64,000 bases of DNA from Setoptus koraiensis (taxonomy: Eukaryota > Animalia > Arthropoda): assembly GCA_048013815.1 (NCBI GenBank), contig CM106586.1, forward strand, positions 11,470,001 through 11,534,000, read 5' to 3'. Below the pieces are notes generated by a model that saw only the letters and a list, made by a program, of their open reading frames with translations, was not told the origin of the DNA and made no database searches. A program made the translations under genes and the position numbers. Shown piece after piece: positions 1 through 64,000 of this stretch; within the stretch, counting starts at the first letter, position 1; each line of letters begins with the position of its first letter.

Positions 1-466
1 AAAAGTATTGTGCACTCACGATGCACCCAACTGCGTTCCTGGGAGATAACAGGAAACAGCGAGGGAGAGCGCTCCCGCGACATGGGAGACCACATGTGTG
101 TGTGTGTGTGTGTGTGCGTGAAGACGATCGCGGCCTTTGTTGTTGTTGTTGTGCTGCAGTATGATTATTGTCCAGCAACAACAATCATACTGCTGGCTGG
201 TCTTGCGGCTGAAATACGCACTTTTATATATTATCAACAAATTGCATCTAGCCGCAGAAAAAAAAAACCAGGAATGTCGAGATTATGACTCACACCAACA
301 AATTGTCACCACCAACTAGTAGCCTTATTATCACGCTAGACTCACCAGAAACAGAAATTGCCATTTATTCAGTGTTACTATTACATTCTCATCTTCATTA
401 CAGCTACAAATAGACGACAAACAGCCGTTGCATCTAAGAGAAAATTATCCTCCAGCTCCCACTGTC

Positions 467-1876
467 ATGGCTATTTCATCACAGAAGCGTCTGTCCTACG
501 AAAGGAAACTGGTTGCTCTGAGGAAAGGCCCCATCAACGATCATCAATTGACTATTTGGTGCGAAAAAGCCGTCAAGAGTGTGGTGAGAATATTGGGCAA
601 CAAGGTTAGCCAATTGAAACTTTTGGAGAGTTGCATCAATCTAAAGGATCCCCAAACGGACTGTGTACTCGTTCCAAAGCTGTTCAATTGTAGATTGAGA
701 ATATCGCATAGACGCGGCATGGCCAATGTGGTCTATTGTCGCCTGTGGCGCTGGCCCGACATACAGTCGCACCATCAAATTGAGTCCAGTTCCACCTGCA
801 AGAACCCGTTTGATCCTAGAACGTCCACTAGTATTTGTATAAACCCTTATCACTATGAGCGCATTCAAAAGACACAACATGTTACATTCAAGTCTCTAAT
901 ACCGCCCGATATTTCAACATCTAACGAGGATTATGACCAATCGTCGGCGTCGCCACAACAGCAACAGTGCCAACTGTTCAAGATGGCCACTTGTGCCTCT
1001 CAACTACAAGCAAAAAGATCCAGCTCCTCAGATAAAACAAGCCCACTGCCATCTGTTTCGGGCCTTGGTAATCAACATCAACATGCCAACACTGCCAACA
1101 CTCCAAGCACTCCTGCAAAACATCAGCTGGGCATAGCAAGCCTATATGACACAAACGAGGATCCTTACGCAATACCTAATCAAAATAGTCAAAATTGTCT
1201 ATCTCATTGTGCTGAGATGGAGGAAGAAGAAGAGTCGGGATGTCAACTTTTCATTGATGTACTAAGCCAGCCTGTGTATTGTGGCGGCAAGCCATTCTAT
1301 TTTGTCGATAGTAAATATTGGTGCTATATACTATATTATGAATATTCCCATAGGGTAGGCGAAAAATTTCAAACTAGATCACCCTCACTCGTTATAGATG
1401 GACACACCGGCTCGCCAAGCTCAAAAAGATTCTGTTTGGGATCGTTCGCAAATCCAAGCCGCAAAGAAGGCGTTAGCAAGGTAATAGGTCTCATAGGCAA
1501 AGGAGTCAGGTTGAATTATGTCAACGGTGATGTTTACGCCGAATGTTTGGGTGGCTCAAGTGTGTTTGTGCAAAGTTGCAATTGTAACAGACGTTACAGA
1601 TGGCATTCAGCTACTGTCATCAAGATTGAAACTGGAAATCATTTGAAAATTTTCAACACTAGAGATTTCGCACAATTAATGGCCAAAAGCATTGCTCATG
1701 GTTATGACGCAGTTCAATGGTTGTCCAAAATGTGTACAATAAGACTCAGTTTTGTTAAAGGCTGGGGTCAAGAGTACAAGAGAACCACCATATTCTCAAC
1801 ACCTTGCTGGATTGAGATTCAATTGAATGGGCCGCTCGAATGGCTAAATAAAGTACTAAGTCAAATGAGGTGCTAG
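467..1876 (+). CDS. Divergent R-SMAD (Smad2/3-like L3 loop), MH1+linker+MH2, no C-terminal SSxS
   Basis: Single-exon ORF (first ATG 467). MH1 motifs YCRLWRWPD and CINPYHYER. MH2 motifs KRFCLG, GKGVRL and CTIRLSFVKGWGQEYKRTTIFSTPCWIEIQL. Ends VLSQMRC*. Confidence 0.93.
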   Translation: MAISSQKRLSYERKLVALRKGPINDHQLTIWCEKAVKSVVRILGNKVSQLKLLESCINLKDPQTDCVLVPKLFNCRLRISHRRGMANVVYCRLWRWPDIQSHHQIESSSTCKNPFDPRTSTSICINPYHYERIQKTQHVTFKSLIPPDISTSNEDYDQSSASPQQQQCQLFKMATCASQLQAKRSSSSDKTSPLPSVSGLGNQHQHANTANTPSTPAKHQLGIASLYDTNEDPYAIPNQNSQNCLSHCAEMEEEEESGCQLFIDVLSQPVYCGGKPFYFVDSKYWCYILYYEYSHRVGEKFQTRSPSLVIDGHTGSPSSKRFCLGSFANPSRKEGVSKVIGLIGKGVRLNYVNGDVYAECLGGSSVFVQSCNCNRRYRWHSATVIKIETGNHLKIFNTRDFAQLMAKSIAHGYDAVQWLSKMCTIRLSFVKGWGQEYKRTTIFSTPCWIEIQLNGPLEWLNKVLSQMRC

Positions 1877-2577
1877 CTGTGATTGGAGGAGATTTTTTCC
1901 CTCTTCTCTACCGCAGCGGATGTCATGGCGCAAGTCGCAAGAGATATCTGCATAGTTTTAATCTGTTGCTGATATCGATTTATTTATTATAATCGCATTT
2001 CTTTGTCATACTCATAAAAAAGAAAAGAATCCCCTCGATGATTGCATCTTGGACCATGTCCTTCTCCTGTAGCGTGTCAGTAATTATAAAATCATTCAAA
2101 TAAAAGTAGACAGATTGTTAGTGCAATAATGACAATTGCGACGTCTAACGAACAAAAAACTCAAGCAACAATAGTGGTCATGCTATGAATGCTCGCAAGT
2201 TGTGCCGGTCTGAATGATAAATTGTGATTGCTCTATCAGCAATCATCGGGCAGGCTTGAAGGAATTTCGGAATGCCATATGGAGTAATGCCGATTTTTTT
2301 TTGTTGCCATGAGTTCTGGCCTCTATCTGTGCGTAGCTTCGGATTGAATGAAATCGATGGAAAGATAGCATTCTTATTATTTTTAACCATTCTATCTTCT
2401 ATTTTTGGATCGATATCTAAGTGTCTGCGATGTTTCACATACGAGACATGATCGCATGCATTCTCATCTACGAATAGAATTTTGCGAAGGCAACGCGTTC
2501 GAAAATCTGTCTAAGATAAGCGAGTAGTTTTCATTGAAATTTTTCAGCTAATCAGTGTTCAAAATACCAGCTTAGAT

Positions 2578-3876
2578 ATGATGAATAGACTTCTATCAAT
2601 GAGCTTGATTTCAAGCTTGTTTATTATATATTTTCAATTCTCACCCGCGCACTCTACCTGTTTTAGAGGTAATTGTTCTCCTGAAGAAGAAGAATGTGTA
2701 GAAAGTTTCAATCAAGTGACGAAACTAAGCCATTTGAAAGTATTTTTGAGTAAACTGGAAATCGGACTCGATAATGGATATTTCACTTCAACAGATGTCC
2801 GTAACTGTCTCGATTCAAAGAATATCGAAAGAAAGACCGTAAGTGGATTCCTATCATTAATCAAGGAGGCAGAAGAAAACAGAATCTGTTACCCCGAAAA
2901 TGTCGAGAACCTAGTTTCTCTGCAGCCATATCTTTCACAGATAAACAAGGAAAAAGGAAAACCGCGCCTCGCTCCATGGTGGGATAAGTTTGTTCGACAA
3001 ACAATTATAAAGTGCAAAAGCTCTCTCATGCAGAAATTGGATCCGATGAGGCCAGATGGACTTTTTTTCAAAGGTATTGTAAATTTAGCTGCAAATTTCC
3101 GTTGGCGGCACACACTTAATTTCATCAGGGAAGAATATTTTGAGATATCTGACGAATATCTTGCTGGAGAAGATTTCAAAGGAGCAGATTATGTTGATAG
3201 GACATCCGGGAGAATTAATGAACTATTGGATGTTGAATTATCAGAGTTTGATAATGTGAATTCGAGAAAATCCAAGCAACCAAAGTTCGATATTGAAATG
3301 AGTCGAAATGAATTTAGCCGAGTTGTTGAGATGTTCAGAGAGTGCAATTATGTCAAGTCCTACAGAGATTTCCTGTTCTACCCTGTTTTAGAACTGTCAC
3401 AATTAGGATACGATGACAGTGCTCTAAAATTAGATGATAAGATAGCTAGTTCTAGATATATACATATTTGGCTTGTGTCAATCAAAACGTGCATGCTACT
3501 GGATCATGTTAAGGTCTTGAAATTGACAGATACAATGGTGCGATTCAAGGCTGGTCTGGTTTGGGTACAAGACAATATGGATGAGCTAGGTTCAGATTTG
3601 CTTTCAACAGGAGGAGCAATAGAATATTCGCAAGCGAGGAAGTTTCTGGTGCATCCATCAGAGTTGGACGGTTTCAGAGAATTCGATGATGAACTTATAG
3701 AGAAAATCTCGCCACCAAGCAAAGATTATATTAAGTTGATGAGAAATAATGACAGATTGTCAACTGTACGCAAAAACATCAAGACCGCGGTGCATTCTAC
3801 GAGGTTCTTGAAATTGATAGCCGAATATATCAAAACAACCGATGCATTTGGAACTTCAAAGTATAACATGTGGTAA
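2578..3876 (+). CDS. Orphan secreted protein, 432 aa, N-terminal signal peptide
   Basis: Long ATG-started ORF with hydrophobic N-terminus (LLSMSLISSLFIIYFQFSPAHS) followed by Cys-containing mature region. No family recognised. A paralogous copy follows. Confidence 0.75.
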   Translation: MMNRLLSMSLISSLFIIYFQFSPAHSTCFRGNCSPEEEECVESFNQVTKLSHLKVFLSKLEIGLDNGYFTSTDVRNCLDSKNIERKTVSGFLSLIKEAEENRICYPENVENLVSLQPYLSQINKEKGKPRLAPWWDKFVRQTIIKCKSSLMQKLDPMRPDGLFFKGIVNLAANFRWRHTLNFIREEYFEISDEYLAGEDFKGADYVDRTSGRINELLDVELSEFDNVNSRKSKQPKFDIEMSRNEFSRVVEMFRECNYVKSYRDFLFYPVLELSQLGYDDSALKLDDKIASSRYIHIWLVSIKTCMLLDHVKVLKLTDTMVRFKAGLVWVQDNMDELGSDLLSTGGAIEYSQARKFLVHPSELDGFREFDDELIEKISPPSKDYIKLMRNNDRLSTVRKNIKTAVHSTRFLKLIAEYIKTTDAFGTSKYNMW

Positions 3877-4367
3877 AACTTTTTCCTGTGTAATAAACAA
3901 CAAACCGAGTAACTTTGTTGATTCGCTCTTATGTTATCGTTGTTATGCAACTAACAATCGTCCAACGATATCGACAATTCCTGTTCAATCAAACCTTTGT
4001 GATCGCCACACCAGCAATCATCGGGAGACATTGGAGGAACTATAGAATGCCATCTGGGGTCATCCCAATTTTTTCTTTATTGCTATGAGTTCTGGCTTCG
4101 AATGGTGTTTAACTTCAAATCGATTGACTGATGTTCATTGGAAATGTGCAAAAGATAGCATTCATATTACTCTCAACCATTCTATCTTCTATTTTTGGAT
4201 CGAAACCTGAATCTCCGGAATGTCTAACATACGAGACATGATGATAAGCATCGTCATTTACGGATAGAATTTTGCGAAGGCAACGCGTTCGAAAATCTGT
4301 CTAAGATAAGCGAGTAGTTTTCATTGAAATTTTTCAACTAATTAGTGTTCAAGATACCAGCTTAAAT

Positions 4368-4792
4368 ATGATGAATAGACTTCGATCAATGAGCTTAATT
4401 TCAAGCTTAGTTATTATATATTTTCAATTCTCACGCGCGCACTCCACCTGTTTCAGAGGTAAATGTTCTCCAGAAGGAAAAGAATGTGTAGAAAGTTTCA
4501 ATCAAGTGACGGAACTAAACCAGCTGAAAAAATTTTTGAATGAACTGGAAATCCATCAGAGTTGGACGGTTTCAGAGAATTCGATAATGAACTTATAGAG
4601 AAAATCTCGCCACCAAGCAAAGAAGATAACAGGTTGATGAGAGATAATGACACATTTTCATTATCTCTCCCATTGTCAACTGTTCGCAAAAACATCAAGA
4701 CCGCAGTGCATTCTACGAGGTTCTTGAAATCGATAGCCGAATATATCAAAAAAACCGATGCATTTGGAACTTCAAAGTATAACATGTGGTAA
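4368..4792 (+). pseudogene. Internally deleted, frameshifted duplicate of the 2578-3876 gene
   Basis: 5' part matches 2578-2763 and 3' part matches 3656-3876. They are joined at ATC (4551-4553), equal to an 892-bp deletion. Upstream and downstream flanks are also duplicated. Confidence 0.88.
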
Positions 4793-6177
4793 AACTGTTT
4801 CCTGTGTAATAAACAACAAACCGAGTTACTTCATTAGTTGGCTCTTATGTTATCGTTGTTATGCAACTGACAATCGTCCAACGATATCGACATATCTCTA
4901 TTGTCGGCTATGGTTAGTTGCTAAACATAGTAGGAAAGAGCATTAAAAGAGCTGTGATTGTCCTTGACCGCCCTTCTCGATATGTTGATGAAATTGGTTT
5001 ATTTATTATATTTTATTTCTTGTGACATTCAGAACGGATGAAGACTGACTCTATCCACACCCCAGCTTTGAGATACAAATGGACGCACATTGTTAGTGCA
5101 ATAATGACAATCACGACGTCTAGTGAACAGTTCGAGCAACAATAGGTGTCATATAATATGACTCATATCAACGTCTACAAGTGGTGATCCATATGATTCG
5201 TTGTTTTCCCATAACACCATTATTATTGTTTGTTTCTTCACTTCTGATACACAATGAACAGCCAGTCTTGTGATGACATGGCAGTTACTTTGGATGGTTG
5301 CTTGCTATATTTCTATATAATAGAAATTATTGATTATTTTTTATTTATATATAAAATATACTTCGGATACACTAATATACTAATATAACAACAACAATAT
5401 AAAATCTATCTGCACTTTGTGCCACTGATTCAATGTCTATGACATAGAGAGTGGCATACTATCAAAGCTCGTCAACATTGATATACATTGCCAATTCATT
5501 TGCCTACACAAAGTATCTTCACACCAGCTAATTTAAATTATCATCATATAGAAACTCATTGTATCTCGCAAATTAGCCCTGCTTCTCAGCTAATCCACAC
5601 AACCAAAGAAAGAGAGCATCAACCACACATTGGCCCAGCATGATTGATGGCAATTGACGCAAATGAGCTAAAAATTTAGTTTTGGCTTCAAACGCATCAT
5701 GCAACATATGCTTACGCTAATAAGGAGACCAGCTAAACTAAAAGAAGCACTACCATCACTACATCGTTTGGCTCAGCTTCAACTGAAATAGTATTACTCG
5801 ATTCCTCGAAGGCCTCTTACAATCATTTCAAGTGAATATATTATACGTTGATATTAGACAGTCTACTAGAGTAGCATAGATAGATAGAACTGCATATGCG
5901 CCACAGGGACTGAGTTTATTATCTATCTTATATATTCTCTATCCACTTGTACCACACCTCGTCACGCCGTCATCATTTGAAATAGTAACAAAAAGGCACA
6001 GACCTACTACACAAATGTTACTGATTCTGACTATCAAACTAACTAGGATCTAATTGAATAGGAACTGAAAAACGATCGAACCTGAACTTATGTACAATCT
6101 TTTACCATTAATAATTTATTAGATATCAATAACCGAAAAACTAGCCGAGGCAAAGAAAACAATAAAAAGCTAGAACA

Positions 6178-8122
6178 ATGTGCACAAATGGTGAGTAAAT
6201 TTTCTTCAGTATTTCGACATGAACATAAGAAGAATTAGTAACTCACACCTCAAATTGTTTCCATCTTTCAACACTCCTACACAGTGAACACATTCGCCTG
6301 TTTACCTAGAACGACCAGAGGTACTCCACTCGTTTTGGGAGGCGATCCCAAAGGGAAAAATTTTCTCTACCCCAATGGAAACAGCATAGTCATTAGGAAC
6401 ATTGAGAATCCTAGCATATGCGATATTTACACTGAGCATTCAACCCTCACTACTGTAGCTAAATACTCACCCTCAGGATTTTACATAGCTTCAGCGGATC
6501 AACATGGAAAGGTGCGCATATGGGACACTACTCAGAAGGAACATATATTAAAAAATGAATTTCAACCATTTGCTGGCACTATCAAAGATCTGGCCTGGTC
6601 AGCGGACAGTCAGAGAATAGTGGCCGTTGGTGAGGGTAGAGAGAGATTTGGCCATGTGTTCGCCATGGAAACAGGAACATCAATTGGTGAGATTGCTGGA
6701 CATAGTAAACCAATCAATTCTTGTGACTTCAAGCCGACTCGTCCATTTAGAGTTATAACTGGATCAGAGGATACATTTGTGGGTATATATGAAGGGCCTC
6801 CTTTCAAATTTAAATCACAAATACAAGATCATATTCGTTTTGTCCAAGCCGTCCGTTTCTCTCCCAACGGTGAACTATTTGCTTCTGCCGGTTTCGATGG
6901 AAAACTGTTCATCTATAACTCTACCGATTATAGCAAAGTGGCAGAATTCGGCGCCCCAGCTCACAAAGGCGGTATATATGCTTTATACTGGTCACCAGAT
7001 AGTAAACAGCTTTTGAGTGCATCAGGTGATAAAACTTGCAAAATATGGGACGCCACGACTCAAGCAATGGTTACCGAGTTCACTCTTGGTAATGACGTCC
7101 TGGATCAACAGGTCAGTTGTCTATGGCAAGAGCCCTATTTGCTTTCAGTATCTTTATCAGGATTCATCAACTACTTGGACAGAAACTCACCTAGCAAACC
7201 TATTCGTGTAGTTAAAGGGCACAACAAGTCGATAACGTCGTTTGCTGTTGCTTCGTGTGAGCCAAACAAAGGAGATGATGGTGACAAGACATTATTTAGT
7301 GGTAGTCATGACGGTTATATAACTCAGTGGACAGCACGAACTGGAGAACATGATCGTGTCGGAGGTGGAGAACATACAAATCAAGTTCAAGATATGGCAG
7401 TCTCGCAGGATGCCGTGTACACTTGTGCCTTAGATGATACCGTTAGAGCTATCGATTTAAAAACTAGACAATATTCTACCACTCAACCTCCTATTAAGTT
7501 GACCTCACAACCGAGAGGCTTAGCTGCGCTGGACAATCAAAAAACATTGGTTGTTGCACAAGTCAATAATATAGGTGTCTTTATAGATCAACAACAGAAA
7601 TCATCATTGCCCATTAAGTATGAGCCGAGCAGTGTAGACGTCCACTCATCGCATGTTCAAATAGCTGTTGGAGGCTCATCAGACAGTAAGGTTCATATTT
7701 ATTCGCTTGAAACTGGCAACTTTAATCTCAATCAGACACATGAATTGAGCCACCGAGGCGGTGTAACTGATGTCAAGTATTCTCCAGATGGAAAGTTTCT
7801 GGCAGCTTCCGATGCTAACCGTAAGATTGTGCTTTACCTAGCCAATGATAAATACAATTTGGCTCACGATATCGAATGGGGCTTCCACACAGCTAAAGTT
7901 AACTGTCTCTCTTGGGCACCTGACTCTAACCGTCTTGCTAGCGGTGGCTTGGACACAAATCTCATCATCTGGTACGCCGATAAGCCTTCCAAACACATTA
8001 TAATTAAGCATGCACACCCGCAAAGTCAGATAACCCGTGTTGCCTGGATTGATAATGAACTAGTTGTGTCTGCTGGTCAGGATGCCAACATAAAAACATG
8101 GAACGTCAAAGAGCAAGAATAA
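6178..8122 (+). CDS. WDR1: WD repeat protein 1 / actin-interacting protein 1
   Basis: Exons 6178-6190 and 6285-8122 (phase-1 intron GTGAGT..ACAG, 94 nt) give 616 aa. N-terminus FACLPRTTRGTPLVLGGDPKGKNFLYPNGNS is AIP1-typical; multiple WD repeats. Confidence 0.95.
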
Positions 8123-10146
8123 GCCTGAATGTTTGTCCCGATGAAGTTTACACTTGATAAACTAGACAGAATCATTGGACCTTTTACTTAACTAAATAAA
8201 GTTAATGTCAACTTCTCAGGTGCACGATATATGATCTGCACTTGATAGGATCAAATATCCTAGTGTCACTAAACTACAACTATCGGCTTTCCAATGTCAC
8301 CGCATGCAAATTCAGGATTTTGCTACTACGCTCTGATATTTGCCATATTCTCTCATTTGACATAGATTGATTCCTTGCATACAGTGACATCAACGAAAAA
8401 AAAAGAAGCGTACGTTTTACTGGGAGAGTTTCCAAGATTTGCCCATTTCTGGAGAAGAGCAGTTTTTTTGCCTGACAAGTCTTGACGCACTAGCCTCGAT
8501 GAAACGGATTTCTAGAGCCCTCTGATAAAAATCAAGAGCGGGGTCTCCATGATTTTGTCGGCTTGACGTGAGAGTGTATTTGAGCCTCAAACTTGGAGGC
8601 AAGGTTGCACAAAGACAACCCAAACTACAGGTTGTGCGCCAGCCTTGTTCACTAATGCATGCAGGAGCCGACTTGTGCCTAGCTATAATTAGTGGCCTGT
8701 CCAGGCACAATCACAGCAACAATTGCAGAGATCTCAGTACTGAGCGGCACAATGTTGTGAATTGTTTATGGTCGGTCTTAGGAGGCAGTGCAGTCCTTTG
8801 TTTGATGCCAATTGTTTAACTTTGTTGCACGCCGAGCTAACTTTTGGGTGCATTGGGCTGCCAGATTACACAATCGACAGTGTCACGCCGTCTAGACAGA
8901 CGGCCAGGCGCCAAAAGGGGGGGGGGGCGGATTTCTGCTGGCTTGAGCACTTGGCTCGAAGAAATGCCACACCGGCGTGATGTTATGCAACTGAAAAGTG
9001 TGGAGCCGGTGCGCTTTGAAAGTGTCTCGTGTTTCACCAATGCAGCGTGATTTCTTACGTGATTTCAAGCACCTCGAGAGCGCCGACAGGTTCTCGCCGA
9101 ACACACACACACAGGCGCGACCGGAGAGTGGCGCGTTTTGCCGCTCCGGCAAAAACATGCATCAGAGCCGGGCCAAACGGGCTCGCGGAAAGCCCGGCAT
9201 GCTGTCGGGTGTGCATGTGCGGCCCGGGCACGGGTCCGCATGCACCGCCGGATCAATCTAGAAAAAGACGGGGCAATCAGCGGGCTCAATTTGGGCAATG
9301 CTGGCAAAGTGAGCGCGTTGGGGATTTGTCGCGCTTTGCGGCCAGCGAGCCTGTGGAGCGCGAGCGGGCAAACGGGGAAAACGCTTCCGGAGGCTCACAT
9401 TTGCCGGGTGAAATCACCGAAGGGGGTTGTTTGCGGGGCGAAAGCTTTCGCCCTGAGCATGTCGCAGTGCTTGCTTGCTTGCTATAGCTGCAACTGGCAA
9501 CTGGCAGACACGGTTGCTGCAGCGGGGGCAAAGCACACGTTGTGCGCCCCTTGTTTTCTTTTGTTTGGCTGGTGCGCTGTGTATGCGCACAAAATGTAAA
9601 ATGTATACACTTTAGTGAGGCGCGACGCATCGAATACTGCGTACTGCAATGGGTGGGCACATCAAACCAGCCACTTGCCGCTGCTGATGCTACGGTGCCT
9701 TGCACAAGCGTTGGGACGAAATGCGCGTCTAGTGCCGCCACAGCACACAATGTACAGGGACGGTTAATGTGCCCAGCACAGGGCGCATGCTTGCGCTGTG
9801 TCTGGCGTGCTTCACAACGCACAAACAGCGCCATTTTACCATCTGCGCGTGTGTGCCACGCAGAGCGTTGGATGGCTGCGGATTCGCTTTGCCCGTCCTC
9901 CCGACGCAGCACATATAACATCCAATTGGCAATCGCTACCATTGCCATACTGCCGCCAGTAGCATGAGCACTAGCGACTGTACCATCGGCTAGCGCACAC
10001 ACACACACACACTCACACTCGCTAAATAGACAAACACACGCACGCACTCTGTGGCGAAGTACAGTAAGGCGTGTAAAGGAGCAAGGTAGGGCGCGTACAG
10101 AATTGTGTGCGAGCGATAGTAGCAGAGCGAGCGGGGGTAGAGGGCT

Positions 10147-10171
10147 GTTTCGCGCAAAACAGCAGTTTTCA
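10147..10171 (+). promoter_or_regulatory. 25-bp element with consensus E2F site TTTCGCGC upstream of AP-4
   Basis: GTTTCGCGCAAAACAGCAGTTTTCA; exact reverse complement at 12307-12331. Confidence 0.75.
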
Positions 10172-10483
10172 AGTGAAAATAAATGAAAATATAAATATAT
10201 TTTGTGCATTGCCATTGCAGCGTATAGAATAAAAACACAAAACAACATCATTATCCCACTAAAGGCTGACTGCTATTATTATTATCAATATTATTATTAT
10301 TACTATCAACAATATATATTATTATTGCAATTCAAAATTGGCATCACACACACACACGCATACACACGCACACACAGGGGGGATATTCTTTATCATTATT
10401 ATCATTATTATTATTATTATCATAATTATTATCACTATTATTACTATATAAATACAATTTATTATAAAAATATCTATATATGA

Positions 10484-10947
10484 ATGATGGACTCAATGGG
10501 AAACGATAAGCGTCTTAGACGCGAAATAGCCAATAGCAATGAGAGGCGCAGAATGCAAAGCATCAACGCTGGTTTCCAATCACTAAGAAGATTATTGCCC
10601 CACAATGATGGAGAAAAATTAAGCAAAGCGGCCATATTACAACATGCCGCCGAATTGATACAACAGATTGAACAGCAAAATCTACAATACAAACGTGTTA
10701 TCACCTCGATTAAAAATGGCACACCACCTTCAATTGCATTGGAGAGCATAGATGACTATCCAGCAAGCAAAAAGTTTAGGCCATCTACGTCACCTCTGCT
10801 TTCACATCAAACTAAAACAGAAGCTAACGTTACATCAGCTGTTAATCATACTGCTCCCAATACCGCTGTCATTCACACAACAGTTACTCAACAACAACAA
10901 CAACAACAACAGCAGCAACAACAGCAGCAACAACCTCAACAACAACA

Positions 10948-10982
<35 letters not shown>

Positions 10983-11287
10983 AGCAACATCAACAGCAGC
11001 AACAACAACAACAGCAACAACAACAGCAGCAGCTACAACAACTACAACAATTACAAACGACAGACCACTATTCTACAACACCTGCATCAGGACCCAGTAT
11101 CAAAACGGAAGAGGGCATATCGAGCCCCAAGAATGATAAACCCTCTGCCAAGGCGGCCATCGCATTACCGCTGGAGGTACCCTTTAACGCCGAGGCCACC
11201 GTTCAACAGCATCAGAATTTGGACACGATTTTTGAAGCTATAAAACACTTAGAAGGGGATAAATTTGGCAATGCGCTTACGGCATGA
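10484..11287 (+). CDS. TFAP4: bHLH transcription factor AP-4 (cropped-like) with polyQ
   Basis: RREIANSNERRRMQSINAGFQSLRRLLPHNDGEKLSKAAILQ is the AP-4 bHLH. C-terminal QNLDTIFEAIKHLEGD matches the conserved TIV motif. Confidence 0.93.
10889..11051 (+). repeat. CAA/CAG trinucleotide repeat encoding polyglutamine in AP-4
   Basis: Directly visible CAA/CAG run, about 50 codons mostly Gln. Confidence 0.95.
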
Positions 11288-11360
11288 TCAAATCTCTATA
11301 ACCTAATAATAAAGTATATTGTAAATCTTTTTATTGTTTAATTACTATCATCCATAAATT

Positions 11361-12167
11361 TCAATCAGCAATGTATAACTCTATCAATCCCTCTTGAGGA
11401 CCAAGTCCAAATATGAAATCATCGTCTCTTGGTGGTGGCAATAATTGTGTCATTGGGCCAGGCTGATAATCATCATTGTTCACCTCATTGGGTTCCTTGG
11501 ATATTGATGATGAATCAGCCGTATCGACTCCATGCAATAATTGTACTGTTATGGGTCCATTATGGGATTTTATGTGAATTCTGTAGCGTTTTTTGTCGTT
11601 GTGGGCCTGATTTTCTTCGTGCAAATTGTTAGAATTGTTATCATTGGTGTGAGTCTGGTTAGGTATGGGTACTTCTAGTTGTGTACCAACCGGTGCTTGT
11701 ACAGCGAATATATTATCATCATCGAATATTTTAATTAAGTCGTCATGTTCAACATAAGCGTACTTTTTACAAGTGGTGTCGTCTGTCAGATTAAATATGG
11801 ATTGTCTACACCACCCGTAAAATGTGTCGATTTCACTTTCTTTCATTTTCAATTCTTTGATTTCATTCTTGATCTCTGTTAACTTATCCGTAACCTCTCT
11901 GGAGTTGCAACCGGGCCCGGCACCAAGCCATTGGATTGAGTTTTTTGATTTTTTCTCTATCAAGCCAATGCCTTCTAGCACATTAGTGATATCGTATATT
12001 CTTCTTTTTTGTCTGACTGCTAATGTGTCGGCGGCCGTCTTGAGATCCAGAATACCTTCATTTGACTCCTGTAATAATGTAACAAATTTTGTAGTTAGTA
12101 AACCTAAGCTCTTTTCGTGCCTCGAAGACGGTCCATTCTCCTCCATCGAGTCCATTATATCATTCAT
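11361..12167 (-). CDS. E2F4: E2F4/5-like transcription factor, 268 aa
   Basis: [15 protein letters not shown]...[31 protein letters not shown]-binding domain, coiled coil, marked box, and C-terminal DFIFGL..EGLIELY pocket-protein-binding motif. E2F4 versus E2F5 cannot be resolved. Confidence 0.92.
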
Positions 12168-12306
12168 ATATAGTCAATCGTAATTATATAATAATGATAA
12201 TGAATAAATGGCGCTAGCGTGATTGTGATATCAATATTTGATAGCAATGGTATTCAAAATGTTGATAACAGTAGTGGTAATAATAACGATTATGATGATA
12301 ATAAAA

Positions 12307-12331
12307 TGAAAACTGCTGTTTTGCGCGAAAC
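12307..12331 (-). promoter_or_regulatory. 25-bp E2F-site element upstream of E2F gene, identical to 10147-10171
   Basis: Plus strand TGAAAACTGCTGTTTTGCGCGAAAC. Further E2F-like sites at 12627-12640 and 12655-12662. Confidence 0.75.
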
Positions 12332-13379
12332 TGCCCCCGCCTGCCAACTTATGAGCTCGCATAGACAAAAATCCTGAACGCGCCCTATACCTTTCACTGT
12401 GCATGCCTCACTAGCAGCGCCAGTACAAACTGCGTTGTGTGAGTGTGTGTGTGTGTGCAGAAAACGTTGTGTGCTGTGGGGATAGAATTTGTGCGCAGAG
12501 CAGTTGCAGAGCGTGTGCCCCTTCACACTTACACACACACACGCACACACACACACTTTTTCCTTTGCCGTCTATTCGGCGTGTGTGCGCTACTCACACA
12601 CACACACGGACAGAAAAGGAACAGTGTTCCCGCGGCGAAAAGCGTTCGTTTTCATTTCGCGCTATTACTTTTACAACAAATATTGGCAGTAACGACAAAA
12701 TAAAGATGGTAAAACATCGACGCCACTAGCTATTTACAATGATATATCGTTGCTCATTATGGCGCTCATTATTCGCCAAACTGTTATGATTTATCACGAC
12801 CGACTTCCAGAAAAGTCTCTCTCTCTCTCTCTTGCTGGTTGTCATGTTACGCGCCGACTGGCGACAACTCACCACCCCGTCGGCTGGTGGTCAGTTGAGC
12901 CCGGCTTTTCGCTAATTAGTCATGCAATCCGTCTTCTTTTGTCTCGCTCTCTCGCCATCAGTTTGCCCACAAACCCAAACTAGCCTTTCGTTAAGCTCCA
13001 TTTTGAGATCTTGTTATCAAGATCACACAACACCACTTACAAAGATAGTGAGGCTGCGGCAACAGCAAATCGACTATCAACTAGTTCATTAGGGAGGCGA
13101 CCTCTCGAGGAACTTTGTCGAACTTGTTATTGTGCACTTTTTCATCGCACTGCCACCGTGGCAGCAACCGCTCTCTGAACAGGTGATCCATAACCGCTTC
13201 TGTTACCTATTTCCATGTGATGTGATTATTTTATTTTTTCGACAATTGCGTAACAGTACTAACAACGAAACCCGGAGACAAAAGATCTTTTCATTTATCT
13301 CATGATATCTATCGAGGATTAATTAAGAGTGCTGCCCGCAACACAGTAAAACACACAGATAGGAGATACGGTGGTTATC

Positions 13380-14051
13380 ATGTTCCAAATGCGCTCAACA
13401 ATCGATGTTGTGTCATTTATTGTTATTGTTAGTATTACAATTATTTCACAATGCAAATGCTTGTACTTTCACATAGGCGAAACGGAAAAACGATGCTTCA
13501 TCGAAGAGATTCCCGATGAAACACTATTGCTTATAGACTACAAGTTACAACTACATGATCCAACTACCGGTGGTTTTATGCAAACCTCGCCCGGATTAGC
13601 GATGCACATAGATCTCAGGGATCCCGATGACAAATTAGCTTTGTCAAAGGTCTATGCTGCCGAGGGACAAGTGGCGTTCACGTCTCACAAACCAGGAGAG
13701 CATGTTATTTGCATTCAATCCAATTCAACTCAGTGGTTCAGTGGAGGAAAACTTAGGGTTCATTTTGATATCAAGACTGGCGAGCATGCCATGGACTACG
13801 ATGCTATCTTGGAGAAGGAAAAGTATTCCAATGCGCAGCTTGCGATAAGAAAACTACAAGATCAAGTTAATCGAGCTACCAAAGAGCTCAATTATCAACG
13901 CGAGGTGGAAAAAGGCTTCAGGGGACTGTCAGAAAATACCAATAATAGTATGTTCTACTGGACAATCGTTCAAATAGTTGTACTAGCTGTAGTCACTGTT
14001 GGCCAAGGCTGGTATCTGAAGCGGTTCTTCATTTCGAAGAAACTAGTTTGA
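13380..14051 (+). CDS. TMED9: p24-alpha family cargo receptor (TMED9/TMED4, eclair-like)
   Basis: Signal peptide, LYFHIGETEKRCFIEEIPDET GOLD domain, coiled coil, TM helix, C-terminal FFISKKLV KKxx retrieval signal. Confidence 0.92.
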   Translation: MFQMRSTIDVVSFIVIVSITIISQCKCLYFHIGETEKRCFIEEIPDETLLLIDYKLQLHDPTTGGFMQTSPGLAMHIDLRDPDDKLALSKVYAAEGQVAFTSHKPGEHVICIQSNSTQWFSGGKLRVHFDIKTGEHAMDYDAILEKEKYSNAQLAIRKLQDQVNRATKELNYQREVEKGFRGLSENTNNSMFYWTIVQIVVLAVVTVGQGWYLKRFFISKKLV

Positions 14052-14834
14052 TAGCAACTATCATGATATTATATTGTATTTTTAATAAATATCTATATGC
14101 AACAGTTATCCCTTCGGTGACTTCAGCGGCTTAAACACTGCAATACCTAACCTACATTTTCAGTTTGTCAGAATGATTCAAAGTGCTGAACTCAATTGGA
14201 GCTAGTCAGTTCCTGCTTGTATGATAACTTTTTTTATATCTACATATTCAGATTCTAGGATCTAGATAAAATAAGTGCCTACATAAACAAAAAATATTAT
14301 TCTTCATTGGAGTTGGAAACATTTTCAATCTACATTTCTACTAAATAAACAACACCCGCGGAACATTGTTTCAACTGTTGTTACCTAGCAACATAATCGA
14401 TCTGGGCGCATCTCATTTTATCAAAAATCAAAGTTTTGATGCTATCGCCGCCAAATATAGACCTAATCGGAGAAAATCTTGACGCACATGTAAAATCATA
14501 GTATAATAAGTGTGCTTACATTGTTATCGTGTCCATACTTCAATTAAAAATAGAATCTTCATAGCAACTGTGACGACAACAGTCTTATCTGTGTACCTTA
14601 GCAAATTAGATTGCACAAATAGATAGTGGGCAGCCTTCACAGTCGGATGACGATTTGTTTTTGTAAAGTTAAATTTGCGAACTTAGACGTTTATAAGAGA
14701 TGTTCATTTCTTGATTTTCGTATTTCATGATTTTCAAACAATCTACAATTTCTACAATCTGCTTTTCAGTCACGATTTTACAGTCCAGTCGATTTTATAC
14801 TTAAGCTTAACAGTATCATTATAGTGAACGTACC

Positions 14835-17014
14835 ATGGCCAAAGAGTTAGGTTAGTAAAATTAGAATATAGCTGCAGAATTGATTTATTGAAGAAAAACG
14901 CTAATAATATACTACTATATCCAGCTATTTTAAGTGTCTATGACAAACATGGATTAATAGAGTTCGCTCGCAACTTGAGTGATGCCGGTTTGCAACTTGT
15001 TGCAAGCGGTGGAACCTCAAAAGCCTTGGAGAAGGCTGGTCTAAAGGTCAAAGATGTTTCGGATATAACGGGATTCCAAGAAATGTTAGGCGTAAGTTAA
15101 ATTAAATACATCACAGTAGACTTGCTGCAATTGTATAACATACTAACTCACTTATTTACCAACAGGGAAGAGTCAAGACCCTACATCCAGCAGTCCATGG
15201 AGGAATATTAGCGCGAAAGATCGATTCTGATATGGAGGATATGAATAGAAATGTAAGCTCCCAAAGAAGTAGCTGCAGAATAATAATGCAGACAATATTC
15301 TGATGCGATTCTTTTATCACTTTTTTTACGGAATATCCATAGAAATTTCAATTGGTAAGAATTGTAGTCTGCAACTTATACCCGTTCGTTGAAACAATTA
15401 GCAAACCCGATGTAACTAACTCGGAGGCTGCGGAACAAGTGGATATTGGTGGAGTTACTTTATTGCGAGCAGCGGCTAAAAATCATCAGCGAGTTACAGT
15501 TGTATGTGACCCGGATGATTACTCTCTGTAAGTACATTTTCATTATACTGTATAAGTTACGTGAATCATGTGATACACCTTCATTGATACAATTCATGGT
15601 TATGTCCTCGAAATAGAATCGCACAAGAGATTCGCGAATATGGTGACACAGCCGCATCGAGGCGCCAAGAGTTAGCAGTGAAGGCGTTCAATCATACTGC
15701 CCAATACGATATGGCCATAGCTGATTATTTTAGGAAGCAATACTTGAATCCAAAGAGTCAAATCAGTCTAAGATATGGTATGAATCCTCAGCAAAAGCCT
15801 GCCCAAGTTTATACCTTGGATCAAAAGTTGCCATTTAAAGTGATAAACGGAAGCCCAGGATACATCAATCTATTAGACGCTCTTAATGGGTGGCAACTGG
15901 TGAAGGAGCTCAAGGTGGCTCTCAACTTACCTGCCGCCACCTCTTTCAAACATGTTAGTCCCGCTGGTGCTGCTGTGGGTGTTCCTCTGGATAAAAAAAT
16001 GGCGAAATTGTGTATGGTGGATGATTTACCTCTAGAAGCCATAACACCCTTGGCAGCTGCATATGCGCGAGCTAGGGGAGCAGATCGTATGTCGTCATTT
16101 GGAGATTTTATTGCCTTATCAGACCCAGTTGATGAAATGACTGCCAAGATAATATCTAGAGAGGTATCAGACGGAGTTATTGCGCCTGGCTTCAGCGAAT
16201 CAGCAGAGAAAATTCTCAAAGCAAAGAAAGGAGGAAACTATTGTATGTTACAGATGGATCCTAATTATGAACCGGCTTCAGATCGTGATCTGAAAATAAT
16301 CTATGGTCTACGACTAGAGCAAGCTCGCAACAAATCTGTTATATCAGAGGATCTTTTTTCAACAGACAATGTAGTCACCAAGCATAAGTCGGTAAGTTGC
16401 TAATCGTCATGCAAAGTAATCTACACTATCAGACTTTTGACAAAATGCTAAGTATACCTCCCTCTGACCTCCAGATAAACGCTAATGCAGTCCGGGACTT
16501 GATAGTAGCTACAATCGCATTGAAGTATACTCAATCCAACTCGGTATGCTATGCCAAGGATGGGCAAGTTATCGGCATAGGAGCGGGTCAACAGTCTAGA
16601 ATTCATTGCATGAGATTGGCAGGTGACAAAGCCGACAATTGGTATATGCGACTACATCCTAAGATAAGAGATATGAAATTCAAAAAAGGTATGAAGCGTA
16701 CTGACATAGCTAATCTGATAGATCTGTACGTCACGGGCAATATAGAGCAGGGTGAGCTGGACAAACACCTGGAAACCCAGACACTATTGTTAACTAAAGA
16801 AGAGCGACAACAAACAACTAGTTCGATGGATGATGTAGCCGTGAGTAGCGATGCATTCTTCCCATTTAGTGACAATATAGAGAGGGCAAATCAATCCGGT
16901 GTTAAGTATATATGCAGCCCGGGTGGTTCAATTAACGACAAGGCCGTTGTGGAGGCTTGCGAAAAATATGGTATCACCTTAATACATACGGGATTGCGTT
17001 TATTCCATCATTGA
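14835..17014 (+). CDS. ATIC: Bifunctional AICAR transformylase/IMP cyclohydrolase (PurH)
   Basis: Exons 14835-14850, 14925-15091, 15166-15252, 15343-15527, 15617-16391 and 16475-17014; all introns GT..AG; 589 aa in frame. Motifs [39 protein letters not shown]. Confidence 0.96.
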
Positions 17015-17068
17015 TTTTTATAATATCAAAAATAAATATACAAAATGCCAATGTCAAAGCTGATGTGA

Positions 17069-17431
17069 TCACTTGTTGGGCTTTGGCCTCTTCTTTAAGC
17101 CATAAAGATTTCCTTTTAGAAGATTTGAATAGGATAACTGGAATTTGTTCATGTCTCTCGGACTAATGGCTGCACTTATTTTCTTATTGCCCAAAGTTGC
17201 TCTTATCAAGCATTTGTACTCATTCGGCATGAGATTTCCACAATATTGCTCTTCCTTCGCGTTTTTATTGGCTCGGTTTGGTTTAACTTTGTCCGAAGGC
17301 TTTCTTGGGTACCTTTTGGTTCTACCGTCATATTTCTTCATGGTAACGAAGACTGAGTTACCTGTGGTCCGTCCTGCTTCGAACATTTTCGATAGCTCCA
17401 ATAGGAACGTTTCGTAATTATCATACAACAT
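17069..17431 (-). CDS. SRP14: Signal recognition particle 14 kDa protein
   Basis: FLLELSKMF..SVFVTMKKYDGRTK..KCLIRATLGNKKIS..KFQLSYSNLLK is the SRP14 signature; ATG at 17431. Confidence 0.93.
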   Translation of the reverse strand: MLYDNYETFLLELSKMFEAGRTTGNSVFVTMKKYDGRTKRYPRKPSDKVKPNRANKNAKEEQYCGNLMPNEYKCLIRATLGNKKISAAISPRDMNKFQLSYSNLLKGNLYGLKKRPKPNK

Positions 17432-17823
17432 TGTTACATAAATTAGGAATCTAAATTGAGTAGAGTAGAACAGCTCCAATTGCGACACCTCGAAATGTGA
17501 ATAACGATCATTTCAGATGTTTTCACTTGTTATTTCAGCGGCTGATTTGAATTCCTTTGTGATCTCGTGCGATCCCAATCACAGTGGTCAACTGTGAGCG
17601 CAATGCGCGAAAAATACACTGCTGATTCTATGGATAGTAAAATGGTATCCACAGATGAAGGGGGATACCAATGCACACGAGTGTATGCAGATTTAAAGAT
17701 TATACCCCCGTTCTGTGCGCCTCTGGCGGACTAAAAAGGAGCGACCGGAAAGACACTGGGAAGAAGGCGCTCTTTAGAGAAGCGCGACTTTCGAAGGTTA
17801 AACTTGTGCTGCGGCCTGCAGGT

Positions 17824-18885
17824 TTATTTGCTTGCACTAGCTTTATTTTTCCAGAATTTTCTGTTAAGTTTTGGCACTCGAACAGGTTCGTTGGGTTTTG
17901 GAGGACGAGACATTATGCCGCCGTATCCAGGGGCAACCATCGGGTTCTTAGCACTTGTTTTAGCACTTGTTTTAGCACTTGTTTTAGCGCTTGTTTGTGG
18001 AGTTGGCTTATTTTTACCTTTTTTCTTGAGGATCCTTTCTTTCTTTTCTTTATTTTTGATCTGACCTTTTTGATCTAGTTTCTTCACAGACCGTATCAAC
18101 CTAACTTTCTTTTTGTTCAAAGCTACCATGTTTTCCAAACTAAATTCTACAATGGGCCTCCTCTGTTTGGTAAAAATCTCCGGGTTATTATTGAGTCTTC
18201 TGAGGATATCGAGTGCGTGCTCGTGCTTGGTCACTTCCACAAATCCAAATCCTTTAGATTTACCTAGTTCTGTAGTTTCAGTATTCTTGCCTTTTTTGTT
18301 CTTCATGACTCTGGCCTCTATAACCTTCACTGTTTTGTCTTTGACTGCATCGATAACGATTTGTTTCAATTTTGCATCGTCCACCGACGGAGGTAGATTG
18401 TGGATACACAACCTAGTTTGACTAACAAAATAATGCAGATTAGTAAGACACTTCCTTTTTCTTTCTTCGAGTTGCATCCTTTTCTTTAAATCTTCTTTGG
18501 ACATCTCATGGGCAACCTCTGACGAGGGCACAATCGCTCCCTCTCTGGCTAAGTACAGGTTACGTTTATCGCGAGTTTTTTCTGGTTTCTTCAACACAGA
18601 TACATCGTCTCGGCTGAGGGCTTCCAATGGAACAATATTTCTGCCGTCAAGATGGAATTTTGTTTGTAGTTCCATGTCCTTGTAGTCGAGAAGACATTGC
18701 TTGGCCTTTGCAGGATCTTTGAATTTGACAAATGCGGTGCCCTTTGCGGTACCTGTTTCCTTATCACGGCATATTAAGGCATACTCTAGTTGGCCAAAAT
18801 TTTCCTCAAACAGTTGCTTGAGCTCGTCGTCCTCGGTGTCGTAGGATAAATTCCGGAGAAAAAGAGTGTCGTTTAGTTTGGCCAT
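17824..18885 (-). CDS. RBM28: RBM28/Nop4-like nucleolar RRM protein, only the two C-terminal RRMs visible
   Basis: TLFLRNLSYDT..KGTAFVKF (RRM3), DKRNLYLAREG linker, TRLCIHNLP..KSKGFGFVE..NNNPEIFTKQRRPIVEFSLEN (RRM4), Lys-rich tail. ORF is open to 18933. Confidence 0.88.
   Translation of the reverse strand: MAKLNDTLFLRNLSYDTEDDELKQLFEENFGQLEYALICRDKETGTAKGTAFVKFKDPAKAKQCLLDYKDMELQTKFHLDGRNIVPLEALSRDDVSVLKKPEKTRDKRNLYLAREGAIVPSSEVAHEMSKEDLKKRMQLEERKRKCLTNLHYFVSQTRLCIHNLPPSVDDAKLKQIVIDAVKDKTVKVIEARVMKNKKGKNTETTELGKSKGFGFVEVTKHEHALDILRRLNNNPEIFTKQRRPIVEFSLENMVALNKKKVRLIRSVKKLDQKGQIKNKEKKERILKKKGKNKPTPQTSAKTSAKTSAKTSAKNPMVAPGYGGIMSRPPKPNEPVRVPKLNRKFWKNKASASK
17949..17996. repeat. 4 x 12-bp tandem repeat encoding TSAK in the RBM28 tail
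   Basis: (TAGCACTTGTTT)x3 plus TAGCGCTTGTTT. Confidence 0.9.
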
Positions 18886-19500
18886 AAATTGATCGATGAT
18901 AGCGTACTCAACTGGAGTGTTAATGTAAGGCAAGTGATGGCTGTAGGAGTTTCTGGTACGTAACTTTCACAACTTGGTTGTCCACTGAACAAAACGCATT
19001 GTGCTTACAGCGCTTTTTAAAATTATTCAAAGAGAGAGAGAGAGAGAGAGAGAGAATGCCGTGTGGAAAGTGGCGCACCTTTATCAGTGCAAGTCCACAC
19101 AATTGTTGGAGTGTTTCGGCCCAGCAGCATTCTATAAAACACAGTGAGCTGCACATGGCACAGAACGTTCAGCAATGGTGCGTGTGCCTCCCATGTTGCG
19201 TAATTATCGTACGGGATGCAGGCTCAGAAAATTAACAATAGAGTAAATTTTTTACCTTGTGTGCGATAAGTGCCCCATGCGTACTATACTGTGTGTCTTG
19301 TACTGTATTGCATCAAATCATGCACTGCGGGCTACAGCGGCTGCAGAATCCGTGAGTTCTTTACATACTATGAGTGTTGCTGGGCAGTCGAGACATCCAC
19401 TTTATGTACAAATCACAGTGATGATACTGTTGCGGGCGACGATGTGGCAGATCACCTGGCGTGTGGGCAGGTGGTCAGCGTGGACACGGCAGCACGTAGA

Positions 19501-20009
19501 TTTTTGTTTTTTTATGTTGGTTGTTTTATGGTGATTTGATTTTGTGTGTGTTTTTTTGTTTTTGTTTTTTTTTGTTTTTTGTTGTTTTTTGTGTTTTTTG
19601 TTTTGTTTTTTTTTGTTTTTTTTTGTTTTTGTTGTGTTTTTTTTTTGTTGTGTTTTTTTTTTGTTTGTTTGTGTTTTTTGTTTGTTTTTTTGTTTTTTTT
19701 GTTTTTTTGTTGTGTTTTTTTTTGTTTTTGTTTTTTTTGTTTTTTTTGTTTTTTTTTGTTTTTGTTTTTTTTTGTTTTTTTTTGTTTTTTGGTTTTTTTT
19801 GTTTTTGTTGTTTTTTTTGTTTTGTTGTTTTGTTTTTTTGTTTTTTTGTTTTTTTGTTTGTTTTTTTTTGTTTTTTTGTTGTTTTTTTTGGTTGTTTTGT
19901 TTTGTTTTTTTTTGTTGTTTTTTTGTTTTTTTTTTTTGTTTTTTGTTTTTTTTTTTTTTTTTTTTTTTTTTTGGGCGTGTGTTTGTTGTTTGTTGTTTTT
20001 TTTGTTTTT

Positions 20010-20040
<31 letters not shown>

Positions 20041-23000
20041 TTTTTTTTGGTTTTGTTTTTTTTTGTTTGTTTTTTTTGTTTTTTTTTTTTTTTGTTTTGT
20101 TTTTTTTTGTTTTTTTTTGTTTTTTTTGTTTTTTTTTGTTTTTTGTTTTTTTGTGTTGTTTTTTTTTGTTTTTTTTGTTTTTTGTTTTTTTTTGTTTTTT
20201 TTTGTTTTTTTTTTTTTTTGTTTTTTTGTTTTTTTTTTTTTGTTTTGTTTTTTTTGTTTGTTTTGTTTTTGTTTGGTTTTTTTTTTTTGTTTTGTTGTTT
20301 GTTTTTTGTTTGTGTTTTTGTGTTTTTTGTTTTTTGGGTTTTTTTTTGGTTTTTTTTTTTTTTTTGTTTTTTTTTTTTTTTTTGTTGTTTTTTGTGTTTT
20401 TTTTGTTTTTTTTTGTTTTGTTTTTTTTTGTGTTTTTTGTTTTTGTTTTTGTTTTGTTTTTTTTGTTTTTGGTGTTTTTTTTTGTTTTTTTTTTTTGTTT
20501 TGTTTTTTTTTGTTTGTTTTGTTTTGTTTTGTTTTTTTTTGTTTTGTTTTTTTTTGTTTTTTTTGTTTTTTTTGTTTTTGTTTTTTTTTTTTTTTTGTTT
20601 TTTGTTGTTTTTTTGTGTTTTTGTTTTTTTTTGTTTTTTGTTTTTTTGTTGTGTTTTTTTTTTTTTTTTGTTGTTTTTGTGTGTCTATTTTTTTTTTTTT
20701 TGTTTTTTGTTTGTTTTGTTTTTTGTTTTGGGTTTTTTTGTTTTGTTTTTTGTTTTTTTTGTTTTTTTGTTTTGTTTTTTGTTTTTTTTTGTTGTTTGTT
20801 TTGTTTTTTTGGTTTTTGTTTTTTTTTGTTTTGTTTTTTTTGTTTGTTTTTGTGTTTGTTTTTGTTTTTTTTTTTTTTTTTTTGGTTTTTGTTTTTGTTT
20901 TTTTGTGTTTTGTTTGTTTTTTTTTGTTGTTGTTTTTGTTTTGTTTTTTGTTGTTTTTGTTTTTTTTGTTTGTTTTTTTTTGTTTTTTGTTTTTTTTTGT
21001 TTGTTTTTTTTGTTTTTTTTTGTTTTTATTTTTTTTTTTTTGTTTTATTTTTTGTTTTTTTTGTTGTTTTGTTTTTGTTTTGTTTTTTTGTTTGTTTTTT
21101 TTTTTGTTTTTTTTGTTTGTTTTTTTTGTTTTTTTGTGTTTTTTTGTTTTTTTTTTTTTTTTTTTTTTTGTGTTTTTTTGTTTTTTTTTTTTTTTTGTTG
21201 TTTTGTTTTTGTTTTTTTGTTTTGTTTTTTTTTTTTTATCTTTTTTTGTTTGTTTTTTTAATTTTTTTTGGTTTTGTTTCTTTGTTTGTTTTTTTTTTTT
21301 TTTTGTTGTTTTTTGGTTTTTGTTTTTTTGTTTTTTTTTGTTTTGTTTTTTTTGTGTGTGTTTTTTGTTTTTGTTTTTTTTTGTTTTTGTTTTGTTTTTT
21401 TGTTTTTTTTGTTTTTTGTTTTGTTGTTTTTTTTTGTGTTTTGTTTTTTTTTGTTTTTTTGTTTTTTTTTTTTTTTTTTGTTTTTTTGTTTGTTTTGTTT
21501 TTTTTTTTTTTTTTTTGTTTTGTTTTTTGTTTTTTTTTGTTTTTTGTGTTTTGTTTTTTTGTTTTGGTTTTTTTTGTTTTTTTTTTTTTTGTTTTTTGTT
21601 TTTTTGTTTGTTGTTTTTTGTTTTTTTGTTTTGGTTTTTTTTTTTGTTTTTTGTTGTTTTTTTGTTATTTGTTTTTGCTTTTTTTTGTTTTGTTTGTTTT
21701 TTTGTTTTTTGTTTTTTGTTTTTGTTTTTTTTTTTGTTTTTTTTCGTTTTTTTTTTTTGTTTTGTTTTTTTTGTTTTTTGGTTTTGTTGTTTTTTTTTTT
21801 GTCTTTGTTTTGTTTTTTTTTGTTTTTTTTGTTGTTTTTTTTTGTTTTGTTTTTTTGGTGTTTTTTTGTTGTTGTTTTGTTGTTTGTTTTTTTTTGTTTG
21901 TTTTTGTTTTTTTTTGTTTTGTTTGTTTTTGTTTTTTTGTTTTTTGTTGTTTTTTGTGTTTTTTTTTGTTTGTTTTGTTTTTTGGTTGTTTTTTTTTGTT
22001 TTTGTTTTTTTTGTTTTGTTTTTTTTTTTTTTTGTTTTTTTTTGTTTTTTTGTTTTTTTTTTTTTTATTTAGGTTTTTTGTGTGTTTTTTGTTTTTTTTG
22101 TGTTTTTTTTGTTTTTGTGTTTTTTGTTTTTGTTTTTGTTTTTTGTTTTTTGTTTTTTGTTTTTTTTTGTTTTTTGTTTGTTTTTTTTGTTTTTGTTTTT
22201 TTTTGTTTTTTTGTTTGTTTTTATTTTGTTTTTGTTTTTTTTTGTTTTGTGTTTTTTTTGTTTGTTTTTTTTTGTTTTTGTTTTGTTGTTTTTTTTTTTT
22301 TTTTTGTTTTTGTTTTTTGTTTTTTTTGTTGTTTTGTGTTTTGTTGTTTTTGTTTTGTTTTTGTGTTTTTTTGTTTTTTGTTTGTTTTTTTGTTTTTTTT
22401 GTTTTGTTTTTTTTTTTTTTTTTGTTTTTTGTTGGGCCATTTTTTTTGTTGGGGGTTTTTTTTTGTTTTTGTTTTTTTGTTTTTTTTTTTTTTGGGGGGT
22501 GTTTTTTATTTTTTTTTTTTTTTTTTTTGTTTTTTTTTGTTTTTTTTTGTTTTTTTTTGTTTGTTTTTTGTTTGTTTTTTTTTATTTTTTTTGTTTTGTT
22601 GTTTTGGTGTGTTTTTTTTTGTTTGTTTTTTTGTTTTTTGTTTTTTGTTGTTTTTTGTTTTTTTTTGTGTGTTTGTTTTTTTTTTTTTTTTTTGTTTTTT
22701 TTTGTTGTGTTTTGTTTTTTTGTGTTTTGTTTTTTTTTGTTGTTTTTTTGTTTTGTTTTGTTTTTTGTTTTTTTTTGTGTTTTTTTTTTTTTTGTTTTTT
22801 TGTTTTGTTTTTTTTTGTTTTTTTTTGTGTGTCTTTTTTTGTTTTTTGTTTTTTTGTGTTTTTTTGTTTTTTTGTTTTTTTGTTTGTTTTTTTTGTTTTT
22901 TTTTGTGTTTTTGTTTTTTGTTTTTTTTTGTTTTTTTTTGTTTTTTTTTGTTTTTTGTATATGTGTATATTTTGTGATATTTGTTTTAATTTTAAATTTA

Positions 23001-24425
23001 AATTTTTATATAAATTTTTATTTATATTTTTTTAATATTTTTTTGTATTAATATAATATATTAAAATAATAAATTTTATATTATAAATTAATAATATTAT
23101 AATATTTATTTAAATAAATTATTTAATTATATTTAAAAAATATAAATAAAATTTAATATAATATTTAAATATTAAATATTTAAATAAATAATTTTTAAAA
23201 AAAATAATTAAAATTATAAAAAAATATTTTATTTTAAATAATAATAAATAATTAATATATATATAAATAAAAAAATTATAAATAAAATAAATAAAAATAT
23301 AATAAAAAATATATAAAAATATAAAATAAAAAATAAAAAATAAAAATAAAATATATATAAAAAAATAAAAAATAAAAATAAAAAAATTATATATAAAATA
23401 AAATATAATATAAAAATATAAATAAAACAAAATATAAAATATATATATTATAAAAAAAATAAAAAATAAATAGGACAAAAATTAAAAAAAAATTATAAAA
23501 ATTTAAAAAAATAAAAAAAAATAAAAAAATAAAAAAATAAAAAAAAATAAAAAAATAAAAAAAAATAAAAAAAATATAAATATTAATATTATATATATAA
23601 AAAAATAAAATATAAAAATATATAAAAAAAATATTAATATTAATAAAAAATTAAAAAAAAATAAAAAAAAAATAAAAAAATAATAAAAATAAAAATAAAA
23701 AAATATAAAATATATAAAAAAATAAAATATAAAATAAAAAATAAAATAAAAATAAAAAAAATATAATAAATTATAAAAAAATAAATAAAAAAATAAAATC
23801 AAAAATATATAAATATAAAAAAAAAAAAAATATAAAATAAATATATATATATAAAAAATATAAATAAAAAAAAAATAAAAAATATATAATAAAAAAATAA
23901 TATAAAAAATATATAAATATAAAAAATAATATATAAAATAAAAAAATAAAAAAATAAAAAAATAAAAATTAAAATTAAAAAATAAAAAAAAGAATAATAT
24001 AAAAAATAATATAAAATATAATAAAATAAAAATATAAAAAATATTAAAATAAATGAAAAAATTAAAATTAAAAATAAATAAAAAATAAAATATAAAAAAA
24101 ATATATATATAAAAAATTATATAAAAATAATTAAAAAAATAAAAATAAAAAAATAAAAAAAAAAAAATTAAATAAAATTAAAAATACATATAAAATATAA
24201 AATATAAACAAAAATATATATAAAACATAGAAAATAAAAAATATAAAAAATATATATCAGAAAATATATAATAAATAAATAAAAAAAATATATAAATTAA
24301 ATGAAATATAAAAAATTATAAATAAAAATAAAAAAAATAAAAATATAAATACACATATTAATAGAATAAAAATATATAAAAAAATATATATATAATATAA
24401 ATTAAAAACAAATCTAAAAAACAAA
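19501..24425. repeat. ~4.9 kb aperiodic low-complexity block (T/G-only then A/T-only), probable sequencing/assembly artefact
   Basis: 19501-22960 has almost no A or C; 22960-24425 has almost no G or C. No fixed period; edges grade into normal sequence. Confidence 0.85.
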
Positions 24426-24763
24426 ATGATTAGATGGGGGTCGATCTTTTTCCCACCGTTCAAATCTTTATATTCACGCGATTGTACTGTAATGAGAAAA
24501 CTGAATGCACTGTTGGTGCGTGTGTTTGTGTGTGTGCCTGCGCGTTTGTCGATTTGTGCGTTAGCAAGTAATAGCTTTCTACTATGGCGAACGTTGGTTC
24601 CATCGTCAATTTGTGTGTGTATTTGTGTGTCTGCCCGTCTGTTTGCTTGTGTGTATAAAACTAAAATAAAATAAAATAACTTATTTGCTATCTATCTATC
24701 ATCAAAAAATCGACATTTTCAAAAAAAGGATTATACATTAAACAATTTTCCTTGCGGAATATA

Positions 24764-25585
24764 ATGGACCATCAACAACAACAGGGCTCTGTCAAGGTGG
24801 CTTCTAAAGGAGTTGGTCAACCCATAGTTGTCGAACAACATCAACAACCACAATTGCAATTACAAGTTCATCATCTAAATTCAGGCGATCCAAATACAAT
24901 GATTAAATGCGATTACGCTGGTTGCGATCGTATTATTAAAAGAAGCGACATAATTCAACATTTAACTACACAACATAACATTAACACATCCACTCCGATG
25001 GTAAAATATGTGGCAGAAACAGCACAATTTGTACGTTGCGATTTTGAAGGTTGTTACGCCTATTTTACTAGTTTTCAAGAGATGCATAAACATAAAGTCA
25101 TACACTCTAATTTGAACCCAAATTTTGTTCGTCGCGCCGCTCAATGTATCTCTTATCCTCAGCCACCTCAAAGAGAAGGCAACCATAGGTGCACTATATG
25201 CGGGAAGAGCCTTTCGAGTAGAAGGTGTCTTAGAGAGCATCTGCAAAGACATGCCGGAGAGAAGCCTTTTACTTGCGATATAGAAGGTTGCGGTAAGCGC
25301 TTTGTAAATGAGCAAAGTCTGACAGATCATCGAGCCACACATTTTGAGGATAGGCCATTCAAATGTACGTATAATGATTGTGGAAAAAGTTTCAAAAACA
25401 ACGGCCAACTCAGAGGCCACCGCTTAGCAGTACACAAACCACCTAGTATGAAATGTCAATTCTATGGATGCGAATATAGTGCCCGAAGATCTCGCCATAT
25501 GCAGGTCCACATATCTAAGAAGCATTCCGAACAGTTGAGTACTATTGGCTCCATTTTGCAAGTGGTACCGTCTGATCAACAATGA
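24764..25585 (+). CDS. C2H2 zinc-finger protein (about 6 fingers)
   Basis: CX2-4C..HX3-4H fingers, e.g. CTICGKSLSSRRCLREHLQRH, with AGEKPFTC and EDRPFKC linkers. Confidence 0.9.
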   Translation: MDHQQQQGSVKVASKGVGQPIVVEQHQQPQLQLQVHHLNSGDPNTMIKCDYAGCDRIIKRSDIIQHLTTQHNINTSTPMVKYVAETAQFVRCDFEGCYAYFTSFQEMHKHKVIHSNLNPNFVRRAAQCISYPQPPQREGNHRCTICGKSLSSRRCLREHLQRHAGEKPFTCDIEGCGKRFVNEQSLTDHRATHFEDRPFKCTYNDCGKSFKNNGQLRGHRLAVHKPPSMKCQFYGCEYSARRSRHMQVHISKKHSEQLSTIGSILQVVPSDQQ

Positions 25586-25946
25586 AACAGAAGATACAAA
25601 TTGTTTGAATTGTTCCGACTTCAGTGTTTAGCAACTACTATTGTATAACATTGATCTGATTGTAATACGCATGCGTGACGATAATTCAATGTATAAATAG
25701 CGCGCGTTATAAATAAAAATAGTACTCATAACCTAACATAATACGGTCTTTTTTGTCCGTTTGTCCGCCTGTCTGTGCCCAAATGCACATGTCTTTCACA
25801 TATGGCTTGCGGTCTAAACCAGATTTATATTGCAATTCTCTCTTGCCATATGATCTTATAGTTTTTTTTTTCGGCAATCACTTTCACTTTTAACAGACAA
25901 TCACTATTTAATTGATTGTCACTGGATTTACACCAACATTACCGGC

Positions 25947-28739
25947 ATGGACCAAGACTCCAAAGATGCCAACAATTTGTTGGCCGAATTAGATAGGGGA
26001 CTACAAACACAATTTATCGGAGAACAATGTGATGCCGTTGTTCGTTTCACTGCTCTATTTGAGCGCTATCCATTTCCCATTCTCATCAATTCAGCTTGTC
26101 TGAAACTAGCCGAGGCATTTAGAGTTGGCAGTAACTTCCTTAGAATTCAGATATCAGAGGTATTTGAGAGATGCCAAAATCATCTGGATAAGATATACAA
26201 CATCGACGAGTTCTATCGTTGTATATTCTCTGTGACAAAATCAAATGATCCAATAGCCCGTTCAATAACACTAATGACATTAGGAAATATCGCCTCTATT
26301 GTCAGTAATTACAAAAGTGCCCACCATTGTATTAGGAGTACCTTAGAATCAAATATTGAAAGTGAGATAAATGCAGCAATCTACTGTGCAGCTTGTTATG
26401 TTAAGCAGTCAGCGGAATTTGCTTGCAACATCTATCCTAAAATTGTATCCATTATAGATAGTTCTGACGTACCATTGGAAACCAAAATCAAAGCACTGTC
26501 CATTTTAGATCACGAATTTTATAATGCCAATGATGCCATGACTGTCAGGTCGTTTTTCATAAAGGCTATCGACAATAGTCAAACGAAGAAGTTCATTTGT
26601 GCAAGTCTAACATTATCAACGAAGATAGCTTTTACATCTTTATCACACATATCACCACAAATAGATCTTTTGTTGAAGATATTCATAGAAGATCCTAGGA
26701 GAGTCATCAAATTGAATGCCCTGAGAAATCTACAATTCCTAGCGGATAAAAGCCCTCATATATGGGAATCACGGCACGTGGAAAGCTTACTCAATCACCT
26801 TGAAATCTCTTCAAGCGGCGCTGAAGATGATCGTGTTTTATATTCTATCGTACTTATTTTCTGTAAACTGATGAGATGCCAATGTAACTTCATTGAGAAT
26901 CCGCAAAAGAAGCGAATTTTTGGCCAATGCCTTAGATTAGCCGAAGACAGGGATAATCTTCAATTGTGCACCCTCGCCTTTGAGTTGTTCACTATATTTT
27001 GCAGCGAATACACCTATATTAGTATGATGTCAATCACTCAGGCACCCATAGCCGAAGAAATCTTCAACGTTGCAATGTTATTTTTGAACGATCCGAGATC
27101 TACTCAAAGTAACATAGATAGTTACTCCCATTTTATGTATCGGAAAACTTTCTCACATATTGTCAAACTTTGCAGTCTGCACCCAAAACATAGTATGAGC
27201 GTCCTAAAATGTTTGTTCGATCTCGTTGCCAATCCAAATCTGCAACCAAGTGAACTTTCCTCATCGGTCTGTGAAGCAATTTGCGCTATATTGTCAAATA
27301 ACGATAGCTTGAGCCTGCCCCCAGAAAAGATTTGGTCCGTGATGAAACCCAAATTGTCAAACTTCAGTGATACTAATCTCATACATTTAGTAGCCTTTTA
27401 TTTCCAAAATTTGTGCATATACGAATCGAATGATACCGATGAACATTTCAAATCGCAAGTACTAGCGGGTAGGTCATTATGGTTTGCATTCCAAGTTGTT
27501 CGGCAGGCCATGCGTTATAGTCACCACAAGATAGCATCTGAGATTTGCAAAGAGATCCAGAAGAGCGTGACCACAGATATAACAAATTATTACTTCAAGA
27601 GTTTAAATAAAATCACCACCGCCGAGGCCCTCCTGTGTAAGCCTACCCAGGTTGAAGATCACTTAGTTAAGGCCATACAATCGTATGAGGATGCTGTGTT
27701 TCCTATGCGAGCATCTCTCAAACCATCCAAGGGAATTTCTTTTCAAATGGAGTTCTTACGCTTGAGGATAAAATACCTTCAAGCTCATCAATCTTTCAGA
27801 CAATGTTGTACTATACATCAAACATCGCCAGCGATTTTTTCATCGATCAACAATTCAACCATCTTCAGGGATAATGAGTCCATCACAAAAGGAGGAATTA
27901 TAACTCTTCAGATGCCGAAAATGGCTAAAGAATTTCGCCAACTCGCTGAATCATATTCAAATTTGTTACATATTTTATTCAATTGTGATGAACAAAGTTT
28001 ATCCTACCTAACATTGATACAGCGTAGCTGTCTCATAATGGCTGATGGAATTGATGCCGTATTCCAGGCGGGTAAGGTTCTACCGACCATAGGAGTATTT
28101 CACCGGTTGCACCACACAAATAATGATGACGCTTCAGTTCTGGAGAAAGTTGTGGCTCCCGTGGAACAGAGAGCCTTAACCAGCACATGTGAAAAGCTCA
28201 TCGAATCAATCAGAGTCAACATTGTAACATCAGGGCAGATAGCAGCGCACAAATCTTCAGAGGATCTCATTAGCTTACTGAAATCTTACAGTACTCAATT
28301 ACTCAAAGTACCTTTCTCGTTCCCAAGATACTTTTTCCAACCTCTTCAATCAACTCAAATCAAATTGGCCTTGACGCCGCCACCAAACTCAAATGATACG
28401 GCAATAATGCAAATATTGAATACAAACCTTGTCCTGAAAGTTGAAGGCCTCATACAAAATTTTTCTTCTAAGAGACTAGTTATAAGGAAAGTTTCGAAAG
28501 TTATTCTGTCGTTAATAATGAGCCCTACTAAAGCTCCATCTACCACAAAGCCCTACATTATCAACTTGCAGGCAGAGGCTACACCTGCCCATGATTATTT
28601 TATAACAGAATTTCTGTTATCGTTGACGCATCTGGGTGCTTATACAATAACTGTCGAGGCTTCAATAATGGACCATAAGGAACAAGTATGGAAAACGGGC
28701 CCCTCCGCATATCTCAACATTCAAGTTGTTGACCACTGA
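25947..28739 (+). CDS. INTS7: Integrator complex subunit 7
   Basis: LAELDRGL..GEQCDAVVRF..LFERYPFPILINSACLKLAEAFRVGSNFLR..SNDPIARSITL N-terminus and PRYFFQ.LQSTQIKLALTP motif; single exon, 930 aa. Confidence 0.94.
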   Translation: MDQDSKDANNLLAELDRGLQTQFIGEQCDAVVRFTALFERYPFPILINSACLKLAEAFRVGSNFLRIQISEVFERCQNHLDKIYNIDEFYRCIFSVTKSNDPIARSITLMTLGNIASIVSNYKSAHHCIRSTLESNIESEINAAIYCAACYVKQSAEFACNIYPKIVSIIDSSDVPLETKIKALSILDHEFYNANDAMTVRSFFIKAIDNSQTKKFICASLTLSTKIAFTSLSHISPQIDLLLKIFIEDPRRVIKLNALRNLQFLADKSPHIWESRHVESLLNHLEISSSGAEDDRVLYSIVLIFCKLMRCQCNFIENPQKKRIFGQCLRLAEDRDNLQLCTLAFELFTIFCSEYTYISMMSITQAPIAEEIFNVAMLFLNDPRSTQSNIDSYSHFMYRKTFSHIVKLCSLHPKHSMSVLKCLFDLVANPNLQPSELSSSVCEAICAILSNNDSLSLPPEKIWSVMKPKLSNFSDTNLIHLVAFYFQNLCIYESNDTDEHFKSQVLAGRSLWFAFQVVRQAMRYSHHKIASEICKEIQKSVTTDITNYYFKSLNKITTAEALLCKPTQVEDHLVKAIQSYEDAVFPMRASLKPSKGISFQMEFLRLRIKYLQAHQSFRQCCTIHQTSPAIFSSINNSTIFRDNESITKGGIITLQMPKMAKEFRQLAESYSNLLHILFNCDEQSLSYLTLIQRSCLIMADGIDAVFQAGKVLPTIGVFHRLHHTNNDDASVLEKVVAPVEQRALTSTCEKLIESIRVNIVTSGQIAAHKSSEDLISLLKSYSTQLLKVPFSFPRYFFQPLQSTQIKLALTPPPNSNDTAIMQILNTNLVLKVEGLIQNFSSKRLVIRKVSKVILSLIMSPTKAPSTTKPYIINLQAEATPAHDYFITEFLLSLTHLGAYTITVEASIMDHKEQVWKTGPSAYLNIQVVDH

Positions 28740-28966
28740 TAGATTGTACATTTTCTTTAGCTACGCTCTAATAAACATGGATCAATTTGAATGCATTCAA
28801 CAAGTGGGCGTAAAAAACGTGCATGCTGTTATGAGTACTCATGTACACATAAGCTTATATAGCCGATCTTGTGCTATTGCATGATCAGTCTTAATCTTGA
28901 GACGATACAATCACTACATCAGCACAAACTCAAAATACAGAAATATACCGATATTATCTCAACAGT

Positions 28967-29825
28967 ATGGTCGTTGAAATCAAGAAATTTTCAAATCAGG
29001 AGGCTCTGCAGCGCGAGCTCATAAGCTTGATTAAATCAGCTTACGATAGTCAATCGAATAAAAATAGCGAGTTCGACGTCGGACTATCTGGTGGAAGCCT
29101 TCCCAATCTACTTGTGAAGACATGGGAGGCAATTGATGGTATTGATTGGAAAAAATGGCGTTTCTTCTTTTGTGATGAGCGATGTGTCTCTTACGATAGT
29201 CCAGATTCCACCTACGGCGTTTATCGTGACCTTATATTTAAGGATGCTGGAAGAAATGACAAGTTACCTATTAGTTTGAGTCAATTTGTAACCATTGATC
29301 CCTCATTGAAAAGCAGCAAATGCGCTGATGACTATTTATCCAAAGTTCGAAAGCATTTTAATCTACCTATTCACGGAACAACAATACCAACATTTGACAT
29401 TTTATTCCTTGGTGTCGGTCCCGACGGGCACACATGTTCTCTGTTTCCAAACCACCGGCTGCTGAAAGTAAGTTAACTACATTCGCCCATGAGTTGCATG
29501 AATTCAAAGATATAGTCTGATAACGATATATTTAATTCTCTATCAAAAACATTAGGAGAGCTCCAAATGGGTCGCATTTATCGGAGATTCGCCCAAGCCT
29601 CCTCCCGAACGTATCACTCTGACCCTGCCAGTGATCAATAACGCTAAGTTGTGCATTTTTGTTGCGACCGGGTCAAACAAGGCTGAGATACTTAAAGAAA
29701 TATTCACCAATAAAGAATCATACCCAGCCGGCTTAGTGGACCCACAGAATGGTAAAACCGTTTGGCTAGTAGACGACGATGCTGGCGCCCTGCTGGATCC
29801 CTCTTTATTTTCCGCCTTAGAGTGA
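28967..29825 (+). CDS. PGLS: 6-phosphogluconolactonase
   Basis: Exons 28967-29467 and 29556-29825 (88-nt GTAAGT..TAG intron), 256 aa. Motifs GLSGGS, FFCDER, LGVGPDGHTCSLFP, DSPKPPPERITLTLP. Confidence 0.95.
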
Positions 29826-30320
29826 CAAATGGGACAGTGTTTGATGGGCTCAGTTTCATAAGTAATATTAGCGATGTTGATATGGTAGAGATTCAATCAT
29901 TTTCACATACTGTATTTGGTTGCTTATAAAAGAGGATATTACGCAATTTCAATTAAATTTTCATTTAAACATCGCGCCTCACTTTTGTTTTGACTAATTT
30001 TGCAAGCTGTGACAGTTGTTCGTTCCCCTCTCGCAGTTCAGAATCACCATCAAAGATGGTCAACTGCGAGGGGAAAGCAATGCACTTGTTGAGATCTCTG
30101 ATTAAATGTTTGTTGTTCTTTGGTTTTTTGTCTGAATAACTGGAGCTGTCCTCTCGGCCAGAATACACCCTATTATGTAATCTCGCGATTGGCCACTTTC
30201 AAATTTATTAGTTTATATGAGACATTTGTCCTTTTAGTTTCAGTCATATTCATGTAGCATTCCGAGGAGTGAAAATTGTCACAAACAAAAAAAAAGGAGT
30301 GTCAGTAAAAGAACAAAGAT

Positions 30321-30785
30321 ATGGAATACGAGCCAGGCGACGATTTCTCATGTTTAGGCGTAAGTATACACAATCTATATTGTTTCTCAAGAGCTGCTGG
30401 ATGTTGACAGTCTATTGCAACTGACCATTGATTCCTTCTCTTTTTATGTGCAAAACTGAAGATTCCAATCACGGTGTCCAAAGAGAAATTCATCGATCCA
30501 GATACCAATAGAGAGTTAGAGAGATGCGGTTTTGCCATAGCTGGTGGAATAGACCAGGATCATACTAAATCACCGCAAGGCTTTAGCGAGAATGGAGTCT
30601 ACATCACCAAGCTCGATCCTAATGGTCCCGCGATAAAAGCGGGCCTCAGAAGAGGTGATCGTATATTGCAATGCAATGGACACGATTTTACGGTAGTAAC
30701 TCATCGAAAGGCCGTGGAGTACATAAGAAGATATTCTACTCTTCAACTGTTGGTGACACGCAAAGATGATTGCGTCAACGTATGA
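30321..30785 (+). CDS. TAX1BP3: Tax1-binding protein 3 / TIP-1 single-PDZ protein
   Basis: Exons 30321-30359 and 30462-30785 (102-nt GTAAGT..AAG intron), 120 aa. Motifs CGFAIAGGIDQD and GDRILQCNGHDFTVVTH. Confidence 0.88.
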
Positions 30786-31076
30786 CAGGTGCCGTCATCA
30801 CAAACTTTTTTCAGTCTTTCATCATTGTCAACTTTGATTTTAGCAAATACAAACAATAGAACATGCCATATTTGAGGATGTCCAGTAAATTGAGTGGACA
30901 ATCACAATCTCAACTAGGCCAAATCGACCTCAAATTGGTGGAGCAGTAATCAATCAAGAATAGTGTATCTTTCAATTCTTAGCCATTTTCCGATGTAACA
31001 AAATTATTATTACTGCTGTAGAGGAGCAATCTACAATGTTGTCAAATATAAGATAGCAAAATACTCGTTATAGTAT

Positions 31077-32915
31077 CTAAATGATGGAATCACTATCCAG
31101 TCTGAATATTGCCTTGAGAATCTCTTTTCTTCTGAGCCAACGGTCGTAGTGGTGAGCAGAGTTCGCATTCGAATCTATGGTCTTTACATGCTGATTGATG
31201 ACGATGCCCAAATCCCAGACTTGACAATGGCCATTTTCGTGTCCAGTGAATAATGTCAGCTTTGATTTCATACCTAAAACACACTCTTCAACACTGACAC
31301 AAACAATTGGCGATCTATCAACTGAGACTATTCTACCCAATCGAGATCCGTCGGCGGCCGACAAAATAGATATTTCGCAGGAATCATCGTGAAGTTTTTC
31401 TATCATTATTGATCCGTCTGGTTTTTTTCGGTCAAAATCAAAAAAGGGCTCAATGTTATAATGGCAATCGTCTGAATAGTTACGCTCCAAAATTTGATAT
31501 GTCTGATCAGAATTGGATTCTTTCATTCCATTCAAATAAGTTAGACGAAAGTTGGCATGTGATGTAGTTCCGGGGTAGGTTGATATGTGCCCTCTGAATC
31601 TTGTTAATTTCCATGTGCGAACGTGCATATTTTTGCAAACACTTATCACATAGCTCTCGTTTAAGGATATTCTAACTATTGGACTGAAGTGGACCTCAAA
31701 AGTTTGAAATAGTTCAGGCCCGAAGCCTATTGTCTCTGGTTGTTTTAAAAGTATTCGAACTGTGCCCATCGAAGTGCCATAGGCTATCTCTATCTTATTC
31801 ACAGTCAAATCATCGTGTGTGTAATATTCAGAGATAGGTGTCATATAGCATGATATCGCCGTTATCTCCTCATAATCGGGATCTTGAAATAGTTCATTGA
31901 TCAACAGATCACCATTGTTCAGACGTAAGGGAAATTTTTGCATATCGATAAAATAGATGGCACCCCGTCCTGATCCGAAAATCAAAAATCTACCCGCTTT
32001 GTGATATGCCGTAATTGTAGGTGCATTCTGGAATTGTGACGATAAATTCTGTATGAGCCAGTTTCTTGAAGTTGGATGCCAGACACCAACGCGTCCCTTG
32101 TCGAACCCAAGGGCGATCAAAAAGTTGAGATGATTCTCGACGAAGAACAAGGCATCTATGTTGCAACCGTGTAGGTCAAATTTACCTATCTCGGTGTGTA
32201 CATTTTGAAATTCTGGACTTCTATCCTCGGAATCTATCGTCCAGAGCACAATACGTCTCTCCAGATGATGATGAATGGCAATCAATTGTTTGGTGTCGTT
32301 GGAAGTAGAATAACGCAACAGGTATGCAACAGAGCCTATTTCAGGCCTGATATAATCGGACTGAAAGTATCTTTTTGTGGCAGTGGTGGTTTTCAGTTTG
32401 TAACAGGCTATATGATGCTGATGAGCAATCAAAACAGATTCGTTCTTGGCCACTATTTGCACAACAGGTCCCATGGAATCTTTTGCTTGGTTGTCATCAC
32501 AATCAGATGTGGAAGCCTTTAAAATAGCATGAAATGGCATACTGCCACACTCATCAATCAGATATGTATCATCGGATAGCTTCGAGTATGCATCCAATTT
32601 TTTGACTAGTGGCAAAACGCCATAGTATTCGGCCTCGTGTCGCAACAAATCAACATCTAATTTTTGATAGTCAAAATGCAGTTGACGTGTCCTCAAGAAA
32701 TTCAATATGATGGAAAATAATTTCGGGTCCCTATCAATAAATATGGCATTTGAGTCATCCTTGAGAGTTTCTATTCGTCCAGATAGGAGGCCAGTAAAAA
32801 ACGTGTCAGGTATGGATAGCAGAGTCTGTCTGCTCGAGCAATAGATTTTGCCCCCGACATTGAATTTAATTATGGAAGCTGAGCATGGCAAAGATTCCGT
32901 CGACACCTCATCCAT
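31077..32915 (-). CDS. KCTD3: BTB/POZ protein KCTD3/SHKBP1-like
   Basis: T1-type BTB (FNVGG..TLLSIPDTFFTGLLSGRI..FIDRDP) followed by a WD-like region (KIEIAYGTSMGTVR, TFEVHFSPI, LFTGHENG). Confidence 0.88.
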   Translation of the reverse strand: MDEVSTESLPCSASIIKFNVGGKIYCSSRQTLLSIPDTFFTGLLSGRIETLKDDSNAIFIDRDPKLFSIILNFLRTRQLHFDYQKLDVDLLRHEAEYYGVLPLVKKLDAYSKLSDDTYLIDECGSMPFHAILKASTSDCDDNQAKDSMGPVVQIVAKNESVLIAHQHHIACYKLKTTTATKRYFQSDYIRPEIGSVAYLLRYSTSNDTKQLIAIHHHLERRIVLWTIDSEDRSPEFQNVHTEIGKFDLHGCNIDALFFVENHLNFLIALGFDKGRVGVWHPTSRNWLIQNLSSQFQNAPTITAYHKAGRFLIFGSGRGAIYFIDMQKFPLRLNNGDLLINELFQDPDYEEITAISCYMTPISEYYTHDDLTVNKIEIAYGTSMGTVRILLKQPETIGFGPELFQTFEVHFSPIVRISLNESYVISVCKNMHVRTWKLTRFRGHISTYPGTTSHANFRLTYLNGMKESNSDQTYQILERNYSDDCHYNIEPFFDFDRKKPDGSIMIEKLHDDSCEISILSAADGSRLGRIVSVDRSPIVCVSVEECVLGMKSKLTLFTGHENGHCQVWDLGIVINQHVKTIDSNANSAHHYDRWLRRKEILKAIFRLDSDSII

Positions 32916-33912
32916 CTGCGAGCCTCTATGTTTTTGTATTCAATGTTTAAATGCGTCCCAGAATTGAAGGTCCTCACTGGGAACAAATGTTGATTGCATC
33001 TTACAAGAAGCATTCCAACAGGTGTGACAACAAACAACAAAACAGCTGTGCAATGACAGATCAGCAAGCGCCATTTATAAACAACGGTTAGCCTATTATG
33101 CCACGGTTGACTGTCTGACAACTCTTGTGAGATGGTGGGATTTTCTTCTTTGGCAGATTTGCTCGGCTTGAGATTTTCTCATAGGATTGTCGCCCCGGAG
33201 AGATCGTGGATCGTCTATTACTTGCTAAAGATAAACAGACAACTTTGAAGCACGAGATCAGCGAGATTCGCATACGAATATCATGGTTCGACAGACCTCC
33301 ACCAGGCGACCGGAAACGCCCATCCCACTTCCTGTGACACGCACCCTTTTCTCGGTAGCGCAATTTTTCGCGATTGTACCTTTTTTCGCCTCCCAGAAAC
33401 GCGCAACGTGGATCTAGGTAAATTAAGTTGATGTCGAACAAGTTGTTCTGCTTTGGATGCATCGGCATAGCCTCTCTTGTAAGGGCGACTCATTTCTCAT
33501 TTACTTGGTGTTCACTAACCTAACAAGTGTGTATCACTCGGCTCGCGCAGATACACAAAAAAAGTAAACAGAGAGAAACTCAAATGTTTTATCGACAATG
33601 GGCGCAAACATAACTTTAATCTAGACTTATCAAATTATGTAACTTGGGACAATAATGACAGTGAGAATAATAGAAAGCTAATGACATATCTATCGAAATC
33701 ATTTTAGGCAGCGATTGTAGTGAAAGAATGATTGAATATGAAAGAAATGATAGTGGAGAATTTATCCCAAGTTAGGATTGTGGGATTTCAAAGAGCTATA
33801 AGATTCATAATCTGGCAATTTTCCTTCATTTTCTACCTTCAGTGAATAGTATTCTTTCTTCCTCTTGATCAAATCATCTGTGGATTCTAATATTCCCGCC
33901 TTGCGTTTGAGC

Positions 33913-33915
<3 letters not shown>

Positions 33916-33970
<55 letters not shown>
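33916..33970. repeat. (GA)n microsatellite, left boundary of protease duplication
   Basis: Visible tract; sister tracts at 35258-35277 and 36733-36790. Confidence 0.95.
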
Positions 33971-33971
<1 letters not shown>

Positions 33972-34197
33972 AAATGGTAAACGAGTCTGGAAGTTATATT
34001 TGATTCAGTTTATTTACGCTCATACCTATTGATGATTTTGGATCTTTCAGAGTGTTATAGACAGACAGATATTATAATGGCCCCGTTATCGCTGTCGACT
34101 AGAATTTATTCTTCATGTCAGCTTCGCATCCGGCCGACTTCCTGTACTTTGTCGTTTTCATCTACTTGGTTGTCTCCTCCTACTTTTGCCCCGCTTC

Positions 34198-35133
34198 TTA
34201 CCCATGCGAATTAATGATACTTTCAATCCAATCGAGATAATGGGTCAATCTTGTGTAAACGTCGTATTTTTTTCTACATCCTCTTATTCCAAAAGAAGTT
34301 ATGCCAATTTGTGTCCAGCGATTATTTATCGGTATCATGGCCGGTCCACCTGAATCGCCATTGCAAGTGTTAGATACTAACATGCCATTTTCATCATGCT
34401 CGCCGAGGCAGATCATTTCTTCTGCTACGTACCATTTTATTTCGTCTACAGTCCAAACATCGGCACATTCTTCTTCGGAAACAAGAGGAACGTGGGCAAC
34501 TTGCATCACATCTGGAAACGTATCCTTGTCCAAAGGGATGCCAGTGGTTTCTATTGCGCCAAAACCTATGATTGTCAGATTTGATCCTGGCTCAAGATTG
34601 ATGTCTCTAGTCGGCAAACAGATTGGCCTGATCGAATCAGTCCATTCAATTGGTTTGGTTAATTTCACCAGGGCAATATCATTTCTATTAAGAGAGTAAT
34701 CATGAAGAGGATGCACGAATTTCTCCTCTACCTCGTAAATTATTTCAGTTGGGTCGTATTTGTCTCGACTATGGTCACCAAGAATTACTCGGTCGGTCTC
34801 TTCATCAATACAATGTGCCGCTGTCAGAATAAAATATTCATTCAAAATGGATCCTCCACAACCGGGAAGGCGTGCCATCCACGGATAGAAGTCGGGCTCT
34901 GCTGGTTGGCCATTCGTTATTCTGGTTCTACCAAATTTATTTACACCGCATTCAATTTGTTGTCTTGGTCGCCGATTGGGCCGTTTTCTGCCTCCTCGTG
35001 AATATCCGTTACGATGGCCGGATATTCCTCCCGGTTCATGGAAATTGGCGTACACGTAGGCATAGTCAGTCGCCAGAAAACCCACCACAAGTATCGGTAA
35101 AAACAATTTTAAGAGCATTGCGACGTTTTTCAA
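34198..35133 (-). CDS. Secreted S1A serine protease, copy 1
   Basis: Signal peptide, R|ITNG activation site, TAAHC, DIAL and GDSGGP catalytic triad motifs. Confidence 0.95.
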   Translation of the reverse strand: MKNVAMLLKLFLPILVVGFLATDYAYVYANFHEPGGISGHRNGYSRGGRKRPNRRPRQQIECGVNKFGRTRITNGQPAEPDFYPWMARLPGCGGSILNEYFILTAAHCIDEETDRVILGDHSRDKYDPTEIIYEVEEKFVHPLHDYSLNRNDIALVKLTKPIEWTDSIRPICLPTRDINLEPGSNLTIIGFGAIETTGIPLDKDTFPDVMQVAHVPLVSEEECADVWTVDEIKWYVAEEMICLGEHDENGMLVSNTCNGDSGGPAMIPINNRWTQIGITSFGIRGCRKKYDVYTRLTHYLDWIESIINSHG

Positions 35134-35257
35134 AAACTATGAACTATTGTGATCTAGCCAGTCTACGAGTGCCACACAACAGTGATTCGCAGAATAAATT
35201 TTTGCAATCACCACTGACTGTTGGTGGTAATTAAATACTATGCTGAGCAACAGGGAC

Positions 35258-35277
35258 AGAGAGAGAGAGAGAGAGAG
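35258..35277. repeat. (GA)n microsatellite at the duplication junction
   Basis: Left flank matches the flank of the 36733 tract; right flank matches the flank of the 33916 tract. Confidence 0.92.
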
Positions 35278-35663
35278 CAAATAGTAAACGAGTCTGAAAG
35301 TTATATTTGATTCAGTTTATTTACGCTCATACCCATTGATGATTTTGGATCTTTCAGAGTGTTATCGACAGACAGATATTATAATGGCATTTGATCAAAA
35401 TCAAGTTTGAAAACCTAGCGCGAGACCTTCTTTGTGATCGGTATCAGCATGATAACTGCTGCACTTGAAATTGTGTAAATTCGACCATTCGAGATTCGAC
35501 TTTAAGTGTTCGACATTTCGATATTCGACGTTTCGATACCAACCGGCCCCGTTATCGCTGTCGACTAGAATTTATTCTTCATGTCAGCTCCGCACCCGGC
35601 TGACTTCCTGTATTTTGTCGTTTTCATCTACTTGGTTGTCTCCTCCTACTTTTGCCCCGCTTC

Positions 35664-36608
35664 TTACCCATGCGAATTAATGATACTTTCAATCCAATCG
35701 AGATAATGGGTCAATCTTGTGTAAACGTTGTATTTTAGTTTACATCCAATTCGTGTAAAACTAGCTATGCCAATTTGTGCCCAGCGATTATTTAGCGGTA
35801 TCATGGCCGGTCCACCTGAGTCGCCATAGCAGGCGGAAGACTTCAGCATGCCATTTTCATCATGTTCGCCGAGGCAGATCATTTCTTCTGCAAAGTACCT
35901 TTCAATATAGGAATTCAAAGCATGGGCACATTCTTCTACGGAAACAAGAGGAACATGGGCAACTTGCAGCACATCTGGAAGCGTATCCGTCCGGGGGTTT
36001 TCTATTGTGGTTTCTATTGCGCCAAAACCTATGATAGTCAGATTTGATCCTGGCTCAAGATTGATGTCTCTAGTCGGCAAACAGATTGGCCTGATCGAAT
36101 CAGTCCATTCAATTGGTCTGGTTAATTTCACCAGGGCAATATCATTCTTATTCGTATTTTCTTCATAAAGAGGATGCACGAATTTCTCCTCTACCTCGTG
36201 AATTCTTTCAGTTGGGTCGTATTTGTCTCGACTATGGTCACCAAGAATTACTTGGTCGGTTTCTCTATGAATACAATGTGCCGCTGTCAGAATAAAATAT
36301 TCATTCAAAATGGATCCTCCACAGTCGGGAAGGCGTGCGGGAAGGCGTGCCATCCACGGATAGAAGTCGGGCTCTGCTGGTTGGCCATTCGTTATTCTGG
36401 TTCTACCAAATTTATTTACACCGCATTCAATTTGTTGTCTTGGTCGCCCATTGGGCCGTTTTCTGCCTCCTCGTGAATATCCGTTACGATGGCCGGATAT
36501 TTCTCCCGGTTCATGGAAATTGGCGTACACGTAGACATAGTCAGTCGCCAGAAAACCCACCACAGCGAGCGGTAACAACGACTTCAAGAGCATTGCGACG
36601 TTTTTCAA
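35664..36608 (-). CDS. Secreted S1A serine protease, copy 2
   Basis: Close paralog of 34198-35133 with intact triad; in-frame 12-bp tandem duplication at 36326-36349 (ARLP twice). Confidence 0.95.
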   Translation of the reverse strand: MKNVAMLLKSLLPLAVVGFLATDYVYVYANFHEPGEISGHRNGYSRGGRKRPNGRPRQQIECGVNKFGRTRITNGQPAEPDFYPWMARLPARLPDCGGSILNEYFILTAAHCIHRETDQVILGDHSRDKYDPTERIHEVEEKFVHPLYEENTNKNDIALVKLTRPIEWTDSIRPICLPTRDINLEPGSNLTIIGFGAIETTIENPRTDTLPDVLQVAHVPLVSVEECAHALNSYIERYFAEEMICLGEHDENGMLKSSACYGDSGGPAMIPLNNRWAQIGIASFTRIGCKLKYNVYTRLTHYLDWIESIINSHG

Positions 36609-36729
36609 AAACTATGAACTATTGTGATCTAGCCAATCTCCGAGTGCCACACAACAGTGATTCGCAGAATAAATTTTTGCAATCACCACTGACTGATGGT
36701 GGTAATTAAATACTAGGCTGAGCAACAGG

Positions 36730-36732
<3 letters not shown>

Positions 36733-36790
<58 letters not shown>
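36733..36790. repeat. (GA)n microsatellite, right boundary of protease duplication
   Basis: Visible tract. Confidence 0.95.
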
Positions 36791-36795
<5 letters not shown>

Positions 36796-37626
36796 AAGTG
36801 CTAATAATTAAAATTAAGCGCTGAAAATCAATCATGTACACAGTCATTGGGTATCGTCTAAAAGAGTTGGCATGTCTCGAACAAATATCAATCTGAGATG
36901 CTGTTACAAACTTGGCTTGGAACTGTAGCCCATTTCTGATCGCGATTGGCTCGTTTGCATTATATGTGTTCAGTGGTGGTGAGTCTGGCCATGTTCTAAC
37001 CTCTGAGAAGGCCTTTGTTAGATCGTAGGGAGGTTACGATCGTAGATCTTTTAAACTTTAATAACGAGAAATGTCACGATATTTGTCACGATATTTTCAC
37101 ACTTTTTTTCTCGTCAGCTGAAATTTTTCTTTTTCTTTAGTTTTCTGGAGATTTGGGAGAGTGAGGGAGAACAGGGGAGTAGAAAATTGATAGAACCTTC
37201 CCGACCTACGATCTCTCCGCCTTAGTCCACTGACTAAGGGGACACCAAGTCTCAATATTGTTGTTTAATTTGCTGAGGCTGCCACTGACGAACTTGCCCG
37301 AGACAATAACCAATCTCATTACGGCATCAGTATCGGTTAATCGCCTGAGCAAGTTTCTCAACAACAAAGAATTGGTGACGTATGTCACTTCTTTGACGGA
37401 TTGCGTAGTGGACAAAAAAATAGGCCTGCAGCCATTATTGAAAGATATCAACTTTCGCGTACCCGAGGGATCTTTTGTTGCCATTGTCGGGCAGATCGCA
37501 AACGGTAAAGGTTCGCTTCTCTGCTCAATTTTGGGCGAAATGCACCCGATAAGAGGAAAGTTCAGCATTTGTAAATCCCTCACTTTGGCCTACGTGCCCC
37601 GCAGCGTTAGGCGAATGGATCAATGA
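36788..37626 (+). pseudogene. ABCC/MRP-family fragment (end of TMD1 and start of NBD1)
   Basis: ELACL..*DAVTNLAWNCSPFLIAIGSFALYV..EKAFV / SILLFNLLRLPL..ASVSVNRLSKFL..LKDINFRVPEGSFVAIVG..AYVP. In-frame TGA at 36894, degenerate Walker A (GQIANGKGS), insertion at ~37017-37248, truncated at both ends. Confidence 0.87.
37017..37248 (+). mobile_element. ~230-bp non-autonomous Helentron/HINE (DINE-1-like) element
   Basis: Subterminal inverted repeat AGATCGTAGG (37020-37029) / CCTACGATCT (37205-37214), partial inverted copy next to the 5' repeat, and 3' hairpin CCTTAGTC-CACT-GACTAAGG (37220-37239). Interrupts the MRP reading frame at AFV|SIL. Confidence 0.65.
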
Positions 37627-37719
37627 GAAGCTCTTCGATTTGTGGCAATTGTGCAATTTATTTCAATGAAGAAACTAGCATGTGATTGTAACAATGTTGT
37701 ATAATAACAAGCGACGCTA

Positions 37720-40458
37720 CTACACCGAAATACGTATCATCCACGACAGCGACATAAAAGCGAGCACCCTGAAAACTAGTAGCATAACGATTAACGCAAC
37801 GAAGCATAGCGTCAAATCTGAGTCGTTGAGCTCGTAATCCAACATTGGGAAGGGTTTCAATTGATCGCAAGAAGTTATGTTAAATCCGAAATTTCTCGCC
37901 TGTTCCAGTGATCTGCTCAATTTGTCCACCAGATCCATGGAATCGGTTTCATTCGTTGGCGCGACAAGCGCCGTGGAGTTATTTTGTTGTTGCGCATAGT
38001 CCTGTTTGAATGTGTCCAACCAGATACTGATGATGGCCTTGGAATTTTGCGGCAATACGTGATCCTGTTGCACCCCAAACATCTCATCCTCGCACTGGCA
38101 TCTGCCAAATCCGTAACGGCTCACAATGAACCCATTGAGCACATAAGTGAAATAAGACAATTTGCCAAACACTTGCAATATGAAGGGCAAACTATTGGTT
38201 CGCAGCAAGAATCCGCTCACAACAACCAGAGGTGCAGTTGAGGCCGGTGCCACAAACACTGCCGATTGAACTGCATTCATTAGGTAGGCTCCAAACATGA
38301 GGCCCTGTGTCTGGGCGATCAGTGTGGCCAGCACCACTAGAATTGCAACGGAAAAGAATCGCCAATTGTAATAAGATTCAGCCTGGCCGGTTAAATGATA
38401 TGATATTGCCATCGCTAGCACAACATTGAATGTTGGCATTGGCAAATCGGCCAATGTTCGACCAATGAAATACGACGACAAATTGTACCAGCCATTTCTG
38501 TATTCTTTCAATAGCACATGAACGGCCAATGGAAACGTGAGCGATGTTACACAAACGGCCGCGAATACTATAACATAAATCTGAAAGAACATGTATCCCA
38601 AATTTTCCAATGTTGTCCTCAATTCCATTTGCAATTCGGCTATTGTGTCTCTGCCATTGTAGGCCTCGTCCACCAGATCAAGGGGCCCCACTTTGGGACA
38701 GGCCTCTGCCTGGTAGCCATAGAAGGCGTATGAAATCAACAATGGCACAGCCACGTGAAGGAATACCTGTAACGTGCATAACATGGGGTCACGCAAAATG
38801 GTTAACCAGGTCCTGTGACAATGATAAATAACGTGCTTGAAGAATTTCGCATCCTTCTGACTGTTTGCATAATCCAAACACAATCGCTTGTCTAAATCGG
38901 CTTGTCTGCTAGGATTGTAGCTACTATAATCATAATATGGTTGCTTGGTGAGTTGTGTCACAAGCTTGTCGTTGTTGGTGAATGATTGCTCCTCGAACGG
39001 TGTCAATTTTTGTTGTTCATGGGATTCTTGTCCGTTGTTCGTGCAATTGACTACACTTTTATTTCGGTGTTTCTGCTGATGCATTCTATTCATTGTGTTC
39101 ACTAATTCAAAGCCAAATTTATGCGACGCAGCCTCAACTATCAATTTGGCCGGATTATACGATTGCTGCTCAAGAGATTGTCGCAGAGTCAACAATTCAT
39201 TTGACGCCTCCATTTTGTTTACATTATTCAATTTTGGCTTATCAGTGAGTTTGTTCGTCAAGCTGAGTCCTCTAACGTCAGCGTGGTGACTGGTTATTAT
39301 CTCAGTGGCTTGTGTCAAAGTCGATCCAATGTCGTCCACGGAACCTTCATATATCGAACGACCACCAGACGCTATAACATAGACGTGCTGAAATAATCGA
39401 AACACCTCAACGTCTGGCTGATGAATGCTTGCAATAATAGCCATCGGTTGTGGATTAGATTTAATCAAATCTCTCAACGCCATGACAGTATTATAACAGG
39501 TGACGGCGTCCAAACCGGAAGTGGGCTCATCTAAAATCATAATGTCAGGATTTGATAGAAGCTCCTGTCCGATGCTTACTCTTTTATACTGGCCACCGCT
39601 TAATTTGCTGCAATATTGCTTAGAGCAAACAGTCAGATTTAGTTGCTCTAGAACGCGTTGAACATTTTTGAAATGATCAAAATCGTGCTTGTGGGAATTT
39701 TTTAATTTTGACGCAAACATCAACGACTCTGTGACAGTGAGCGTGTTCATTAAATGATCCACTTGGGGTATTATCACTATCTTGAGATCGCGCTTGACGC
39801 CATCGTGAAAAATAACCTCGGTCTTGCCGCTCAATCCGCGTCGTTTCTTGCCAACTAAACAGTCTACCAGTGTAGACTTGCCCGCACCACTTGGACCGAG
39901 AATGGCCGACAATTGGCCCGATCTGAAGGATCCGTTCAGGGAGTTTAGTATGAGCTTGCGAGCACTGGATAATTTGTACCATTTTGAGCCGATTATATAA
40001 TCCAAATTGGACCATTTAATTGTGAAATGTGACAACATTGATTCGTCTGCGGTTGCAGACGACGCGTAATCGCTAGTTTTGTTGTCGCTCAGGGAGTTTG
40101 CCGATATTGATTTTGATTCATTGTTGCCCATGGACACTCCATCTTCTAAGCTGAACGCTTTGTTGAAATGACCCTCGGCCGACATGTTTTGCGGCGAAAT
40201 TGTTGGTTGCGACGACGAGCTGTCTGCACCGGTTGAATAAAGGTCCAATGCGATGGAAGAGGCGTCCGATTCGGAGCCCACGTAAGCGGGGTCCTTCTTC
40301 GATTGATCTAATTGACCGTTATCGCTCACCGACGACAGCGTGTCGCCCATTTTACTTGCTTCTGTTACTTGTAGCGGATGCGTGTGCATAATAGATAGAC
40401 GAGGTTGCTGGTCAGTTTGTTCACTGGCAAAACGACTGAATTTCGTCAGCGTTATCAT
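37720..40458 (-). CDS. ABCG half-transporter (ABCG1/4-like), 912 aa, single exon
   Basis: NBD-TMD order; GPSGAGKST, LSGGQYKR, ILDEPTSGLD, SIHQP motifs; TFPL..EYRNGWY..ADLP TMD motif. Confidence 0.93.
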   Translation of the reverse strand: MITLTKFSRFASEQTDQQPRLSIMHTHPLQVTEASKMGDTLSSVSDNGQLDQSKKDPAYVGSESDASSIALDLYSTGADSSSSQPTISPQNMSAEGHFNKAFSLEDGVSMGNNESKSISANSLSDNKTSDYASSATADESMLSHFTIKWSNLDYIIGSKWYKLSSARKLILNSLNGSFRSGQLSAILGPSGAGKSTLVDCLVGKKRRGLSGKTEVIFHDGVKRDLKIVIIPQVDHLMNTLTVTESLMFASKLKNSHKHDFDHFKNVQRVLEQLNLTVCSKQYCSKLSGGQYKRVSIGQELLSNPDIMILDEPTSGLDAVTCYNTVMALRDLIKSNPQPMAIIASIHQPDVEVFRLFQHVYVIASGGRSIYEGSVDDIGSTLTQATEIITSHHADVRGLSLTNKLTDKPKLNNVNKMEASNELLTLRQSLEQQSYNPAKLIVEAASHKFGFELVNTMNRMHQQKHRNKSVVNCTNNGQESHEQQKLTPFEEQSFTNNDKLVTQLTKQPYYDYSSYNPSRQADLDKRLCLDYANSQKDAKFFKHVIYHCHRTWLTILRDPMLCTLQVFLHVAVPLLISYAFYGYQAEACPKVGPLDLVDEAYNGRDTIAELQMELRTTLENLGYMFFQIYVIVFAAVCVTSLTFPLAVHVLLKEYRNGWYNLSSYFIGRTLADLPMPTFNVVLAMAISYHLTGQAESYYNWRFFSVAILVVLATLIAQTQGLMFGAYLMNAVQSAVFVAPASTAPLVVVSGFLLRTNSLPFILQVFGKLSYFTYVLNGFIVSRYGFGRCQCEDEMFGVQQDHVLPQNSKAIISIWLDTFKQDYAQQQNNSTALVAPTNETDSMDLVDKLSRSLEQARNFGFNITSCDQLKPFPMLDYELNDSDLTLCFVALIVMLLVFRVLAFMSLSWMIRISV

Positions 40459-43219
40459 CTGATTTCAGATTCGATACTTTCCAGTTGGTTAGTTGCTGTT
40501 GAATTGATTCAGTTTGCTAAGTTTGTCACAGGACGAAGGTCATTGTTTGATTTGCCAAGTTGAGTTAAAAACTCATCAGCTGTATATATATCGTTCACTA
40601 TGTTGTTAAGTTGTTGGCGCCTAATTAATTAATATTGAATCTATCGGAGATACCGCCGAGTGCATTTAACTAAAAAGTTCTTTTAACTTTGTAAAGCAGC
40701 GACGCAAAAGTTTTGTGCCACCATCCTCTCGCCTATTCCGATACTCGGCGCACGCATGCTAAAGACTCTTCAATTGAGCTGCCGATCTTTTCAATTGAAA
40801 ACTGGTTTTTGGCAAGCTCTTTTCTCTCCGTCTGTCTGTTTGTGCGACTAAACGAAAAGAAACCACGAAAGTGTTACAACAAGTGTAACCTTTCGCCTTG
40901 CCGTCACAACTTGTGAGAATCCAGTGAGCGTGCTCTCCACACGGTAGAAGAGAAGGCTCGGCGAACTCGCTCACACTATTTACATAGTGCACAACAATCG
41001 CCTCTTGAGATTGTCTTCGCCTCTCGATTGTTCATCCGTCTGTTTCCATTCTTTTAAACGCTCCTTCGTGTCGCGATTTGTCACTTGCCGACTGAACGCT
41101 TCTGGCTCACTGGCAAACAAACTCTCAATTGGTATTCGTGCGAAGCGACGAATTTGTTTTTCCTCTCGATTAGGTTCTTTTTCGGTACGCATCATGAACA
41201 TAATCAGCATCATGACGACATCATTTCACTGGCGACAATAACAATGCATTTGTGCTCGTCATATGAGGTCAGTGCAGGCTAGCGTCTATTACACAATTGA
41301 CGGAAGTGACAAAAGTGCAATACCCTTCACCGTGTAAATTTCCCGATGACAGTCGATTACAAAATTGAAATCTTATCTAATTTGATGCAGGCGCCCCCGG
41401 AAGCACAGTGGATGCCTTCGCTTTGTTCCATCCGCATTCGTGTGATTCGTGTTGGTGTGCGAGTTTAGTCAGGATCGAACATCGAAAAACTCCACCGAAA
41501 AAGTAAACCAGAAAACAGTGAAAAAGGATTCAAATTAGTGCGTGCTTGTCGCCTCAACAGACCCCTGCCTCATTTGTGCAGCAAACGCGCATACAAGTAT
41601 CGTTAGTACGTAAACTGGCTAATACTCAATAATAAATTAATTAGAGAGGAGACTTGAACGAGATTGGTGCATTTAGCAGTTGACAACAAGACGAGAGCGA
41701 AACACTCGAACAGAGAGTTATGATTTAACCTTTTGGAAGCGATATCGTAATTATAAATTGATAAGTTCCTTTGAGTTAGTTGATTAACGGAAAGTTTGTT
41801 GCAATAGAAGCTGGCTGTGATTGCATACAAACGGAGATGGGAACTACTAGTGGGAGTCATCAATTTATTGGGTACAATATAACTGATTCAACATTAATTT
41901 ATAATTTATTATCAATTACGATGATATTTAACACGTACAACATCCAGCAGCGAGACTATTGTGTCGTGCTGGCGAGAATCCATTACAGAGATCAGTGACG
42001 GCGAATGCATTTTGTAATTTAAGTAACAGTGTAATCATATTTGCATGGTTGGCAACTTATCAGTTATTGTTGCTGCAGGCAATGATTAGTATAATGCCGA
42101 ATGATACGGTTGATTTGAAGTATAGCTATTTGAAATTTTCGTTAAAATATGAAAGTTCAAAGATTTGCACACTCTCACACTTGTGTCGGCTTGCACAGCA
42201 TCAACGGGACACCAATTCAGCGGCAACATTCCCGGAATAAAAATGAGTAGACATGCTGGCAAAGCCAAGCATGTATTTTCAAGATCAGTCCTTTTCAATG
42301 ACAGTTGTATGGGTAAAACTCAAGTTGTCATCGAACTTTCGCCGTTTGAGCTTCGATTTTTTTATTGATTTTTTCCCTGGCGGCTAACAAGATGCTGAAC
42401 AATGATAAAAATATTTCCACTTGATGAACGAAAAAACCACTTGTTGCTAGTGCCAAAACCCATTGACAAACCACACAGACCAAATCTCAACAGAGTGATA
42501 ATGATAAAATAAAATGACGATCTCACCACTATGCAAATAGGCAACTTGTTTGCAATTTGCATAGCACTATTAATGTTGGCGCTCGCTGAGATGAATTTCG
42601 CTGCTTCATCGCGCCACCACCGCTACCTCTTTGTGTCCCGGCGTGTGATCTTTGGAACAAAAATCAGCGTGACTCACAGCCGCGTAAGCTTGGTTTCTTT
42701 GGAAACTTTCTTTTCCGGTGACGAACACAATCTTACATCAATTATCTGTGCAGATCGATAGAGCATACACAGAATAGAGTCAGTGAAGGTGAGCGGTGAG
42801 AAGGGACTTTTATTATGCACCCCGTCATGATGATTATCGTAGCGTTATGTAAATTTACTTGGTCGACTAATTGGGACCAACACTCACAAACATGCACAAA
42901 CTTACACGAATATATAAATGTATAAATAGGCAATTAGGCATGACAGCTAATTTACAAGTTTCGTCACATGTGGCGCGATATTGTGTGATGATGGCATTAA
43001 AGTTGCAAGGACGCCAACAAGAGAGGACGAACACGAGAATGATAATATCGACGAGACATGTGCTTGCGATAACATTTGAAAGAAAACTTTCCTTTGCAAC
43101 AACGACAACAATTTATTATTATTATTCTCATTTCACATGTGTAGATTTGAATGTGTTAAACTCATTTCGATGTATTACAATTGTGTGCTAATCTTTCGCC
43201 TCGAAATTTCGACGAGCCT

Positions 43220-46200
43220 TCAAGGAACAGACCAACTAGAGATGCGACCACTGGCATCACCCACATACACTAATCTGTGATCTTTCGAGACAGCCAATGC
43301 GGTGACGGCCACATTTGCGTTGTTCTTTCGCACCAATTTTGCCCTGAGATGTAGCTCGCGTTTCCACGAATGGCCAGGCAACAAACTGTCCTGGTATTGA
43401 TTGGCAAGTGCGTTGATGTTTCTGTTGCTGGCATTTGTGTTGGAATTGCTGGCTTGATTGTTGAGCGCTGATCCAGAGGCCGGCGATGTGCTCAACAAAA
43501 CGAACGATTCCACTAGCGATGTATCGGATCTTGAGAAGCGTATTTGCGAATTTGTAGGAACGCCACTGGGCGACAAAGAATTGTTGCTCGGATTTGTGCT
43601 TTTCGATCTGACATCGTCAGGACAATGTTGTGGTGTGCTGTTGTTGTCATTGGCCTGACAACTGCTACTAACGGTGGTGTTGTCGCTATTTGCCGATGTT
43701 GCTCGCGACGCTGTATTGCTCTGATTGTCCTGAGTGACTCGAATGGTTGTAGAGGCCGACGACGACAATTGAACCCAATCAGACGGATATTCGGCATTGA
43801 TCACTTGATCGTGCTCGTCGGAATTGTTAGAATCACAAGACGACGTCACAGATGACCTATCGCTCATCTTGTCCCGTTGTCCATTCTTGCCTGAAATCTC
43901 TTTCTGTTGTATGTAGCGCAAACTCCACAGCAATACGGCACCATCGCTAGATCCGGTCAGAATGACCTCGTCGGAATTCCACTCATTATATTGTGAGAAG
44001 GCCACGCTCAATATTTGCTGTTGTCCTGCTGAATTGGGCCTTCTCATTGACACCTGTCTGTTGAGGCCGCAGTTTGAATCGACCTTGGCCAGCAATTCGC
44101 CGTTGATCGACCACAAATAAAGCCAACTTGAGGCACATGTCGCAATGTCGCCTGTGAGCTCATTGATGGCAATGGCCGATATGGGCCCGCTGTGGACCAG
44201 ATTTTGAGACGATCCTCCGCCCAATTGACGCACAAATGTAAAACGATTCAGGTCCCATATCACTGCTGTCCTGTCTCTACTTCCGCTCACTATCATACTA
44301 TAGGCTTGTGAGGATGCCAAACAGGTTATTGGCTCTACGTGACCGTAGAGATTTAGCATTGGCGTAAATGCGCGCATCTTCTCTATTTTCCACACAGTTA
44401 TCAATGAGTCAGTTCCGGCCGTAATCATGGTCCGATTGTTGGGTATTGTACAGCAGAGTATTTCGTTGGCACCGTGACTCTCGTCTCCCTCCCAGATAAA
44501 TATTGGCCGCTCGCTGTCGTATAGGCCCAATCTCAAGCTTCTATCAGCGAAGCCCCAAGCGATGTAACGACAATGCTCGGGCGGTATCAATATTTTGTTT
44601 TGCTCCACTGCAACAAGATTTTTATCCACTTGCACTATCTGTCCAACGGCACCTCTGACATCCTTATAAGTAGTGTTATTTTGGCGCAATTGATTCAAAT
44701 TATATATAAACACTTTGTTGGCCAACTGAGACGACGAACCCGCCAAAGATGGTAATATTGGTGTCAGGGGAAGTGGCGACAAACCTGCCGAGTGCACCTT
44801 CCTAACTGGATGCGGCTTCTTGAAGAGTTGTTTCGGTACTTGGCCGAAGTTGTTGATGAACCCTATAACGGCATTCTTCTTGATGGGATCAATGTCAGTG
44901 TTGTATATATCAACGTTGCCCTCGTAAAACAAATGATGAAACACATTCACAGCGTCCACGGCAGGCTGGCCTTGTTGCTTGTAGCCAAATATGAGATCAA
45001 TCCATTCATGCAAATGACACGATACAAAATCACTCTCTAGAGCGCAACGATTCAATCTTATAAACTCTCTTGGATCGCCTTTGGCCCACGGTGGCAAAAT
45101 GACATTGTCCAACTGATTGCCCGATTGTTTGATGCCTAAATCAAACCTGTTCGAGTTAAGTAGAAACTCGGGCAGATAGAAGAACTCGGGTATCAATTCT
45201 TTGATGTCGGCCATATTGTGTTTAGAGGCAGACAGCCACGAGTCGCCAATTGAATGAAACATTCTGTCAGCCAGGTCGAAATGGCCACCCTGCAAACGGA
45301 GAAAATGTTGCGTGAAGGGTTCCATGCGCACAAGATAAGAGGCAACAATCATGGCCGATGAATAAAATGTTCCATAGTGGTAGGGTGGCGTCTCTGTATC
45401 GTCCCATTCAGCGTAGCGTTTCTTGAATTGTTCCAAACGCTCTTTCGTTTGAGCTCCAACAGGCCGAGATAAATCCCTGAAAGTGGCTGGGTTGGCGAGA
45501 TCTAGACTGTTTGAGCTATAGTCGGCCAAAATCCAGGGAAATATCGGATATTGCATGAGATCGTTGTATGAGCGTCCTGCAATCGTATTGAGGTTCATGA
45601 GATATTGAAAGTTGCTTATCTCGCCCCTAATCCAACGTTGCGTGACAGATGTCTCGCCTATCAGACTGGACAATAGACCGCTACCTCCCTCAACGCTAAC
45701 ATTAAGCTTCTGGCCGGCAAGAGAGTCTTGGGCATTGTTTGTCAATTGTGTTGCCATCGACATGAATCTCGAATACACTTTGTTGCGTATGTTGCGCGGA
45801 AATGCAATCAATGTGTTTCGTCCATCCAGAGAGAATACTTCCAAGGCGATAGGCTGAAGTAGGTATCTTCTTTTGTGGACTTCGACAATTGTATCCAGCG
45901 CAAACTTGGCACAACTCTTTTTCGTGTGCGACGAACGGATATTTGGCGTGGAATTGGGTATAATTGGATCGTGCACGTCACCAGGTAAACTATCGATGTC
46001 TTTAATTTCTCTCGTTTTCAACAAGGTGAATCCGTCTATAAGATAAAAGTGCTCTCTACCAAACAACAGCAATCCCTCGTATGTGTCCAATCCTTGAACT
46101 CTGCAACACCGGAACATGTGCGATATGCGTTCGTTTCTTTCGAGCAGCCTTATAACAGTCTGAGAGTCAATACTTTCCTCTTGGGCCAAATTGCTTTCTG

Positions 46201-49200
46201 CCTCGGCCTCTTGGCAAACATCAACAAATGAACTAGTCTCGCCATCCTCTTGGTCTTGGCTCTGATTTGACATTGAGCACGATCTCTGCGACGGAGATAT
46301 ACCCAGATGTTGAATGCTCTCAATCGATGATCTAGGATCCATGAGTGTATTATTGGACGACATGTGAGGATTGATGGAATCGTGTTCGGGCGTCTTACAT
46401 GGTCTGTCTAAATCTGATTCTCGCTTGTCATCCGACACGGACGGCAATGGAGTGGATGAAGTGTTAGATGGCAATGGCGACAGTTGGGTTGTTTCTCTTA
46501 TATCCAACAAACACTTGTCAAGAGCAATTGTTTTCTTATAATATTCGTGACTGTCGTAACTCATTGGTGGCCTGTATTTCAGTGATTTATTATCAGGATT
46601 GTACAGTTCGGCGCTGTAAGGATAATTTTCATAGAATTGTTTTGTATTGTTGATCAGTTTCTTTCTCATCCTTCTTGGGCCCTCGGTCAAATCAAGCGAC
46701 CATTTGTTCAATTGTGACCCGTGCTCTGGACCAAAGAGTGCTTTTTCTCGCAACAGTACCTCGTACTCGCATTCAAGCCATTCTTCGCAAACATATTTGT
46801 GCAAAGCCAAGTTCTGATTTGATTGCGACGATTGTAACTCAATCAAATCGTTGATAATTGATATGTGCGTTTGTAAGGCCTTTTCTATGGTTGCCTTACT
46901 AAGCCCAAAACATTTGAAAGAACTTGTGCCATTAGTGGCTGAATTGTTCGGATTTGAGGCATTCTGACCATCGGATGTCACTCTGGCGAGCTCTTTCTTA
47001 AATTGAATTTTCTCTGCGTTGCCCACACCTGAGGCCACTGAACCGGCTGTAGCGCCGACAACTCTACTCACAAAATTGGCAGCATTCACTACTTTTGTCA
47101 ATCGACCGCTCAATATATTAGCTGCGCTAGAGGTCCCTGGAATGGACAAAGATTCGCCTGATTTCAATGGTTTGGGTTTGCGCACTTTTTGCTCTTGATC
47201 AATGTAATTCAGCCAAACACGTAGACAAGTCTCATGTATGGTGGGCCGCAATTGGCTTAAATCGAGCGATGTTTCAAGAGAGAATGCTGGAACGGACAAA
47301 TTAACGCCGAGAGCCTCGGAGAGAATCGACTTCTTGCCCTTGTACGTTTCATCCCAGATCTTTCTAGCTATAGATGTTATCATAAGGACCGACGTGGGGT
47401 AATCATCCAATTGAGATTGATGGCTCATTGAATCGGTAGTTGAGGCGCTCGAAGTTGCGCTTGGCTGGTCAGCTGGGGCCAAATTAGCGTACCAGACAGA
47501 TCTCGATGTGTTTGAGATTTTGCCTTCATCAATCATTTGCATCAAACAATAGGTTAGGCAAACAAAGAATTCGGCCGAGTTAGGGCCTGGAATATGATCA
47601 TGAATTATCAATTGACGATGAGCATAGATCTTTCGTAATAGCTCCAAGATGAGTAACTTATCTGACATGTGCTCAACTGGCCGAGACAATGCAAACAATA
47701 CCACTCGGTTCATTGTTCGTTGCATTGATTGAGCACTGGTCGGTATCTGGCGTGGCAATAAGTCGTTGAATTTCAATATCTGCTCTAATAAACTCAATTG
47801 ATAATCGAGGATATCAGTGACTTGTTTCAAATCATTTCTGTACAATTCGTTTAACCAAATCTTATCAACAACTATTTGCGAAACCAAAATAGAGTTGGCT
47901 AGCAGAGATTGAAAATTAGCCCTATTATCTGCTGTAGAAATTGTTTGCATAGTGTGATGCCTCGCTGTAGAGTCGATGATCAATAGAATTTGCCTCATTA
48001 GCATCTGAATAAGCTCGCCCTGGGCTTTTTTGCAAGGAGATAATGCTTCTAAAAAGCGTTCAAAGGCTTGCATTTGAGAATCTATCAGTTGTCCCTGGTT
48101 ATTCTGTAGAAAATCTTGATCTGTCATGGAATCCAATATAATCAAGCGCGAAAACTCTAAAATAACCGATTTGGCAGGATGTTCAGTCATTAGCCTTTCT
48201 TTTGTTTGGTTTGTTTCCTGTGGATTTTCTTCGTAATTGAGCGGATTGGACGCGTTGTTTATAGAGTTGAATTCATTATCTTCCTGGAAGTTACTTGTCA
48301 CTTTACGACCATTACTAGATGCCGTTCTGGCTGGACTGATGGGATGAGGAAACAACGAGGTGTAGTCTGGCTTCATAAGGGTGTCTGCGATTGCATCGAC
48401 AAGATCTTTGTTGGTCTTACAATAAGTTTGGAATCCCTGATGATTGTTGTAGAAATACATCAAAAATTTTATGATATCAATAGGGTATGTGATCACTATT
48501 TCTGTTGGAGATTTCGAGGTACTTTCCATAGAGCTGGACAACGATTCGGGCTGCTCCTCTTTAGCGGGAAAAAATTCCTGACGCCAGATCAATTCTCTGA
48601 TCATGTAAACAATGCATACTACAATATCTCTACATTTGAATAGCATTGTTGATAAACTAACTCGTCTTTTGTGATGAGTTTCGCCTACAAGACAATCACA
48701 CAATGTGTCTAAACTGAGTTTATCGAAATTCTCAATAGTATCCAAAACATTTGGCGATAATTTTGAGAAATGATTCATCATTGCCTGACACAAAATTATA
48801 TAAATGCGAGGCCTGTCAACATGATTCGTCAAACAACAACTGAGTAAATAGAATCCCGGTGCATCAATTACTTCCTGTTTGATTGATTTCCGTTTTCCCG
48901 CCATACCAAATAATGCTCCAACATTAAAGCCCAACAATTGCATATTGAAACGGCCATCAATGGAAGAACTACTAGGCTGCTTTAGCCATCCACCATTATT
49001 GCTGCCCATCTTCAGCTTACTATACAGGTTGTCATTGGACAATATAATCATGAAGTTAACCAATCCGATGGTGACAGTATCAGAGTCTAGATAGGACCCA
49101 TTTATGAATAATAAGAACCAATCAAATCCCAGTATTCTAACTAGCTCCTCTTGAGTGGCCTGATTGATTTCATTTTGATTATTGCGTGTCATCATCTGTA

Positions 49201-52200
49201 GTAAACTCTTGAGAAGTATATTACGCAAGTTGATTATTTGCCTCGGGCGCTCTTGATTATCTGCTGGCATCATGGAGGCCAAATATTGGCCAAAATAGAG
49301 AATGTCTGTCTGTCTGGGGGTTCTATTCAACAACTCGTAGACGATTTGTTTGATCAAATAAATTGTCTTGGCATCAAATGATTTCGATGTCGTAGAGCTG
49401 TCATCGCTAGCACCAGCATGTTCTTCAATGTCTAGACTGGCTTGAACTACACTATGCTCCTTCAGTAGAATAAGCAGTCTTGGTAGTAGATCCATTTCTC
49501 TCAGCAATTTGAGATTCTTCAGTCTCAGATTATCGCCGTTAATAGAAAGTAAATTGTCTGCGCTAGGGGCATTTTCGTTTTGCTCTATTTTTGGTTGTAG
49601 TTGAGTAACAGGTGCCACCAATTCATGAATGAATTCTAGTACGGGATTTATAAGATCGATTTCCAGCCACAAATCAAAGGAATCGCATATGAGATCTCTT
49701 AGGGCTGTCACTTGGTGTATTTCGCGTATATTCTGCTCTCTCTTTGGTATTGCTTGCCTAACACAGTCGGTGACCAAAGAAAATGACAAATGTAATATGT
49801 GTGAATTGATCAGAGCTTTCTTCTTCCAGAAAAATACAGCCAATATCTGGTAGCCATTCATGTTGTTCATTTGAGTCTGAAGTTTTGAATTTAATCTTAG
49901 TGCACATACAAGAGCCTTCATACTGATGCAAAACGAATCAATTGTCTCGGCCTGAGCTACCAAACCGATCAATATTGCACATCCTCCGATATTATATAGA
50001 ACTTCTTGAGTGGGCGAGGGTACGAAACATCTAATTGATGAAAAACCCACGGCTATAGCGCCTATGCCTCGGCTAGATCCATTCAAGTGGCCACTAGTAT
50101 TGTGAAGAAGCATTACGGGAGTGGCGTTCTCGTGAACTGCAAGACCCATGACTCGGCTCACTTGACGACAATCGAAGCGAGTGTAAATTCTCCTCATACG
50201 TGCCAGAGTCAAGACAGATGTAGAGCGAGCGTCTATGCTCATTAAAACGCGCTCCTCTAACACCACGAGTGATGCTGTTGAAGGAATTGGCGATGGCGGT
50301 TGACTAGTGCTGGCAGCAGCAGACGAAGATATTCGTGTCAGGTGAGGGTGATGATAAGTATTTGTGGGAACAGCGGAAGTGGACTGTTGATGAAACAGAG
50401 CCTTATGATTCTGCGACGCGGAGGCACCAGGATTCAATTGACGCAACAGTTCATTCAATCGGGTTGAGCTTTGAAAATTTCCGATGTAGGCCGGGCCTAG
50501 ATTGTAAACAACTGAAACAAATGTGCTACTTGAAGGTTCCTCAATCAAGTGGAAAGCACCCTGTCTCCATGCTGACCTAAGCTGCAATCGGAGTTGTGGT
50601 AATGATCCAATAAATCCGTTCACAAACGCAGCTGAAGCACTAGATGCGCCACCGCTTCCCGGTGTTGGCGTTGACGATGTTAATGAGCCGACATAATTAC
50701 TTATGTAATTAATACGCTGGGAGTGTGCAAGCTGTCCATCGATGTAGACAAAGATGGTACTTTGTTTAAGTAAAGATCTATTGAGAGTAACAACAACATG
50801 ATGCCAGCGATTTTCCACCAACAGATGAGGTGACCATACTCTGAGATTGCAATCTGGATCGTAGATTGCACTTGATCGTTGTTCATCATCGTACAATAGA
50901 ATCTCCTGAGTTGATACCAGAAGTGCTCTATCAGATGCCGATATTTGGACCTTGAAACAAGAAAACTCTTTTCCGGTTGAAGCTGAGCCTCTATATAATG
51001 TTAGTAGTCTAATATTGTGCATAGGGTCATTGGAACGGGGAGGGAACTGATCTATGTAAATCCAAGTGGAAAATGTCAATCCGCTTGTTGGTGGGAATGT
51101 TCTTTCAGTGGATCCAATACCACCTAGAATACCATTCTTCTCTTGAGTATGCACATCTAATATATTATTCAAAAATGTACTACTGCTAACTGGCAAACCC
51201 TTCGCATTCACAGGTGCTATAGATGGCATGAACAATGTGGAAAAACCATCCAGACGCATGTCTATCTCAATGAACGGTGGCTGAGTATTAAATTCATTGT
51301 TTTTCTTGCTTGCTATCATGGCTACCAAAGTGGTTAGTCTAGAGGTTGATATCTTCTCTCTAGAGCCTGGTAGCTCGCCATTTTCTGTGATGGTTAACCT
51401 CTTTGAATCTTGTGAGGTCAATTTTGAAAGACTCTTCTGTTCATGATCATGCCTAGAGTATTTTTGAAATTCAATATCGTCTAAATTTTTACACTGAAGA
51501 GGCTCGGTCAAACGCAAAAATGATTTCAATTCTTTAGGAGTTATCAATTGTGTTGACAAGCGCTCCAACATGAACTGGCAAGGCTCGTGTAAGTAATGAT
51601 CTTGATCTATCAAAGCGATACGCCAATTCTCTTGTAACAACTCACTGATAAATCCGATCTCGCATAAAAGTTGCTGATTGCGTTCATGTTTAAGCAGTGA
51701 CCTCACAACTTCTGTCATGAAATACGTTAGCTCTTCGTCTGGACAAGATGGTATCAAGTCCATAATGGTCATTATAATGCAAGGAAAAACTATTATGGCA
51801 GGTTTTTGATGCTGGCTTTTTAGATCCAATGATGGCGGCCTTTTAGCATGGGCACGAATTTTTGGTGCACTGTGACTATTTTGAGACTCTCGAACACAAT
51901 TTTCAAGCGGATCTTCGGCCTCGTTGTTGGAATCTTTCATCGTAGATCTGGATAATGTTAGTTGGTCAAGCTCGACAGGACCATCCTCCTTGTCCAGCGC
52001 CATATCATACAAGTACCTGAACAATCTGCAGCATGCTTCTGCAGGCTTGAGATCCGCATTAGAGCCCAAAGAATATGGATCTTTTGTTGACATGAGGAAT
52101 ATATTCTTGTAATTTTGTATCGATTCAACAGTTGCAACATTTTTCAAAGAGAACGTTGATGACTTGGATAGAGTTCGTCTTGAAAGAAAACATCCCAGAA

Positions 52201-55072
52201 GATGTAGCGAGTCGGTGAACTTTGAACTGATATCCTGAGTAAAAAATCTCAGATTCGCTGGCTCGGATCTCATAGATACAACGATAGTTGAGAGAGCACT
52301 CTTGATAAGATACCAAATTTTCTTATTGCTTATTTGACGCCATCTCTTGTAAAAGTCGGCATCAACATTCGAAGGAGTTTCGCATGATGGTAGACATTTT
52401 TCCATCGTAACTAGAACAGATACAATATAGACAAAACCGCCGACTTTTCTGAACAAAGTCCTACATCTATGACTTTCCTTTAGAATGATCATGAGAGATT
52501 TAAGAATAGAAGTCTTCAAATGAACCTCTTGAGATATTAGCTTTATCATGTTTGGTGTGCTGTGCAACGATGAGCTATCACTTTGTTCAACCATATCCGT
52601 GTTTGAGTCATCTATAGTCTTGAGATCATCTAGGTTCCTGGCTAAAAGTCCAAGTAGATTCGCCAGGTGTTCGTCACCAGCCGAAGATAGTATCAATTGG
52701 CGTATTATGGCGAAAGCCATTTTCCTTAACTGTTTGACTGATGGTTTATTCAATGTTCTCTGGCTTGCGAATCTAGAATGACAACGGCTCTGATGATTGA
52801 TCGAGTGAGCGGATGGCGGTGGTGTATCATGAGAGTGACCATCATCACTACTGGAACCCTGATTTGGAGCTATCAAGTTAAAGAATTTTGGCGAGGCCAA
52901 ACAGTTAAATACATGCCTAGTTGCACCGCTCTCATTAAAGTGAGTACAGTTTTGATTATTTGGTCCAACTAATAAATGTAAACTAGTTTCAAATAATAAG
53001 TATAGTACAAGTAGTTTCTCTGGATCATCGTGCAGTTCTTGTTGTATAGTGTAGATTAAATGGTTTTCTATTGTGTTGAGTATGCCTAAGTCTCGATAAA
53101 TGTCGCTAAATCTTTGATTAAACTTGAGGCATGAGACGAACGTCCTTAGACACAGAATCAGTGTTGAGTCTGGGATTTCGCTACTAATCAAATCTTTTAT
53201 GGCCGCCAGTTCTTGACATGGAATGTAGTGAGTTTCTATTATGGCAAATTCAATAAACTTGAAGAGTTTCTGTTGGATTTTGTATGGTTTTTTGACAAGA
53301 TCATTGGTTAGAAAGTGTAAAAGTAGTTGCTCGCTCTCAAAAATAAAATAGTTGGACTTGTCATCATTGAAAAGAGATATTGTAGAATCTAAAGTAGCCT
53401 CTACCATATGATCATCATTGCATCTAGACCACGCAACTTTTAGTAAATCAATCACATCTAAATTACGTATATGATGCTTGGCAGTAGGCCGAGGTAAACG
53501 AAATTGTTCAAGCATCTCAAACTTGTCGATCGCCAGCGGCTTTGGATTGATTTTTAATTGAGATTCATCCGGTCTGAGACTGTTTATTTTAGATAGCTGT
53601 GTGAGAAGCTGTAGAATTGTTTTTCCGTGTTTCCTGCGTCTGTCTAGATCGAGGCCAGCCTCGCTTGTGGCAGAAGGTTGCTTGCTTAAAGATTGCGTGG
53701 AATAATCACAAGAGTTTCCAGTTGATGGAATGGACCTAGTCCCTATCATATCTTGATCTAAATCGAAGCTAGCCGCTCTACTTTCAGATGTGATAAGGTA
53801 ATCTACTTTCTTGATTAACTCTATTATGAGATCTGCACTTTGACTGGCTCTAAATTGATTCATCAATGATGCAACTCCTCCATGACTAGGATTATTAACA
53901 TCTATGTTATAAATAAAATCAATCAAATTTGATAACATTTCTACTAGCTCTTCAGTGGAGGCTGAAGATAATGACATTAACCTTTGCATATTATCAACAT
54001 AAACTTGAATGCAGGATTTTTGTTCCAAATATCTTAAATTTTGAACCATGGCGTGTTGGTCAGTGTATACATGTGAAGAAATAGCAAGAAGTGTTTGAGA
54101 TGCTGTGGTCCTCCATGATTGATTATATTTTGGACACTGGCTAGATGCTATGCTCATTAACAAAGAAAGATCGTCTTTTTTTACCAATTCATCTATCGCA
54201 GCTTGATTGGAACATAGTCGGACTAGAAGTTGCGTGAAATGATTTGTAAGAATGGTGCGTCGTTCTCTGGTGCTATTCTCGCATTCTAAATCCATTATGG
54301 CTGTTTGTGAAGTAATTGATTTTGATTTAGTGACGTTGGTAGTTGTCGTTGATGTGGTGATAAATACTTCTTCAGAGGCGATTGGCAAATCAAAAAATAA
54401 ATATAAACATTTCACTAGTGTCGATGGTAATGAGGCATCACAAAGAAGACTGATGATTTGCTTGTTAGAAGCTGAAATTAATACATTTAAGGTGAGTAGC
54501 AGATTCCACCCTACAGAGTTGTTTTTTTCGTTGTTGCAATCTGTTGTTGCTGTGTCTTGATTGTTATAAGGGCTTACTGGTATTTCTAAATAATGTAAAA
54601 TAGATTGAGAGGCTTCACCGGCACGCTTATTGCTAGCTCGTTGACGAATTTCCGAAACAAACAAGCGTGCAACTGTGTAGGCAAATGGCAGTAGATTAGA
54701 GACATTATCCAATTGTGCTAGATTAAGTTTTTGTTGGGCCAGTTTTGCGCTAAGACTTTCTTGTTGTTTGCCAGTGGTGGACGAAGCTGAGATCTCCTCC
54801 GAATATTGTTGTTGTTGAATAGATAATAAGTTGATGGGAGTAAAAACTTTTAAGAACAGAGGTAGAGTTCGATGTATCTTGTCAATAAATTCCGTTTGAT
54901 TGTGTGGCGTCGATGACATAGGGTTAGCCTGGTAGGTTTTAATGTCAGCCAATAGTCTGGATAGGTGTTGCAACTCAAGATTGGTTGTGGATGAATTGTT
55001 GTTGGGGGCCAATTGATTCGCTGCGGAGGCTTGTTGGGCCTGTTGGGCGGTCCAGTCCAAGAAGCGCCTCAT
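43220..55072 (-). CDS. WDFY3: WDFY3/Alfy/blue cheese BEACH-domain autophagy adaptor, 3950 aa, intronless, no FYVE domain
   Basis: [16 protein letters not shown] N-terminal motif, ConA-like region, PH, BEACH ([50 protein letters not shown]-like), WD40 repeats. Ends [14 protein letters not shown]. Confidence 0.93.
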   Translation of the reverse strand: [3950 protein letters not shown]

Positions 55073-58000
55073 GTTGTTGACGGCTATTTGTAACTGATCA
55101 TAAATATCCGTTTATAAATAAGACAATAATTTACACAAATGTTTTTGGGCGTGTTGATGAGCCTGTGTTGAGATTGTGCGATAATTTCAATGGATATTGA
55201 ATGGTGACAATGGGTGAATAATGGATTGGGCGAGGATAAAAAAGAAAAAATTCATTGTTTGTTGTTCATTTTAGGCACACACACATGCGCTGCGTTTGCA
55301 CATTATGAATCGATGTGCTTCGATGTCGATATTTTCGATTACAAGCTTACTGATGAAGTGTGTGCTCGTCGATGATATTTTCTATTGTTTTTGTCCTTCG
55401 TTGAAACGATAATAGCAGTGGATCATCTTGATTTTACGTGAACATAACGGTTCCAACATGCTGACAAACGGCTGACGGGCTGGCTTTGTTTGTATTGTGG
55501 ATTGGTGATGATAATTATAAAATTGTACAGTAGCTAGGACTGTTGCAAGTGCATGTGCTGGTCATACAAATTGTGTGATACAATTGATCGTAACGATGGT
55601 GGCTAGATGTGAGTCTCATATGATCAATTCGAAGGAGCAAACACAATATGCTGGGCATGTGTATTCAATAGTGTTTACCGCTGCTGTGACAACCACTTGC
55701 CTGCCATTTGTGAGTGAGTGTGTGTGTGTGAGCGAGTGTGTGGAAAAGTGATACCATTTATTACTTAATAATAACGATAATGACATAAGTCAACGTCTAC
55801 ATTTCGATGCATTAGTATAATACGTGTATATGTAATAGTAATGATATAATAGTATAAATAATGATGATATATATCGACGACAGCAACGGCAAGAATAATA
55901 ATAATAATAATAATAGTAATAATAGTGATAGTAATAATAGTGCAAGTGATGCTAGTATAGGGTGTGAGGACCAAGCGGCGTATGCACAGAAACACCTGCG
56001 CAACACAGAAGCACAGATAGTGAAAAGTAGTATTGTGTGCCTGTGTTGTACTGTGGCGCTAAACACGCTCAAACTCAAGCTTACGCACGAACTGTGCGAT
56101 TTAAGCAAGCACATGTTTTTCTGGTGCACTTAGATTAGTTTACAAAAGCTCCGCGAGGGCGGCGCTGCACTCCATTCTTCGTTGGACGAATTCTGAGCAG
56201 CGCCTCTGTTGGATATTTCTTAAAACATCGGTGCACATTGGAAGCAACGCGCAGTGTTTGTGCGAGAAAATGCACTGTGGAAGGCAGCGTAGCCTTTTTA
56301 GTTCAAAATACGTCGCTTGCTCCTCACACCCAATAATAATGGTAATAACAAGTAATGCGGCGCTGAACGCGAGCGAGCGACAAATAAGAACGAATTAAAA
56401 GACACACACAGCCCTGCTGTTCTGTTCCGTTTGAGCACGCTCGTTTTGTTCCGCGCGCACACGCGTGCCGTTGAGTAGCGTTTGCATAGTGTTTGAAATC
56501 GGCACACTGTGTGTAAACATAAATTGCCTTAGGTGAGCGGCCCGTGGCGGCGGCGGCGGCGGTGCATGCACCACCAGCACAACGATGCATGCACCAGCAC
56601 GACGACGATGCGACAAAAACAAGCCATGCATCATCTCCGCACGCTTCGTTCGTTCTATCGTTCGCTGGCTAGCTCTTTTGAACGCCAGGTTCGCTGGTAA
56701 TCACTTTCGAACAAGGCGCCCCTGCGAAGACCAGCCCGGCAAGACCGCCGAACAATCGCCAATTACGTATGTTGCTTGTGTGTGTCCATTTTGTTGATTA
56801 TTATCATTATCATTATTGCTTTTTCTTGGAATTCGCGCTATTGATGCAATTGCACGAACAAGCCACCAACTGCTACAAATTGTCGACAGCCACGGCCGGC
56901 AAGTAGCGACTACCATTGGCAAGCGCTCCATTTTCAATTGTGCTGTTGCGCAATTGTTTTGTCTCGTTTATTGCTAGCCCAGTCACTCACAAGCGCCCCA
57001 AGAGTCTCGATTTGATTCTGTCTAGACCACAGGTAACAGACTTTCCGCTGCAAGGGGCCAGCTCGCCAGCGCAGCCAGTCTGAGTGCACAGTTGGTGGGC
57101 TTGCCTAATGGACGGCAGCCGATACGCCTGTCAGCGGCGACGCCGACGACGACGACGACGACGACAATCATCTCGCACCGGGCACGGGTAGCCGAATCAA
57201 TGAAAATAAGCGATAGGTGAGATGGGCAAGATTTGAAGGTTACCGTGTGTATGCTTGGCGTGCCATTATATCGGCGCTCGGCCGGTGCCGGGCGGCCAAT
57301 GTGTCGTTCCGACGTGACGTCATAAAAAATGAACGCTTCGGTTGCACGGCTCACTGCAGGCGACGGCCATCGCTGGATTGACATGAATTTGAGACACACC
57401 GGCGGCCACTAGATACTAACAAGCACGCGAAATCCTTTGTCCACTTCATCACGATGCGCCCGGCGCAACAACGGGCCGCCACATAACGGGCCGCCACAAC
57501 GACCGGCCGCTGGCCATCATCACCGGGGGCGCAGTAGATTAGGCTCGGGTCGAGCCAGCGCGTACTCGCTCGCCCAAAGAAATCGTTGTGCCAGTTGAGA
57601 GCCAGCTCTAATAACAAGTGACAAGTGCCAAAGTAACTAGTAAGCCCTCGCGCGTCATGTCAGTATCGTCAGTTGCGAAAAAAATATCACACACTTACAC
57701 ACACACAGTAAAACTGGCATTGTCTGGGGGCGATAAGCTCGCTCTTGAAATTGTCGGCCGGCAGCGGGCGAATGGATCATCTCTCTAATGGAACAACATT
57801 GAAAAATTCGAGCCTCGACTGTTTTCTTGACGGCGCCCCAGTCGCTCTGTTGGCGGCCCGCGCCGTCTGTCAGTCTCGCTGTTTGTGGGCGCCTGTCTCG
57901 CTGTTGTTCGTTGGTCCGTCTTTATGCCGCTAGTCTAGTTATGCAAATAGCAACGATGCGATAGATAGCGCTCGACCGGGGGGGGGGGGAGCAGCCATCA

Positions 58001-58835
58001 TCAGCGAAAGATTGGTCTATTATCTATCGCAGACACAGAGATAGATAGATAGAGAGCGAGTTTAAAAATAAAACGGCGTCTATCCCTCATGCCATGCGAC
58101 CCACACAGATTATGCAACAGCATCTGTTTGCGTGCTATATCCATTATCGTTTTTTCAAACACACACACACATATGTCAAGATAGTTAGATACTGCCTGAC
58201 TCAGGCAGCCCGAGTGTGCCTACACACACACAAGCTGGAGCCCGGCTGAAATCGTCTAGTCTAGTCGCGATACCAACGGCGACAACAGCGACAGCGACAA
58301 CAACAGCGACAACGGCAACGCAATAGCGACGACAGCCACGACAAAAAGAGAAAAGAAACAAGCCCTTTTATCACAACCATCTGGCAGCCGTGAATATGTT
58401 GGCTGTTGGGCACTGTAGCCTGACTATCAGTTAGTCGGCACGCGCAGGTGTATTATCTCAATCTAACAATGCCGGTGGGCTCGCTGTTATGCAATGGACG
58501 TAATCTGATCTCATTCAGTTACTGGCATCTGTTCGTTATTGAATATTGAATAAATTACCGGCAATAATTACACTCCACATAATCACTTGCGCTAATCAAT
58601 TGTTTGTGTCACACACACAATATACGGCGAGGCGCGAACTGACGGAAACTGTCGGCGAACTGTCTAAAACTGTCTGTCGACACCTCATAATTGTGCCCAA
58701 AAAGGCTGCCAAGTTCAAGTGTAATAACTCTGCAATTAGTAGCGACTCGCTAGACTCACAAGCCGGACGCGTTTTTATGCGTTGGCCGTAGCCATCACGA
58801 ACCGCATTGCACGTTCGACAACAGCTCGTTAAAAT

Positions 58836-58917
58836 GGTTGGATGGCCGAGTGGTCTAAGGCGCTGGTTTAAGGCACCAGTCTCTTCGGGGGCGTGGGTTC
58901 GAATCCCACTTCAGCCA
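58836..58917 (+). tRNA. tRNA-Leu(AAG): tRNA-Leu(AAG)
   Basis: A box TGGCCGAGTGG, anticodon arm CTGGT-TTAAGGC-ACCAG, long variable arm, B box GGTTCGAATCC, acceptor GGTTGGA/TTCAGCC, T6 Pol III terminator at 58923-58928. Confidence 0.97.
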
Positions 58918-59195
58918 GATAGTTTTTTCGCAAATATCGCGCCCGCACCGAGAATTGTTGACATTGCTCGAGGAATGGGCCGAAAAAAAGATTTGGCCAG
59001 AAAATTCGAAGCACTCGCCAGGGTGTGGGCGCTACTCGGGCGGACATGCCGCCAACTGGACATTTTATGTAGTGCACGTACTGTGTACATGTTTATTTTT
59101 GACACTTTTATTCACGTTATTGACACGATCATTATTATTGCTAATATTATTATTATTATTAGCACTATTACATCATGCGTCTATCATCTCATTCA

Positions 59196-62100
59196 TCAGG
59201 GCGATCGCGAATCGTTGGTTTGATCGTCGGCACTTGAGTAGACCTTCGCTTGGGCCGGGCGCGTTTCGCAAGTGCCCTCGTAGAAGCTGATATCGTCCAG
59301 AGCAAAACCGCCGTCACTTGAGCTGGCCTCATAGCGTATAATAAAATTCGAGTCTGCCTTTATGCTCATCTGGCCATACAACCATTTGCGTCTGTTCACC
59401 TCTGTTATATTCCTCAATGATATGCTCCACAATAGCTGGCCCTTGGCCATTCGCCAAGCGCCCGGGTCAAGTTCGTCGCCTTGATTGTTGCTAGACAACG
59501 AGTCCAGATTAGAATTGATGACAGCACCATTTTGGTTGCTCTGGCCACTTTGGCCACTGTTGAGCGCAGCAATAGACGAGCTGGGATTGGGGCCCGACGA
59601 GGAGCCCGACGATGCGCTGCCGCTGGCGCTTTGTTGATTGTTGCCCGATATAGAACCGGCGCTAGATATACTATTGCCACTTTGTTGATTATTACGCTGA
59701 CCAATGGATGTTGCTGTTGGTGGGCCGGAGCCCGTGCTGCCGCCAGCGCCACCAGGCCCCGCAGAGCCTGCACCGTTGTCGGCGGACGACAATTGCTGTT
59801 GAGACGCCTGGCTCAAGTAGACGCTCAGTCTATTTGAATCTGACCGACCAAAGCCCGCAAACCAAAACGACAAACACATAGCCACTTGCTGACCTTCGCC
59901 CACTGACACCTCGGCGCCCTGTAAGATAAAACTTTGCGTTGCCATTGCGCCGCTGTCTAGTATGTCGACAAACGCATAACCAATTGGGGCCTTATAGGTG
60001 TGATCTTGCAGATTGACCGGCCTTAAGTCAACAGTGGCCAATTGCCAGCCCGATCTCTTCGAGGCTGTTGTTGTTGTTTGTTGTTTGGCGTTGTTATTGT
60101 TATTGTTGCCGGACGTATGCTGTTGTTGACTATTGACCGACTGAAAGAAGGGACTTTTGCTGCTATCTATCAGATAGTCGTTGTTGGCCGCCTCAAACGT
60201 TTTGTTGCTCCACGAGCACATATCAGCGTCAAAGCTACACTCGCCCGCCACAGATTTGGCCTCTTGCGGCAATATGTCACAAGCGCCGTCAAAAATGGTT
60301 ATGTCATCTATGGCTATGGCCCCGCTTGCCGCGTCGCCCCAAACGCCCTCAAAGGCAATCTGAAAGAATTTTGTGGGCGCCACCGGCTGCCCGTCTACAC
60401 TAGTTATAGACAGCATTGCTCTGGCCTGTTTCCAATTGGGCGACGTTATCGGATTTGTCAGGCGCCATATTGGTATTAATTCGCTGTTAGTGGCCAAATA
60501 CACTCTAATGGTGCCCAAATTTGGCCCAGACGGACTAACTGACTTTAAGAACATGTAATAGTAAAAGGACAAACATTGAACATTGTTGCCCAATGCCGCA
60601 TTGTTTCTCGGCTGAAACACCGGGCTCAATAGGAAGGCTCGCGTGCCGCTCTTTGGCTCCCTGTATGTGTTCTCCAGTTTTCAAATAATAACCAAATCTC
60701 TTCTTGAGCGTATGATCAAAATTGGGCCCGTGAATGGTTTGTTCGTCGCCGCTGCGCACCCAATCCAGATCGTCCAAATGAGTGTCGGGCTCGGAGTTTT
60801 TCCAATAGCACATACTCTGCTCAAATGTGCAATCGCCATAATTTTTCGACGCAACTGGTGGACTGGTGGGACAGGCGCCCGACGAAAACGATATCTCGTC
60901 GATGGCTATGTTGCCCAAATGATTTTCGCCAATAGTGCCCTCTATGATCACCTGAAACGGTTGCTTGTTGGACGACACCGACGTCTGTGCCTGATGCCAA
61001 TTGTTTCCGGCGTCGCCGGTCATCTCCCAAATGATCATATCGTTTGCGTTTTTGTTGTCGCCTGTACCGGACGCCTCCGAGTAGCGTATTTTGATGGCCA
61101 AAGTCCCGATGCCGCTGCCGAACATGTGCACGGCAAAGCGCATACACATGGCCTCGTTGATTGTGGTCGGCTGAAACAGCGGACTAATCAAAACGGCCCG
61201 GTCGCCCGGATGGCGCGGATAAGCGGAATCAGTAAACAAGTAGCTGCCCGTGAGCCCATTGTTTGTTGAGCTGATGTAATCTCGCGGCGGTCCAGTGAAT
61301 AGATTGTCTGAACCGCGACCAAAGCTCCAGTCAAAATCGTCCTCGGGCCCGTTCTCGGCGTTCGTCCAGGCGCACAAGTCGCCGTCGAAGTTGCAATGGC
61401 CCCGGCAGGCGCCCTGATTTTGTTGCGGATCGTGCTTGGCCACTGTCACCTCGTCCAGCGCTATGTAACCACGGAATTTTCTTTGTTGCAAATCTTTGGG
61501 CGCATGCATCGAGTTGGAGGCACCAAAAGAAACACTGTGCGCATTGGCCACCGAATACAGCACCTCGCCCAGGGTCCAATTGTTTTGCGCCGATTCTGAC
61601 GACGACCAGATCTGGCGCGACCTTTCGCTCTTGTGATCGTTAACATGAATAATGAGCTCTTCGGCGCTCAGCCCGTGAATAATATACTGAAACGACAGGC
61701 ACATACCGCTGGGCCCCGGCGCCGTCAGATTGGGACTGACAAACGACGTCGACGACAGGCCCCCAACAACCGATATGCTACCCGATGTTACGGGCTGATA
61801 CGGGGACGCACCTATGGGGCCGTGCGGCTGCTGCTGCTGCTGATGCAATAAACGATTAACGCCACTCTGATCCTGCTGACCACTCCTGCCATAAATGTAA
61901 TGGTACGGATTGTCTTGGCGAATGAGCGCGTCGTTGTTGTTGTTGCTGGTGCTGGCGAAACTGATCATGCTAAAATTGTTGCCCGCCTGGCCGACATACG
62001 GATTCGATGTCTCGTAAAATATGTATCCACCCGAACTGTCGTTGCGGCTACTGTCCACGAGAGGGCCGCCTTGGTACAGGGCCAGCTTGCCGCTGCCGTG

Positions 62101-62541
62101 ACTCCATGTTGGGCCCGACTTGCCGCCAATTCCCGGCTGCTTTGGCAATACCTTAAACGAGCACAAGTCCACCTGGTCAGAGGAGCCAAAGTCACATTTG
62201 AAACTGGCCAGGGCCTCCTCTTGTTCGCCTCCGGACGAATTAGTATCGTCGCCCGGCGATGATGCCAACGATGCTGGCGGTGCTGCGGTCGATACCGCGC
62301 TGTCTTGGCGTCGGAATCGCGACGACGAAAATGCAATTTCTTTTTCCTTTTGTGAGCTCCTGTTCGATGGCTCGACAACGGCCATTGGTGTTGACAAGCA
62401 TGCTGACGAAAAAACTAATATCACTGATACTGCAAGCGATAATGTGGTAATCAGGCGCATTGAATGTTGCTTTCTCTTGTAATTGTCGACGTAGATCCTC
62501 CTTTTGGCGCCATCATTCACCATTGTGTTTGTGGTCATCAT
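59196..62541 (-). CDS. Secreted protein with four MAM domains (MAMDC2/MALRD-like); +1 frameshift at 60678-60681
   Basis: Signal peptide from Met at 62460. MAM starts CDFG, CNFDGDLCAW, CTFEQSMCYW, CSFDADMCSW; IAIDEI/FALDDI ends. ORFs 60535-62541 and 59196-60629 join cleanly if one A is removed from TTG AAAA CTG. Confidence 0.88.
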
Positions 62542-63354
62542 GTCGCGCTATTATGTAACGTATTATAATTTCATTCATGTGCGAGTGAGTGTGTGTGTGT
62601 GCCAGCCAGATATCATCAATTCATTGTTTGCTCTTGAGACTGATTGAGAATTAATATTTTCCAACAACTTGTAAGTCTAGTTTTTAGCACGTGCGCTTCT
62701 CGAACAAATAATTGTCGATTAGCTTGCTGCTCTTATGTAATAATGCCAAAACGTATGATGATATTTTGTCTTGGTTAGTTTCGCCTGGTCTGTCTATTGA
62801 GCATTAATGTGAAAGCTTGAAATATGCGACAAGTTTGTTGCCTGTTCAACTCTTTCAGCGCCGTCTCATCGTGTTACGCTTATGTAATAGTTGTTAGCCA
62901 ATGTACTATTACTACGTACAATTTACTTGCGAAGGACATTAGCTCGTCCAAGTTATAATGGTACAGTTGTCGTTGCTGTTGTTTTTTCTACAATAACTTC
63001 CTGGTTCGGTGGTAACTTTCGCTACCACACTAATGGAGAGCTCAGCAGTTTCGCATCTAATCTATACCACTGACTATCAGGTGACCACATGAGCTTGACC
63101 TAAAGTTTCTTCTAATAAAAACCACAAATTACCACTGGACAATACCATGCCAAGCGCATGGAGATAACTCGTGCGTGACATGATACAGTCAGTCAGTTAG
63201 TTAGTCGGCAATTAGTACTTTTGTATAATTATAGTAGTTTAGTTTATTGTATAGTGCGTACTACTATTACTACACTACTTTTGTAGTGATAGTATCCCGC
63301 TGTTTTATTATTATCAGACCCGTTTCTCTAATACAATAGAGCGCAAAAAGTTTT

Positions 63355-64000
63355 TCAGTCTAGGTAGTATATCTCACTGAATGGAAACATCTCTAAGCAG
63401 TTATGTTTTTTTGCAAAATAATACACACAATCTGGATCCATTAGAAACATATAAAGTAAGCTCTCTTTGGCGGATTCTCTCAAACTTGAAGGCTGCTGCT
63501 CGTCTAGATACAGCATGACTACATCAACAACTTTCCACAATGTACTGTAGGCTAGATTAATATGGTAAACCAACAGACCAATCCGTTGCAGCAGTTCATG
63601 TTGACACTTGAAGGGCAATGAAAAAACGTAGGCCTCATTGGACAGGCTGTCTTGGTTCTTACTGTGCCTTAGCTGGGATTTGAGAAAGGCGCACACTTTG
63701 GGTATTACATCGTTTAAAGTTCTTGCTTTTATGAAATCCTTGCTGTATATTGATATTGCCACCATACATTGGTATGAGCATCTCGTCACTTCAAGATTCT
63801 TGTTAAAATCTCTGGTGAGTCCATTGATCAACGGTAACCAAACCGTATGCGCCAATGGCAACAGAATATTCTCCTCTTCTCTGAGTACTCTCATGGCCAA
63901 CGCAATAGTTCTCAGTGAGCATAATTTTATATCCACACAGCGAGAAGACAACAGATGTGCGAATCGTCTGACAATTTTGTCCACCAATTCAATGTGATAC
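63355..64000 (-). CDS. TTI1: TELO2-interacting protein 1, C-terminal part (runs off window)
   Basis: LLPLAHTVW..L..LTRD, DFIKAR..DVIPK, FKCQ.ELLQ, YL...QP..L.ESA and MDPDCVYY match the TTI1 C-terminus; frame open to window end. Confidence 0.88.
   Translation of the reverse strand, partial: YHIELVDKIVRRFAHLLSSRCVDIKLCSLRTIALAMRVLREEENILLPLAHTVWLPLINGLTRDFNKNLEVTRCSYQCMVAISIYSKDFIKARTLNDVIPKVCAFLKSQLRHSKNQDSLSNEAYVFSLPFKCQHELLQRIGLLVYHINLAYSTLWKVVDVVMLYLDEQQPSSLRESAKESLLYMFLMDPDCVYYFAKKHNCLEMFPFSEIYYLD

Follow-up and report, generated by a model that had tools for sequence, protein, structure and literature searches.

Probable Capture of an E2F Promoter, Leader and First Codons by the Adjacent AP-4 Gene of an Eriophyoid Mite

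At this locus, two genes for unrelated transcription factors, AP-4 and E2F, begin with the same sequences, which raises the question of how the 5′ ends came to be shared. The original prediction was that one gene had acquired the promoter, 5′UTR and first codons of the other. The present analysis supports it, and comparison with other species adds a direction, from E2F to AP-4. Judging from the sequence, we consider it likely that AP-4 took the promoter, leader and first codons of E2F through a local inverted duplication, and that the function is still shared.

Locus layout and gene identities

The window (the whole 64-kb stretch of DNA analyzed) belongs to the genome of an eriophyoid mite, which is poor in introns. 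The AP-4 (TFAP4/cropped) gene and the E2F4/5-like gene are convergent, both with intact open reading frames, and the features of the locus are collected in Table 1. The pair had been described as an inverted unit of facing genes. The convergent arrangement with inverted cassettes stood, but since the genes are tail to tail and not head to head, each cassette lies at one outer end of the unit. For a close relative (L001), an independent Logan assembly bears out the predicted arrangement, having the same convergent pair, the same spacer (72 of 73 positions) and the same kind of E2F start; L001 sequence covers neither copy of the 25-mer described below, and its support consists of the gene pair, the spacer and the E2F start.

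Both gene identities were confirmed by Pfam domains. The AP-4 product has an HLH domain (6.8e-18, residues 12–62) with the AP-4-type basic region RREIANSNERRRMQSIN, and its best named homologues are AP-4 or cropped, with Aceria tosichella AP-4 among them. Orthology is also backed by the kept neighborhood, as AP-4 adjoins the E2F4/5 gene in L002, L005, L006, L007 and L010, which points to a local origin as well. AP-4 homology starts at DKR (~10505). The E2F product contains a single E2F/DP winged-helix domain (E2F_TDP, 2.1e-27) followed by a coiled-coil/marked-box domain (E2F_CC-MB, 5e-25). Its named matches are E2F4, E2F4/5 or E2F5-like, the best being A. tosichella E2F4, and its C-terminus resembles what we take to be the pocket-protein-binding motif D-Y/F-x-F-x-L-x3-EG-I/L-x-D/E-L-F/Y. 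As had been stated, the two genes are not homologous, their coding sequences being unrelated (z = −0.8 versus shuffles). Since synonymous codon differences from L001 far exceed non-synonymous ones (47 versus 7 in E2F, 16 versus 3 in the C-terminal part of AP-4), the comparison indicates that both genes are still under purifying selection.

Table 1. Features of the AP-4/E2F locus (positions within the window).
Feature	Position	Strand	Remarks
(CA)n + CTCACAC, AP-4 side	9995–10018	+	Possible distal boundary; inverted match; TRF CA array
GC-rich block, AP-4 side	10063–10104	+	Contains TAGGGCGCGTACAG; local alignment to 12370–12412 (−)
30-mer, AP-4 side	10142–10171	+	Putative core promoter; 29/30 match to 12307–12336
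E2F octamer TTTCGCGC, AP-4 side	10148–10155	+	
AT-rich TAT-repeat leader, AP-4	10172–10473	+	Probable 5′UTR; TRF arrays; internal (CA)n 10345–10376
Start block, AP-4 side	10474–10499	+	CTATATATGAATGATGGACTCAATGG; E2F-derived; alignment to both E2F starts (window, L005)
AP-4 (TFAP4/cropped) bHLH gene	10484–11287	+	267 aa; Pfam HLH
PolyQ tract in AP-4, CAA/CAG	10889–11050		
Spacer between the two stop codons	11288–11360		73 nt; AATAAA signal on each strand
E2F4/5-like gene	11361–12167	−	Cassette donor; 268 aa; Pfam E2F_TDP + E2F_CC-MB
Start block, E2F side	12143–12173	−	CTATATATGAATGATATAATGGACTCGATGG; encodes MNDIMDSM
AT-rich leader, E2F	12174–12306	−	
30-mer, E2F promoter side	12307–12336	−	29/30 match to 10142–10171
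E2F octamer TTTCGCGC, E2F side	12323–12330	−	
GC-rich block, E2F side	12370–12412	−	Local alignment to 10063–10104
(CA)n + CTCACAC, E2F side	12436–12458	−	Distal cassette end; inverted match; TRF CA array
Additional exact E2F octamer	12655–12662	+	Outside the duplicated part; 495 nt upstream of the E2F ATG

Shared blocks in the 5′ regions

The AP-4 and E2F upstream regions have three blocks in common, whose order is the same on both sides: a GC-rich block (43 nt), a 30-mer and a block over the start codons (26–31 nt). Every shared block listed in the original prediction was found in its place. The identical 25-mer (10147–10171 on the plus strand, 12307–12331 on the minus strand), centered on TTTCGCGC, is exact and extends to a 30-nt inverted pair with one mismatch. 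Allowing up to 3 mismatches, it has just two matches within the 64-kb window, and shuffled sequence gave none. On the AP-4 side, the octamer lies within the near-palindrome CTGTTTC-GCGC-AAAACAG, followed by CAGTT, which may be read as initiator-like. The proximal promoter region of both genes has in this way a canonical TTTSSCGC-type site; the density of the looser TTTSSCGC consensus is about 0.22 per kb, and the window has 6 exact octamers in all. MDSM, predicted at both N-termini, is present in both translations, the AP-4 product starting with MMDSMGNDKR.

Significance was determined by comparing Smith–Waterman scores with those of dinucleotide shuffles. The whole upstream regions scored 61, against 22 ± 3 for shuffles with a maximum of 35. 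The claimed collinear alignment held for the 30-mer and for two further blocks outside the 25-mer: the GC-rich block alone, without the CA repeat and 30-mer, gave z = 6.5 (1 of 1000 shuffles as good), and the start block gave z = 7.1 (none of 1000). The TAT-rich leaders did not differ significantly from shuffles (z = 1.8), with one mid-leader block weakly supported under lenient scoring (5 of 2000 shuffles), and therefore the contiguity of the duplication rests on collinearity. The (CA)n match, not significant alone either, is exact and inverted over 21 nt between the AP-4 side and 12437–12457, but since CA repeats are common in the intergenic DNA of the window, it only suggests a boundary. 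Distal to it, no similarity above shuffles was found (z = 0.6). Significant homology is confined to the 5′ regions of these otherwise unrelated genes. The two copies are 97–100% identical in the 30-mer/25-mer, while the flanks reach about 83% in aligned columns, with many indels. The AP-4 leader has a GC content of 0.10–0.32, unlike the upstream regions of 7 other genes in the window.

Direction of the transfer and alternative explanations

The comparison set consisted of eriophyoid contigs in L-numbered lineages. Close to the N-terminus, about 35 E2F4/5 orthologues carry MDS[IVM]EENG. The MDSM-EENG codons are kept among them, ATGGAYTCNATGGAGGAGAATGG of L005 being plainly orthologous E2F coding sequence. 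About 30 AP-4 orthologues start with ME[TA]KDKRVKREIAN or similar, and none has MDSM. In six of eight lineages (the window, L002, L005, L006, L009 and L011), the 700 nt upstream of E2F contain the exact octamer TTTCGCGC, which was not found upstream of AP-4 in L002, L005, L006 and L007. The additional octamer of the window parallels paired L005 sites at −513 and −483. The 36 nt proximal to the AP-4 start in the window align to the L005 E2F start (z = 6.0) and match none of the AP-4 upstream regions of other species (z from −1.5 to 1.3). Since the MDS[IVM]EENG codons and the octamer belong to E2F orthologues and are missing in the AP-4 orthologues, and the window's AP-4 start matches L005 E2F, the comparison shows that the cassette moved from E2F to AP-4. 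Similarity between the two upstream regions of the same locus gave z = 15 in the window and 1.2, 2.1, −0.6 and 0.7 in four other species; by this measure, the shared cassette is confined to the window's lineage.

In the proposed history, about 0.35–0.5 kb of the 5′ end of the E2F4/5-like gene would have been copied in inverted orientation in this mite's lineage. The copied segment would have extended from (CA)n to the M..MDSM codons, taking in the GC-rich promoter, the palindromic E2F site, what may be an initiator, and the AT-rich leader, and would have been fused in frame to the neighboring AP-4 gene, about five codons before the basic region. The junction lies between ATGG (~10499) and GATAAGCG (~10505), in frame. 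AP-4's own short N-terminus (ancestrally ME-T/A-K) would have been replaced by the copy, which now appears to occupy the site of the expected proximal promoter of AP-4. Later, the copies would have diverged strongly by substitutions, indels and repeat slippage; the 25–30-nt core around the E2F site and the start-codon context were spared, most likely because both copies still work as promoter and translation-start elements. As to the molecular route, we infer that the inverted copy was templated during the repair of a break or by a switch of template in replication; priming may have taken place at (CA)n and resolution at an ATGG microhomology. A single staggered-break inversion was considered and rejected. 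In L005, AP-4, E2F and EMP24 follow each other in the same orientation, and relative to this order only the window's E2F is flipped, with AP-4 and EMP24 keeping their orientation, yet the duplicates enclose AP-4 too. Since they flank AP-4 plus E2F and not the inverted E2F alone, either a complex event or a templated copy made separately would be needed.

For the reverse direction, in which E2F took the promoter and start of AP-4, it can be said that the window sequence alone does not settle the matter, but MDS-x-EENG and the upstream octamer, which E2F orthologues keep and AP-4 orthologues lack, together with the match of the window's AP-4 start block to the L005 E2F start, make this reading barely credible. 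Convergence, with the same binding sites arising separately in two cell-cycle-regulated promoters, would fit the fact that TTTCGCGC is a short, common functional motif and that binding at a gene's own promoter is frequent in the E2F pathway (PMC3484676). Yet the identity (29 of 30 positions) far exceeds an 8-nt site, two more collinear blocks match, with the start codon region included, and the AP-4 genes of four other species have no octamer upstream; by the shuffle tests, convergence is strongly disfavored and its probability is minimal. Both genes could also have separately received the same promoter-bearing mobile or repetitive element, such as a MITE with an E2F site, since the unit ends are inverted (CA)n-CTCACAC and the genome search for further copies covered 64 kb. 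Against such a dispersed repeat, codons of the E2F coding sequence (MDSM), kept in the E2F orthologues of many species, are part of the shared segment, and the shared octamer is ancestral upstream of E2F. Dispersal of the 25-mer was looked for and no third copy was found in the window, JGI metagenome contigs or IMG/VR, nor was a flanking target-site duplication or direct repeat seen at the locus; both results speak against a transposon or MITE with terminal inverted repeats. In addition, the genome of the eriophyoid Aculops lycopersici has few transposable elements (PMC7738191), and we regard the dispersed repeat as very improbable.

An assembly artefact, namely a collapsed or chimeric inverted repeat, might be suspected from the microsatellites that flank the cassette. 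However, the copies are diverged, with many indels, and set in different unique contexts, the L001 assembly reproduces the pair, spacer and kind of E2F start, and both open reading frames are intact, so that an artefact is most improbable. It is also unlikely, though with a little more to be said for it, that the cassette has the same origin but is decaying, with AP-4 run from an older upstream promoter and the 25-mer identity due to recent gene conversion. Short tracts can pass between inverted repeats that lie 2.1 kb from each other, and the identity could stem from short-tract conversion between the inverted copies instead of selection. Upstream of the cassette, 1.9 kb of GC-rich DNA (8123–9994) with no recognized gene could still hold AP-4's original promoter, and the captured ATG is already out of frame. 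On the other side, AP-4 has no in-frame start codons ahead of its basic region except those from the fusion, and therefore the start block at least is in use. Moreover, decay has affected the DNA between the 30-mer and the start block but spared both of these blocks, which fits two selected elements better than one conversion tract.

Promoter function and comparison with known systems

Under the preferred reading, a capture of the E2F 5′ end with shared function, we infer that AP-4 is actively transcribed from the cassette, and that the cassette is E2F-responsive. Both genes are probably under the same E2F-type control; AP-4 transcription would now follow the same E2F/DP regulation, possibly DREAM-type and autoregulatory, as the E2F gene. 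The captured first ATG (10480) is out of the AP-4 frame and opens a 9-codon uORF (10480–10509), with the AP-4 open reading frame beginning at 10484. This uORF may lower AP-4 expression instead of mirroring an E2F-like level. A stronger version is put forward tentatively, at somewhat less than even chances: that an ancient, conserved and possibly single-copy AP-4 had its proximal promoter, 5′UTR and start codon exchanged in place for an inverted templated copy of the autoregulated E2F core promoter next door, and that selection kept the 25-bp E2F-site/initiator core and the start context identical in both copies as the surroundings decayed. If true, AP-4 would be hard-wired into the E2F/DREAM cell-cycle program of a miniaturized, streamlined mite, and a single structural mutation would have rewired a transcription network in a natural case open to dating.

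Most inferences of regulatory rewiring draw on scattered binding sites that were gained or lost. Here, one structural event appears to have moved a whole promoter–leader–start cassette between unrelated transcription factors, with donor, recipient, junction and direction all readable at the AP-4/E2F locus. The uneven decay of the copies amounts to a natural mutagenesis screen that would mark the 25–30-bp E2F-site core and the start context as constrained. The constrained core is a directly testable prediction on eriophyoid promoter architecture, for which we found no promoter data in the A. lycopersici genome paper (PMC7738191). If AP-4 and E2F4/5 are indeed regulated together, the locus would offer, in compact form, a model of regulatory-DNA reuse in streamlined genomes.

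The E2F1 and DHFR promoters of mammals have E2F sites at the core promoter that are palindromic or overlap. In Drosophila, self-occupancy has been described in the RB/E2F pathway (PMC3484676). As in these autoregulated promoters, the mite TTTCGCGC has a near-palindromic context, is found a short way upstream of a gene of the E2F family, and is kept in front of its orthologues; unlike them, the gene is of the E2F4/5 (repressor) type and not an activator, and the putative site has been copied to a non-E2F gene as well. In the staggered-break model for Drosophila, inverted duplications occur at inversion breakpoints. The mite locus is similar in that it has inverted duplicates and an E2F gene turned around with respect to the L005 order, but the duplicates flank AP-4 plus E2F and not the inverted E2F alone.

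As a whole, we read the locus as a clean natural instance of 5′-end capture by partial duplication, a process already known. The chimeric genes jingwei and Sdic are examples of such capture. Further 5′-end or promoter capture chimeras of Drosophila are the tandem-duplication chimeras of D. yakuba (PMC5460883) and Hun Hunaphu (PMC1463047), and the subject has been reviewed (PMC3449122). As in those cases, a donor promoter, 5′UTR and first codons appear to have been duplicated and fused in frame to an unrelated gene body, providing new regulatory DNA. Unlike them, the mite recipient is an ancient conserved transcription factor in its ancestral neighborhood, whose own 5′ end would have been replaced, and not an extra copy; the mite copy is inverted and would come from an adjacent convergent gene; and the donor keeps its own cassette, so that two regulators share one promoter type.

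The convergent AP-4 and E2F genes

The long ORFs of the window are nearly all uninterrupted and code for proteins typical of metazoans (SMAD, Integrator subunit 7, an ABCG transporter, a MAM-domain protein and emp24). The published description of eriophyoid mites is of a compact, intron-poor genome (PMC7738191). Two of the genes, coding for an AP-4/cropped bHLH factor and an E2F4/5-like factor, are convergent. Among named homologues, those of the eriophyoid mite Aceria tosichella rank first for both, and other acariform mites come next; the exact proteins of the window were not found on record. In the E2F4/5 protein tree, the window pairs with L001, a close relative represented by the Logan assembly of SRR33593474 (97% amino-acid identity), and all other eriophyoid sequences sampled form the sister group of this pair.

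The convergent arrangement of the two genes, their spacer and the start of E2F were independently confirmed by the L001 contig. Synonymous and non-synonymous codon differences between the window and L001 were 47 and 7 in E2F, and 16 and 3 in the AP-4 C-terminus; purifying selection acts on both genes. The spacer is identical to that of L001 at 72 of 73 positions, despite the synonymous differences at 47 of 267 E2F codons, and contains one AATAAA signal per gene, which makes an overlap of the two 3′ ends, and constraint on them, probable. At one side, the L001 contig stops within the polyglutamine array of AP-4; at the other, it ends 78 nt upstream of E2F and reaches neither copy of the 25-mer described below. 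Since an AP-4 N-terminal fragment of this sample was also absent from the protein collection, dating of the capture through L001 was dropped.

Features of the AP-4/E2F locus and its surroundings (positions within the window)
Feature	Position	Strand	Remarks
WD40 protein gene	6284-8122		612 aa
GC-rich stretch upstream of the AP-4 copy	8123-9994		~1.9 kb, ~51% GC
GC-rich block, AP-4 copy	10063-10104		
7-nt tandem duplication	10128-10146		GGGGTAG then AGGGCTG
25-mer, AP-4 copy	10147-10171	+	
Start-codon block, AP-4 copy	10474-10499		
uORF	10480-10509		9 codons
AP-4/cropped bHLH factor	10484-11287	+	Pfam HLH 6.8e-18; basic region RREIANSNERRRMQSIN
AP-4 polyglutamine (CAA/CAG) array	10889-11050		~54 codons
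Spacer, stop to stop	11288-11360		73 nt
E2F4/5-like factor	11361-12167	-	Pfam E2F_TDP 2.1e-27, E2F_CC-MB 5e-25
Start-codon block, E2F copy	12143-12173		
25-mer, E2F copy	12307-12331	-	
GC-rich block, E2F copy	12370-12412		
Additional exact TTTCGCGC	12655-12662		495 nt upstream of E2F ATG
T/G tract and A/T sequence	19500-24000		~3.5 kb and ~1 kb
TAT/ATA-repeat tracts	55891-55957; 59118-59169		intergenic
tRNA-Leu(AAG) gene	58835-58918		

Blocks shared upstream of the two genes

The original prediction was that AP-4 and E2F share a colinear homologous promoter, leader and start. Between the coding sequences, no similarity was seen (z = -0.8). The upstream pieces were scored separately against dinucleotide-preserving shuffles. 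The predicted identical 25-mer is present upstream of both genes and extends into an inverted pair with 29 of 30 positions matching; allowing up to 3 mismatches, the window contained 2 matches and no more, and shuffles gave 0. Outside the 25-mer, alignment was also better than in shuffles, both for the GC-rich block 5′ of the 30-mer (z = 6.5, 1/1000 shuffles as good) and for the start-codon block (z = 7.1, 0/1000 as good). A third copy of any block was not found in the whole window by blastn and repeat scan, nor did the 25-mer or the AP-4 fusion junction match JGI metagenome contigs or IMG/VR. Past the CA repeat, the alignment was not significant (z = 0.6). Directly 5′ of the E2F site, the AP-4 copy carries a 7-nt tandem duplication that the E2F copy lacks.

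Leader homology, in turn, was rejected as evidence. The TAT-rich leaders aligned no better than shuffles (z = 1.8), with marginal support for a single mid-leader block, and the L001 E2F leader aligned with the window AP-4 leader at chance level. Since similar TAT/ATA tracts recur in other intergenic DNA near 55.9 and 59.1 kb, the repeat leaders were not counted. The predicted colinearity thus stood for the 25-mer, GC-rich and start blocks, while the TAT leaders and (CA)n tracts contribute architecture and no statistical weight. AP-4 and E2F alone, out of nine genes compared, pass from GC-rich to very AT-rich sequence (GC 0.10–0.32) before the ATG.

Direction of transfer and the AP-4 junction

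E2F orthologue loci were taken from eight other samples. Near their N-terminus, all of the approximately 35 eriophyoid E2F4/5 proteins carry MDS[IVM]EENG and, after it, SSRQEKSLG; the MDSMEENG codons of L005 E2F can be aligned base for base to those of the window. None of the approximately 30 AP-4 proteins contains MDSM; they start with ME[TA]KDKRVKREIAN or a variant. Since the motif is carried by E2F orthologues and not by those of AP-4, MDSM is native E2F coding sequence, foreign to AP-4. In the 700 nt upstream of E2F, the exact E2F octamer TTTCGCGC was found in the window, L002, L005 (twice), L006, L009 (twice) and L011; upstream of AP-4 it was not found in L002, L005, L006 or L007. The looser TTTSSCGC consensus is sparse, at about 0.22 per kb.

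The 36 nt around the window AP-4 start matched the L005 E2F start (z = 6.0), and the window AP-4 upstream region gave no match to other AP-4 upstream regions (z from -1.5 to 1.3). Comparing AP-4 and E2F upstream regions within each locus, z was 15 in the window versus 1.2, 2.1, -0.6 and 0.7 in four other species, in each of which the two regions are unrelated. These orthologue motifs, octamer distribution, start match and within-locus scores together show that AP-4 acquired a copy of the E2F 5′ end, in the window's lineage only. The proposed promoter capture is thereby supported and given a direction, from E2F to AP-4; any functional consequences are putative.

The E2F-derived sequence ends at ATGG (~10499) and AP-4 homology (GATAAGCG, encoding DKR) begins at ~10505, so the fusion swapped roughly four ancestral AP-4 codons for MMDSMGN. 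Between ATGAATG and ATGGACTC, the AP-4 copy is 4 or 5 nt shorter than E2F, the count varying with where the gap is placed. Since L001 E2F has a 3-nt in-frame deletion at the matching spot, this site is indel-prone. The captured first ATG is out of frame in AP-4 and opens a uORF that overlaps the AP-4 start and could reduce AP-4 translation.

Relics of an older AP-4 promoter were not detected by cross-species alignment of upstream regions. In other species, a LisH-WD40 gene stands upstream of AP-4; the WD40 protein of the window was rejected as its orthologue, being only 21–24% identical. The GC-rich stretch between the WD40 gene of the window and the cassette (the E2F 5′ segment or, here, its inverted copy), without recognisable gene, tRNA or Rfam family, could contain the original distal AP-4 promoter. 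Rfam and tRNA scans found no non-coding RNA genes in the AP-4/E2F locus; a tRNA-Leu(AAG) gene lies elsewhere in the window. T-runs interrupted by single G (GC 8–15%, GC skew about +0.95), followed by pure A/T low-complexity sequence, form a tract of unusual length, given that this genome type is described as poor in repeats.

Rearrangement, possible constraint and known systems

Many eriophyoids have AP-4 and E2F as neighbours, in tandem in L002, L005, L006 and L010 and convergent in L007; AP-4 adjoining E2F was not found in L009 or L011. Since L007 falls within tandem lineages in the E2F tree, its inversion is independent, and the E2F gene seems to have undergone inversion repeatedly. The L007 pair (788-3543), convergent as in the window, lacks a common promoter or start. 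The L005 order runs AP-4, two other genes, E2F and emp24, with AP-4, E2F and emp24 on the same strand. In the window, AP-4 and the orthologous emp24 (65% identity) are on the + strand and E2F is flipped; the EF-hand and claudin genes between L005 AP-4 and E2F are absent from it.

The inverted cassette copies flank AP-4 plus E2F together, not E2F alone. A single staggered-break inversion was therefore rejected, since it does not fit copies that enclose AP-4 as well. We infer that E2F was inverted first, or within the same complex event, and that a broken end or stalled fork near the AP-4 start would then have copied the nearby E2F 5′ region on the other strand, with entry close to (CA)n and a return to AP-4 at the start ATGG.

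The 25-mer is centred on a near-palindrome, CTGTTTC-GCGC-AAAACAG, which reads as a canonical E2F site on one strand and as a weaker site on the opposite strand; the CAGTT that follows can be read as initiator-like. The E2F consensus is well established, and overlapping inverted E2F sites occur at the core promoters of mammalian DHFR and E2F1. In Drosophila, RB/E2F-complex proteins sit on promoters of their own pathway genes (PMC3484676). An RNA hairpin in the 25-mer was rejected (folding z about -1.65 in both copies, with no predicted stem common to them). A third exact octamer, outside the duplicated cassette, falls in the DNA that separates E2F from the divergent emp24 gene and parallels the two sites that L005 carries upstream of its E2F, at -513 and -483.

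Both cassette copies retain the 25-mer perfectly and the start block near-perfectly, against flanks with about 83% identity in aligned columns and many indels, and against a covered part of the E2F leader about 61% identical to L001, where the coding sequence is 93% identical. This retention suggests constraint on both copies of the two elements; alternatively, short-tract gene conversion between the inverted copies would account for it.

Overall, the shared AP-4/E2F 5′ region is real, and the comparison supports and sharpens its interpretation as a capture. In the Aculops lycopersici genome paper, no discussion of AP-4, E2F or promoters was found. Among known phenomena, chimeric-gene formation by partial duplication comes nearest; it imports a foreign promoter, 5′UTR and first codons (PMC5460883, PMC1463047, PMC3449122), as AP-4 likewise gained. 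Unlike in those chimeras, a conserved transcription factor at its ancestral location, and not a spare copy, was the recipient; the donor lies next to it, and the captured copy is inverted.
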